Shown: in pieces, positions 1 through 64,000 of the stretch
Numbering within the stretch: position 1 is the first letter of the stretch
How the letters are laid out: every line of letters starts with the position of its first letter
The notes under the pieces: generated by a model
What the model saw: the letters and a program-made list of their open reading frames with translations, nothing else
What the model was told of the DNA's origin: nothing
Database searches by the model: none
NCBI GenBank assembly: GCA_021613535.1
Contig: CP075497.1
Location: forward strand, 3,410,001-3,474,000
DNA from: Adineta vaga
Taxonomy: Eukaryota; Animalia; Rotifera
DNA length: 64,000 bases
Direction: 5' to 3'
Program-made: the position numbers and the translations under genes

Positions 1-808
1 ATGACTGAAAAAGGACGACAGAACGCAACAAGATGAATGCTCGCTATATGCTTCATCCAGACGAAGAGCGAGCGAGCGAAACATTTTTTCTCTGACCGTT
101 CATACCATATTCTTTACTCACATAAGCTCATGTTCTCACTATCTTCAATAGATTACAATAAAATACAGACGAGATTTAATTTTTTCTCAAAGAATTTCTT
201 TTCTTTTTCTTTCTATAAACTCTATAGTATATATCACAAAATCTGCTAAAGAAAAACAAGCTCTAATAGAAGGGGTTAAAAGTAATTCTTTATTCACATG
301 CAAAGTAATCGAAAGTAAATGAAAAAAAAACAGATAGATTAGCATGTATTTCAGATTCCAATGGAAATTAGATTGCAAAGAAAGCAAAATATTGAAAAAG
401 AATGAATCAATGTTTTGCTCTATTTTCTCTTTGAAACGTTTTTTTATAAAAAGTGATTGTCAAACGATGATATAAAATAATAGAAATAATACTCGAACAA
501 CAAAAAAAAGTACAAATACGTAAAGAATCGGAAAGAATCAGAAAGAAGAAGAAGAAGAAGAAAAACGAAGAGAAAAAGAGATGAGTTGTTCTCGTGTTAT
601 GTATGTGTTCGTGGGGCCGACTAAGGGCAGCATTAGTTTCGTCGAATAATTAACATATTGGCAACATACTCACAGTAGTAGTCATTCATATAAACACGTT
701 ATGAAAAAGAACAACAACAAGAGAGAAAGAACCGCAAATAGAAATTTACATAAAATATCATAAGAACTGTTCTTCTTTATTTTTGTACGGTTAATTTATA
801 ATGAAATC

Positions 809-1418
809 ATGATAGAGAATATCGATGGTAATCATTTAGAAAACTATTTTGTTGTTGAAACTAAACGACATCGACCATGTTTAATATTCTATGGTTATCG
901 TTATGTTCAAGATAAAGTACAAAATCGTACGATTTATTGGCGTTGTGAAGATCGAACAAATTGCAATGGTCGTGCACATCAACTAGTCGGAAATGATTCT
1001 CTACCAATTCTTACAATTAAACATAATCATCAACCATCAGTTGATAATCTAATCATGAATGAAAAGAAAGCTATCGAGAATTTACATGGTCAACGACAAC
1101 ATCTCGATTCTAAAACACATTTATGTCAAGCAAATAGTGAGGGTAAGCGTTTTATGGCATTCTTTTTTCAAATTTTTTCATCTTTTCACATGATCAGGTG
1201 GTAATGATGAAGAACGAGGGCTAGTAGATAGAGCGAGGGCAGTGGATAAGAGAGGATGGGACGGTAAAAGAGAAAGAGAAGCAACGGATGAGGAGGACAA
1301 AATGTCCGTCCGCTTTGCTCGCAGAAGCCGACGGGTCGTCGAAGAAGGAAAGAAGCAAGTGACATATTTTATGTTTTTGTATACGTTTGCATGTATGTTT
1401 CGCTCGAGTTTCGCTTAG
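809..1418 (+). CDS. Stand-alone FLYWCH-type zinc finger protein (2 exons; intron ~1143-1197)
   Basis: Motif CLIFYGYRY...IYWRCEDRTNCNGRAH...HNH matches the FLYWCH C2H2 signature. A GT-AG intron joins it in frame to exon 2, which ends in TAG at 1416-1418. Confidence 0.8.
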
Positions 1419-2353
1419 AAAAAATATTCTTGTATACATCAAGAAGAAGAAAAAACAATAGTAGTCTGTTTTTTTTTCAATTAAATTATCATTTATTTTC
1501 AAAGAAAAGATCACACTTAATATCGATTGAATCTGAGATAAATAAGGTAAGAAGATATTCAGTGTGTGTAATATTTCATGAGTTTTTGACGTCATGGTTT
1601 TTCTAATTTTTTTTCTTTGTACTTTTGAAAACAAAAATAAAACCAGAAAATCAACAAAATATTTTGAAAGAAATTATTCCTATGAAACCACAGTATGTTT
1701 ATTTGGTAAAAATTTGACAGTAACCATTAGAAACACACATTTAAACTTCTTGTTAAACAATCATTCATGGGAAAATATACACTCGTTCGAATCGCTATTG
1801 TTATTTTTTGTTTAGACTTTTTAACTCGGTTTTACAAATAAGGCATTTTTTTGTGACTAAATTCATTCAATTTCTAGTTTAGTTTCATCTTTATCATTCA
1901 GATTTTCTCTATATTCATTCAATCTTTCATTATTCATGAGAATGTCTAGTTTTTTTTCTCAGTTTTTTTATTACACGTTTATCTGAATACTATTAATGCC
2001 ATTTACTGAGAATCGACGAGAGAGAGAGAGAAAATTCGACGTTGATTCTTTTGACCGGCTATATAAAAAGATTTTTACACGCGACCAACCGACTTGCAAC
2101 AAACTGGTACGAACAAGACCGACGTCGGCTATGCTGCTTCTTTTCCTTCAACCAGTGCGAGGTTTCTTTCGTTCGCATTTGTGTATGCAGTATGCTTTGC
2201 ACATGCATTGCGCTCGTATACTCGATAGGAACGGAAAGACAGAGAAGGAGAGAGAGAGCGAACGATTGAAAGGGTAACCATCATCACTACTATCGTTGTT
2301 GAGAGAATGCACAGAAGGGCTGGGCCCCATTTCTCGACCCCTGCATCACGATA

Positions 2354-2389
<36 letters not shown>

Positions 2390-2392
2390 TGA
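2354..2392 (+). repeat. (ATG)12 trinucleotide microsatellite followed by in-frame TGA
   Basis: Read directly from the sequence. Confidence 0.9.
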
Positions 2393-2918
2393 GAAGAAAC
2401 GGAGAAGAATGGGAGAAAAACTCTTTCTACTCATGTTCTGGTAAATTTTGAAAGGTGAGATAATATTAATATCGAAAAAGAGAAGAAATCTATTCCTTAA
2501 TCGATCATTTAACAACATTTATCTGAATTCAAATAATTTTTTTCTATAAAAGCATCTTTAAAACTAAAATATTCTTTTAAGTATAATGTATATTCAACAC
2601 AAAAAGAAGAGTTTTTTTTCTAATCAATCTGATACATCATTTCATTCGTATCGGCAATTAAGTTTCATAATCGTCTAGACATGAGAATGAGATATCTAAT
2701 GATAAAGAAGAAGAAAAAAAATGAACATAAGATGAAAAGAGTTTTTTTTTTTCAAAAAAAACATCTCTATACAGTTTTTTCCATACCATTGATTAATATC
2801 CTACATGTGACTTTTTTTCCTACCAGCGCCAGTTTCGATGTCATGGTGATTATTGTCTTAGTTTGTTTTTATGTATTATTATGTAGATGATCTTTTATTA
2901 TCATCAACATCATCGACC

Positions 2919-5900
2919 ATGACATCGCCAATTAAACTTGAAAATCATCAAAATCGACAGCAACAACAGTATCTACAACATCATCATGGATCCATGGGTA
3001 AAAATCTTCATCTATCAGAAGTAATCACAACCGCTACTGCAATTCATCCTCATCAATATAATGGAATAGATACTCAACGTCAGAATGTAGTTGATCCAAT
3101 TGAAATGACGAAATTATTAAGTAATATAACAACATCAACTAATCTTTCGTCGAAAACAATTCCAACAACGTCAACAATGGATTATTCAAGTCGTTTAAAT
3201 CATTTTTCATGGGAAGAAATCGAAGGGCGATATTTACCAGTGATATTCAGGTACGTCAATAAAAATAACAAAGCATATAGATTGTGATTGATTTTCTTTT
3301 AGAAATGAAAATGATTCTTTACAACGATATACATCCAAGATGTTTGTCGAAAATACTCTTTTTCAAAGTGAATCATGGCAACGACATGCAGTTTTAGCAC
3401 GTTCGCTTCCACCATTGATCTCTTTTCCATATACAGATAATGAACTGAAATTATTTCGTTTAATTGTCGAATGGCATCTCGCAAGTTTTCATTTTAAAAC
3501 AATTCTACCCACTGATTGTCTTATTCGTTTCGATGATCTACTCGATTTTTATAGCGCTTTAAGAAAACTACGTGACACAGTTTCAACAACATCTTTTAAT
3601 CGACAAATTCTCCCACCTCCGCCATCGATTCCGCCATTAGTACCAATGGGACCACCTAAACAGCGTCTTCCTCCATCATCGAATGGTTCATTACAATCAT
3701 TTGAATTACCTACAATGGGAGGAAATTCTTCATTAAAATCCCATGCACATCATCGTCATTCATCAGCAACAGTATCAACAAAACTCTATCCTTCATCAAC
3801 ACATCATTCTCATTCATCAAATTTCCTATTACAACAAAATGCTGATCTAATTGCATCACTCACTAATTCTTCCTCACAACCATTCAATTATCCATCTACT
3901 ATAACTAAACCTAATGTATCACCTTCATCACATATAAATCAGGTAAATAATAAATTTCTTCATTTAATTTAATTTAATTTAATTTCCTCTTCACTTTATT
4001 TTCAGTGGAATGAAGGATTAACAAAAAGTAATGATAAACTTCGTTCATCCGTTTTACGTCATGGAATTCCGATGAATAATTCCCTTCCACATGAACAAAC
4101 TCTACGTGATAAACATTTTTCAATACAAAAACTTTCACAACAAACTCATGATAATAATACTCCTTCAAATCTTTCTCGAGAAACAAAAGAATCTGGTTGG
4201 GTACAGATCAATAATGTTTTCGTTCCGTATGTTGTCAAAATGAAATTATGTGAAAATGAACTTGGTAAATTTATTCAAAATGAATTCTTGTATATAGATA
4301 TAATTGTATTTATTTTCTATAGAAAAATCTTCAACACGTCAAGCACATCCTCAATTACAACGTGAATTCTATGTTCCATATGAAATTCTAATCAAATGTC
4401 ATATATTTTCTGATAATGAATTTGCATTTAAAAAATTTCTTATCAAAGCTACACAACAAGATTTCGATATCTTCAATAATCTAATTTCTAATGTACATAT
4501 ATTCGATGAAAAAGTTCCAGAAAAAACTCTTCTAGTAAATCTTTATCACGTTATGATTGGTCTACAAAAAATTCTCTACGTTAAACTTTTAACAACAAAA
4601 CAACCACGTACACAAGTGAATAAATATCATGCGGAAGTATTAATACACAAAGGTGGAACTCTATTAATGCATAAAAATAAACCTGTTCCATATATCATAC
4701 AAAATAATCGTTTTTATGTTCCATTAGTTTATGCATATCAGTCATTACCACATATTCTTCCACAAGCTAAACGAGGTGCACGAGCACCACGACAATATGA
4801 AATTGATTTTTTAAATTTATTATTTCTTTATTTTTCAATTGATTCACCTCCATTAACATCCGATACATTACTTGTCGATGCGTTTAGCATTAAATCAGCT
4901 GATTTACAAACACCAATTCATTTTCGAACATTGAATGAACATCAACAACATGAAAGAAATCGGTTAACTCAAACAAATAATAAATTAACTAATAAACCTC
5001 TACCACAAGCAACAAAATCATCTGTGTTAACTAATTCTTCGATTCAAAAACCGACTAAATGTCCACCAACAAATGTTGTTGTTAATCCATTAATTCATCA
5101 TCCATCATTTTATGGTTTACCTTCATCGACTTCATCAACCAAACAAAGTTCATCACCATCAGCAAATTCTGTTTCTGTAAATCCTTCATTCTTTCCGATA
5201 GAATTCACAACAAAACGATCGTTGAAACAAGCACAATTGAAAACAATTCAATTTGATAATCGTACATTAACTGTTATTGTTAAATCACCTGAAATATCAA
5301 AATCCGATTGGAAAATATCTGTTCGACATATTTTCGAAAGATTTTCATTTGATATTAATTATGACAAATTCATTCAATGGTGTCAAACAAATCTTCTCTT
5401 ACCATTTATTAAATTAGATGATGAAGAAAAGAAAATTGTGAATGATTATCCCGATGATTATTTCGTTCATTTTCGACATCTTGAACGATGCATAGCATTA
5501 CTTAATGATCTTAAACGTGGAACGATTAGTATGACATTATTACCACCAACAAATAACGAATCACAACAGCAACAGCAACAACAACAACAAAATGGACCCA
5601 TGAAATCACCGTTAGCAGGTATGTACACATTTTTTGACATAGATATCGGAAATGAAAACGAATATTTGTGTATTATTCGATTTGATAGGTGCTAAAAAAC
5701 GTAAAACAACAGTACCAACTACACGTCATATTCCACCCTCATCTCAATCATTATCACGAATATCTTCTATAAATGATCCAAAGCCTATTTCTGAAGACAA
5801 TGGTCATCGATCACTTGAATTACCTTTAAATAATGAACCCATTCTCGCAATACCATCACCACTACTTACAGATAATTTACCGATAGAAAATGATGATGAT

Positions 5901-6776
5901 GATGATGACGACGACGACAACGACGATAATGATCGAATGCCTGTTGTCGATACTGTTGAAGAAGAGCAAACAATTCAAGAACCAAATTCATCATTTCTAA
6001 TTGTGGAATCGAACGATGGTGATGATGGAAAAATTCATCTTGACGATACTTTACCATCCTGTTCGTCAGGTTATGAATCGGCAGCTCCATTGACGAATGT
6101 TGACGTAAACATGACTCATAATCCTAGTAGTGATGACGATGACGACGGCGATGATGATGATGATGATGAAACAAATTCGATGATACGTTCAAGAGAACAT
6201 TCACCTACATGTCAATCTGAACAATCACTAACACCGATTTTATCAACTGTTTCATCGAATATTCAGTTGAATTCGAATAATCAAGAAGCAATTCAATTAT
6301 CACCGGTGACTACTAATCAAAAAACGAATCTTCGACAGCGTGATAAACACGGTAAATTTCGTGCACGATCTCGTTCACCAACCCCACGTTATAATAAAAA
6401 GAAGCGTTCATCAAATGAACATAATTTACCAGGAAATACTATCACAAGCGATCAAATTGAACATCATTTACGAACATTATTAACGCCTGCTAATGAACAA
6501 CAACGACGTACACGAACAAGGCCAATTAAAACTCCAGTACGTCTTGTCGAAGAGATCGCATCAAATAATTCTATAAAATCAACTGAAACAGATCATGATC
6601 AGTTTGATACATATTTAACATCGCCATCTGAAACATCAACCGATGCAATAACAAAATCTTACAGTGATGATTCACTTTCGACTCAGCATTCACATCCAAC
6701 ATGCACATATAATGTAACAATATCAAATAAACCTAATAAATTAGGTTTAACTATAAAGAAAATTATTCAACGATAA
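2919..6776 (+). CDS. Large uncharacterised, probably nuclear protein with three related globular modules and an acidic/Ser-rich disordered tail
   Basis: ORFs at 2871, 3340, 4072, 4304 and 5652 are linked by short GT-AG introns (e.g. 3251-3302). It contains NLS-like AKKRK and KKKR and poly-D/poly-Q tracts. The start codon is uncertain. Confidence 0.75.
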
Positions 6777-7295
6777 GAAATTATCTATATTTGTTTTCAA
6801 ATCTGGCTGAGAAACAGTCGATTTATTTTTGATTTTGTCATTTGCTTTTTAATCAACTGTATATGTTTTGAGAAAGTTCACTTCTTTTCTTTCCGATTAT
6901 TATTTCGTCAATTCTTTATTTCTGTCATTGAATTGATTTGAAAACAAAATCAAAAAGAAACTCCTTCCCGTTCGAACCATAACCTATATATGTATATAGA
7001 TTTATTGTTGTTATGACTCTATTCTCTCTTTCTCATGTTTAAATATCCGTGCATATTTCTTCTATACATCGAATTTTCGTTGTATTTCTTTTGTTTTGTT
7101 TGTTTTTGTATGAAACTCCTCATGTTGATTGTTATTTGCTTACTTCATTGCTTTTCTGATGATAGTTCAGGAGAATAAGACTTATGTATGAATTTCAAAA
7201 AAGAAAAGAAAAACATGAGCTTTGAATTCATATGATCAATCATATGTATGTTGAGTTGTTTTTTTTTTATTTGGAATTATTGTATGGAAATGTTT

Positions 7296-8962
7296 TTATG
7301 ATTCAACAATCATTCCACTGAGCAAATAACCACTTGCACCAGACATACGAATGAATGGATGGGTTCGTTCATCGAGAACCTATAAATAGAATAAAGAAGA
7401 AGAAGAAGATAATTGTTATAATTACAAATATTTACTGTACCTGATATTCTCGTAGCCACGAATCAGCTACTTCAACATGAATAGTACCTCCACGTTTTTT
7501 CAAGAATTGATAGCATTCCAATAAGCTCTAAAATAAATCTATTAATAGATTTCATTTGTTTTCAATGAAGTTACTTGAATAGATTGCGAATAAATCACGA
7601 AATGTGAAGATAATGTCAAGTAATCAACTAAATGTTGTAAAATTGATAATGAATCATATTTAGTTGCAATAATTAAACTAAAATAAGGATAGATTTTCTT
7701 TGTAATTTGAATAGATTGAATCTATTTTTACCTATTGAGTTTAGTTTTTTCGAATAATTGTAAACCATCAAGACGTCGTTGACGACGTGCTTGAGCTTGT
7801 AAAGTTTTTTCATTAGCTTCTTCTTTTAATGGTTTTATTTGATTAGCACGTTCAACAGCATTTGTATCACCTTTTCACAATGATTAACACATATTTACAT
7901 ATTTCGGAACTTGAAAAACCTTACTTACCAACGTTTTCAATTGGAATGCTATAAACATTCGACGTATAATCTTCAGAAAAGTCCATAAAATCACAACAAG
8001 GGCTAAAATAGAGAATTTCAAATGGCATTTCCACAAAACTTTTCGTTTTAAACATACGCAGTGGAATTATGTTCACCAGCTGGCGTTAAATTAAATACTA
8101 ATCCATTTCCACCAGCACAACGTTGAATCACAGAAGCTAAAATGAGTCCTTGACATGATTCGACAATACCAACATTTGATTCATGATTTACATTTGATAA
8201 TGATAAAAGCATGGCTAATGTATCTCGTCGTAAATACCTTAAACAAATATTATTCAAATCAGTATTGAAAAAATTCAGAAAGTCATATTACATGATTTTT
8301 TGTAAATCATGTGTATATGCTTGACATAATAAACGTATACTTGGTTTCCATGCTCGATAGATTAGAATATATCTTCAAACAAAGATGCGAAGAATATGAG
8401 ATAATGAAGAGATAATTTTTCAAATTACTTTTTCTTTTTTTTATTTAAATACTTCTGTTGTGAATAAACTGTTTTCTTTTCAAATGTTGCACTTTTTGAA
8501 ACTAATTGAGAGATTATTGTTTGACCTGATGCACCTTCAGATTTCATTTGTTCAATTTCATCATGTTTTAAAGTTTGATTAGCAGTTCCTTCATCACACA
8601 AATCTCGATTATCTTGACCGGCAGTATCCATCGATGTATCTTCTACGAATAATAAAGCAAAGTCATATGTTTTGTGAAAGTTTTCTTTGAGAAAAACCTG
8701 GTTGAATTAGAGTTTTAGCTTCTTTGGTATCAATTTTGCATAAATGTCGATCTTTCAGTTCGAAATAAGATCCATCACATTCATCAATGAGATGATCAAG
8801 AAAGATTTTATGCTTATCGATAAATATCGGTCTAAACATAACGATGATTTTGATAAATTGTATTCGAAACGGATTGTCTTACCGATCTTTACGAATTTGG
8901 ACGATTTTAGTTCGATCATGACATGTTAAAACTGCATGATTTCCATCTTTAAACATTGCCAT
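7296..8962 (-). CDS. TRMT6: tRNA m1A58 methyltransferase non-catalytic subunit (Gcd10/TRM6), multi-exon
   Basis: Typical Gcd10 motifs: DNRDLCDEGTANQTLKHDEIEQMK, SATFEKKTVYSQQKYLNKKKKK, YLRRDTLAMLLSLSNV, ESCQGLI, and C-terminal THPFIRMSGASGYLLSG. Confidence 0.93.
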
Positions 8963-9253
8963 CTAGAATAAATATCAACATCATTACTCTATTAAATCAA
9001 AAATTGCGTATAGGAAATACAAGTGCTTTTTACAAAAAAAGAACATAGATATTCGTTAAGATTGATTGTTCCATTTCATTGAATTCAATAAAATGACTAT
9101 CCCATTCTCATTTGAATGTATTATGTGTTTAAAGCATCTAGCAAATAAGTCATCAGAAAAAACTTATACAAAGGAAAAAAGCGACTAGAATAGAAGAGAA
9201 AAAATGAATTTGTCATTTATAAACATAAACGCTTGTATATGATACAAATATCT

Positions 9254-11435
9254 CTAACGAGATGATGATGATGATGATGATGCTTTGGCAAAGACGTCAC
9301 TAATGGCGTGAAGAATTATTGAAATCGCATAAGCACCTGGATCAATACCAGGTGTATCGACTGCTTTCGTATATGACGCTCGGCCAACTTTGGGAACGAG
9401 TGTTTTAGTTTCAAGTGCGGCACGTTCAGCAACAAGAGCTAAATCTTTCCAATCTTGTGATGTAAAACCTTGTTGTACACGTTTTGATTTAATGAAATCA
9501 ACAGCTGGAATCAAAGCATCCAATAAACTTTTATCACCTGGTTGTACACGTGCATACGATTCAACAGATTGAATACCAGTTTCAAATGCATCGCTTAAAC
9601 TATCGATTATTATACCTGATTTAATAGATAATGATAAATTTTTTGCTACAGCTGCCAAAAACAATCCACAAACTATATAAAAACACAGAATCAGTTAAAT
9701 ATTAATTTAGAAGAAAGGCATCTCTTTACTTGCACCACATGTGCCACCCATTCGACTTTCAGCAATAAGACCAAGACGACGAAATAAGGATGAAGGACGA
9801 TCAAGAATTAATTTTCCATTGGCTAGATCATCTGTCATTGTATCCGCTGCACGGGCAAATGCTGTGCCTGTGTCACCATCACCTGAGATTGCATCCAATC
9901 GATTAAGTTTATCAGTTTCACTATGAAGTCTTTTAATAACTGTGTGAAGTGCTTGATTAATTAATTCAGCCATCGTTGGATCTAATACTAAATCTGATTG
10001 ACTAAACAGCAAAATATATGTTCATTGTTTTTTTCAAATTTGCCTGTAAAATTCTTACTTAATTACAAGTTGAGCTGTAAATTGATCATTAAATTCTAAT
10101 GAATCAGATAGTGTTTGAATACTAGTTGGTAATTGTGTTGGACTTATTACTTTTGGCCAAGCAAATGCATCTGTTGGAGCATCAAGTAGATTCAATATTG
10201 TTGAACTCATATCTGTTGTTAATTTCAGTACTGTTAATGAAAATCCTTTCATATTAAATGATGTCATCATTTCTCCACAAATAATACGTTTAACGTGCAA
10301 TGCTCGATGTTCTAGATTTTCGATAGCATCTTTCACGATAATACCAAATTCAAGATTTGAACAACCACCTAAAGACAAATGAATGATTCAGGGTGAAAGA
10401 GAGAAAGAAGGAAATTGTTGAAAAACCAAACCAAGATTATTGACTAGAAGAAGAACATTATCATCACGTTTGATATCTAATGCACGTGTACCACGAAAAA
10501 GTTGACCAAATGCTAAATCAGCTGCTTGTCGTGAAGGTAGAAGTTTCAATTTTTGAGCACCACTTTCACCATGAATGCCCATACCTAATTCCATTTCATC
10601 ATCTAATAACTAAATGAATCAAATGATGAGTTTATTCTCTATTCGAACGAGATTTGAATTATTACATACTTCGAATGATTGTTGTTGACCTGGTGTTCGA
10701 ATGCCCGAAGCAGATAAACCAATAGTACGTAATTGGCCTCGAACTTTTTGACAAACATCAACAATTTCACTCATCACTTTCCCTTGTTCAGCTAATGCTC
10801 CTGCAATTTTAATAACTAATAATAATCCAGCTAAACCTCGAGGTCTACACAAGAAATGATCATATGAATTTTCTAATTAACAGTTGTTTTCTTTCACTCA
10901 CCCGATCGCATTATCAACAGCAGCATCATCAGCTACTACTAACATGTCGATATCGATAGATAATTCACGGGCTCGTTCCATTGCTAAACCAAAGTTTAGT
11001 CGATCGCCAGTATAATTCAAAATAATTAAAAGGATCTGTTTAGCACCACGACGTTTCATTTCAATAATAAGTCGAAAGATATCCGATGATGGTGGAGATG
11101 CAAATATCGAACCAGATATACCTACATATCAATATTTTAAACTTTTATTTTCTCTATTTACCTAAAAATACAATCTCTTACAAGCACTTAATAGACCACG
11201 ACCAACAAATCCAACCTAAATCATAAAATTCAGTTTGAAATTTTCGTGTTGTCCTAAAATTTACCGTCGCTGGTTCATGACCAGAACCATTTCCACTTAT
11301 AATTGCAACAGATGGAACTTGCGATCGAGCAATAACTGCTCTACCAGCTAATTCTAAATGACTATTCGCACGAACATAACCAGTCAATGATTCATCGACG
11401 CATGAATGAACATCGTTTATAAAATAGCCTGGCAT
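9254..11435 (-). CDS. TKFC: Dihydroxyacetone kinase / triokinase-FMN cyclase (Dak1+Dak2 domains), multi-exon
   Basis: Motifs SGNGSGHEPA, NYTGDRLNFGLA, RGLAG, ELGMGIHGESG, LDAISGDGDTG, MGGTCGA, GDKSLLDAL, GRASY and DPGA. Confidence 0.95.
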
Positions 11436-11469
11436 CTGAAAAGAAAACGAAAATCTCTTTTCTTTTTTT

Positions 11470-13358
11470 TTACTGAGGAGAAGTAAATCCTGCTGGTGCG
11501 TTTTTATTAGTAGCATTTTGCACACAAAGATAAAGAAATCGTTCACCCATATATTCAGGACTAACTAATTTTTCTACAGAACTCAGAATTTCCTTCTGTT
11601 CCTCTGGTGATTTATTGCGAGCCAGTGTCTAAATAAGAGAAAGAAAAACAGTTTTAGATTTACAATAATAATAAGAATCGAAGGATTTCTTACTGATGCT
11701 CGTATATCTATACCCAAATTATAGAGAAAATTCCGTTGAGAAACAGGTCCATAGAAATGAACTAAAAAAAGTAATTTCGAATGATTAAAAATGAAATATT
11801 TCTTCTCACCATTTGATATTTGATTTCCACTTAAAGCTAACTCTTCAAAATCAACATCTGCTGTTATATCAATGTTTCCTGGATCTGACAATGCATCAAC
11901 AACTTCATGTTTACGAAAACCCTAATAAAACAAATGTTTAGACATAAAATCAATTGATTCATATCACATACACGAAATGTATCTTCTTTTTCTCCCCAGT
12001 GACCATAATCTCCAATTAATGCTGAACCACCATGAGTTGCGATATGTTTACATATTGCTTGCATCATTACCGAACGTTCTGGACTTATTTCTACATGTTG
12101 TCGATCATCGATACTATTTAGAAACTGAAAAAAAATACACTAGATTAGTATTATTTATTCACGTTAAATCATACATTGTGATAAAGTCGACTCATTGTCG
12201 TTTGTTTGGAAGATAAAACATATTGAAGTTGTTTAGTAGTTGGATTCCAATCGATCATGACTTCTTTCCAACCTTGTGGAGTTTTCTTTGAAATAGAAAA
12301 GAAAATATTCATTCGTATAATATGCGATGATAATTTACTTGAAATTTATGAATTGGATATGCATCAAATAGTTCATTAGTAATAAAATAGGTCTTTTGAG
12401 AATGCAATTGATTAAGATTATCAATCCATATTAGCGAATAATTACCATCTGGAATTCGATAATCATTTAAAATGATTGGATCAAACTTTAGAGAGAAAAA
12501 ATTTCTAAATAACGCATTGAAGTTTTATTTATCTTCTTGAAATTACCGAACGATTGAGTAATATTTCTGCTTGACGCCGTCGCATCAATGGACTAGCTTC
12601 GTACAAAGCAATCGATGTATGTGCATCTGAATATTTCCGTTTTCTTAATACCTTAAAATCTACAGTTTCTTCTTTAAACATGAAGAAAAAACTTACTCGA
12701 ATTATATCATTCATCAATGTTCCTCGACCAGGTCCCAATTCTACTAATTGTAAATCCTTACCACCATCATTGGAATGTTCATACATAACCCATACAGCCA
12801 ATAACTAATTTCACAAAATGATCAAATCAAACAATCAAAGACTGAATCAACATACTTCACCGAAGATCTGACTTATTTCTGGTGCCGTAATAAAATCACC
12901 TTTCTTTCCAAATACTTCATGTCGTGTATAATAACCCTAAAAGAAAAATGAAAATAACCAGATGCATTTCATGAATGTCATTGCACATAGAAAGTATGAT
13001 TTTAGAACGCACATATTGTGGATTTAATAATGATTCACGCATAAATTCAGCGATTGTTATAGGACCACCAGCTTTGATTCTTGTTGACAATTGTTTTACT
13101 AAACCATTTGTATCGGATGAAGCCCAAGATGTTGACGTATTTGATGACGAAGGTTTAGTCAAGTCATGTGTTGAATTTGATCGATATCGATAAGAAAACA
13201 AATGATAGATACGTGGGAAAATACTAGTGAATTTTGACGAATGGCGAACATCTGAAATCGAATTACGTACCTATATAAGAATGATTGATGTTTACTACGA
13301 GAAGTGGTTCTTTAAGAAGATTATTGGATTAACTTCAACTAGTTTATCATACTGTCAT
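11470..13358 (-). CDS. NDUFAF7: Mitochondrial protein arginine methyltransferase NDUFAF7 (MidA), multi-exon
   Basis: Motifs GPITIAEFMRESLLNP, GDFITAPEISQIFGE, LVELGPGRGTLM, NELFDAYPIHKF, GDYGH, DPGNIDITADVDF and YMGERF. The start at 13358 (ATG ACA|gt micro-exon) is tentative. Stop TAA is at 11470-11472. Confidence 0.93.
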
Positions 13359-14245
13359 ACTTATTTTTCTTTCTTTCTTTCTTTCTTTCTTTTTTGTTTG
13401 CTATATATAACGAAGGAGAGCAACTATAATATCAGCCTTTCTTCTTAATGTATTTCTGTCTATCTATATTTTTACATTTCGTGGGCGCTGCACGTATATT
13501 CTAGTTTATCTTAAATGAAGGGAAGACAGACAATTATTAACTAACAGTAAAATACTTTTTCTTGATATTCTAGTCTACTCAAGTAATCCATATTTTCTTT
13601 ACTTTATGAATAAAATATATATATATATACTAGACTCAAGGAGAAAAAAATTCATTTGGATTGTAGAATGAAGATGATATATTTAATCTCATTCCAGCAT
13701 TTTCACAAATTAAGGAAAAGACAGCCGCATTTCTATGATTGACATGCAAAGAGCATGTTCTTTCTCGTATTCAATTAATTAAATGCGATTGAATGAGTAT
13801 TTTTCCATTCGAGAAAATCAGACTAATCGTGGTTTTCTTCTAGTAGTTAAAAATTTTATTGGAAAGATTTCTATATCTAATGATGACAAGATCAAAATTA
13901 TCTATTCGATATTAGACAATCGTAAATGAGGTATCCTATCTTTCTCCCATAGACATCAATCTACATATGCATCCCGCTCGTTGGTTTATCTGCCTACATT
14001 ATTTCTTTGCTTTTATATCGTCGCCATTGAGATTTGAAATATATCCTTAAATGTCACGTGTCAACACTTGCTATATAATTTGTATTTACATAGAACAAAA
14101 CAGAGAGACGTATTGATCAAAAACTTAGTTGTTTTTTTTTATCCAAAAAATAATCCAGAAATTATTTACAAAAGAACAAATCAAAATAGTCTGATCAACA
14201 AAAGATTATATCTTGCATAATCTGAAAATGAAGATACAGATAGTT

Positions 14246-14785
14246 TCATTGATTGGGCGTATCGAATACTAATGTTGTACCATTGGTTGGAACTTTTATA
14301 GGTTTCATATTCATCCAAGGATCCTCCAACATATTTGCTCGAAAAAATCCTTTAAAATTGCGATTAGAATAATTAGTTGTGGTTGGTGGATATTCATTAT
14401 TGTCGAATGATTGTTCTTGTTGATTGAAATTTGAATCACGATTTTGTTGACGATAACCACCACCACCACCACGTTTATTGTAAGGATAACGAGGACGTTG
14501 TTGAAAATCTATAATGATAAATTGATTCATGAAAAGTTTTGTACTAGGAAAAATTTAACTAACCTCCTTGTGCACGCATTCGTGGATTAGATGTTGGATA
14601 AGGACCTAACGATTGCAATAGATAATCATAGTAAATAAATGAATAGAAAATTTACCTTGATAATGACTATGTCCTCGAAAGCGTGGCTGCTGCGATTGTG
14701 TAGAATCTTGCCAGACTGGTGGATTGGAACCAAATGAATGATATGGATCATACGATTCATTTGGTGGATTCTCTTGAGGATTCAT
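14246..14785 (-). CDS. MPLKIP: MPLKIP/TTDN1-like protein (3 exons)
   Basis: The protein is small and G/P/Q/R-rich and ends in FFRANMLEDPWMNMKP, resembling the conserved TTDN1 C-terminal SMLEDPW motif. Confidence 0.7.
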
Positions 14786-15022
14786 ATTTCGAATTCAACA
14801 AACTGATCTTTCTTACGAAAGATGAAATTATTGAAAATAAATTTATGGAGAGAATGAAAAAAAATGACGGACATTTTCATTGGTTGATTTTGAATCGAAA
14901 GAGAATATTTCAATGCGACATCACAATGGTCGTTGCTTAGCTTCCAAAACATCAAATGGCAATGAGAAACGTTCTTTTTTATTGCAAACAAAAACTTTAG
15001 ATAATCATCTATTTATTGTCGA
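14786..15022. promoter_or_regulatory. Short bidirectional promoter (MPLKIP / CFAP43) with imperfect RFX X-box-like site GTTGCTTAGCTTC at ~14932
   Basis: The divergent ATGs are 237 nt apart, and an X-box half-site lies upstream of a ciliary gene. Confidence 0.45.
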
Positions 15023-18000
15023 ATGGCTGTACGAGCACATCGTTTACAATCAGCAAAACCTCTAACTATTTCACGATGGTTTGATTGAAATTAATTGATG
15101 AATTCATTTCAAACGAAATTTCCCTATTTAATTTAGGTGGAGCAGTGGTTACTATGGTCAACCGATTGCTTTTGTCGATCAATCTGTACTTTTCTATGCT
15201 ATCGATGATGGTTTACGTTTTCAAGATTTTATTGATAAAGATTATCAACAATGTACAACATTACAAGCGAATGGAACTGGTGTTGGAACTATTGTATAAC
15301 TTTAAGTTTTGTTTAAAAACAATTTATATGTTTTCTTTTTTGTTTCTAGGCTGGAAATGCTGATATGCATATATTTGCTTATGCTGATTATCAAAATCCA
15401 CCTGTCATTCATCTACGTGAATATCCGACTATGAATGAAATAAAACAATTTACTAATGGTGCAGAATTTGAATATAGTGCTTTGGAATTTTCTGCAACTG
15501 ACGAATTATTATCATTATCAACAGCACCAGATTATCTTTTAACTATTTGGAATTGGCGTACTGGAATGAAATTAGCTCAATGTCAAACAACTAAAAAAGA
15601 ATTAGTAGAAATTAGTTTCAATCCTAATTCTTGGTATGATATTGGCATACTTTATCGTGATCAAATTAATTTCTATACATGTGAACGACGAAATGATAAA
15701 TATACTCTATTTGAAAGACAATTACCTTTAGAATTATTTAATCAAACAACAGCACATAATCAACCAACACATCAACGTTCACAAGTTTCATATCCAAAGA
15801 AAAGTATGAGAAAATATAAGTTAATGATTTTTTTTCTTCAAATTTTCATCGAATATATTTTTTAGTTGCGGATGTTATTCGACAATATTCAGGTCGATTT
15901 TCATACACTTTAGTTGATAGTACCATTGGAATTGATCAAGGTGTAAGTGTTAAACTTGTTGGTAAGTTAATTTAAATTTTCTAGTTTAAAAACGAAAACT
16001 TCGAAAAACAAAAGAATGTCTATTATCCTAAACACTGATTTCGTTTCGTCATGCTAGAAAGATGTTTTCTCTTTGGTAAAAAAGTAAAATTTTCATATAT
16101 CATTTTAGCATTTGATACTGAAAATGAAGAAGCATTTCACACGTATGTCGATGCACATGTTGAACTTGTAGCAACATCATTCTGTTGGGGAGACAAAGGC
16201 TATGTTTTTATTGGTACCGCTGATGATTCACTTGTTCAAGTCATACTTCAATTTGATCGTGAACGACAACCATTTCGTACAACACGTTTCGCTGGTGACG
16301 AAGTTTCAAAACCTTCCGCTTCACTTGGCATGTTCAAAAGAATTCGTTTACATCAACAAGGTCTATTTTGTGCTGGTACCGATGATATCGTTCGTTTAAT
16401 TACATTTGAAAATCAAGATGGACCATTACGAGAAGCTAATAATGTTAATGATATTATGGAATTATCATCTAAATTAAAATTTCTTACATTCAATCAAACC
16501 TATGATACTTTGTTTGTCTGTTCAACACAAGGTATTGATTTTATTGATTTATTAACTCAAGAACAAAGACCATTACCACTTATTCCAATTGCTCTTGGTA
16601 AAATTGTCGATGTTGCTATTCTTAATCCAGAAAGTGAATTAGCTATAACTGTACGAGATACAGGTGCATTAGAAGCTTGGTCTATGGCTGATGGATCAAG
16701 AAAATATATAACAAGAATTGAAAATCAAACAATTAGTCATATTGTTTCAAATCCTGTTGTACCATTGATTGTTGTGACAACAACAACAGGTATTTTCTAT
16801 TTTTTTCAAGTTAATACTCATGGTTTTCGTCTTCTACATCGTGTTCGTGTGCATTCGAATGATGTACGTTGTATTAAATTTAATTCTCATGGAAGAATTC
16901 TGATTTCTGCTGGTATTGATAATAGTTTATTTATTATGGAGATAAGAACAGAAGAAGTCTCAGCAGAAGATATGTTTCATATTATTTATCGAACAGATCT
17001 TGAAGGAGAACCATTTGCACTTGATTTGGAAGATTTTGATAATCATAAGAATGCAAATTCGGATCCAAATGAACAACAAATAGAACATGATGTTGAACAA
17101 AATGAAAATTCGAAAGATAAATTAAATGAAACACGAATTATTATTGCATTAACAACAAAGACAGAGAAACACGGACGATTTCTTATTCTTGATTTTGATT
17201 GGCAACAATATCGAGGTGAAATAATTTCACAAAAAGAGAAATCATTCTCTTATTGTTTTATTCGATTCTAGATGTTCGTAATTCATCATTAACCGATACT
17301 ATTATCAATGATTCCAATACAAAAATTATTACTAAAACTATCTTTGCTATTCATGAAACAATCGAAGATTTCTTAATTACAGCAAAAAATCAATTAATTA
17401 CAATTGGAGGAAAAGTTTTACGAATGTGTCGTATACCTGATGAAGTTGGAAAGGTAATGAAAAAGAGAAAAAAATACATGTGAAAGATAGATTTATATGT
17501 ATATCTAAACAGAATAAAATTGAACGACGAGGACGACGAGGCGTGAGAAAATCATATGATTTCTTTTTTTTTGCATATTGCTATTCTATGCTGGAAGATA
17601 ATTGATTTGATTTAAAATCATGAATGATTATTTTTCTCTCATACAGGATTCGAAAAATCGTCGATTGAAATCCAAACGAGATGTATAACAAAATTGCTCT
17701 TGATTTTTTGCTTTTTATATTTTTGTTCTCAGTGATCTTTTCATATACATTCATATTTGATATATATTTAGATAGGAAAATTAATCAGTGTTGAAGCACA
17801 AGATTCTCTAGCTGGATTGCCTTCTTCAGGTGGTCATTTATATAAAAATCGAGCTGTACCATCATGGATTCTTGGTATTAGTCGCGATGGAATTCTTTCA
17901 ATCATTCGTGCTTCAAATATGGTACATTCATTTTGCTTGAAATAAGTTCTAAACTAGTTTTATTTTTGTTTTCAATAGGCAGTAGAATCATCCGTACCAG

Positions 18001-21000
18001 CACATAGTTCACTTTCTGGTGGTTGTCATAAATCAGCATGGAGTGTTGATTCGAAATATGTTGTTTCTATTGGTGAAAATAGTTCGATTGTTGTTTTCCA
18101 AACGAAGTAATGGAAATCATTTCTTTGAAAGTATATAACGACTAAAATATGTCATTATTTAGATATGCGGGTAGATTAACATCACGTACTGGTCATTCAT
18201 CAGAGGAATATAATCGTTCAATGAGAAATCTATCAAATTTACCTACATTTAACAATATACCATCAGCTTTCTATGACAATCTTCATGAACGATTTGTATG
18301 ATTTTCTTTTCTTTTCTTTTTATCGAGTAAGTTGTTATTCCTTTTGTTGATAGACTAATTATCAAACAAAATTTCAAAATGCAAATATGATACCACCATC
18401 AGCACCGAAAGAGGAAGCATCATGGGTACAATTGAAAGAATATGAGGTTAATTTTGACCAAATCTTTTGAAATACAATTACTTAATGAATGAATATATTT
18501 TCTAGGCAACATTAGAACATCTTGATACACATTTAGCATCAAAAATTGAAATTCGCACTGAACTTGAACATATACGTAAAGATGTATGACTTTGCGTTGT
18601 GTTTTTGTTGTTATATAAATAATTCATATTTGTTGTGTATAGATTCGTGATTTAATGGCAGTTAATAATAAACGAGAAGAAAAAGCTCAACTTGATCAAC
18701 GTGAATTCGATTTAGATGCTGAAGAACAAGAACGACAACGTAAAGAACGTGATGCAATGATTGATAAAGTAAATCATCGATTTCTTTCTCAAAGGCGTCA
18801 TTTTCCATGTTTAGATACGTGATGAAACTATCACAGAAAATCTTACTCGTTTAATGAAACGTGAAGTTATCAAACAACAATGTTGGGATGCCATGGCTGT
18901 CAAAGGTCGATGTATCGAAGTATGTTCTCATCTTAATTCTACATTGATTTATTCGAAATTTGATCAATTAAGGGTATTGTCAATCCAAATCGTAAACAAC
19001 TCGCACCAATTGTAGTAGAAAATTATCCATTGATACCACGCAGTCTTGAAGAATTAGAAACTGTTCGTCAAGTAATTGAACGACGTCGAATTGAAATCGC
19101 AGAAAAGAAATTACGACGACAAATTTTCACAGATAATCCGACGACAAATGAAACAGGCGCAGAGGTATGAATAATTCTGGGTTTCTTTTCTCATTCATGG
19201 TTGTTGTTTTTTAGCACGCAGAAGCCTTAGCACAAGAAAATGAAGAAGAACATAATAAACAAACGACACAATCTACTGCATTAATCGGTTCAGTTTGGTA
19301 AAGAAAATTTCGCGAAAAACAATACTCATTTAAATAGCTAAATATTTGTCATTTTAGTAATGAATTTCAAGTTGATAGTTCTGTACTTTACAATCAATTT
19401 GAATTATATACTCAAGAACAAAAATGGACACAAATTGCTTTATTAAATGATTTAATCTATAAAATAAAAGAAGCATTCAATAAAGAATTTGAAAATGTTC
19501 ATCAGCGTAAATTACAAGAATTAGCGAAGATTCGTGAAAGAAATATGCGTATTAAACAAATCAATTCGGATTTGGACGATCCAAGTCCCGTGTGGGAACC
19601 GGATTTGACTGAGAAGGAAAAACCACAATTATTATTTGAAGTCAAAGATTCGGAGGTAGGATGAAATTGATTGAGATAAAGTTAATCTTGTTGTTTTTTA
19701 GATTAAATCAGAACGATATTATACACCGGAACAATTGAGACAATTAGAAGAACAACGTTTGAATGAAGAACGTCGACGAGAATTAGAAAGACTTGATAAT
19801 TGGCGTGAACGTGGTTTAAATGATATGATGAATGGAGTTTTACAAGTTCGACGAGAAGATGAATTGAAAAAAGTTTGTTATTCATCATTATTTTGAATTC
19901 AAAAAGAAATGAAGTACTTCGATTGATTTAGGAAATTCCTAAACCAGCTTTTGCATTGGAAAAAGCTGAAGAAGATTGGACAGATTTGGAAAAACAAGCT
20001 TATCAACAATATTTACAGAAAGTTAAAGAACAACAAGAAGAACGAGAGAAATTACGAAAAGTTTGTTCGAACGGAAATCTCGAAACTATCCATGCATGTT
20101 TTCATTTCTTCAGGTTTTAACTGCAGAATCTATTAAAATTAATGAACAAATACAAGAAAATTGTCAAGCATTCGAACAAGTTTTATCCCAATTACATCGA
20201 AGACGTATTACAGCTCAAACAGCTGTTCTTCAAGTATGTTTCAATCACATTTAAATGCTAAGAAAATTGACTTTCGGTTTTCTTGTAGGAAGAATTGAAA
20301 ATTAGTCGTATAACATTTTCCTTAGTTAAAGATCGACTTATTATTCAATTAGAAAATACATATAAAAATCGTTCTAAATCATTAGAAAATAAAGTTCAAG
20401 AACTTGAACTTTCAAAACGTGCTTTAGAAGATGCACTTGTCAAATCTGATGCTGAAAAACGACGATTGAAAGCTGAAGATACATTTGATAAACAATTTCC
20501 ACGAGAATTTGCTGATGTGCCCTCAGCGTTACAAGATTCATTGAAACGTTTATTAGTCAAACGATCGAAGTATGTTCAATTCTTTTTCTATATTTCTCTT
20601 CAACTCTTTTGTTCCAGAATCAAACAAACAAGACCACCTGATGAATTAAATCCATATTCAGCACGACAAATACGTCTAATTGAACTTGAATTGGATAGAA
20701 TTCAAGTAGAAGCGGATGCACTTACAAATGCACCAACAAATATTATTCGAACTGTTTGGGAACGTTTTGTAGAATTCCGTAAACGACGTACTGAACTTGA
20801 ACGACAAGTAAGTCAATAAACAGTGATATTATCACATTAGTACATTGCAAAGAATCGATTACATATTGCATGAATGAAATCAGTCAAAGTTTGTACAAAC
20901 AAAATTCTTTACACCTAGCATATATTCAGATCGAGATAATTACACTTCATACTTACCAGAAAGCATGCGATATCTGGTAAATCTCTTCACAACTATCATA

Positions 21001-22635
21001 AACTTGAATACAGAAATCTACGATTCAATTTGAGAATGAAACATTCACAGCTAAGAATAGAACTTATGTTTTTAAGAATTATTAAAAGATATTAACTATG
21101 ATACGATTAGTACGAAAGGCTTCTCATCAATATAAAACATTGCATATAATTCTGAAAACTCTTTCTTGGTTTCCTATGAATTAGGAATTCATACAAGAGG
21201 GCATTGATGAAGAGACTTTAAAATTTATTCAATCAATTGAAAATGGAGATGATTCAGAGGTGGGTTCAATGTTGTCTTTATATTCACGACATATTATCAA
21301 TCATTTCCCCCATATATATATATATATATCACCTATTCTTTGGTCATTATCACTTTAGAAAAACCTGCTTTTGAATTGAAATATTCATATGTTAGAAGAC
21401 ACATTTGTTTTATTTTTTTTATGATTTCATAGAAAATCATTCATTCTATTCGAACGAATAATCAATATTTGTATCGATTTCTAATTTCAGTTACGACAAC
21501 AAGAACAAGAAGAAATAATGATAAAAAGTTTACGAAATTTCCGTGATGGTGAATTAAATCGAAAAAATAGTGAACTTGATCAATTACAAAATCTTCTCAT
21601 AAGGTATGTATTCCTCTTTTCTGATTTTTATTTGATTCATATTTCTATTTTATAGAACTAAAGATGATCAGATTGATGATATTATTGATCTCTATGTTCA
21701 AATCGTTCTTAAACAAGGTCAAGTTGAAATCGATTCTAAACCAGCTGATTTACCACCAAATGAATATCGAAATACCGACGCTGAACTTATTCATCGACGT
21801 GAAGTAGAAGATTTGAATAAATCAATTATTGTATGTTGCATTTTTTAATTTAATGTTAAACTGCATCTTTCTTTCTTTGATATAGGAATCAGCAAATTTC
21901 AAAATTCGTCAAATGAATAAATCTAAAGGTGTAATCAATGACATAACATCTATGTCATGGTAAACTTATTTCGAATATTATCTACAATATATGTTCTCTT
22001 TTGCTTTCGTTTAGGGAAAAAGAGAAATTAATTTATGAAATTGCTGATTTAAAACAACGTGCACAAGATATCACATTTTTGAAAGTAACAAGAAATGTTC
22101 AAGAATATTTGTCATGTTCAGATGATGCAGCATATGAAGTACAAAAACAACGTGAATTACAAATGTTAGAAGCTACGATTGAAAAAATGAAAGAAGTATA
22201 TAGAACTTTGTTGAATTTCTTGGAAACTTTCATTTTGTTTTTTCTTAAGCGTTTTGGTGAACAACAAATTCTCAAAGAAAATGATGTACAAAAATTACAA
22301 CATGATAATTTATCTATAGCTAATATAACTTTGGCCGTTGATGAAGCTCTTCAAAATGCAAATGTGAATTTATATGAAAGAAAAAACATCATCGATCAAC
22401 GAAGTAAATTCTTTTAATTGTGAATTGAAGAATAAAAATCTTTCTTTTTTTTTGGAAAATTTTAGTTGTTGAACAATCTAAAACTGATCAACAAGAACGT
22501 ATGCATCAAGTAGTACGTCGACGTCGTTTAGTTGATTTAGCAAAAGCACAAGCTCAAGAAGTTGCTTATCTACGTGCTGAAGTTGAACGTTTACGTATGA
22601 AAACATTTCCAGCTCTCGTTCAAATTGAACATTAA
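15023..22635 (+). CDS. CFAP43: Cilia- and flagella-associated protein 43 (WDR96), many exons
   Basis: N-terminal WD40-like repeats (PDYLLTIWNWRTG, RVHSNDVRCIKF), then CWDAMAVKG, RERGLNDMMNGVL, VLKQGQVEI, and the conserved C-terminus LVDLAKAQAQEVAYLRAEVERLRMKTFPAL. Confidence 0.92.
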
Positions 22636-22710
22636 CAATTTGTTTCTTTCTTTTTGACACATTTTATTTCACAGAAGATTCTAATAAATAATTTGAAATC
22701 TACGTCTATT

Positions 22711-25307
22711 TTAAGATGAACTGATCGAATTAAGAAGAGTTTCTTCAGGATTTGTATGAGGTCCATTTTCAAAAAATTCATCAGCATTTGTTGTATGCGA
22801 TTTTTTATTTGTATGATTCATTGAATTCATAATTGCATGAAGAATTTGTTTACTAACATGTTTATTACCATCGGATTCATGATCATTCTCTGTTGTAATC
22901 AATGGATGCGATGATTGCGTTTTCTTAATTGGAAAACTACTCTTAACCGTTGGTGGAAGTTGTTCGGATTGAGGTGTTTCATACACAGTTTGTTCATCAT
23001 TTTGATTTGTTTTATTTTTACGAGTAATCAATGTTAAAGGAAATGATGGTTGTCCTTTTTTCTTTCGATTTCCTCCTTTATCAATTAGTCCATGACTTTC
23101 TTTTGACCATTGCCAACGTCGATCAGGAAGAATATCATCGACAGAAGGTGACGTTTGTTGAAGTGGATTAAGATTTAATGTAGACGATTCTTCAATAAAA
23201 ACATCACCTTCACTTTTACATTCTTCATCTTCATCATTAAGTTCAGAATGATGTGCATGATCATCTGTTGGATGAGAAAATCTACAAGGAAAACAAATTA
23301 TTCAACAATAAAAACATGAGTTTTCATACGAACCGATTATCATCTTCGACTTTGCTGAGAATTTCTCCATCAGTACTGGATAATTTTTTTTGATATTTTG
23401 TTTTACTCGGTCTTTGTTCAACAGGTGATACGATGGTCGTTTCACATTCTTTATGTTCACTAAGATCTTTGTCAACTTCTTTCGGTGATTTATGATGTAC
23501 TTTATTTTCATTCGTTTTTTCTTCATGATCGCACTCATTTTCTTCGTCAATTCTTGATGGTAATTGTGGTGATGTTGTTTCCGATTTTGTCGGCTCATTA
23601 ATGCTTGCATTTGGTACACCATAAACACGATTATTATCTAAGGATATTGAAGTGGCAAGAGTTTTTCCTTTTTCAAGAGGTGACGTTGCTTTTTTTGTTG
23701 GTAGAATTTTTTCTTTTTCATTCGTTTTCTTCTTGATTTTCGAGGATTTCTTCGATTTATCAACGGGTAAATCTTTTTTAATATTTTCAGTTTTAACTTC
23801 AGCCACTGCGTCTTTATGTCCTTTCAACCAACGACGACGTATGTTTGGTTTTGGTACTGTTGTTGTTGTTGATGATGAGGGTTCTTTTTGTTTTTGCGGA
23901 TATTTTTTATTATCATGATGATTGGATGTACGTTTATCGTAAACTATTTCTTGACGATGTCGAGAACGAGATACACCTGTTCGATGATGCTGTTGACGCT
24001 GATGATGATGATGAGGAGGAGGAGGATGAGGATGGTGATGAGGATGACCTTGTGAATTGGTTTGAGCTAAAGAACTCATTGCCGTAACTGTATAATCATC
24101 ATCATTGGCAGTTTTTTGAGAAGGAGTTCGTCGTTTAAGAATAATATCTCCATGAGCAGGTTCCAAGACATGTGCTCCTTTTCTTGATTCACGAGTCATC
24201 ATTGGTCCTATATGTCCATCGCGATACTGTTGTGTCGGATGAATATTTCGACTTCGATGAGAACGAGTATATTGATGTTGTGCTTCATATGGTATTCTTT
24301 GCGGTGATACAGATTGTTGTAAAATATGTCTTGCTGGAGGACTTAAAGTACGATGAGAAGATGTTTGAAATGAAGATGAGATCGATTGTATGCGACTATT
24401 ATTATTGATACCAGTAGTAGTACCTAGTTTGATTGTTGATTCAGCTTGCGCAGCAGCTGCTGCTTGCATTTCAAAGGCTTTGATTTTTTCAAGTACATTT
24501 CCGTCTTTGACAGCTTTCTGTAATGTTGAATGTACACGATCTGATGCTGAGAATGCTGTACGTATTGAACGACTAAAATGAAAATGATTGTGATTCTGTA
24601 GAAAAAGAAATTATATTCTTTTATGAAACTTACTGTGTTGATACTCCTTCAGTTATAATCATTTGTTCATTAACAGGAAGAAAACCACCTGTATTTCCAA
24701 GTATAGCTTTTGGCAACAACTGACTTATAGTTTTATCTCGAATCAATGGTGAACTTGGTGAAATTGAATGAACAGATGTTGCAATATGATCATTATTACT
24801 TGGAGGTCGGACATGATTTTGATCGAATATATCATCTTCTGAAGGCATAGTTTTATCGCTTATTCGTTGTGTACTATCGTTTATTTCAGATTTCAATTTA
24901 GCATGTGGAATTGAGAAAAGTAATTGAACTCCATTATAACGACCATTGGATGGATCTCGACTATGTTGTTGATAAAATGAATTAGCATGAAGAAATTGTC
25001 GCATCTGTTTCATATCAGTTCGATCAGTTGTTTCATTACCCATCTGTTCATTTAATTTCGTTCGCCACGCAGCCCAATCATGAACATTAATTGGATTTTT
25101 ACTCGTATTATCATCGCCAGGCGAAGGTATATCAGTCATATTCCTACCAGTTCGTGTTGCTGATCGATGACGTGATGGCGATGCCTGTTGTTTACGTTTC
25201 TCACCAAAGATCAAACGTCCTTTTCGATTAAACTATATAACAGAATACTAATTTTTCATTCATCACTTACCTAACATCGTAGGTTTACTATTTCCACCTT
25301 TAGTCAT
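22711..25307 (-). CDS. Uncharacterised low-complexity/disordered protein (His/Lys/Ser-rich), ~4 exons
   Basis: Long ORFs 24630-25214, 23324-24469 and 22711-23031 can be joined by short GT-AG introns. I recognised no domain. Confidence 0.65.
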
Positions 25308-25923
25308 TGACGGTCTCTTTCGAAGAATTCTTCAACTGATTTCAATCATCATAATATGTTTGTGTCTCCTTTTCAATCTATGAAATGATTATAATCTTTC
25401 ACTATTTCGTTTTCTCTCTTTCTCTTCTAATTGATTCGTGTCAAAAGTCACTTGTATCGATCGATGATGACAACGTCAACGACGACCGTGAAGGCGGAAA
25501 GTAATCGTTTGCATACAAGCACAGCTTTGTTGACCGAAAACTTTTGAGAAGAAGACTCTCGTTCAATAGAGAGAAAGACAGAGAGAGAGAGAGAACAAAG
25601 AACGAAGATATGCATACACAGGGATCAATGTAAACATGTGCACATGTAACCCTTGACGTTCTTTTCCTCCTACTCATCCACCTTCGACTATTATTACGTT
25701 GACATGTGACTATAATCAAGACAATCAATTCGTCACATATACATATTAGTAGTTATAAGAGAAAATATATAATACTTTCGTCCTTTAGATCTTAATCTAT
25801 GCCAAACTTTCATTTCTACATGCAATAGTATTATCTCCGTTGACCTTCATCTTATTAATTTCTTTGTTTTTATAATAAAATCAAAATAACATAATAATGA
25901 TGAAAAGACGAAACATAGTCTTC

Positions 25924-26346
25924 TTATTTTCCTTGATTTGTTTGAGAGATTTGTTCTGGTTTAAGAATACCAGCTTCTCCTGCCTTAGTTACATAATCTT
26001 GTAGAGCATGTTCAATCGCACCATCTCGACTTTTGTAATTCTTCGATTCACCTCGAAGATTTGCATCTAGTGTTGGACACCAAAATTGTCCACCCCATAC
26101 CCATTTCCATCGATAAAATGATCCACGAAATTGTGATTTACAAACTGTACCAAATGCATTCACGTCCTGACTATCTTGCCATGTACCATAATACTTTTTA
26201 TATAACTCTGAACCTACACCAAGTCCACAGGCCATCCAATTGAGAGACAAACATGCAGGTGGAATTGTGTCCACTGCTGATATATGGTGTATTACCATTG
26301 ATAAAATACATAGAATAGCTACGATACGACCGATTTTACTAACCAT
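25924..26346 (-). CDS. Secreted anti-lipopolysaccharide factor (ALF/scygonadin)-like antimicrobial protein, intronless
   Basis: A signal peptide is followed by GTW...FGTVC-x20-WCP...LRGES...SRDG...ALQDYVTKA...GIL. This matches the arthropod ALF pattern GLW...LGHxC-x20-WCPGW..IRGEA.TRS.SG...A.DFV.KA...GLI. Confidence 0.85.
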   Translation of the reverse strand: MVSKIGRIVAILCILSMVIHHISAVDTIPPACLSLNWMACGLGVGSELYKKYYGTWQDSQDVNAFGTVCKSQFRGSFYRWKWVWGGQFWCPTLDANLRGESKNYKSRDGAIEHALQDYVTKAGEAGILKPEQISQTNQGK

Positions 26347-26653
26347 TTTCGAGTAGAATTGTATTCGTTTAATAATAAACTTTACCTTTTCAACCTTTTA
26401 TATAGATTACTTCATTATACGTAGACAAGTATGCGTAAAGCGAGATTCATACATGTATGCATCTCTAGAGTTGAATTTGCATAGAATTGTATGATAATGG
26501 AAGAAGAAAAAACTTTGAAATGATTTATTTATTTGTGAAAGAAAATATGCATAAATTAATATCAAAACTTGGTTGTATTCAATTAAAAGCATTTGTAAAA
26601 TATTAAAAAAAAATAATATTTAACAAAGAGAAGAAAAGAAACGTATAACAATA

Positions 26654-29600
26654 TCACATAATTGAGCAGTTTGTTGAAACCATTTCTATTTCTTCATCTT
26701 GTTTCGATACTTCCTTTCTATTCGTCATTGTTTCATCATCATCATCAACAACATTATTTTCTTGTTTACTCTCGTCTATTTCTCGAATATTTTCCGTTTG
26801 AGATTTTATTACTGTTGATTCTTGTTGACTATATCGATGTGAATGACGTTTACCAGATGAAATACGACGAGCGCTATCAACAGTAGGTACTTTAAGTGAA
26901 GGTGGTGGCAGCTCATTGTTTGCAACTAGAAAAGTAAAGAAACAATAATCATAAAATCAATAGAAAACTATCAGAATACTTCGTGCATTTATTTTCGTCA
27001 ATGCTTTCATAATTTCACTCTTTTCTTCCGCTTGTGGACGACTATAACCACCTGTAACTGAACCAGTAACAAGTGTAACACGTGGTTGTTTTTGATGTGC
27101 TTCACATAGCCATAAAACTTTGCCTGATGGAATTAAACATTGTTTTAAACCGGTCAATTTCTCATCAGAATCACAATTCATAATCCATCGCCGTAGATAT
27201 TCATACGAATCTTTTACTTCCATATTCATCGAAGCGGCTACCTATTTGTTACAGAGAAAAAAAGAGAAATCAATTATTAATTTCTTGAATAAATGCATCT
27301 TTTACTTCAGTAAGCTTTTGTAATTCTGTTTCACCTTCATCAGTTGTTAACATTTCTAATGATAAATCACTTTGTTTTAAAAGAAGCATAATACGTGTTA
27401 AATATGCAGAACTATTGTTTAATATAAGTTTATCCGTAATTTCAAATGGATTACCAGCTGCATGCCAATTTTCTTCATTTTCACAAAGTGCACGTATGCA
27501 TAATTTTTTTACTTTTTCTGGAGGCATTTCTTCCGTTTGATTTTGTCTCTGTGCATTGCGAGCTTCTTCATCTCGTTGTCGTTCAGCTTCGAGATCTCGT
27601 GCATGATCTTGTACATCTTGTGTTTGACGTTGAGCAGACATTTGAGCGGCCATTTCTAAACGAACTAATTCTTGACCAGATTTTTCTTTTTCACCAATAA
27701 AATCCAATGCAAATAAACGAGGATATGATCGAGCTGTCATTGCTTCAGCAAAACCAGCTATTAATCGAAGAAATTTACGTTGAGTCAATTCAAATAATTC
27801 CTAAAAGATCATTTCATAGACTAAATTGATATTGAATGATTTACAAACTTGATAAGCTGCTGTTGTTTGCTCTGTAGATTCTGCTGTTGTGTGCGTATTA
27901 GATGATATTTCTTTGATTGAAGTATTCTGTTTTGGTAAATGATTTTGAATATGAAGATAAATATCTTCAAAAGCAGTTGGATTTTCAAATTGAAAATTAA
28001 CTTGTGGACAAGCCAAACTACACATGCCAACTTCAGTGGTTCGCCATTTATCTCCATTACCAAATACAGCGAGTATGACAGGTAATCGAAGTGTATTTTT
28101 AGCAAATAAAAATTCATTTCGACAAACTTCACTTTGAGTATATTCATCAGAAACACATGCAATAACAAGTTTAGTATTTTTTAAACCCTTGAAAAGAATA
28201 ACTAACGAAATTTTACGAAGAATAAAAGCAAATTTTCATACATGAACAATATCATGAAGTACACCAGATTTGCCTAAACGAGTAATATCCATCCAAACAT
28301 TCATATTACGTCCTTCAAGATAATCCTATTCACAAACACACACAAAATGATCTCTTTCAGAACAAAAAAAACTGTTCTACCTTCATTGATCGAGGATCTG
28401 CCCAACCAATTGAAGTAGCCGTTGGTTTTGTACCTGAAAAGAAAATGTCAATCATTCGAACAAAGAAATCATTTGTATACCTTTATTAACAGCATCATGT
28501 GAATTTGACCAACAATAACTAATAAATACATCAGTTGGTTGATCACGTGAATTTTGTTTACTTTTCTTATCTCCATTTTCTTGTTCAATTAGATCAACCA
28601 ATTCAATAATTCGATTATCATATCGTTTAAGATTTTGCATATTAACATAGAGTTTATCTTGTAAAGCAACACCAATATCACTTTCTTTCCATTTCGAATC
28701 TGTTCCAAATAAAAGTGGAATAATTGGTTTACGTAAAATACTTAGAATTGTTTGTAAAGCATCATAAAGATTTTTATTTTCAAAATTTTGAATTAATTCT
28801 GTTGAAATACCAAATAGAATGAGTTTTGCTTCTTTAACAATTAAATAATGATTTTCAATTTTGAAATCTTTCATTGAATCAGGTGTCCAAATTTTCAAGC
28901 CACGTTCTAAAAGAATAGGTTTTTCTTCTCTTAAAATGAATAATTAGATAATGTCAATATACTTGTAAGATCATCTTTAACTTTTCTTGGATCAACTTTA
29001 GATTCAATTTCTGCTATTGTTGGAATATGTTCAGCTGGATAGAGATACACAACATCAACTGCCACATTTTGTTTGTAAGATTTGAGATCACGTACTGAAT
29101 ATTCCAAATGTAGATCATAATTACTTTTACTATCTGGTGGAATCAATGCTTGTACTAACGAAACAAGACAGGCAGAGAGAGAGAGAGAGAGGAGTGAATG
29201 AATTAGTGTATAGAACAATCTTACAATCAGTAACAGATGCAACATGAAAAAATCGATGACATTGAATAGATGGTGATTTAAGTTCAATTGCGCGGTTGAT
29301 TAATGAAGAAGAAAACTGCCATGGTTCATTGGTACCCTGATTGAAAAAAAAAGAGGAAATATTCAATTCGAAATGATATTTTCAAGAAATGCATACAAGT
29401 TCAACACAATCTGGACATGGGAAAGCAATATCATATGTTACACCAAAAAAGGATTCATTAACGAGACCTTCAAATACTTCATGAATTAAGAAAAGTATAT
29501 TATCTGGTCGAACACCTTGTATTTTAATAACGATATGTCGATCTATGAAAATAAGAACAAACATCAATCGAAAAATAAATTTATTCAAATGTCAAACAAA

Positions 29601-32600
29601 CCATCTTCACGAATAATAACTGCTCGATGATTATTTTTAACTAATAATGATCCATACCGCCAAATGGTTGATTTATCTGAAAATTGAAAGAGACGAACTT
29701 GTGCACGATTGAATAAACCCGCTACAATGAGAAAAGAAACGACGTTATTCCATTGAACATACAGATCAGAATAGATTTACCTGGTAAATAATTAAATGTA
29801 TATGCTACTTTCATTTCTTGAATTTCAGAATCATTATTATCTTCATTCCATGTATACTATAAACGATGAAAATAGTCATAAACGATAAGTAAAATGAATT
29901 TATATAGAGAACATACTTCAGGTTCTTCTTCTGGTAATAAACATGGTACTAAATTCATATTTTGATCAGGCACAGGAAATGTTAAATCAAATGCTTCCGT
30001 TAATTTCAAAATCCATGGATGTAAATCTGATTGATAATCTTTCCAAATAATTCCAATATCCGAATGATACAATCGTCCATCTTTTACAGGACTATCTTTG
30101 ATACTAACAATACAGGCCATTACATTAACAATCCATTGTGGATTGATAACAACATAATTTTTTAAATGTTCCGATGAAAAATATTGTAACGAACCAAGAT
30201 CATGTAAAAATTGAATTGCTTGTAAAACTTCATCGGGTTCGAATATTCCAGCATCATGAGCAATCTCTGCTGCTGTTTTATATTCGAGTATATCATCAGA
30301 TCGTGTTGTAATTAATTCTTCAAATTTTAACCATGCTTTTGGAATCTGTTCATCCATATAAGGTAATGCTAATGTTGTTCGTATAATATTTTCAATAAGA
30401 TCACTAACATTTTCACCTGTATATGTACTAACATTATAAAATTCAGCTATTTGAGGATAACGTCGTTTAAGATCATCCTGACGTAAATCAATACGAGAGA
30501 CTTGATCCATATGAGTACCAACAACAAAAATAGGTGCATTTGGTGCATGACAACAGATAGATGAGAGCCAAAAATCCAATCCAGCATGTTCAGCACCGAG
30601 ACGAATATTCCATGCTAAGACATAAACAGCTTTCTTTGCCAAAAAGAACTAAATGTACAAAATGAAAAGTACACATTCATTCCAACAGAAACTAATTTCA
30701 TCTATATATCTATATGTATATCTTACCTGATGAGTATGATAATAAACAGATTGCCCAGCAAAATCCCAAACACTAAATTCGAGTACATCATTCTGTTCAC
30801 TCAATGGTACTTTCCATTTGACAATATCAATACCATCGGTTACTGCCGGTGCAGAATTCGAATGTGATTCAAGAAAAGCACGGACAAGACTTGTTTTTCC
30901 TGCACCTCCAAGACCAACTAACATAAGTTTTGTTCGTTTACATGCTGTCGAACCACTAATCAATCGTACTAAAAATGCCATTGTCTGTGTAAAACCACGT
31001 CGTGTAATTTCTGCCGGTGGTGTTTTTAATGATACACATCCTGTTAAATTCAATTCTTTTAATGGTAATAATCCAACTTCTGCACTGATAGTTTCTAATT
31101 CAATACAATGATTTAGATTAAGTATCGAGAGATATCGAAGAGTTTTTATTGCATCAGGTACAGTTTTAATTGCTTGATATTCAAGAGTTAATGAAGTTAA
31201 ATTTTCCAATTGAAAAATTGCTAATGGAAATCCTGATGTATCAGTAAGAAAGGATTCTTGTTTAAAAATATCAGATTCATCGATAGTCGATGGTTCAACA
31301 GATGATCGACCAGAACTTGGCTAAACAAAGACAAAACAAATGACATAAGATGAAAACAAAATTTGATCTTACTATTTTTGTTTGTGTTGATCTTAAACGT
31401 GGAAGATAACGATAGATATGTGCATTCATAAGATTAATTTCTGAATAAGATAAAACTCCATTCGAATCTTCATCATACATTTGATAAATTTGTCTTAATT
31501 CATCTTTGCTTAGAAATTGTATAAATTTTTTAACAAATGAATCATATTGAACAACTTCATTGACACTCATACCATTCACACCCCACCAAGGAACACCATT
31601 TAATACTAAATTTGTCAATTTCGAACGTGCATCTATTCCTAATGTGGATGGTAATGTTGTGAAAATACTATCGGTAATCATTAAAGTTTTTAATTCTGAT
31701 GAAAATCTTGATTTCAGATTGATTTCATTTAATTGACCTAGTTCATTTAATATCACTGATTGCAAAGATCGTGACATGAAAAGGTCAATTGGTAAACTTT
31801 CCAATGGATTTTGACTTAATTTAATATGCAATAATTTCTTTAAAGAACGAAATTCAAGATCAACTGATGTTAAATCATTATTTTCTAATGAAAGAAATTT
31901 TAAATATTTCAATGTATCTATATTTTTATGAGTTAATTGAAATCGATCAATAATAACACTATCAATACAAATAAATTCTAATGCATTAAATTTTAAGAAA
32001 AAATCATCATTTAATATTAAACGATATTGCATTGCATTCTTTTCTGGTTTTCTAAATTCAAAAAAGAATATACTTGGTGCATATACACCAATAAGATTTA
32101 TACGCTGTTGAAAAGGTGTATCTGATGTTTTTGTTTTACTTTCATCATCACGAAAGAAACCACAATAATAACATTCACCATATTTACCAAAATCAAATTG
32201 TTCTGTTTTGGGAAGATTTATGTCAGAGAAATTTACTGAATTAAGACTTTTCTTAAAAGCTACATATAATTCTTGATCATTATAAGAGATATGAAATAAT
32301 TCTGGATTTGCTTCGGATATTTCAGTTCCATAACGTTGTATATAGAAATCTGTACATTTCATACATGTTATATAGGCACTTAATTCTAACCAAGAACGTA
32401 TATAATATTCAATATGTTGTTTCGTTAAAATATCATTCTTATCGGAAAGTAATTTTGATATCGAAGGAGCTATTGGATGTTTCTAAATCAGAATAAATAG
32501 AAATCAGAAGTAAAATTATTTTAGTATTTTATTAAAATTTACTTGATTACGAGCTAGATCAATTGCAGTCATCATACAGCATGAAATAATTGACATATCC

Positions 32601-35600
32601 AGTTCTGATTTCTTTGTAGGATTACCTATTGTATCCAATAAATGAGCACCAGATACAATAGTAGTTCCATCTATCGGTGAATAGCCTAAGACAAAAACAA
32701 AGATTATAGAATTACAAAAGGAAATCACTTGATTTTACATCGATGATTGCATGTCAAATGAAGAATAACATTAGAGATATCTTGAAATTGTGTTAAACAT
32801 GGATATTTTAATATAGAAGTTTTGAATGGTGTTGGTAGCATAACTAAACCTGGACTTGAGAATGCAGTTACACTCGTTCCTGTCATTCGATGTTCAAAAA
32901 GAATTGGATTAGTTATTTCATTTTGAATGATTGTATTCATTTTTTGATATTTAACACGAACATTATAATAATGTCGACATGACAGACGAGTAAATTCACT
33001 TTTTGTTATACCATGAGGATAATAATCTATTGTCATACCTTCAGTTTGTAACTAAACAATCAAAAGAAGAATATTCATTTCTCTCAATGGTAAATTAGAC
33101 TATTTCTTACATAGTTAAAACATTCATAAGGGATTGGTTCTTCATTTTTTTCTGTCAAATAATTTCGCCAGCTAAATGGACCATTATAAGCTAAAATAAA
33201 CGATCAATTACTTGAATATAGAACACAATTTTGTTCATAATTACATTTTGGTTTATCAAAACGATTGAATGTTAAATGTGGATTCGCTTTGTTCGTATTG
33301 ATATTATTATATGTAACTCGTTGGATATATTCCCAATAACCGCATGGATGAAGATCAGAATGATCAGTTTCGACAGTATAATCATACGTTGACGTCCATC
33401 CATCGAAATTAATTCGTATACGATTATCTTCATAAACCTCAACTAAAAAAAGTTTTGTGCAAAACTATTGAAGATTGAAAAAACAATCACGTACTAATAT
33501 TTGCAACAGCTAAAATACTTGGATTTTTTCGATCTTTAGCTTCGAGACGCATGCCAACTTTCCATGGAGTATCCGGTTTATCTGGTACAAGCTTCGGACT
33601 AGTTAATGCAGGATTCAGAACAAAAGCCGTATCCTATGATGAATAGCAAGTGAATTTCATATGAAATTATCGAATACTAAAGAAAACTAACAAGTTTTGT
33701 TTTATAATGATGAACAATTAATTTCATATTTCGATTAACATTATCAATTCCTGGACTTTGAATAAATGGTTGAAACATTGCTTTGTTAGTTCTACGTTTT
33801 ATTATTTTGCGAGACCATGGAATATCATCGATAGAAAACACTACTTCATATATATTCTAATTAAAAGAAAACATGTTCATGTATTCAATAGAAAAAAACA
33901 AAATTGATCAATTACTGGTTTATGAGTATAGAGAATATCTATACGTAATCGTAAACCATTGTAAAATTCTTGTAAATCATTCTTTTCTTTTGCCTTTGCT
34001 TTGGAACGTTTTAAACCTTCAAGACCACCAAAACTACGAATATCATCCAGATACGATCTTGTCTAAGAATTCAAAAATAATCTTTCGTAATAAAAAGAAA
34101 AAATCATTCATTAAAAAAGTGACATACTGTTTCTGTTAGTGCCGTTGAAGCCATTATTTTATCTTTCTTACGTTCATCAACACGAGCAACACCATATTCA
34201 AAAAGAATTTTCTCATCTTCTTTTACATGAAAATTATTCCTAAGAATAGAGTTTTCAAATGAAGAACAAAAAAAAACAATACGTAATTTCAAACTTACAT
34301 CAAACATCCAATTTGAATTGAGGACAGTATCGGTTCTTCTGAATGTGTTGATTCATCATCCATATTAAGAAATATAACTTCAAACGAATTACAACCATCT
34401 GGTCGCATACAATGTTTACCCGTATAAGATAGTAATTTTCTCTCAAGTAAAAGTGTAATAAAACTCGATTGATCTTTTTCAGATTTCTCATCTTTTGTTG
34501 TATCACGTGCAGGTGATAAATTCATACAAGCATTCTAAAAATGGAAACTTTAATTCAAATCGAATTTTATCAAACAAAACTTTACATAGAGAGATTTATT
34601 TGCTGAAGGACGAATACCACATACAGAACAAACCGTTGACAATGTGGGAGCTGGTGAATAATGATATAGAGCTAAATGTTGCCATTGAGAATGCATCATT
34701 TCATTTCCTTAAATTAATTTTTATCATAATCGATTTTTTAAATCATTCATTTTACTTACCAACGATTGCTTCGAAAGGTTCAGAAACTGTCCTATTGACT
34801 ACTTCAATCTATATGAAGAAAACCATATTGATATTAACCAAACACAAGTTTCTAGAATTCACTTTAAAAGCATAATCAAGTTTGAATAAATATGCCCAGA
34901 TAATCACATAGTATTCTCGTACAAGATATTCAAATGCTTCTTTAATGACATTTTTCGATGTGTCTGTCGTATCTGTCGATAATAAATCAAGTGTCCGAAA
35001 AGTAACTTTGATATCTAAAAAATTCATTCAATTTGAAGAATAATATTTATAAAAGAGACAATTTCGCCTTACTTGTTGTTTGATTAACTTTATGTTGATA
35101 TTCTACTAAAATCTCTATCGCACCTTCTTGAATTAAAAGAAAATTTTGTGAAGTAAGTAATAATTTCTGTGAAGGAAATAATTTATATAATTGAAATAGA
35201 ATCGATGCATCACATGGATGTAATAAATGAAAATTAATAATATATTCACGTTCATCATTTGACCATGATTCCGACCAAATTTGATTCTAAAATATAACGC
35301 AAAAAAAGATTTGTTTATTTAATTCATTTTTTAACAAGAATATTTACTAAAGGAACAGCTGATACGGATGAAATTGAATTGAATAAAACAAAAATTTGAT
35401 TATCATGTTGATCATCTGTATTGACTGCATAAGCAATATTCCATGCACCGAATAACCATTGAAAGAATTGCATCTAAAAATGTTTTAGAAAGAAAAGCAA
35501 TGATGAAATCAGATTGACTTACTTCATCTTGATTGATTGTAAATTTTTTAAAATCTTGTTTTGTAACAATATGAATCTCTTTTCCAAGTGTAGATCTAAT

Positions 35601-37697
35601 TTGATCGAAAATTTGTTCAGTTTTTTTATGTGAACGTGTTTCAATGTTAATAAAATTATTAATTATCCGACAAAACCATTCAATATCCGTAACAAAATAG
35701 GATTGTCCATTTGTCGTAGAATGAATATCAAGAACTTTATCCTTTGGAGAAAAAAGAACAACAGATTCATTATTCATTTTGTCTTTTTCATCTCTTTCAC
35801 TTACAGTTATTAATTTATGTCGAAAATACAATTTTGAGAGTTTGGTTGAATTATAGATCGTCGTTTCTTCATTATTTGTTTTTGCTTTTGTTATTAATTC
35901 TTCTACAAGCTTCAGAATTGGTTCATTGGTTTTCAATACTTTCTCTCCAGAATTATTATCAATACTAAATGTATACAATGAATTACAATGTTTAACAGCA
36001 TCTTTTACGATATGATTTGATAGAAACGATGGATCCTACAAATCAGAAACATTTGATTAGAAAACCAAGATGAAATTATCGAAATGAAACCTTTTGTTTC
36101 AAGGGTAAACATTGATCTTTGTGTATTTTCTTGATTAACATATCACATTTGCTTTGAACATGTAATAAACTACTAAGATAATGATTTCGTCGATAATCAT
36201 CATTTTCCGATCTGAAGAAATATAGAAAAACAAAATTTTTCCTCAAATTGAATATCTCATCAAATTTCTTACACATTTGTAATATCATTATCAATATATT
36301 GAGTATAAAGATCATGCGCAGATTTTGAAATATGTTTCAATTGTGAATGTATGGTTGATAGAAATTGATCGATAGAATCTTCACTATCAATAATCAATCG
36401 AATTTGTTGATTCTAGTATGAAATACTGAAGTATTGACAAGTTGCTGTTGATCTTATCTACTTACTAGAATTGTGAATGATATATTACAATCGACAGAAA
36501 ATAAACATTTAAGAAAATCATCAACATTTGAAACAACGATATAGATGATTTGTGGATGAAAGGATGTACTTAATTCTTTGAATAGAATAGACTTAAAGAA
36601 AAAAAAATGAATAATAAGATTAGAGAAAACAAAATAAATTTGTTAAATTTACATTTATACATTCGAGAAATGCTACTTGACATTGATCGTATGTTGATGA
36701 GAGATAATTGACTACCATAGGAGGATTTTCTTTTGATTTTTGAATTTGATTTATTATCATTTGTTGCGATGAAAGAATCGAATTTTGTTCAGATGTCGCA
36801 TGATAAATCAATACTTTAACGATGGATGTTTTCGTACTCTATGATTTGATACAATACAGTTTAAAATTCACATCTAATTAAAAAATCTTACTTGTCCAAA
36901 GAATTTTTCAAGTTTAGTGATTGTTTCTTTAGTTAAATCTTTCTTATTATTGATTATATTACGAGCATGAAGTAATAATTCTACATCCTGAATATAAATA
37001 ATACTAAATCGAGTAGAAATTCGTAAATGCAAATCTTACCACTTTAATTCGTTGTACTTTGTGTTTGTCAACTATTGTTTGAATATAATTTAAACCATAT
37101 GGTGTAATATGAGGGCATGCACGAAATCGAATTGTATCTAAAAGTGGCCATTCTAGTTGACTTAATTCATAAAGATGAACATCGGTTAATAATACACTTG
37201 CGTCACATATGAGTTTTCCACTTGTTTTTGCGTATTCATTGAATATAGTCTATACGAATAAAATAAGTGATTGTCTGCAAGCTTTATAAACTTACTCTGA
37301 AATTTTTCATGGAAAATGAATCTTGAAAAGTATCGTTGAGATTATGCGTCCTTGAGATAGGCGGTAGAGGAAGCTGTGGAATAGCAAAATTATCCATAAA
37401 ATTTTCTTCTTCGTATGCTTGAGATTGATATTCTTGTGGAATAGCAAATTTTGTCTGAGCTATTTGTTGCATAACACGTTTGTTTGGTAATGATTGAGTT
37501 TGCATTTGTGGCGGAGGAGGTGGTATTTTAAAATCTTTTTTTAATTTTTGCACAACTTTAGTCGGTGGTCCTTTCTTCGAAGGAATTTCTGTTTCTTCCA
37601 TTTCAAGCACATCATGATCGTCTTCTTCCGTTGGTTCTTCTGTTGGTTCATAATATTTCTTTGGATTCGCTTGCTTTTTCGAAAGCTTTTTACTCAT
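26654..37697 (-). CDS. Giant kinase-less Roco-family protein: LRR-like / degenerate Roc-COR / MBT / LRR / EF-hand / LRR / Roc GTPase / COR / TIR-like x2 / CaaX
   Basis: Roc motifs LMLVGLGGAGKTSL, VTDGIDI, FSVWDFAGQSVYYHTHQFF and VVGTHMD; COR LHDLGSLQYF..VVINPQWIV; TIR DVFISYCW; MBT WKVGMRLEAKDRKNP..INFDGW; C-terminus CSIM*. I did not check every junction in 32.4-36.8 kb, so a split into two genes is not excluded. Confidence 0.8.
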
Positions 37698-37800
37698 AAT
37701 TACGAAATCAAATGATTTTATTCGAGTAGATAGATCAGTTGTAAGACCACGACGTTTATTCTTATTATTTCATCGACATTTGTTGACACACATAGAAAAA

Positions 37801-37822
37801 TTGACATGGTGACAATGGTAAC
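37801..37822. promoter_or_regulatory. Overlapping RFX X-box-like motifs (TTGACATGGTGAC / GTGACAATGGTAAC)
   Basis: Close match to GTNRCN(0-3)RGYAAC, ~110 nt upstream of the Roco ATG at 37697. Confidence 0.5.
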
Positions 37823-38111
37823 GACAATAACATAACAGAACACGATGAATTTTATTTGTCGTTCTTCACTCATGTCTTACATATTTTCTTCTTTTTAAAT
37901 GCAATTTTTAGAGCATAATAGTGTTTCCTCTTATTTATTTTTACCAGAATACTACAAACGACGATGGTTTCTTTTGTTTTTTTTATAAACTTTGTCATGA
38001 CCCACTTCCAAGTCACTCTTACACAAAGCGTTGCTAAGATGTTTCTTTCGATAAAGAGAAGTGCGTTGTAGAACACAAAATGCAAGAAATAAAAGAAAAA
38101 TATAATGACAT

Positions 38112-39453
38112 TTATTTTCGATCTAATATATCAATAATTTGTTGAATGTGTTCATCGCTAAGTTTATAAACAACAGCTTTGTTTTTGAGTGAACAACGAC
38201 TCATTTTAGCGACTGATATTAATGGATAAAATAGCTTCATTGTTTGCGTTTTGGGATCAAAATCAATCAATTGTAAATGACGAAAATTCGATGAACGTAA
38301 TCGATTCCATCGTTTGTATGCCTTTAAATTATCAGATAGGAATTAGAATGAATTTTAGTTTAGGAAAAAAAAACGATTCTTACAACACAATATTTCGTAT
38401 GATCTATATCAGGAATCCAAAAGACAACAATATGTATATTGAATCGAGCCAAGGTCACTTCGAAATCCTCAAGAAAAACAAGAAAAATTCAAAACTTTTA
38501 ATAGATGTTTTCATTACCCCAATTTTTGCTTCACCAAAATCACCAATGACAGAATTATACAATACAAGATTACGGTTTCGAAACCATTGAGGATACCGAT
38601 TAATAGTACGTACAGTTGTTGCTGCTCCACCTATTTATCAATTCATATTCTATTAGATGTCAAAAGTCTTTTGAACTTACCACATTGAGCAATAACATAA
38701 ACGGAATGTTGAAGATGAAAACTTGAGAGAACAGCAATAAATATTTCAGGACCATATCGTTTCCAACTTGTTTGATCTAATGTTCGACCACTTGATCGAC
38801 CAAAGCCAGGCAAATCAATAAAGATTGTAGAATATCGACCTCGTTGATCCAATGGATAAGCTAGCTTAATCCAACTATCGTGTATTTATAAATAATAATA
38901 AAAAGAAAAAAATAGAAAGAAAAATTTTACTTAGCCCAATTGCGACCTGCACCAAAACCGTGAAGAAAAAGTATGGTCGGTTGATTTTCTCTATTCAAAA
39001 CTAAAATTAAACAGATTTGCAGACAAGATCGTGATTTAACAAACTTTAAAGCATAATTGCCATTAACTGTAAATAGAAGATTATTAACTTTAATTGAAAT
39101 TGTTGTACTATGCATATTTTCAAGTAACCATGCACGTTCAGTTTCTTCTTCGAAAATAACTTGAGAATTGAATAAGTCAGTGGCTTGTGATGACAAAGTA
39201 TTTCGATCTCGTCGTTCAAATAATACATTTGACACTGTAATTCATTTCGATAAGAAAAATTTGAACCAACAAGTAGACGAGAAAACTTACATAATGTTCG
39301 AGAAGAATCTAGTGGATCTAAATAAGCTGATTCTTCTAATTCGAATTCATTCGATGTTTGAACACGTGCTGGAGAATATTTCCGTTTTGGACTTTTTGAT
39401 GCATGTCGAGTAATACTTCTACTCTTGTTCTTAGATTGCACAGGGCTTGTCAT
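38112..39453 (-). CDS. Alpha/beta-hydrolase fold protein, multi-exon
   Basis: Motifs TILFLHGFGAG and IFIDLPGFGRS; the spliced nucleophile-elbow region reads VIAQCGGAA. Confidence 0.8.
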
Positions 39454-40037
39454 TTTGACACTTCAATATTCATCAATGCAATGTTATTATATATCTCTTC
39501 ATCCTTATCTCGAACAACTAAAAACCATCATCTCCATCTATTCTTTTCGAAGATTTTGTTGCTTTGAAGTTTTTACTGATCTCTTATCACATTAGAAAAA
39601 CAAAAGAAATACATTTTGAGTAAATATATATAGTCATCTTATAACTATTACTTTATTTGATCATATGAAGTATAAAGATAACGAATAATAGTATATCGCT
39701 GAAGTTTCGATCGATCTTTGGATTAAGAAAAAAACATTCGTATTTATCATAAAGATTTCAATGTATGGTCATTTTAACAAAACATAATCTTCACTGAAAA
39801 TAACACACTAGTTGTTGTATGTTGTAATCAGTATTTAGATATATTTACTTTTATTCGAAATAAATAACTACAATGTTTTTTCTTCATCATAGCTTATGAA
39901 GTTAAGTAATTATTGCAATATCATTGTGCATACTAAAAGAAACATCTATCTTTTGGGTAGTTTATTTAGAAGTTTATAGTAGCAGCAAATGTACAGCATG
40001 AATAATTAGTTCAAGTTTCAGAATAAATATATGAAAA

Positions 40038-40400
40038 TTATTTGATTTCGGTGAAATAGGCTACTAAAAAGACAACAGCGCCAATAAATACAATGGTAAT
40101 GAATATATTAACACCGAGAGTAATTCTTGACATGATCTTTGCTTTTCTAAGATAATCTCTTTCTGCAAGTTGTTTTGTATATATAGACAATAATATAGCA
40201 AAGATACCTAATATTATTGCACCAAATAAAATATTAATTTGTGACCAAATCATGTAATCAGTAATAGTTCCTTCTCCTATTTCAGAAGTCGTACTGAATA
40301 CGGTTGATTTATCTTCAGATGCTGATTTCTTTTCTTCTGATAATTGAATTGGTCCTGTCGGTTTGTATTTCTCTGATGCTGGTGGTAGTTGGTGTGACAT
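40038..40400 (-). CDS. CD225/dispanin (IFITM/PRRT-like) membrane protein, intronless
   Basis: ITDYMIWSQINILFGAIILGIFAILLSIYTK...D..RKAK.MSR.TLGVNI has two hydrophobic segments with CD225 spacing. The true start may be 40530 across a 1-nt frameshift. Confidence 0.75.
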   Translation of the reverse strand: MSHQLPPASEKYKPTGPIQLSEEKKSASEDKSTVFSTTSEIGEGTITDYMIWSQINILFGAIILGIFAILLSIYTKQLAERDYLRKAKIMSRITLGVNIFITIVFIGAVVFLVAYFTEIK

Positions 40401-41475
40401 TCATCGGGGCTTGTGATATGGCAGGATATAAAGATGTTATTGATATGTAGAACGGATCTCGACTATTTTTACTTAGATTATTCAAGTTATTTTCAACTGT
40501 TTGTGCTTGAGAAAAGTCGTTGATAGCCATTTATAAATGCTGTCCTTGTCACAGCTAATAATAATAATATTTCAGTAAACAGCAAAACCATAAAATATTT
40601 TTTTATTCTGTTGATTTTCTTCATAATATGTTTTATTTTATAAAATTCACCATGAAAAGAAGAAGAAGAATATCTGGAATATTTATTTTGACTGGAAAGA
40701 AAGTTGAATGTATATATCAGTCATGTTGAATTCAATTTAATGATATATTAGTTGACTTACACTAAGAAAAAGACTTTGACTTGTGACGTCAATAGAAAAA
40801 TTAAAAAAAGATGGATCGAAGATATATCTGATATATTCTATCACGTATATAGTAGCTAGAATGCTATCAACAAATACAAAGACGAGATACAGTGAGTTTA
40901 ATTAAATTGTAAAAATTATCGATTGAAAAGATTCTCTAGCTATTGTACAGACAGATTGTTATGTAGTTTTCTATGAATCCTTTTTGTATTCATCGTCTTA
41001 TATGATACAAATGATGGTGATATTGCAAAAACAGATCAAATTCATCAAGCTATACATTGATATAATGACAATTCAACCACACAACTATCCATCATATGAA
41101 ATGTATAACGTTATATTTAGTCAATTTGATTTTCTAATTATTTATCAATCAGAATGATACATATGCCGACCAAGTGAATATCTATTTTCGCTACAAAACA
41201 TTAAGGATATCACTGTTGGTATATGAGATTCTCCAGATATTATCGTTCAGTTTCTAATGAATATTTGATATTCGGGTTACCATTTAATTAGTTAAAACGT
41301 AGCAGATAGCGCCATCTATTTAGACCGACGATTGGTTCAACTTAAAATTCACATATTTTACCAATCGTAGTAATTTCATCTGCCAGACAGAACATTGGAT
41401 CGTTGTGTTTAATTTGATCAGTAAAATAAACTCGAGTTGAGACGTTTCTAAATTGATATTTATTTTAGAAAAAGT

Positions 41476-42556
41476 ATGGTTCGTCATAATAAAGATGCAA
41501 ATTCATCCGAACATGATGATCGATCATCACGACCACGTCGTAAACAAACAAGACGACGAGAAGATAAAGATGATGAACCATCATCGACAATACCAACTGG
41601 AGATTTACAAATTCGTAATAAAATGGTTCGTCAATTATTCTATGCAAAATTAAAACGTTCGAAATCAAAAGCAAAACTAAAAGAACGTAAAGAAAGACAA
41701 AAATCTGATGGACCAAAAGAAGAACCACAAACGATTGAAAAAAAACGTAAACGTGATGAAACATGGGTTGATGAAAATGATCAAGAAACATTAGATGATA
41801 TTTCCAATGATGAATTGAGTAGTTATTTTACTCGACAAGCTGATGGAACTGAACCAAAGTTATTATTAACCAGTCAAGAAGGTTTTCCAACATCATTAAC
41901 AAATAAATTTCTCAAAGAATTAGCAAGAGTTCTACCAAATACAACTTATTTTCAACGACGACATCATCCAATTAAACGAATTATTAAAAAAATGAATCAA
42001 TTAAAGTAGCACATACCTTTCATTTATCGTTACAAGAAAGAAAACTGTATTTTTATTTCATTTTAGTTACACAGATTTACTTGTTGTCAACGAGGATCAT
42101 GGTAAACCGTGTACTCTTTACATTTCTCATTTACCCGAAGGTCCAACAATGAAATTTCGTTTAACAAGTGCTCGTTTATCTAAACATCTTCGTTCAAATC
42201 GTGGTAAATCTTGTGCAAAATTAACCATGCGACCTGAAATTATTCTCAATAATTTTAATACTCGTGTCGGTATTCGTGTTGGTCGTCTTCTTGCAGCATT
42301 ATTTCCTCATGATCCTCAATATAAAGGACGTCATGTGATTACATTTCATAATCAACGTGATTATATCTTCTTTCGTCATCATATGTATCTATTTAAAAAT
42401 GATAAAAAAGTTGCATTACAAGAATTAGGTCCACGATTTACATTGAAACTAAAATCCATTCAACGTGGAACATTCGATGCAATCTATGGTGAATATGAAT
42501 GGATGCATAAGCCAAAACATAAAATGGATACAGGAAGAACAAAATTTTTTCTGTAA
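41476..42556 (+). CDS. RPF1: Ribosome production factor 1 (Brix domain), 2 exons
   Basis: Motifs [75 protein letters not shown] and GEYEW. Confidence 0.95.
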
Positions 42557-42851
42557 TTGTTTTGTTATGTGTTGAATAAAAACAAAAGAAAATAAATATC
42601 TCGATATAGCAAAATGTTTTGATCTTTCACATCATTTTATGAGAGTACTCGGTATGATCAAAGAGATATGAATTATTCAAAAGTATCGCATTTCTTCGAA
42701 GTACTTCATTTTCACTATATACACATTGTTTGATTATACGATAATATTAAAGATTGTTAATCACTCGTTTTTTTCTTCTTCGTGAATTGAATTAACAATA
42801 GTTGGAAAAGAACACTTCTTTACATGATCAAAATAGTTGTTGATGATTTGA

Positions 42852-45773
42852 TTAGGGTCGACGGGATCCTCGCCATAATTTTGTTTTTTGTTGTGTATGG
42901 AATCGAATGAATGGTGCAGCGACAAGAAGAGCTAAGGTCGATCCGACTGTTAAGAAAAGAAAAATATAAAATAGGATTTTATCAACTTTTGTTGCAATTG
43001 CACGCCAATCATTCGTTATTCGTTGGTCACGTTCGAGTTCTTTCTGTGTTCGTAATAACGTATGTAATGTATCTTGAATTTCATCATGAACAGTTCCTGT
43101 TGAAGTTGAACGAGATTTTGAATGACGTCTGATAGAATTTTCAGCTTGTTGTAAACGTGATAAACGCTTATACTTCTGTTCTTTTGAAGTTGAGAGATCG
43201 ATTTGAATGGAACTACTCTAAATATAGAAAAAAAAGCATTAGATAAAAAGAAACTACTTCACCATTTTTCTACTAATAGTTCTTGAAATATCAAAAGTAT
43301 CGATTAGATTCCTCTGATTGAACGTATAGTGTCTGTCATTGAATATATTAGATAGTTGAAACAAATCGATTCTATATCAATAAGTTATATTTATTGTTCT
43401 TTTCAATCTAAGTGAAAACTGTGGTCGAAACGTAAATGATGTTATTCAAAGTAATGAAGATTATATTTACCAAACTTGTCAGTAACTACTTGAAAACTAT
43501 TTGTTTATTCATGCACATAAATAATAACTTAACAGTTATCTTTCTTTTTTGTTTTTATTAAGAGCAAGCTAATTAATTTATGTCATGCTTACAACGTGAA
43601 AGTCATGCACTTGATTGGATTGTATCTTCTTCTTTTCCTACGATTTCCTTTTTTAATGGAAATCTGATTCAACATATGTCTTTTTATTGACTGAAGATAT
43701 AATTACATCCATTGTTTATCTATTGAAAGGCAAACTTTTTTTTCTGTCTGATAAATGGTTAACTAATTGAAGATGTCTTTTCTTTGACTATCATTTCTAA
43801 TTCACGGAGTGAATTTGTAGGACAATTCTTCTATCTCAAATAACTTAATCTTTACTATTTTTAGATAGAATCGATCTGTCTATGAAAAATTCATATAATT
43901 GTTTACTTTGAAGATACAATAGATAATTATTGTTCAGAAAAGATTCACTGAACTGAAATAATAACGAATCCAAACGAACTTACATCTGTTGTTGCTGTAG
44001 TGGTTATTACTGGTTTTGTTTTGGTTTCATTAATATAAGATAATTTCAATCCATTAGCAGCCATACGATTGTATGATAAAGGACTTCGATCACGATCATG
44101 TATATTGATTTTCCGTTCAGTTGGTTCTTTTCCTGAACATGGACATTTGAATTTTTTCGATTTTCGAATGGTTCGAAAAATATTCGCAACAGATAAACTC
44201 AATAATTGTTGTAACCAAAATGGTATTTCATTCTTTTTTGGACCACGATAATGTAGATTAAGAACAAGTACAGTCATCATAACCGATACACTTGTCATAG
44301 ACATAACTGTCGTTAAATATAAACCTAAAAATAAATTAAAGAAAACAAACGTGATAAAAAGAAGAAGAAGAAGGAGAAGATTTTACCAATTAGTGGAATA
44401 TATTCACTTGTTTCAGGCATACTTTCAGCAATAGCTAACATAAAAACACTAAATGCAAGTAACACAGTGATTCCCAAAGCAATTTTTTCACCAGATTCGG
44501 GAGGTAAACAAAAGACAAGTAAAGTTAAGACTGATAACATCACACATGGAAAAACAACTGAATATAAATAATATAAAATTCGTCGTCGTATTCGAACATA
44601 AAATGTTATATCTGGAAATGGTTCCGGACAACATGGATATCGTACAATATTAACTTGATAAGATGTATCGATCAAATCCCATTCACCATTTGGAACATAG
44701 TTTGATAATTCAATTGCATTATCACGTTCAGCTATTGACACTTGATAACCATTGTAAGTCCAACTACCAAATTTTAACTTACATTCTTGTTCATCATATG
44801 GAAAATACGTCACATCAATTTGACATGTACTTTTTAAACGAGTTGGAATTGGCCAAAATACACTTCCATCATAATCAATCATTGCATTGGCTTGCATGAT
44901 ATTACTATTAGAAAATTCATCGGCATTCTAAAATATTGAAAAGCTATTTTCATAGTTTTTTTATTCTTTTTCTTCTTCTTTTACATTATAGAGAACTATA
45001 TCTGGTAACCAGATGAGTTTAGATGGCAGATTGAGACGACGAATTCCATTGAAATCATCAGGATTCCATCGAAGAAATTCATCGGTCCTATATGATAGAT
45101 CAGGTTTGTTTTGGTATTAGTGAAGATTATTCCTATAAACTTACCATCCTTGATCAAGCCATACATTCGTAATCAATATTTGATTTTTTTCCATCTGTAA
45201 ATAGAACAAATTTAAAAAGAGTACTCATTTTATATAATTTACCATATCAAATATTTGTGTTAAGGTTAAACCAAGTTTAATTGGGACTGGCATACTAGCA
45301 TTTCGTACTGGTCGAACATTATTCGAATAGTTTCTAGTTATATACAAATCATTTCGAAAAAGAAATTCAAAAAAGAAATTTTACTTCATAAGAAAATAGA
45401 GAAGATGTTGTTCATCTGAACAATTGATTCGTGTTCGATTACTACAGTCAACTAATGTACCATATGGTGATCGATATTCTTGACAATGAATCATACCTAA
45501 TCATTTTAAAAAAAGAAGAAGAAGAAGAAAATTTCAAAATGTTGAAGAGGTAGAAATACTAAGATCGATGATTATGAAAGCATTTTAATGATATTCTACA
45601 TTAAAATTCAATGAAATACTTGAGTTTGTCTTTCATGTAGATAGAAAGATACATAAGAAAATAGTCTATATCTATCTAAAACGGTACTTACTAGATAATG
45701 TAAGTGTTATAATGATAATAATTATAATTGATATGATTGATCGATTGTTTGAAAATAAAGAAAAAGAATTCAT
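42852..45773 (-). CDS. Nicotinic acetylcholine receptor alpha subunit (alpha9/10-like), multi-exon
   Basis: WLPDIVLYN, Cys-loop [15 protein letters not shown], vicinal cysteines [10 protein letters not shown], cation-type M2 [21 protein letters not shown], and M4 after [10 protein letters not shown]. Confidence 0.93.
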
Positions 45774-46746
45774 ATTGATATTGAAAGAAATTCGATAGGT
45801 TTATTTCGAAGAATAACAATAACTAGAAGTATTGACAGAGTTGAATGTTCTGGTATGCTTGCTTGCTTTTGCAAGACGAGAACATGTCTTCTACTACTTG
45901 TCGTCACTCAGGGAAGAAAAAAAAGGAGAAAGAAGAAATCTCGAGAAAACGAGAGAAAAAGAGGGAGATGTAGAAAATATGTTTTGCCTTTATATTGAGA
46001 AATACGATGAATCGTATTACATTGATGTGTACATGTTATTAATCACACATACAAACACTTTATTGTTTTCTGTACATGTCATTTGTCTTATCCAAAACTG
46101 TTTGACAGTAATTCTTAGTTAATTTGTTAGTTGTCATTATATATATAATGAATATATGAATTGGTTTTTAACTAATAAAGATGCAGATGTGAACATATCT
46201 ATGTCAGTTTTGTGAATTATCTCGACTTATTCATAATACTGTCTATGGTAATATCTGTTTGTCAATATATAGATGAAAATATGGAAGTTTTTTTTTTCCC
46301 TAATAAAAGTCAAGAGATTAATCTGTTTATTGATCTTGACAACAAATTCTTCTTGTTGAACTTTCAAAGAAAAAGATTGTTTTTATTTGAATTGAATTAC
46401 GTATGTATGTATGTCGTAAAGTAATAGATATAATTACAAGAAAAGAAAGAAAAAAAAAAGAAAACAACACAAATGAATAACAAACAAAGGGAAAAGATTT
46501 GCTTTCGTTTAAATGAGATACCCTTTGTGAAAGAAAACAGAACAAAAATGGCAGTGTAATTGGATAAGAATGTGTGTCGCATGGATTTTTCTGATGAATT
46601 TGAGAGACTTTGTTGTGTGTTCTCGAATTCATATTGACTTTGAAAATTAAAATGATTAATTATGTACGAGTGATACTCGTTAAAAAAGTAGAAAGATCAT
46701 CTTCTACTTCTTTTTTTATATAAACTCTATACATCAATGGTGTCAT

Positions 46747-49700
46747 TCAAAGATCATTCAGTTTCATTCGATTATCCCCGAAGTTCTGTTGCTGTTGATG
46801 AAATGGACTGTTCGATTTAATGATTAAATCATCATCATTTAATGTATGTCGAGATCGAAGAACACTACGAAAATCAATTTGTTTCGTTTCATTAATTACA
46901 CGACGTTTTGATAATGTTTGACCAGTACTTAAATCTTGACCAGTCTTACGGAGCAGAACATGAAATGCATATTTGGGTTGAGTTGACATGGAAGATTCCT
47001 GCAAGGAAAGAAAAAGAATAGATTTGATCTGCATGTAATAAATTTCCAGAATGTTCTAATCATCGATTCATTTACATTTATTAATTCTTTGGATAAAAAA
47101 TTATTTATTAGAGTATTTTCAATCACGATTCATTGGATTATTTTCATCATATTTTATGATTTAGAGAAATTTTCTTCATTAGATTGTTGAAGACAATAGA
47201 GTATCTATATCGAAACATGCATATTAGTTCTTTTTTCAAGGAAAATAAGGTATGATGATTTGAGTAATTCATTGTTCATAGAATAAAAAAAGCAATTAAA
47301 ATATTTATCTAATTTTCCTCATGGACACTCGAACATAAAACGTTTCAGGATGTAATAATTTTTTGATTAGTTTTGTAAATATTTCTTTAGGGATCAATAT
47401 TCATTCTTAGTATTAAGAATAAGTTCTTGTTGTGTCTCGAAAATGCACTTTTAAAAAGATATTGAATTTACCCGTGTGATTGGTTTTACTGATTGATGTG
47501 ATGGTGGTGGTGGTGGTGGTGTTGGTTGTGGTTTCGGTGATGACGATATATGATTTGGAAAAATTGTCGGTGGTGTTTGTTTTTTTTGTAACAAAGGTTT
47601 ATGATTATTGGTAATAAATGAAGCAATACCTCGTGGTTTTATTTGATTATTTCCATTGAAATGAGTCGGACGATTATGATTCTGGGCACCAGAATAGCCA
47701 AAACGTTTAAAGACGGGTTGTTGATTTTTAATATGTTGTTTTTGATATTCTTGCACAGCATCTAAGACAGTTATGGGTTTCGGACTATGAGTTTGTTCAA
47801 TAGATAGATGTGGTTGTGATGTAACATTGACTTGAGTAGAAATAATAGATTGATTTTGAATGTGATGTTTGTTGGGAATATTATGATGATGATGATGATG
47901 AAGTTGATTGTAATAATGTGAATGAACTGATGCAGCCGCCTCAGCTCGTGCAAAGATGTCTCTAACTTGTGCAAATTTGGATACAGATGATGATGATAAT
48001 GGTGAAGGTGATCGATTTTGTATCGTTATTTGATGTCGAGATCGTGGAGATGATCGAGAAGCAAGGAAAAGTGCAGGTGGTGGTGGAGGTAATGAAATCG
48101 ATGAGGAGATCATTGATGGTTTTATTGAAGTTGGCGCATCTGGAGGTGGTAATGGTGGTGAGAGAATGACAAATGGTGATGGTGATGGTAATGGTAATGG
48201 TAGTGGTGGTGGAAACATACATTGAGAAAACTTTTGTAAATATTTATTACATCGACCAGAATTGATAGATGGAGGTTCAATCGATTTCGAAGGTACACAA
48301 TAATTTGTTTTAACAATTCTTGTAAAAAAATCATTACTTATCAATTCAATTTGTTGTAAGAAACAAAGAATTTGAGCTTGAAAACGTTGTCGATAAAGTG
48401 AATAAGCTTTTCGTACAATAAAACCACGATAACATTTTTGAATTATCGTCGCTGCTGATTCATATGCATTCGTTGATTTTGATTTCTTGTTATTTATCCG
48501 TTGAAAATGATGACGTTGAAAATAACCACGAAGGCATGATTGAATGCGAAGAGCAGCTTTTTCTTTTTCTGATTGTTCATTATCTACAATTGGCTAAAGA
48601 AGAAAAAAAACGACAATAAAAACGTTTTCAAAGAGAACAATAAACGAACTCGTGAAAATTTCGGATGTCGATGAAGTTCTTGAATAATCATATCATTCGA
48701 ATGTTTATATTGTCGTTGTTTAAAACGTGAACGAGCTAATCGCATTCGAACATATGATTGAATTGTAATTATTCCACGCATCATATCCGTATAGAGACGA
48801 GATAATTGTTCAGCATGATAATATTTCAAAAACACTTTACTTTTACCTGGAAAAATTACAAAAAAAAGTGATTTCAAAACGTTCGTTCATACAAACAAAT
48901 ACAAACCGGTTGTCCAATTTTGCATCTTTAATTTATGTAAAATATTTTCACATGTTTCACGTGTTAATGGTAAATCCATTGTAATTGGATAAGCAAGGAT
49001 TGAATAGCGTTGAACAAACGTTGCAAATGGTATTCGATGTGAAAATCCATACCGACGGATTTTTGCCGCTAAAACAAAATTTACTTGTATCTAATAGATT
49101 CAGATTGCTTTTCTTACCTGCAAGAATTCCACTGTATTTCAATTGTTCAAGAATTGTTTGAGTATCGAAACATCCTGGTATACGATCATTATTTGGTTTA
49201 AAACAACGAACGAATCTCGGTGATCCATGAACCATTTTGGAAAAGAGATCCGTTAATGAATAACGAAAATATGTACCAACTGTTGCTTGTACACGATTAT
49301 GACTGGCATTTAATGGCAGTAATGTATTCGTAATATCGAAATTATTTATTGGAATTTCATTTACTGATGAAGTATATCGTTGATTATCATTATCGGGTAA
49401 TGTACCTGTTTTAGTTAGAGAAAATTGAAATAATGAACTAACTAATTGAACACGTGATGAACGGAGTATTTGAATGATTTCCGGTGCTAAATAATCACGA
49501 TTCTTTTCTAGAAAACCACGAGCATCGTATTGAACTCGACCGGCAAAATGTATAATAGAAAATGATGGAATGAATTGAAGAGTAGATGATGAAGATGAGA
49601 GAGAATGTTGTGAACTCGAAGAAAAACTTGATTTTGAACGAATATATAAAGGAGAATTGGAAAAATTTGCATTTAATTTATCAACTAAAGTGTAGTCTGT

Positions 49701-50450
49701 TGCTTTAGGAAAACGACTTTCTTCATCGATTAATGCTAAGATTCCAACCTAAAGAAAACATTTCATTCAAAATATCTTCTAACATTTAAAATAATCAAAC
49801 TCACTGGTTTATTTAGAAACATATCTAATAATGGTCGATTATCATAAAAAGTAAAGTCCATCTTCGCTGGTAATGGTAGTACATTAAGATTTTCATTGAT
49901 ATATTCTTGTCTTTCACATGCAAATACATGTTGATTGAAATAATATTGAATTTGTTCATTCGCTATGTTAATACATAGTTGTTCGAATGTATTGGTGGAA
50001 AAATTTTCAAAACCAAATATATCTAAAATTGCGATTTTCAATGCATCTGAATCATTTATTTGTTTGTTTAGATTTGAATTTATTGAGTTTAATGATGAAT
50101 TGATTGGTTGATTCGATGAGTTTAGTGTTAATGCTTCTTTTTTAATTGATGGTATAGCACGTAATAATAATGGGGAAGACGGTTGTTTTGCATTAATGCA
50201 AAGATTATTTGATGATTGATAATGTTTTTTAACATTATTTTCAACTGTTTTCTTTCTTAGAGCTAAATTTGTTTCACTTATTGCTCGACTGGATAGATTC
50301 AATCGTGATTGATGAGATTGAAGAATTTTATTGGTTGATTTTTGTTCGACAACTTTCACCCAACTTGTTGATGATGATGCAGCCACAGCTTTTGTCCAAT
50401 TTTCAATTAAATTTCGAATTGGTTTATCATTTGATGATAAGTTATTTTTA

Positions 50451-50490
<40 letters not shown>

Positions 50491-53400
50491 AATCATTGAT
50501 TAAGTTTGTTGTATGAGAATTATTAACTGAATGATCTGATGGCATCGGAGTGTTACTTGTATTATTATTATTATTATTTGTATTTAATAGATCATCATCA
50601 TTATCATCATCGACGTCGTCGTCATCTGCTGTTTGAAATAAATATACTGATGAAGATGTTGTATCTAAACAATCAAATGTACGTTTCATTGCATACATAA
50701 TTGTTGGTGGTGGATAAGATGTGATGAGAAGAGGACTTGTGTGATTCGGCTCTTCATCTATTTCATTTTCACATGGATTTTCTTGATTATTATTATTATT
50801 TGTATTGTAATCATGATTAGAATGAATACTTGAATCATCATTCGTTGAAGGATTTATTGTTTCTATCGTTGGAGCAAGTAATGCAGAGATTCGATTAACA
50901 ATCCAAGAAAACAGTCGATTATAAACTAAAAGAAAAAAAAAGAAAGATTATATCAAGTATTTACGTTCTTTCTTTTTTGTATAGGAAACTACTTACGAGC
51001 TTTTGCCATTGCATCTCTTGTTGATTGTGATTCTTGTAATGTTGTTGAACGTTGAATTGTTTCACCACGTGTAACGATATTACACGTTGTTAATGCAATA
51101 TCAAATTCAGTTATATCAATACCAAATAATTCACATACAATTTGAAGTAAATAACGATCTGATAGACATGTTTTTCCATCAATAAAATGTCCTTCATTTT
51201 GATGAAAACTTATATTTCCTAAATGTAAAAGACCAGCTAATATCCGATAGATAGATTTCACTTCATTAGAATGAAAACCAATAATTTCAAAACATTTTTC
51301 AATGGCTGCAAATTTTGATTTGAAACTTTCCGATAAATCTTGGTCATCTTGTAAACCTGTTGTTAAATAATGATATGTTTGATTTGTTGATAGATAAAAT
51401 GCTTTTTCATCGTTTGGTATCGATGAAGCTAAACCATGAAATAAATAATAAAATATATGAAAATTTCTTTCAGAATGTCCTTGATTAACTACACGAGTCT
51501 TTTCTAAAAGATATTCGGATAAACGTGCACCAGTAACACGTCCTTGTTTTGTAAATAACATTTCAAGATATTTGCCAAATCGTGACGAATTATCATTGAT
51601 TATCGTTCGAGCATTACCAAAACCTTCGATTAATGGATTGATTTGAAGAATCTTTTCTTGTAAACTTTTATTCGGTGCATTGCCAAGAAATGTTAATTGT
51701 TTAACAAGAAAATTTGCTGATTGTGTTTTACCTGATCCACTTTCGCCTGATATAACAATATATTGATTTTCTAAATCATGTAACATTGCTTGATAAGTAA
51801 AATCAGCTAATGCATAAATATGTGGTGGTTGTTCACTTTTGATACTAGAACGATACCGATTCATTGCATCTTTTCCATACAATGGTAATGATTGAAATGG
51901 ATTAACAGCCTAATACGAAGAGAAGAGATGGATTTCTTTTGAAATGATTTAAACGAAACTTACAACAAGTATATCACCAATATATGTATAGATTTGATTA
52001 GCAAGAAATCGATCGTACATATAAGTAATAATTGATTGTTCATCGAAAGTTTCTAATTGTGCTAGATCATCAGTTGAAAATACGGTAGGTTGTTGTACTG
52101 ATGGAGTATCGTTCATTTTACCGGATGGATTAACAGAATAAGTTGAATCATATGTTGAATTATAAAAATTTGAATTGTCGACTTTCTTCGATAATGAAGG
52201 ATGACAGAGAGGATTGGAATCATTCATAGATGAATGGACCTTATTCTGTATACTTGGAGAGTTATGATTTGGCTAAAGATAAAATAATTCAATGTTCTTT
52301 TTCTATTTTCAATAAAGACAAATAAACTTTACTTCATTTGTAGGTAACTGTTGTTGTTGTTGTTGTTGTTGTTCATGTTGTGTTGGTTGAGACTTTCGTT
52401 TCGTTTTATAAACTTGTGTTTGCTGTTGTTGGACTTGCTGACTTGAATCATTATAATAGTGATTTTGATAATGTTCATTTTCAAATGCTAATAGCGATGG
52501 CGCTGGTGACGGCGGCGGTGGAGCTGCACGTTTATGATTCTCAACAATTTGATGTGGTGGATTGTATGGTTTTCCAATGACTTGTATCATTCGTTTTGGT
52601 GGTGGAACTAACGGTTCAATAGTTGGTGAATAAGGTTTTTTTGAAGCATCAATTGCTGCTGATGAACATGTTTCGGATTTGCCTCGGATACGTCCGTTTT
52701 TGACACCACATGTTTCACGAGATTTTTTTCCTGATAAATCATAACAACGTTTATATCGATGAACAATTTGTACAATACGTCGACGAGCTTCATTTGCATC
52801 GGTTGGTATATGTGTTATAAATGGATGAGTTAACATTTGACCAACAGTTGGTCTAGCTTCGAAATCTTTTATTAGACATTGATGAATAAAATCATTGAAT
52901 TCTTTCGACCAATCTTGTGATTGACGTAAAGTTGGTGGTGGATTTCGAGGTATAGATACAAGTGCACGCATAGGATGCATATCCGCTAATGGAGGTTCAC
53001 CTAAAAAAGAAAATTAATGTTCCATCTATAAATGTATTCCATCGTAAGATAAAATTCTATTTACCTTCAGCAATTTCAATTGCCGTTATTCCAGTTGACC
53101 AAACATCAGCACGTGTGTCATAATCATAATCCATTTGTCTTTCACATGCAATCACTTCCGGTGCCATAAAGAATGGTGTACCAACAGAAGTATTTCGTCG
53201 ACCATTATTCGGATTTAAATATGCACTTACACCAAAATCAATTAATTTAACATGACCATCGCCAGTAATTAAAATATTATGACCTTTTACATCACGATGA
53301 ACAACATTATTTGAATGAAGATGATACAATGCTTTTAATGTTTCACGTATAATATAAGCAATAATTGATTCATCCAATCGTTGATTAGCTTTTAGTGTTG

Positions 53401-54086
53401 CTTTAGCTAAATCAGTAACACTACCTCCTGTACATAATTCCATGACTAACCAAAGTTGATCGAGTGGTAATGGTTGACAGATTGAAGTTGGACTAACGAG
53501 ACTTGTAATTGATTTTGTTTCAATTGATAGTAGACTTGTAGTGTCAACTGGAATGGATGGCGAAGTAATAGGATTTCGAGGTGGAGGTGGTGGAGGAAGT
53601 GGAGCACGTTTTAAATAAGCACCATAAAAACGACACATATTTTCATGATTAGAAAGTTCAAGAAGGACACGATATTCTTGTTCAATTTCTTCGAGAACTT
53701 CATTCGTTGGATGCATAATTTTTACAGCAGCATTAAAATCTGGATTACGTACATTTTTTGCCTTAATTAAAATACAAAATTTCGATAAAGATACGCAAGA
53801 CGACTAATTTGTTACTTACACGAAATACTTCACCGTAAGTACCATCACCAATATTTTCAAGTAATTGCCATTCACGATCTGGTGATGGTAGATCATCAAG
53901 TCGAAAAAAATTACTGTTACATTTATTGTTCGTTTGTTGATTAACGGATACTAAAATTGATTGTGTATGTTGTCTTGATGATGGACGTGAGTGAGTACGA
54001 GGTGGAATAGGTGGCACTGAATCGACTGATGAAAGAATTGATGGTAATTGTTGCTGATGATGACGATGATGAAGTAGCTGTGACAT
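46747..54086 (-). CDS. MYO3: Class III myosin (N-terminal STE20-like kinase, motor, IQ motifs, Pro-rich tail)
   Basis: Kinase: [30 protein letters not shown]. Motor: [35 protein letters not shown]. About 3 IQ motifs and a tail DFRSVLR. Confidence 0.93.
50449..50488 (-). repeat. (AAT)n microsatellite encoding poly-Asn in the myosin motor insert
   Basis: Read directly; the ORF translation shows a run of ~13 Asn. Confidence 0.9.
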
Positions 54087-55755
54087 CTATGTACCGAAGT
54101 TACAGAAAAAACACATATAAGAAGGAAGTCTATGTCACTGACTATCAATCAAGAATACTATCAAAAGAATTAGAAGGTAATAGATATTGTTCTCTTACTG
54201 CATAGGTCAGTTGACGTCGTCTATCGTTCTATGTTTCCTTTTCTCGTTTTAATCCATTTGATCAACAAGGCCACGCCTAATTGACCAACAAATCATTAGT
54301 TCGTACATGTATATCATCAATTAATTTGTTCTGTACTCTACATATACATATTGACGGAGACGTCGCGTAAGGAATATCACTATTTGTATTTTCTTCTGTC
54401 GTCGTTGTCGTCTCACATTCTTATGTATACATATATATGAACGTCAATTTGATCAAATACTAACTATATCTCATTGTCGACAAAAACGACTTGTTGAAGA
54501 TTAGTAAAGTTTGACTTCTAACTTGCATAAAGCATATATATATATATATATCGATAGGTATACTATAAGTGAAAGTCAATACAAGAAAAAAACCACAAAA
54601 TTCTCTAATTCATTTATCTACATGTAAGACTACATGATCGAACAATGTTCACGGGTGAGAACAGGATCAAGACAATATCATTGGTACTAATCTTTGATAA
54701 TGATTAATCAATTATTGATATTAGAGAATACGTTTATCATTTAATTTCATGTTAAATCATAATGCTATGCACATGACTATTGCTGTAGTCGTGTATTTAA
54801 ATAAAATCACGTTGTTTTTTCTCTTATTAATGAACAGCAGACACTAGACGAAAAACATTGATAATTCGTTAGATTTATGTTTATTTATCTATACAAAAGA
54901 GTATGTCAATAGATGTAACTTAAAGCTATCTGTCTGTTCAATGAATACAAAAGAAGAAAAAAAAATTATACAATGTCAAATATTTATGATCTAGTAATGT
55001 AAGATATACTTAGGAATAGAGAATTGTAATTGTTGTATTGGATTGAATGCTTCAAATGTAATATTCGAAATCAATCGGAAATAACGTGTGAACATTTATA
55101 TGTATTCAAATAGTTCAAATCGGTCAATGTCAAATGTTTTCATACAAATGTGTGAAAATGACACATATTTCCGATTCAATCGAAGTCGTTATGTGCATAC
55201 TGTATGTATACTTTCAATGTTCTTTTAGGATATTATATTGAAACTATTGAAGAAAAAATCGCATACGAAACAATGGTAACTTTCGTTGTCTCAACGACAT
55301 GACAAAAATAATATTCAACTTCAGAAAAAAACTTGACAGTAAATCATTCAATTCATTTGTGTTCTTAAGAATTTAGATTGTAAAAATCTGTATCGGAATG
55401 GAATATATACATTTATAATATTCGTCTTTCACAAGAATAAATTGTAGATATGATAAACATCGGTAATCATCATGAAAGTTCATTCTTTGTGATATATTTG
55501 ACAAGTAATAGGTACTCATAAGTAATAAAATTGTTGATCGATTGATATAAACGCCCTCTACCGGGCACTGCTTATCAAGAAATATATGATCCATCCAACC
55601 TATACCTTTAATACCGTATTGAAATTGTTCTTTGAAACAGAACAAACGAACAAACGAACGAACGAGCAAGGCCATTGACATATTGAAAGAGAGTGGCCTG
55701 AAAAAATGATTACGTACGTTGTCGACTTTAATTTTACTTGTTGACAACATTTTAG

Positions 55756-58700
55756 ATGATTTTTCATCTCACCACTTTACTAACATTGTCTACTCTATCT
55801 CTTGTCTCATCACAAATTCTCGGTAAGTAACGCATATACTTAGCAAACTCGCTCATTGATTTATGCATGTTATGATTGCTTTTTATGATTGTAATTTTTT
55901 TTTCACAATATAAAAAAGAATGTCCGCATGGTTGGCAAGAATTTATTGGCACGGCTTCATGCTATCGATTTGCTCGTTTTCCCAAAGAAAATTATAACGA
56001 TGCTGCTGCTCGCTGTCCGGTTGGTTTCGTTAGGATTCATTTTGTTTCAATTTCTTATGTATTATTCATCTAGACTGATCTTTTGAGTGTTGAATCCCTT
56101 CCCGAACATTTATTCATCCAAGATTGGTTAAATGCAAATGATCCTTCAACACAACGTTGGTTGACAAGTGGAAGACGAAATGGACCTTTTTGGCAATGGG
56201 TGAAAAGAACCGGTATACTAAATCTACAATTTGATCAAGGATGGTTACCAAATACTGCATTAGACCAACAACTACGATCGTTTATCGTTTATGCTTATCA
56301 AAGTAAAATATTCTTGTTCTGCATGTGCTTGTCATTGAAGATCTTCATTGTAATCTTATAGGCAGTCAATGGGGTTGGTTACCTTATGATTTAACATCGA
56401 TAGAACCAGTCCCGTATATTTGTGAAGTACCAATTCGAGAAACTTATGGAATCGTAGATAGTTATCGTGGAATAGGTAATCATTTTCATAACTAAATTCA
56501 TATATTTTGTTGATCTATTGAAAATAATTTAGAATATGGTTTACCATCAAATATTGAACAACGTTTTGTTCCTCGTGCACCAAAATTTTTCGAACAACCA
56601 CAAGATCAAGAATTTGGACGAATTGATCAAATAACTCTAGGTGGTGGAAGTACATTTGGTATTAGTAAATTATCTATATCAATTGTTGTAACACTTACAT
56701 GTCGTGCTGATGCGTATCCTGTTGCTGATTATTAGTATGTCAATGACAAAAAAACAAAACAAAAACGAACAAAAAAACATGCTTTCTTTTTCTAGTTGGT
56801 TTCGTATGACTACGGGCGTCATTTCTGAAGCCGTTTTAGTTAATATAAATGATCCTCGTTATTTTCAACATGGTGGAAATCTATTAGTAAGAATAATTAA
56901 ATTTATTCTCAATGGAAACAAATAAATATACTTTTAGATTAATAATCCAACGAATGAAGATAGTGGAACATATTTTTGTAAAGCAAGTAATTATTTTGGT
57001 ACAGCGATTAGTAATCGTGTTTATTTACGTGAAATAAGTATGTAGAAATCAGATGTTTTATAGATGATTGAAAAAATAAATTTTAATTTAGCTGTTGGTC
57101 AATTTGAAAAACGTGAACGACCAAAAGTTATTGCCGATGGTCATCGTGATGCTATTATTGATTGTTTATATAAGAATACCAATACAGGAAATGTATATAA
57201 AACTGAATTGTTTTGAAAATTGATTATTTATTTGAATTATTCTCATCTTTTCAGCTTAATTATGCTTGGTTTAAAGGTGCAATTAATCAAAAAGTTCAAC
57301 AATCAGCCGAACGATTTATTTCTCGTAATGGAAATTTATATTTCTCACGTGTTACTGATGGTGATTCTGGAAAGTATTATTGTGCTGTTCAAGCTGAAAA
57401 TACACGCCTTCGTTATTTACCATCTCAAACAAGTGAAGGAACAGAATTAGATGTTCGATCAACTTTTGGACAAGAACGTAGTCCACGTATCTTTCCAAAT
57501 TTTCCTCATGTTTTTCCAACAACACATTTACCTCGATTAGGTGAAAATGCTTCGATTGAATGTATTGCTGAAGGTTATCCTGTACCAACGTATCGTTGGT
57601 TTCGTGAAGATGAGTTGGGAAATCTTTTCCCCTTACAATCAAAAGCTATATTAAATAATTTTAATCGTGAATTAATCATTGCCAATTTACAACGTGATGA
57701 TATGGGTTTATATCGTTGTGAAGCATCAAATACACGTTCAGTCGTTTTTGAATCTGTTTCTTTACAAGTTCAAATTGATCCTATTTTCGTTGTTCCACTT
57801 GAAGATCAAATTCTTGATATGGGATCTGTTTTACAATTATATTGTGAAGCATATACAAATGATATCGATCAATTACGTTATTCCTGGTTTATTAATGGAA
57901 CTGAAATCTTTTGGGATCGATTAACTCTCGTACAACAACAGCGATTATCAATAAATAATAATCTTTTAATTATTGCAAATGTTCTACCATTTGATAATGG
58001 TATTTATCAATGTGCAGCAACAAATGCACAAAATAATATTCAACGTTTTAGTCCTGCTGAAGTACGTGTTATTACATTAGCTCCAACATTTGGTAAACAT
58101 ACGATGGTATCAACATTAAGATCAACTGTTGGACGATTAGTTACGATTGTTTGTCATCCCGAAGGTGCACCTCAACCGCAAATACAATGGTATAAAGATA
58201 ATATGCCATTGAATATTGGAACTAATGCACAAATGTTTTCAAATGGAAATTTAGTGATTTCAAACATTCAATTGATGGATGCAGGTAAGAATAAAATTGC
58301 TCGTCTAAATTCAATTTATTAGGTTAGAGATAGACAAGTATTTATGATTCTTTTCGTCAACGTATCAAATCGATTTTTATGACCACATTAAATTTTGAAT
58401 ATGATTATATAAGATGATTTCTTCTTTTTCTCTGACATACGTATATATTTAAGGTAATTATACATGTGTGGCAACAAACATATATGGTATTGCACAACAG
58501 AGTACATATGTTTATGTAATGCCTGAGGGTACAACAATCATCTCGACGCCAGGTGGACGAGATGTTGTACTTAATCAAACAATCATCATACCATGTGATG
58601 CTCGTTCAATGAATCAAATGGATTTAACGTTCTATTGGCGTTTCAATAATGAAATTTTAACGATTGATAATAAACGTTTTCGACAAGATAATCCTGATCG

Positions 58701-60506
58701 TCCTGGTGATTTACGTATTGTACAAGCTCAATATAGTAATGCTGGTCGTTATACATGTGTAGCACAGACAACTGTCGATGAACAAAGTTCATCATATCAA
58801 TTGAATGTCTTTGGACCACCTGGTCCAATAGCGGGAGTACGTTGTAGTCAACCATTTCAACGTCAAGTAACATTATCTTGGGTTGTCGGTAATGAACATG
58901 GTGCATCTATTTTACATTATACAATTGAATCTTTATCGAATCATCGTTCTTGGTGGATATTTCATGGAAATTTTAGTATTCCATTAACAGCATCGAAATT
59001 TATCTCGATGACATTAACTGGTCTATCAGCATTCACAGATTATCGTTTTCGTATCTTAGCAACTAATATGTATGGATCAGGTGAACGATCCGAAATATCA
59101 TCACCTTGTGTTACACAACCCGATGTACCAGGTGCGGCACCAGCTCGATTAGGTGGTGGTGGTGGAAAAATTGGTGATTTACGTATCGTTTGGGATCCGT
59201 TACCAATGGATTTTTGGAATGGACCAAATTTAACCTATCGTATATATGCACAAAAACAAGGAGAAAATCGACAACAGATTTTTACAGTACTTGATCCATT
59301 ACGAAATTTTTTCATCACTCATATGTAAGAATACAGAAATTTCTTCGATGAAGATTCATAATTTTTCTTTATAGAGCTGACAAACTCTATTATTTTCCAT
59401 ATAATGTTCGTATTTCGGCAGTGAATGCTCTTGGTGAAGGTCCCATATCCGGTAATGTAACAATTCGTTCTGCTGAAGATCGTCCAGCAAGACAAGTATT
59501 GAATGTGAAATGTAGTCCATACAACAGTACAGCAATGACCGTTACTTGGGATATGATCGATGAAAATGATTTCGAAGTATTACGTGGTCGTTTACTTGGT
59601 AATCAAATCTTTATAATTGAAATATGATCTTTTTTTGTATGTACAAACTGATTTTCTTTCTGTTCATTTAGGTTATAATGTTCGTTATTGGCGTAAAGAT
59701 CTGGATGAACTTGAAAATTATTGGGAACGTCGTTTTCCAGGTCAACGATCTCGTGCTATTATTATTGGTCTTGAAGCGAATACATTTTATGCTGTACGTG
59801 TATCTGTTTATACACAATTTGGTGATAGTCCTGAAAGCAGTGTATTTTCACATCGAACATTTCGTTTACCACCACTATTACCAGCACAATATATATCAGT
59901 TCGACAACCAAGACGAGTCAAAGATCAACGTGTTCGATTATTTGGTGATGTTTATATGTACAAAATTGAAGTTGAATGGCGTGGAATATTCACATCATCC
60001 GATGAAGAACCATTGGAAGGATATATGGTAAAAACAATGAATTTTATTTTATTGATCGTATTTCGATACCGTTTTGTTTTCTTAGGTTAAAGTTTGGGAA
60101 CATTATCAATCAATTCGTAATGCATCCATTTATTACGTTGATGGATCAAGATATAAAGTGATTATTGATAATTTATATAAAAATCGAAATTATAAATTAC
60201 GTGTACAAGCTTGGTCTCTTGGTGGTGAAGGAAAATATTCATCACCTGAAAAAGAATTTCGATTTGGTAAGTTCATCTTCTAACTTTTGATCGTATTTCT
60301 TATCTTAATTTATTGATCATTTTAGATGATGAAGGACGTCTATTGATTCGTAAGTTAATCTATAATTATCATAGATCTATAATTTTTCTTTCTATTTAGT
60401 CTATAATCCTGATACAAGTCTTCTCTATCATAACAGTGTCTCAAAGCAATATTTATCTTTCTCAATATGGTTTATTTTTCTTAGTTTATATTATTTATAT
60501 CGATAG
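55756..60506 (+). CDS. Cont: Invertebrate-type contactin (signal peptide, C-type lectin, 6 Ig, 4 FN3, GPI-like tail)
   Basis: Signal exon MIFHLTTLL..; CTL CPHGW..CYRF; Ig motifs RFISRNGNLYFS and CIAEGYPVPTYRW; FN3 GGGGGKIGDLRIVWDPLP; hydrophobic C-terminus. Confidence 0.9.
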
Positions 60507-62347
60507 ATCGATGTTCTTATGTTTAAATGTGTTTTTCTCTCTGTTGCAATCAGATCTGCAATGTATATATAAATTACTTCTTTCTCTGGTTTTTCTAATG
60601 CTTTTGTGTGATGATTTTATCATTTTTATTCAAAATATTTCTATTTTAGACTGTTTGTTTCTTCTTGTGATCATTTATTGTATCAAATCTTTCGACATTA
60701 GAGTTGTGCAAATCTTTGTGATTTTTTCATAACGATGCTAGTTATATGTTTGACTATTTTATAAATATAACCATTTGTATTGAACAGTTTTATCACAACT
60801 GTGCTCTCTCTTTTTCTACTATACTATTTGAAAAAATCTTTGTTTTATTTGAAAAAAAAATTTTAATTAAAGATATAAGAAAAAGTCTTTTTATAGATTT
60901 GAACGTTCTTGTCTAGATTTAGACGACTTGTAACATCTTGTTTATTAATGAGAATATAGAAGACGAGTTGAATTTATTAATTTCTTTAGTAGTATGTGGT
61001 ATACTATGTTTTTTTTTTGTAAAAACTATTTCTTACGTAGAAACCCTCCAGGGTTTGAACAAGTTTCAAATCATATTAAAAGATATTAATCTTCCGATAT
61101 CGTACATTAAAATAAAATAGAATTTAATTGTTGACAGGGTGAATATGCCTGGCAATCTTCTTACTTAAACGATGTGATGTAATAAAATATTGAAGTTTGT
61201 TTGAATTGTGACACATCATATAAATTCGACAACGGAACTGACAGACAAACAAGAGAAGAGTGATGATTATATTTTATGTATTATTTATCTAACTAATGTT
61301 ACATACATTTTGTTAGTTGTTCATAAACGTGGTCAATGTTTATAGAAGAGAATGGATTAAAGTGAAGATGATATAGATATACCTGAATTAGATTGAGGCA
61401 GTTGAATTTATTTTATATGTAAATAATATCGAAATTTATTTAGGATGGTTTGACAAATCATACATCATGTTTACAAGAGAATGAGTACGTTCGAAAAACT
61501 ATCCGTTCACTTGATTGAACATCTTTGTGCATAGTGTATGGATTCAAAATTCTTTATTATTCTTGCTTCATCTTTCATATATTTTGTTTAACCTATCAAG
61601 TTTGTCATTATAAATCAAGACGTTCGTAGTTATTTGAAGACAAGTAAAAGATTAATAAGTAAATCATACAATGTTCTCGCTAGTCAATTGAACATGATAA
61701 TCTGAAATAAGTCGTCTGATTCAATCGATGGCATGAAATACAAAAATAGATATTCATCCTTAAGTATTCATTTCGTTATCAATTGTATGGAATAAGTGAT
61801 GCGAACTTTAATACTTCATTTCTTCATCTGAAAAAGAATTATTTTTACAAGATTCAATAAATGTTTGATATCACAAACTATATGTGCGTGCATGATTTTA
61901 GAACCACTTTTCGATACGCTTTTAGTGAAGTTCACCTACACATTCATCACTGATTATAAGTATCCAAGAATAATTTTTTTATTGAAATTTTCAATTAGTT
62001 TCTCTAAAATAAAACATCCTTTTGACTTATTTTGTGTACAAACGTAATTATATTGCTTTTTGTTCTCTCCACTTATTTTTCTGTTTCGACAACAAATGAC
62101 AACTTATTCAACCGATCATGCTCTTTCTCTCTTCACTTACTAACTATAGGAAAATAATAGTCAAAGAAAAAAACTTCTTTGTACTTCACATCATTTCTTA
62201 TTCCCTTCACATCATCATTTATTTCATCAGCAGTTACTTCTCATTTCCCTTCGCTTCCTACCACTCATTCTCTCACTTATTCACGTCTCGGCATTCACCG
62301 TACTCTTTCATCTTTATTCCATCATCAAAAACATTCTTTTCACCCCG

Positions 62348-63184
62348 ATGCTATATTCACATCAAGATACAGGATCTCATCGCTCTTCATATTCATCTTC
62401 ATACCAATATGAACCTCGATCAAATGTTCAACAACGACCATTACATTGGTGTATCATTCTTGTTTCACTTCTTTTCGTTTTTCTTCTTGTCATCGAATCA
62501 GTTGCATTCGTTATTCTTGGTGCATGGCATCTCACAACTCGACATTTTCAAGACATGAACATCACATTTGCAAATCAAGTTCATCAACGTGAACTTACTT
62601 TTGGTATTGTTCTTGTTTTGATTGGATCAATCGGTATTCTCATGAGTATTCTTGGTCTCATGGCTTTCTTCACTCTTCGATTGTTTTTGCTACGAGTTGT
62701 GAGTAGAGTTGGGTGTGGGTGTGTGTATGAATGAATGTTTGTGAATTGTAGTTTGGAATATGCTTGTGGATAATGATGATCGCTGGAATTGCAATTGGTA
62801 TCATTGGCATCATCTTTTCATGTATGCAAGATGAACTAAGAGGAATGTGATATATTTTGTTTGAATATTGTAGCACAAGTGAATGGATATATGCAACAGA
62901 TGAGCAATACAAGTGTGAGTGATAGAAGTGTAAGTAGTGAATAGAACAATGATGATGTATTTGTTTGTTTTATAGTATGCAGAAGAAAAGTTTATGTTAG
63001 GAATGAACGGTGGTTTGGTAATGTTTATGAGTTTGATATTGGTAAGTTATTTGGATGGTGGAGAAGAGATGAAAGATTTGAAATAATTTATTTGATTTGT
63101 TAGATAATAGGAATAGTGATTGTTCGATGTATAACTGGAGATGTGAGTGTCTATGCAAGTGATCGGAAATATGGTGGTACATAA
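62348..63184 (+). CDS. Four-TM tetraspanin-like membrane protein, multi-exon
   Basis: Four hydrophobic segments, including GIVLVLIGSIGILMSILGLMAF, assembled across short introns. The extracellular loop is very short and lacks CCG. Confidence 0.65.
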
Positions 63185-63562
63185 AGAAAAATTCGTATGT
63201 TTATACACGAATAAAAGATAGAAGAGACAAAGTGTAAATACTATTTTTATGGTGAAATATGTTGTTTTGTATATAATAAAAAGTCTAAGGGAAAGACAAA
63301 TGTCTATGACATTAGTAAACCAAGTTACATCATTGTATTTGATGTATACTTGCATATGATAAGGATAAAAATAGATGTGTTGATTATTCAATATAATGTA
63401 CGAGATATTCATCTATAGTAAATGTCAAAGACGTCAACACCTGATGAAACATATAGAGAAGAATGATAACTAAATAAAAAAAGAAGTTTGCTCTTATGGG
63501 AAGTAATATTTTTCTATATAAGTGCACATCTATTTATGTTATACAGTTAGAAATCGAATAAT

Positions 63563-64000
63563 ATGGCTTTAGCATTACTCTTATTCTTATTGATTAGTTT
63601 AAATTTAATCGTTTTGAATGATTCTGCATCATCATTCACCATCATCATCATTTGATATAACATTAAATATTGATGGTATTAACAATCAATTTCGATTTGT
63701 AGAAGCATCGAAATTCACTGAAAATCAGCATATACCTGCAGTGATTATTCTTGATGATGAAAAAAATCCAACTATCTTAAATTCATCTTTTCCACCTTCT
63801 ATTCAAACGTTTCAATTAGATTCTGATGCAAATTCATTTGGTTTTGCTGGTGTAATCAATAATACAACTCCCGAACCAAATCTTTTATATGCTATGATTC
63901 AAACATCGAGTGGATCTGTTTATGATATTGTTCCATCGAAATCATCACAACAAACACGAACAAAACGATCTTTAGTTAATTCTTATATAATTCGAACGAA
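63563..64000 (+). CDS. 5' part of a secreted protein (possible metalloprotease-type prodomain), with an apparent 1-nt frameshift near 63635; truncated by the window end
   Basis: Signal-like MALALLLFLLISLNLIVLN, then an open frame to the window end containing a furin-type site RTKR. Confidence 0.45.

Follow-up and report, generated by a model that had tools for sequence, protein, structure and literature searches.

Few invertebrate antimicrobial proteins have been studied as thoroughly as the anti-lipopolysaccharide factors (ALFs), and endotoxin neutralisers based on peptides from their hairpin are in development. According to the literature, ALFs appear to be exclusive to marine chelicerates and crustaceans (PMC6213531). 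The lipid A site proposed for them comprises five to six basic and several hydrophobic residues on the sheet (PMC10672452). Full-text literature searches found no description of ALFs in rotifers. Work on immunity in bdelloid rotifers has centred on horizontally acquired genes, with metazoan-type genes unexplored, and has left open whether the acquired genes replace or complement classical innate effectors (PMC11258130).

We analysed a window of 64,000 nucleotides of the genome of Adineta vaga (the whole stretch of DNA studied here, contig CP075497.1, positions 3,410,001 to 3,474,000 of the forward strand) and identified in it a gene whose product is, with near certainty, a true member of the anti-lipopolysaccharide factor/scygonadin family. 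An initial annotation, made from the sequence alone, had proposed an ALF homolog in an apparently non-arthropod genome; the host is a bdelloid rotifer, neither crustacean nor chelicerate. The finding extends the range of a known family; it does not amount to a new mechanism.

The gene and its encoded protein

Encoded on the minus strand, the gene is an intact open reading frame for 140 amino acids that runs from an ATG to a TAA stop (included in the coordinates). The following features were assigned to it, with the basis of each in brackets.

25924..26346, minus strand: complete, intronless CDS of a 140-aa ALF-family precursor (ORF listing, unspliced RNA contigs, dN/dS)
26275..26346, minus strand: predicted signal peptide, residues 1-24, putative cleavage after ...ISA (sequence reading)
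26227..26253, minus strand: extra N-terminal cysteine pair C32...C40, possible second disulfide (conservation in alignment A1)
25945..26196, minus strand: Anti-LPS-SCYG (PF11630) domain, residues 51-134 (Pfam, HHalign, predicted fold)
26077..26142, minus strand: C69-x20-C90 beta-hairpin (strands S2 and S3), counterpart of the ALF 'LPS-binding domain' (alignment, model)

As read from the sequence, the N-terminus carries K4 and R7, followed by a hydrophobic core of 12 residues and, ahead of V25, a small-x-small site. The AlphaFold2 model renders this leader as a low-confidence helix (residues 4-22) that is detached from the domain. We predict that the protein is secreted once the leader is cleaved, and the mature form without it would comprise ~116 aa (~13 kDa, calculated pI ~8.4).

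Exactly 20 residues lie between C69 and C90, and both cysteines are invariant in an alignment of 19 relatives (A1); a disulfide between them probably closes the hairpin. In the same alignment, conservation of C32 and C40 is at least 90%, and these two may form a second disulfide. Both the exact C-x20-C loop, described in the initial annotation as cationic and Trp-rich, and the extra cysteine pair near the N-terminus were recovered here, the former with a net charge of +4 and four Trp and the latter at C32/C40.

Membership in the ALF family and predicted fold

The search with the Pfam Anti-LPS-SCYG model (PF11630), which had been suggested as a check on the ALF assignment, returned 52.4 bits over profile positions 16-96 of 100, where the gathering cut-off is 25; with E 6.4e-14, the match is far from a chance one. 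Shrimp ALFPm3 (2JOB) was found by phmmer among PDB sequences (E 2.5e-6, both hairpin Cys aligned). Alignment of the rotifer profile to Limulus ALF (P07086) using HHalign yielded a probability of 98.8% (E 5e-17, 80 columns, 33% identity). The hairpin cysteines C69 and C90 align to those of both ALFPm3 and Limulus ALF. By sequence features (0.93) as well as by shape, the ESM Atlas places an arthropod ALF cluster first. An NCBIfam scan of the protein gave no match, as expected for a eukaryotic protein.

The AlphaFold2 model, built on 19 relatives, has a pLDDT of 85.1 and a pTM of 0.75. Its elements are a helix at residues 37-51, strands at 59-64, 67-78, 81-89 and 98-104, and helices at 107-124 and 130-133. 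This predicted architecture (N-terminal helix, four-stranded sheet and two C-terminal helices) is the one published for ALFs (PMC10672452; PMC6213531). Flanking helices of ALF type, which had been noted from the sequence, are present in the model both before the sheet (37-51) and after it (107-124 and 130-133). In a Foldseek search of the PDB, 2JOB was the sole significant match (E 1.5e-6, TM 0.73 normalised to target), and VIA-align superposed the model on 2JOB with Z 12.1 and an rmsd of 2.7 A, with 102 of 102 residues aligned. Profile and predicted structure therefore both match ALF, as the initial annotation had proposed.

The next-best rows of VIA-align after 2JOB are dsRNA-binding domains with Z ~6-7. 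We rejected a relationship to these domains, given that VIA itself calls Z 6-7 common among unrelated folds.

Chemistry of the hairpin

Position by position, we compared the 20-residue loops of two groups, 97 of them non-arthropod and 23 arthropod-like. Both groups have basic residues at loop positions 6, 11 and 19, aromatic residues at 12 and 16, Lys or Gln at 13, Gly18 and Phe20. The two groups differ at other positions: the rotifer-type loop has Gly7, Trp14, Trp16 and Asp17 (or Gly17), whereas the arthropod type has Pro7, Leu14, Tyr16 (Tyr/Phe16) and Lys17. Pro7 occurs in 22 of the 23 arthropod-like loops and Gly7 in 75 of the 97 non-arthropod ones. Trp14 is found among the arthropod-like loops in Limulus ALF only.

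The loop of the window protein includes eight aromatic residues (four Trp, three Phe and one Tyr), and its basic residues are K70, R74, R79 and K81 (loop positions 2, 6, 11 and 13). It keeps the shared basic residues at 6 and 11, the aromatics at 12 and 16, Gly18 and Phe20. Lacking is the arthropod-type signature (Pro7, Leu14, Tyr/Phe16), in place of which are Gly7, Trp14 and Trp16. Position 19, basic in most family members, is Gln here, and a basic residue at 17 is also absent. R98 on strand 4 (S4) aligns with an Arg of ALFPm3. Counted with the four in the loop, this brings the basic residues on or near the sheet to five, the low end of the published figure of five to six for the proposed lipid A site. 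The hairpin differs from that of the A. ricciae ortholog at only one of its 22 residues. Judged by sequence, the rotifer ALFs are a subfamily of their own, most of them with the extra N-terminal cysteine pair.

Transcript and gene structure

Expression evidence for the window gene takes the form of assembled contigs. We compared contigs from four runs of four studies, one of DNA type and three of RNA type, with positions 23000-28500 of the window. The DNA-type run covers the whole of this interval. In the other three, 24000-25760 is uncovered, and introns of 47-64 nt are spliced out of the neighbouring gene at CT..AC joints (GT..AG when read on the minus strand); this splicing and the empty interval identify these runs as RNA. 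The ALF gene is represented by one unspliced contig per RNA-type run (X1, 25836-26330; X2, 25836-26277; X8, 25888-26370). The initial annotation had described the gene as intronless among intron-rich neighbours, and this agrees with the single unspliced contigs at the ALF gene and the spliced adjacent gene in the same runs. The contig ends and the upstream sequence define three further features.

26347..26370, minus strand: 5' UTR of ~24 nt, with the transcript 5' end near 26370 (end of contig X8)
25836..25923, minus strand: 3' UTR of 88 nt, with the poly(A) site at 25836 (ends of contigs X1 and X2)
26395..26404, minus strand: putative TATA box (TATATAAAAG), which starts 34 nt upstream of the mapped 5' end (sequence)

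Contig X8 stops at 26370 and continues into a 23-nt non-genomic tail. This tail resembles the reverse complement of a SMART-type cDNA 5' adapter. At the other end, contig X2 has 23 non-genomic T (plus strand) before 25836, which is the poly(A) tail of a minus-strand mRNA, and contig X1 stops at the same base. An AATAAG hexamer can be read in the sequence at 25851-25856, 15 nt ahead of the poly(A) site. The mRNA of the ALF gene is a single, unspliced and polyadenylated transcript of ~535 nt that extends from 26370 to 25836. From its distance to the cDNA 5' end at 26370, the TATATAAAAG box probably acts as the promoter. Transcripts of the upstream Roco gene end with a poly(A) site of their own at ~26514 and are therefore separate from those of the ALF gene.

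In a spaceflight transcriptome of A. vaga, one PF11630 gene ('DUF3254') was mildly down-regulated and was listed without comment (PMC12220480); it may differ from the window gene.

Paralogs in Adineta vaga

We searched the A. vaga assembly (100.8 Mb, six contigs) with PF11630 and identified nine loci, spread over all six chromosomes/contigs. Thus, the impression of a single odd copy that the initial annotation conveyed is corrected, and the window gene is one member of a nine-locus family. Eight of the nine loci are intact, each with a C-x20-C loop, and in all eight the ALF domain is without introns. The ninth (L006) is full-length, has a TGA directly before the second loop Cys and is probably a pseudogene. 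Three paralog ORFs are identical to the NCBI Adineta vaga proteins UJR38860.1, UJR29481.1 and UJR38897.1. An exact look-up of the window protein, in a database that may lack records of this genome, matched no called gene, and the window gene may be unannotated.

The paralogs vary in design. One (L009) has a ~64-nt intron upstream of the domain and an N-terminal transmembrane segment instead of a leader, and another (L007) has a hydrophobic tail at its C-terminus. The window gene is predicted to encode the plain secreted form, in design the nearest to classical ALFs among the paralogs. Loop charge ranges across the paralogs from +5 to -2, a spread that recalls the cationic and anionic groups of shrimp ALFs.

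Distribution in other organisms

The rotifer profile was run with HMMER exhaustively against 1.84 billion cluster representatives, and only 214 clusters matched at E <= 0.001. The named bdelloid relatives belong to Adineta ricciae, A. steineri, Rotaria sordida, R. magnacalcarata and Didymodactylos carnosus (three families), and the ALF family occurs in at least four bdelloid genera. In public databases these bdelloid proteins are entered as 'unnamed protein product', and their domain matches have gone unremarked. The closest named match of the window protein is from A. ricciae (74% identity). Named arthropod matches are the ALF of Limulus polyphemus and a two-domain protein of the amphipod Hyalella azteca. 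One further protein is assigned by UniRef to the mermithid nematode Romanomermis culicivorax, an assignment that is a database label, and has three SRA-derived relatives. The genes next to one nematode-like member (L010, on a 7.7-kb contig) had no Pfam matches. Most of the remaining clades derive from environmental or SRA assemblies. A word-based search with a 61-sequence alignment gave 18 matches and no further phylum.

We also identified a separate, well-supported clade of proteins of 225-640 aa with two to four Cys-free ALF-like repeats, encoded on metagenome contigs of 55-66% GC. At least one member (P0077) also has a transmembrane segment. One contig of this clade encodes a MerR HTH regulator (46.9 bits), a pointer to a bacterial source. 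When 185,579 prokaryote species genomes were scanned with one pattern from the repeat alignment (A2), 66 pattern matches were obtained, none of which was a relative. Scanning metagenomes with the same alignment added three short contigs only, with no extra context.

Phylogeny, synteny and selection

The phylogeny was inferred with IQ-TREE from 54 domain sequences (113 columns, unrooted). A branch of length 0.85, with support of 97/99, separates the A. vaga paralogs, the named bdelloid proteins and the nematode-like (Romanomermis) clade from the arthropod-like sequences, and the latter are not cleanly one clan. A tree with non-arthropod sequences had been called for in the initial annotation; in it the bdelloids fall on the far side of this branch from the arthropod ALFs. 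The A. vaga paralogs pair with Rotaria or Didymodactylos proteins, and the paralogs are therefore older than the split of the bdelloid families.

The A. ricciae ortholog has the neighbours seen in the window: an MBT-Roc-COR-TIR Roco gene is found directly upstream of it, and the next gene downstream is also the same. Between the A. vaga and A. ricciae orthologs, dN is 0.156 and dS 0.81 (dN/dS 0.19). The window gene is thus syntenic and under purifying selection in the genus Adineta.

Origin and function of the gene

Synteny, selection, paralog splits that precede the families and the long supported branch indicate an old gene in rotifers, as opposed to contamination or a recent transfer. The initial annotation had offered two origins, a deeper ancestry of ALFs or a horizontally or retro-acquired copy. 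This choice is now narrowed: contamination, recent transfer and recent retrocopy drop out, the last of these ruled out because no genomic A-run follows the poly(A) site and the gene is old and syntenic, and what is left is deep ancestry and ancient transfer. Taken as a whole, it is likely that this is a functional, vertically maintained A. vaga gene for a small secreted ALF with an LPS-binding or antimicrobial role.

A possible, though unlikely, alternative to vertical descent from an early protostome is that the bdelloid stem acquired the family by an ancient horizontal transfer, whether from an arthropod, from some other animal or from a microbe, and that the family then expanded. Bdelloids are known for extensive gene acquisition (PMC11258130), and the domain is intronless in the eight intact paralogs, compared to three exons in shrimp ALF genes (PMC6213531). 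However, the genes that flank the window gene are ordinary metazoan genes, its GC content (~32%) is that of its surroundings, and the bdelloid clade is not nested inside the arthropod ALFs. The named members are patchy (bdelloids, one mermithid nematode and arthropods), as a transfer would predict, but this may be a sampling effect, with names available for ~30 of the 214 clusters. Bacteria may carry the domain, to judge from the Cys-free repeat relatives on contigs of 55-66% GC, one of them near a MerR gene. Against a source of this kind, the high-GC repeat clade sits at the end of a very long branch that attaches on the arthropod side and not beside the rotifer genes, and the scan of 185,579 prokaryote species genomes (one pattern) found no repeat relative.

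A reading that we hold to be doubtful is that the ALF domain did not originate in arthropods but is an old one, shared by bdelloids, mermithid nematodes and arthropods and with Cys-free repeat relatives in bacteria. If this is true, animal ALFs and a bacterial membrane-anchored repeat protein share an origin via cross-kingdom transfer, in either direction, and rotifers hold a distinct Trp-rich branch of LPS-binding hairpins. A bacterial source of the repeat clade would extend the history of the ALF domain beyond the animals.

Returning to the secreted ALF that we favour, an LPS-binding or antimicrobial role of the window protein has somewhat better than even chances, judged by homology. We propose that the disulfide-closed, cationic and Trp-rich S2-S3 hairpin would bind anionic amphipathic molecules of the microbial surface (lipid A, possibly lipoteichoic acid or glucans) via its basic residues and inserting aromatic side chains. 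The protein could then serve as an antimicrobial or microbe-binding effector in an animal that lives among, and feeds on, bacteria. The 22-mer loop may be considered an antimicrobial candidate, by reasonable analogy to the cyclic peptides derived from Limulus ALF.

The window hairpin has four basic residues and a charge of +4, compared to +8 in Limulus ALF, a difference that speaks against an LPS role. Anionic shrimp ALFs are reported to be poor LPS binders; given this and the range of paralog loop charges from +5 to -2, not every member of the family need be antimicrobial.

Alternatively, the fold may have been kept for a role outside immunity, as a digestive or feeding-related binder of bacterial envelopes or as a carrier or a signalling protein whose ligand is endogenous, a lipid or a nucleic acid. 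We consider this unlikely. Bdelloids do feed on bacteria, and the variable loop charge and the membrane anchors of some paralogs suggest diversified roles; the sole published expression change of a family member is unrelated to infection. However, the hairpin positions common to LPS-binding ALFs are conserved and strongly constrained, and all characterised family members bind microbial surface components. The fold likeness to dsRNA-binding domains (Z ~6-7) might suggest a nucleic-acid ligand, but values of this size are common for unrelated folds, according to the tool.

Arthropod DNA contamination, or very recent acquisition by transfer or by retrocopying of an arthropod ALF mRNA, might come to mind for a short, intronless gene of a family formerly known from arthropods only, but is extremely improbable. 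Rotifer genes flank the window gene on a chromosome-scale contig, its neighbours in A. ricciae are the same, and DNA as well as RNA runs from several independent studies contain it. Its product is 74% identical to a bdelloid protein as opposed to 24% to shrimp ALF, its dS of 0.81 to the A. ricciae ortholog shows a long residence, and no genomic A-run follows its poly(A) site.

With an expressed, conserved nine-member family in a rotifer, the range of ALFs now includes a second phylum, and a third is possible if the nematode protein is genuine. This wider range makes the origin of ALFs a testable question. Bdelloids gain their first candidate gene-encoded antimicrobial effectors of metazoan type. 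In addition, the rotifer hairpins (Gly7, W-x-W and up to four Trp) are a natural variant set on a scaffold of known pharmacological interest.

Comparison with known systems

Limulus ALF (LALF/ALF-L, P07086; P0079 and P0162 here) belongs to the same Pfam family as the window protein and has the same C-x20-C hairpin. The two share basic residues at positions 6 and 11, Trp14, Gly18, Phe20, Trp21 and a CP motif after the loop, as well as helices after the sheet (predicted in the rotifer protein). They differ in that Limulus ALF has Pro7 and a loop charge of +8, whereas the window protein has Gly7 and +4 and is far richer in Trp. The hairpin disulfide is the only one reported for Limulus ALF, while the rotifer protein has an N-terminal extension with C32/C40. 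The hosts are also unlike each other, Limulus being a marine chelicerate and A. vaga a limno-terrestrial rotifer.

ALFPm3 of Penaeus monodon (2JOB) has the same predicted fold as the window protein (Z 12.1) at 24% identity. LPS binding and antimicrobial activity have been demonstrated for ALFPm3, whereas for the window protein they are suggested by homology. Both the shrimp ALFs (groups A-G) and the rotifer ALFs are multigene families with cationic and anionic members. Shrimp ALFs are made as precursors of a leader and a mature peptide, as is predicted for the window protein. The genes differ in structure: two introns divide shrimp ALF genes into three exons, with the sheet encoded by exon 2 (PMC6213531), and the window gene has no introns.

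Scygonadin, an antimicrobial protein of crab seminal plasma, represents the other named branch of PF11630 and is thus in the same Pfam family as the window protein. Scygonadins are anionic and have 17 residues between their two Cys (PMC6213531), compared to 20 residues, a loop charge of +4 and a pI of ~8.4 (calculated) in the rotifer protein. Given this 20-residue spacing and the cationic loop, we conclude that the window protein is of the ALF type and not of the scygonadin type.

The ALF gene of the window and its neighbour

The exact 140-aa protein encoded at 25924-26346 (minus strand) was not found as a called protein in the collections searched, which may omit records from the window's own genome; called proteins for other A. 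vaga ALF paralogs are present in the same collections. The gene may be unannotated in public records, or may be part of a merged neighbour model. At 26043, three of the four runs aligned to this region, the DNA-type run among them, have contigs with G instead of T on the plus strand, so that codon 102 of the coding strand becomes CAG (Gln) in place of AAG (Lys). This is a strain or allele difference within the ALF gene.

One run has a poly(T) loose end at ~26514 (window 26514-26600), which appears to mark the mRNA end of the upstream Roco gene. Only ~144 nt separate this end from the ALF transcription start, and thus the two genes, which lie on the same strand, are tightly packed. Despite this close packing, they are transcribed separately.

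Two public gene models from Adineta are fusions in which an ALF domain is combined with either an F-box protein or REJ/glyoxalase-like regions:
A. steineri, P0012, 652 aa
A. vaga, P0023 (UJR38897.1), 664 aa, at locus L005
In the genome sequence of L005 the ALF part is closed by its own stop codon, so at least this model looks like a merge of adjacent genes.

Other A. vaga paralogs

Three further paralogs depart from the form of the window gene:
L006 1501-1908, minus strand, ALF paralog (G000:C1:10998946-10999209 region)
L009 1471-2182, minus strand, ALF paralog UJR29481.1
L007 1312-1884, plus strand, ALF paralog UJR38860.1

The L006 paralog is probably a young pseudogene: it is full-length except for one in-frame TGA directly 5' of the codon for the second hairpin cysteine, although this TGA could also be an assembly error or an allelic variant. 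In the L009 paralog an N-terminal transmembrane segment replaces the leader, and an intron of ~64 nt lies 5' of the ALF domain. The L007 paralog has a Thr-rich linker and, at its C-terminus, a hydrophobic tail. Given the transmembrane segment of the former and the hydrophobic tail of the latter, some rotifer ALF domains are membrane-tethered.

ALF-family proteins from other sources

A further set of proteins is made up of two to four cysteine-free ALF-like repeats in tandem and exceeds the PF11630 cut-off:
L011 1-1578, L012 2-1798 and L013 2-1921, metagenome contigs encoding tandem-repeat proteins
P0055, P0077, P0088, P0093, P0099, P0105, P0115, P0127, P0135, P0144 and P0145, tandem-repeat proteins

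At least one of the proteins (P0077) has a transmembrane segment. The contigs that encode such proteins have GC contents of 55-66%. On L011 there is, in addition, a gene for a genuine MerR HTH regulator, suggestive of a bacterial origin. A scan of the GTDB species genomes, limited to a single pattern, found no relatives.

Tandem ALF domains, two per protein and each with one C-x20-C loop, also occur in arthropod-type proteins:
P0032 (Hyalella azteca XP_047741309.1), P0037 and P0064, double-ALF proteins

A separate, well-supported clade in the tree consists of four nematode-like proteins:
P0122 (UniRef A0A915KRC0, Romanomermis culicivorax)
P0140, on contig L010 at 1763-2302
P0149 and P0150
The attribution of P0122 to this mermithid nematode is that of the database label; the sequence may come from the nematode itself or from a contaminant. 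In the tree, the clade falls on the side of the rotifer sequences, opposite the arthropod-like ones.
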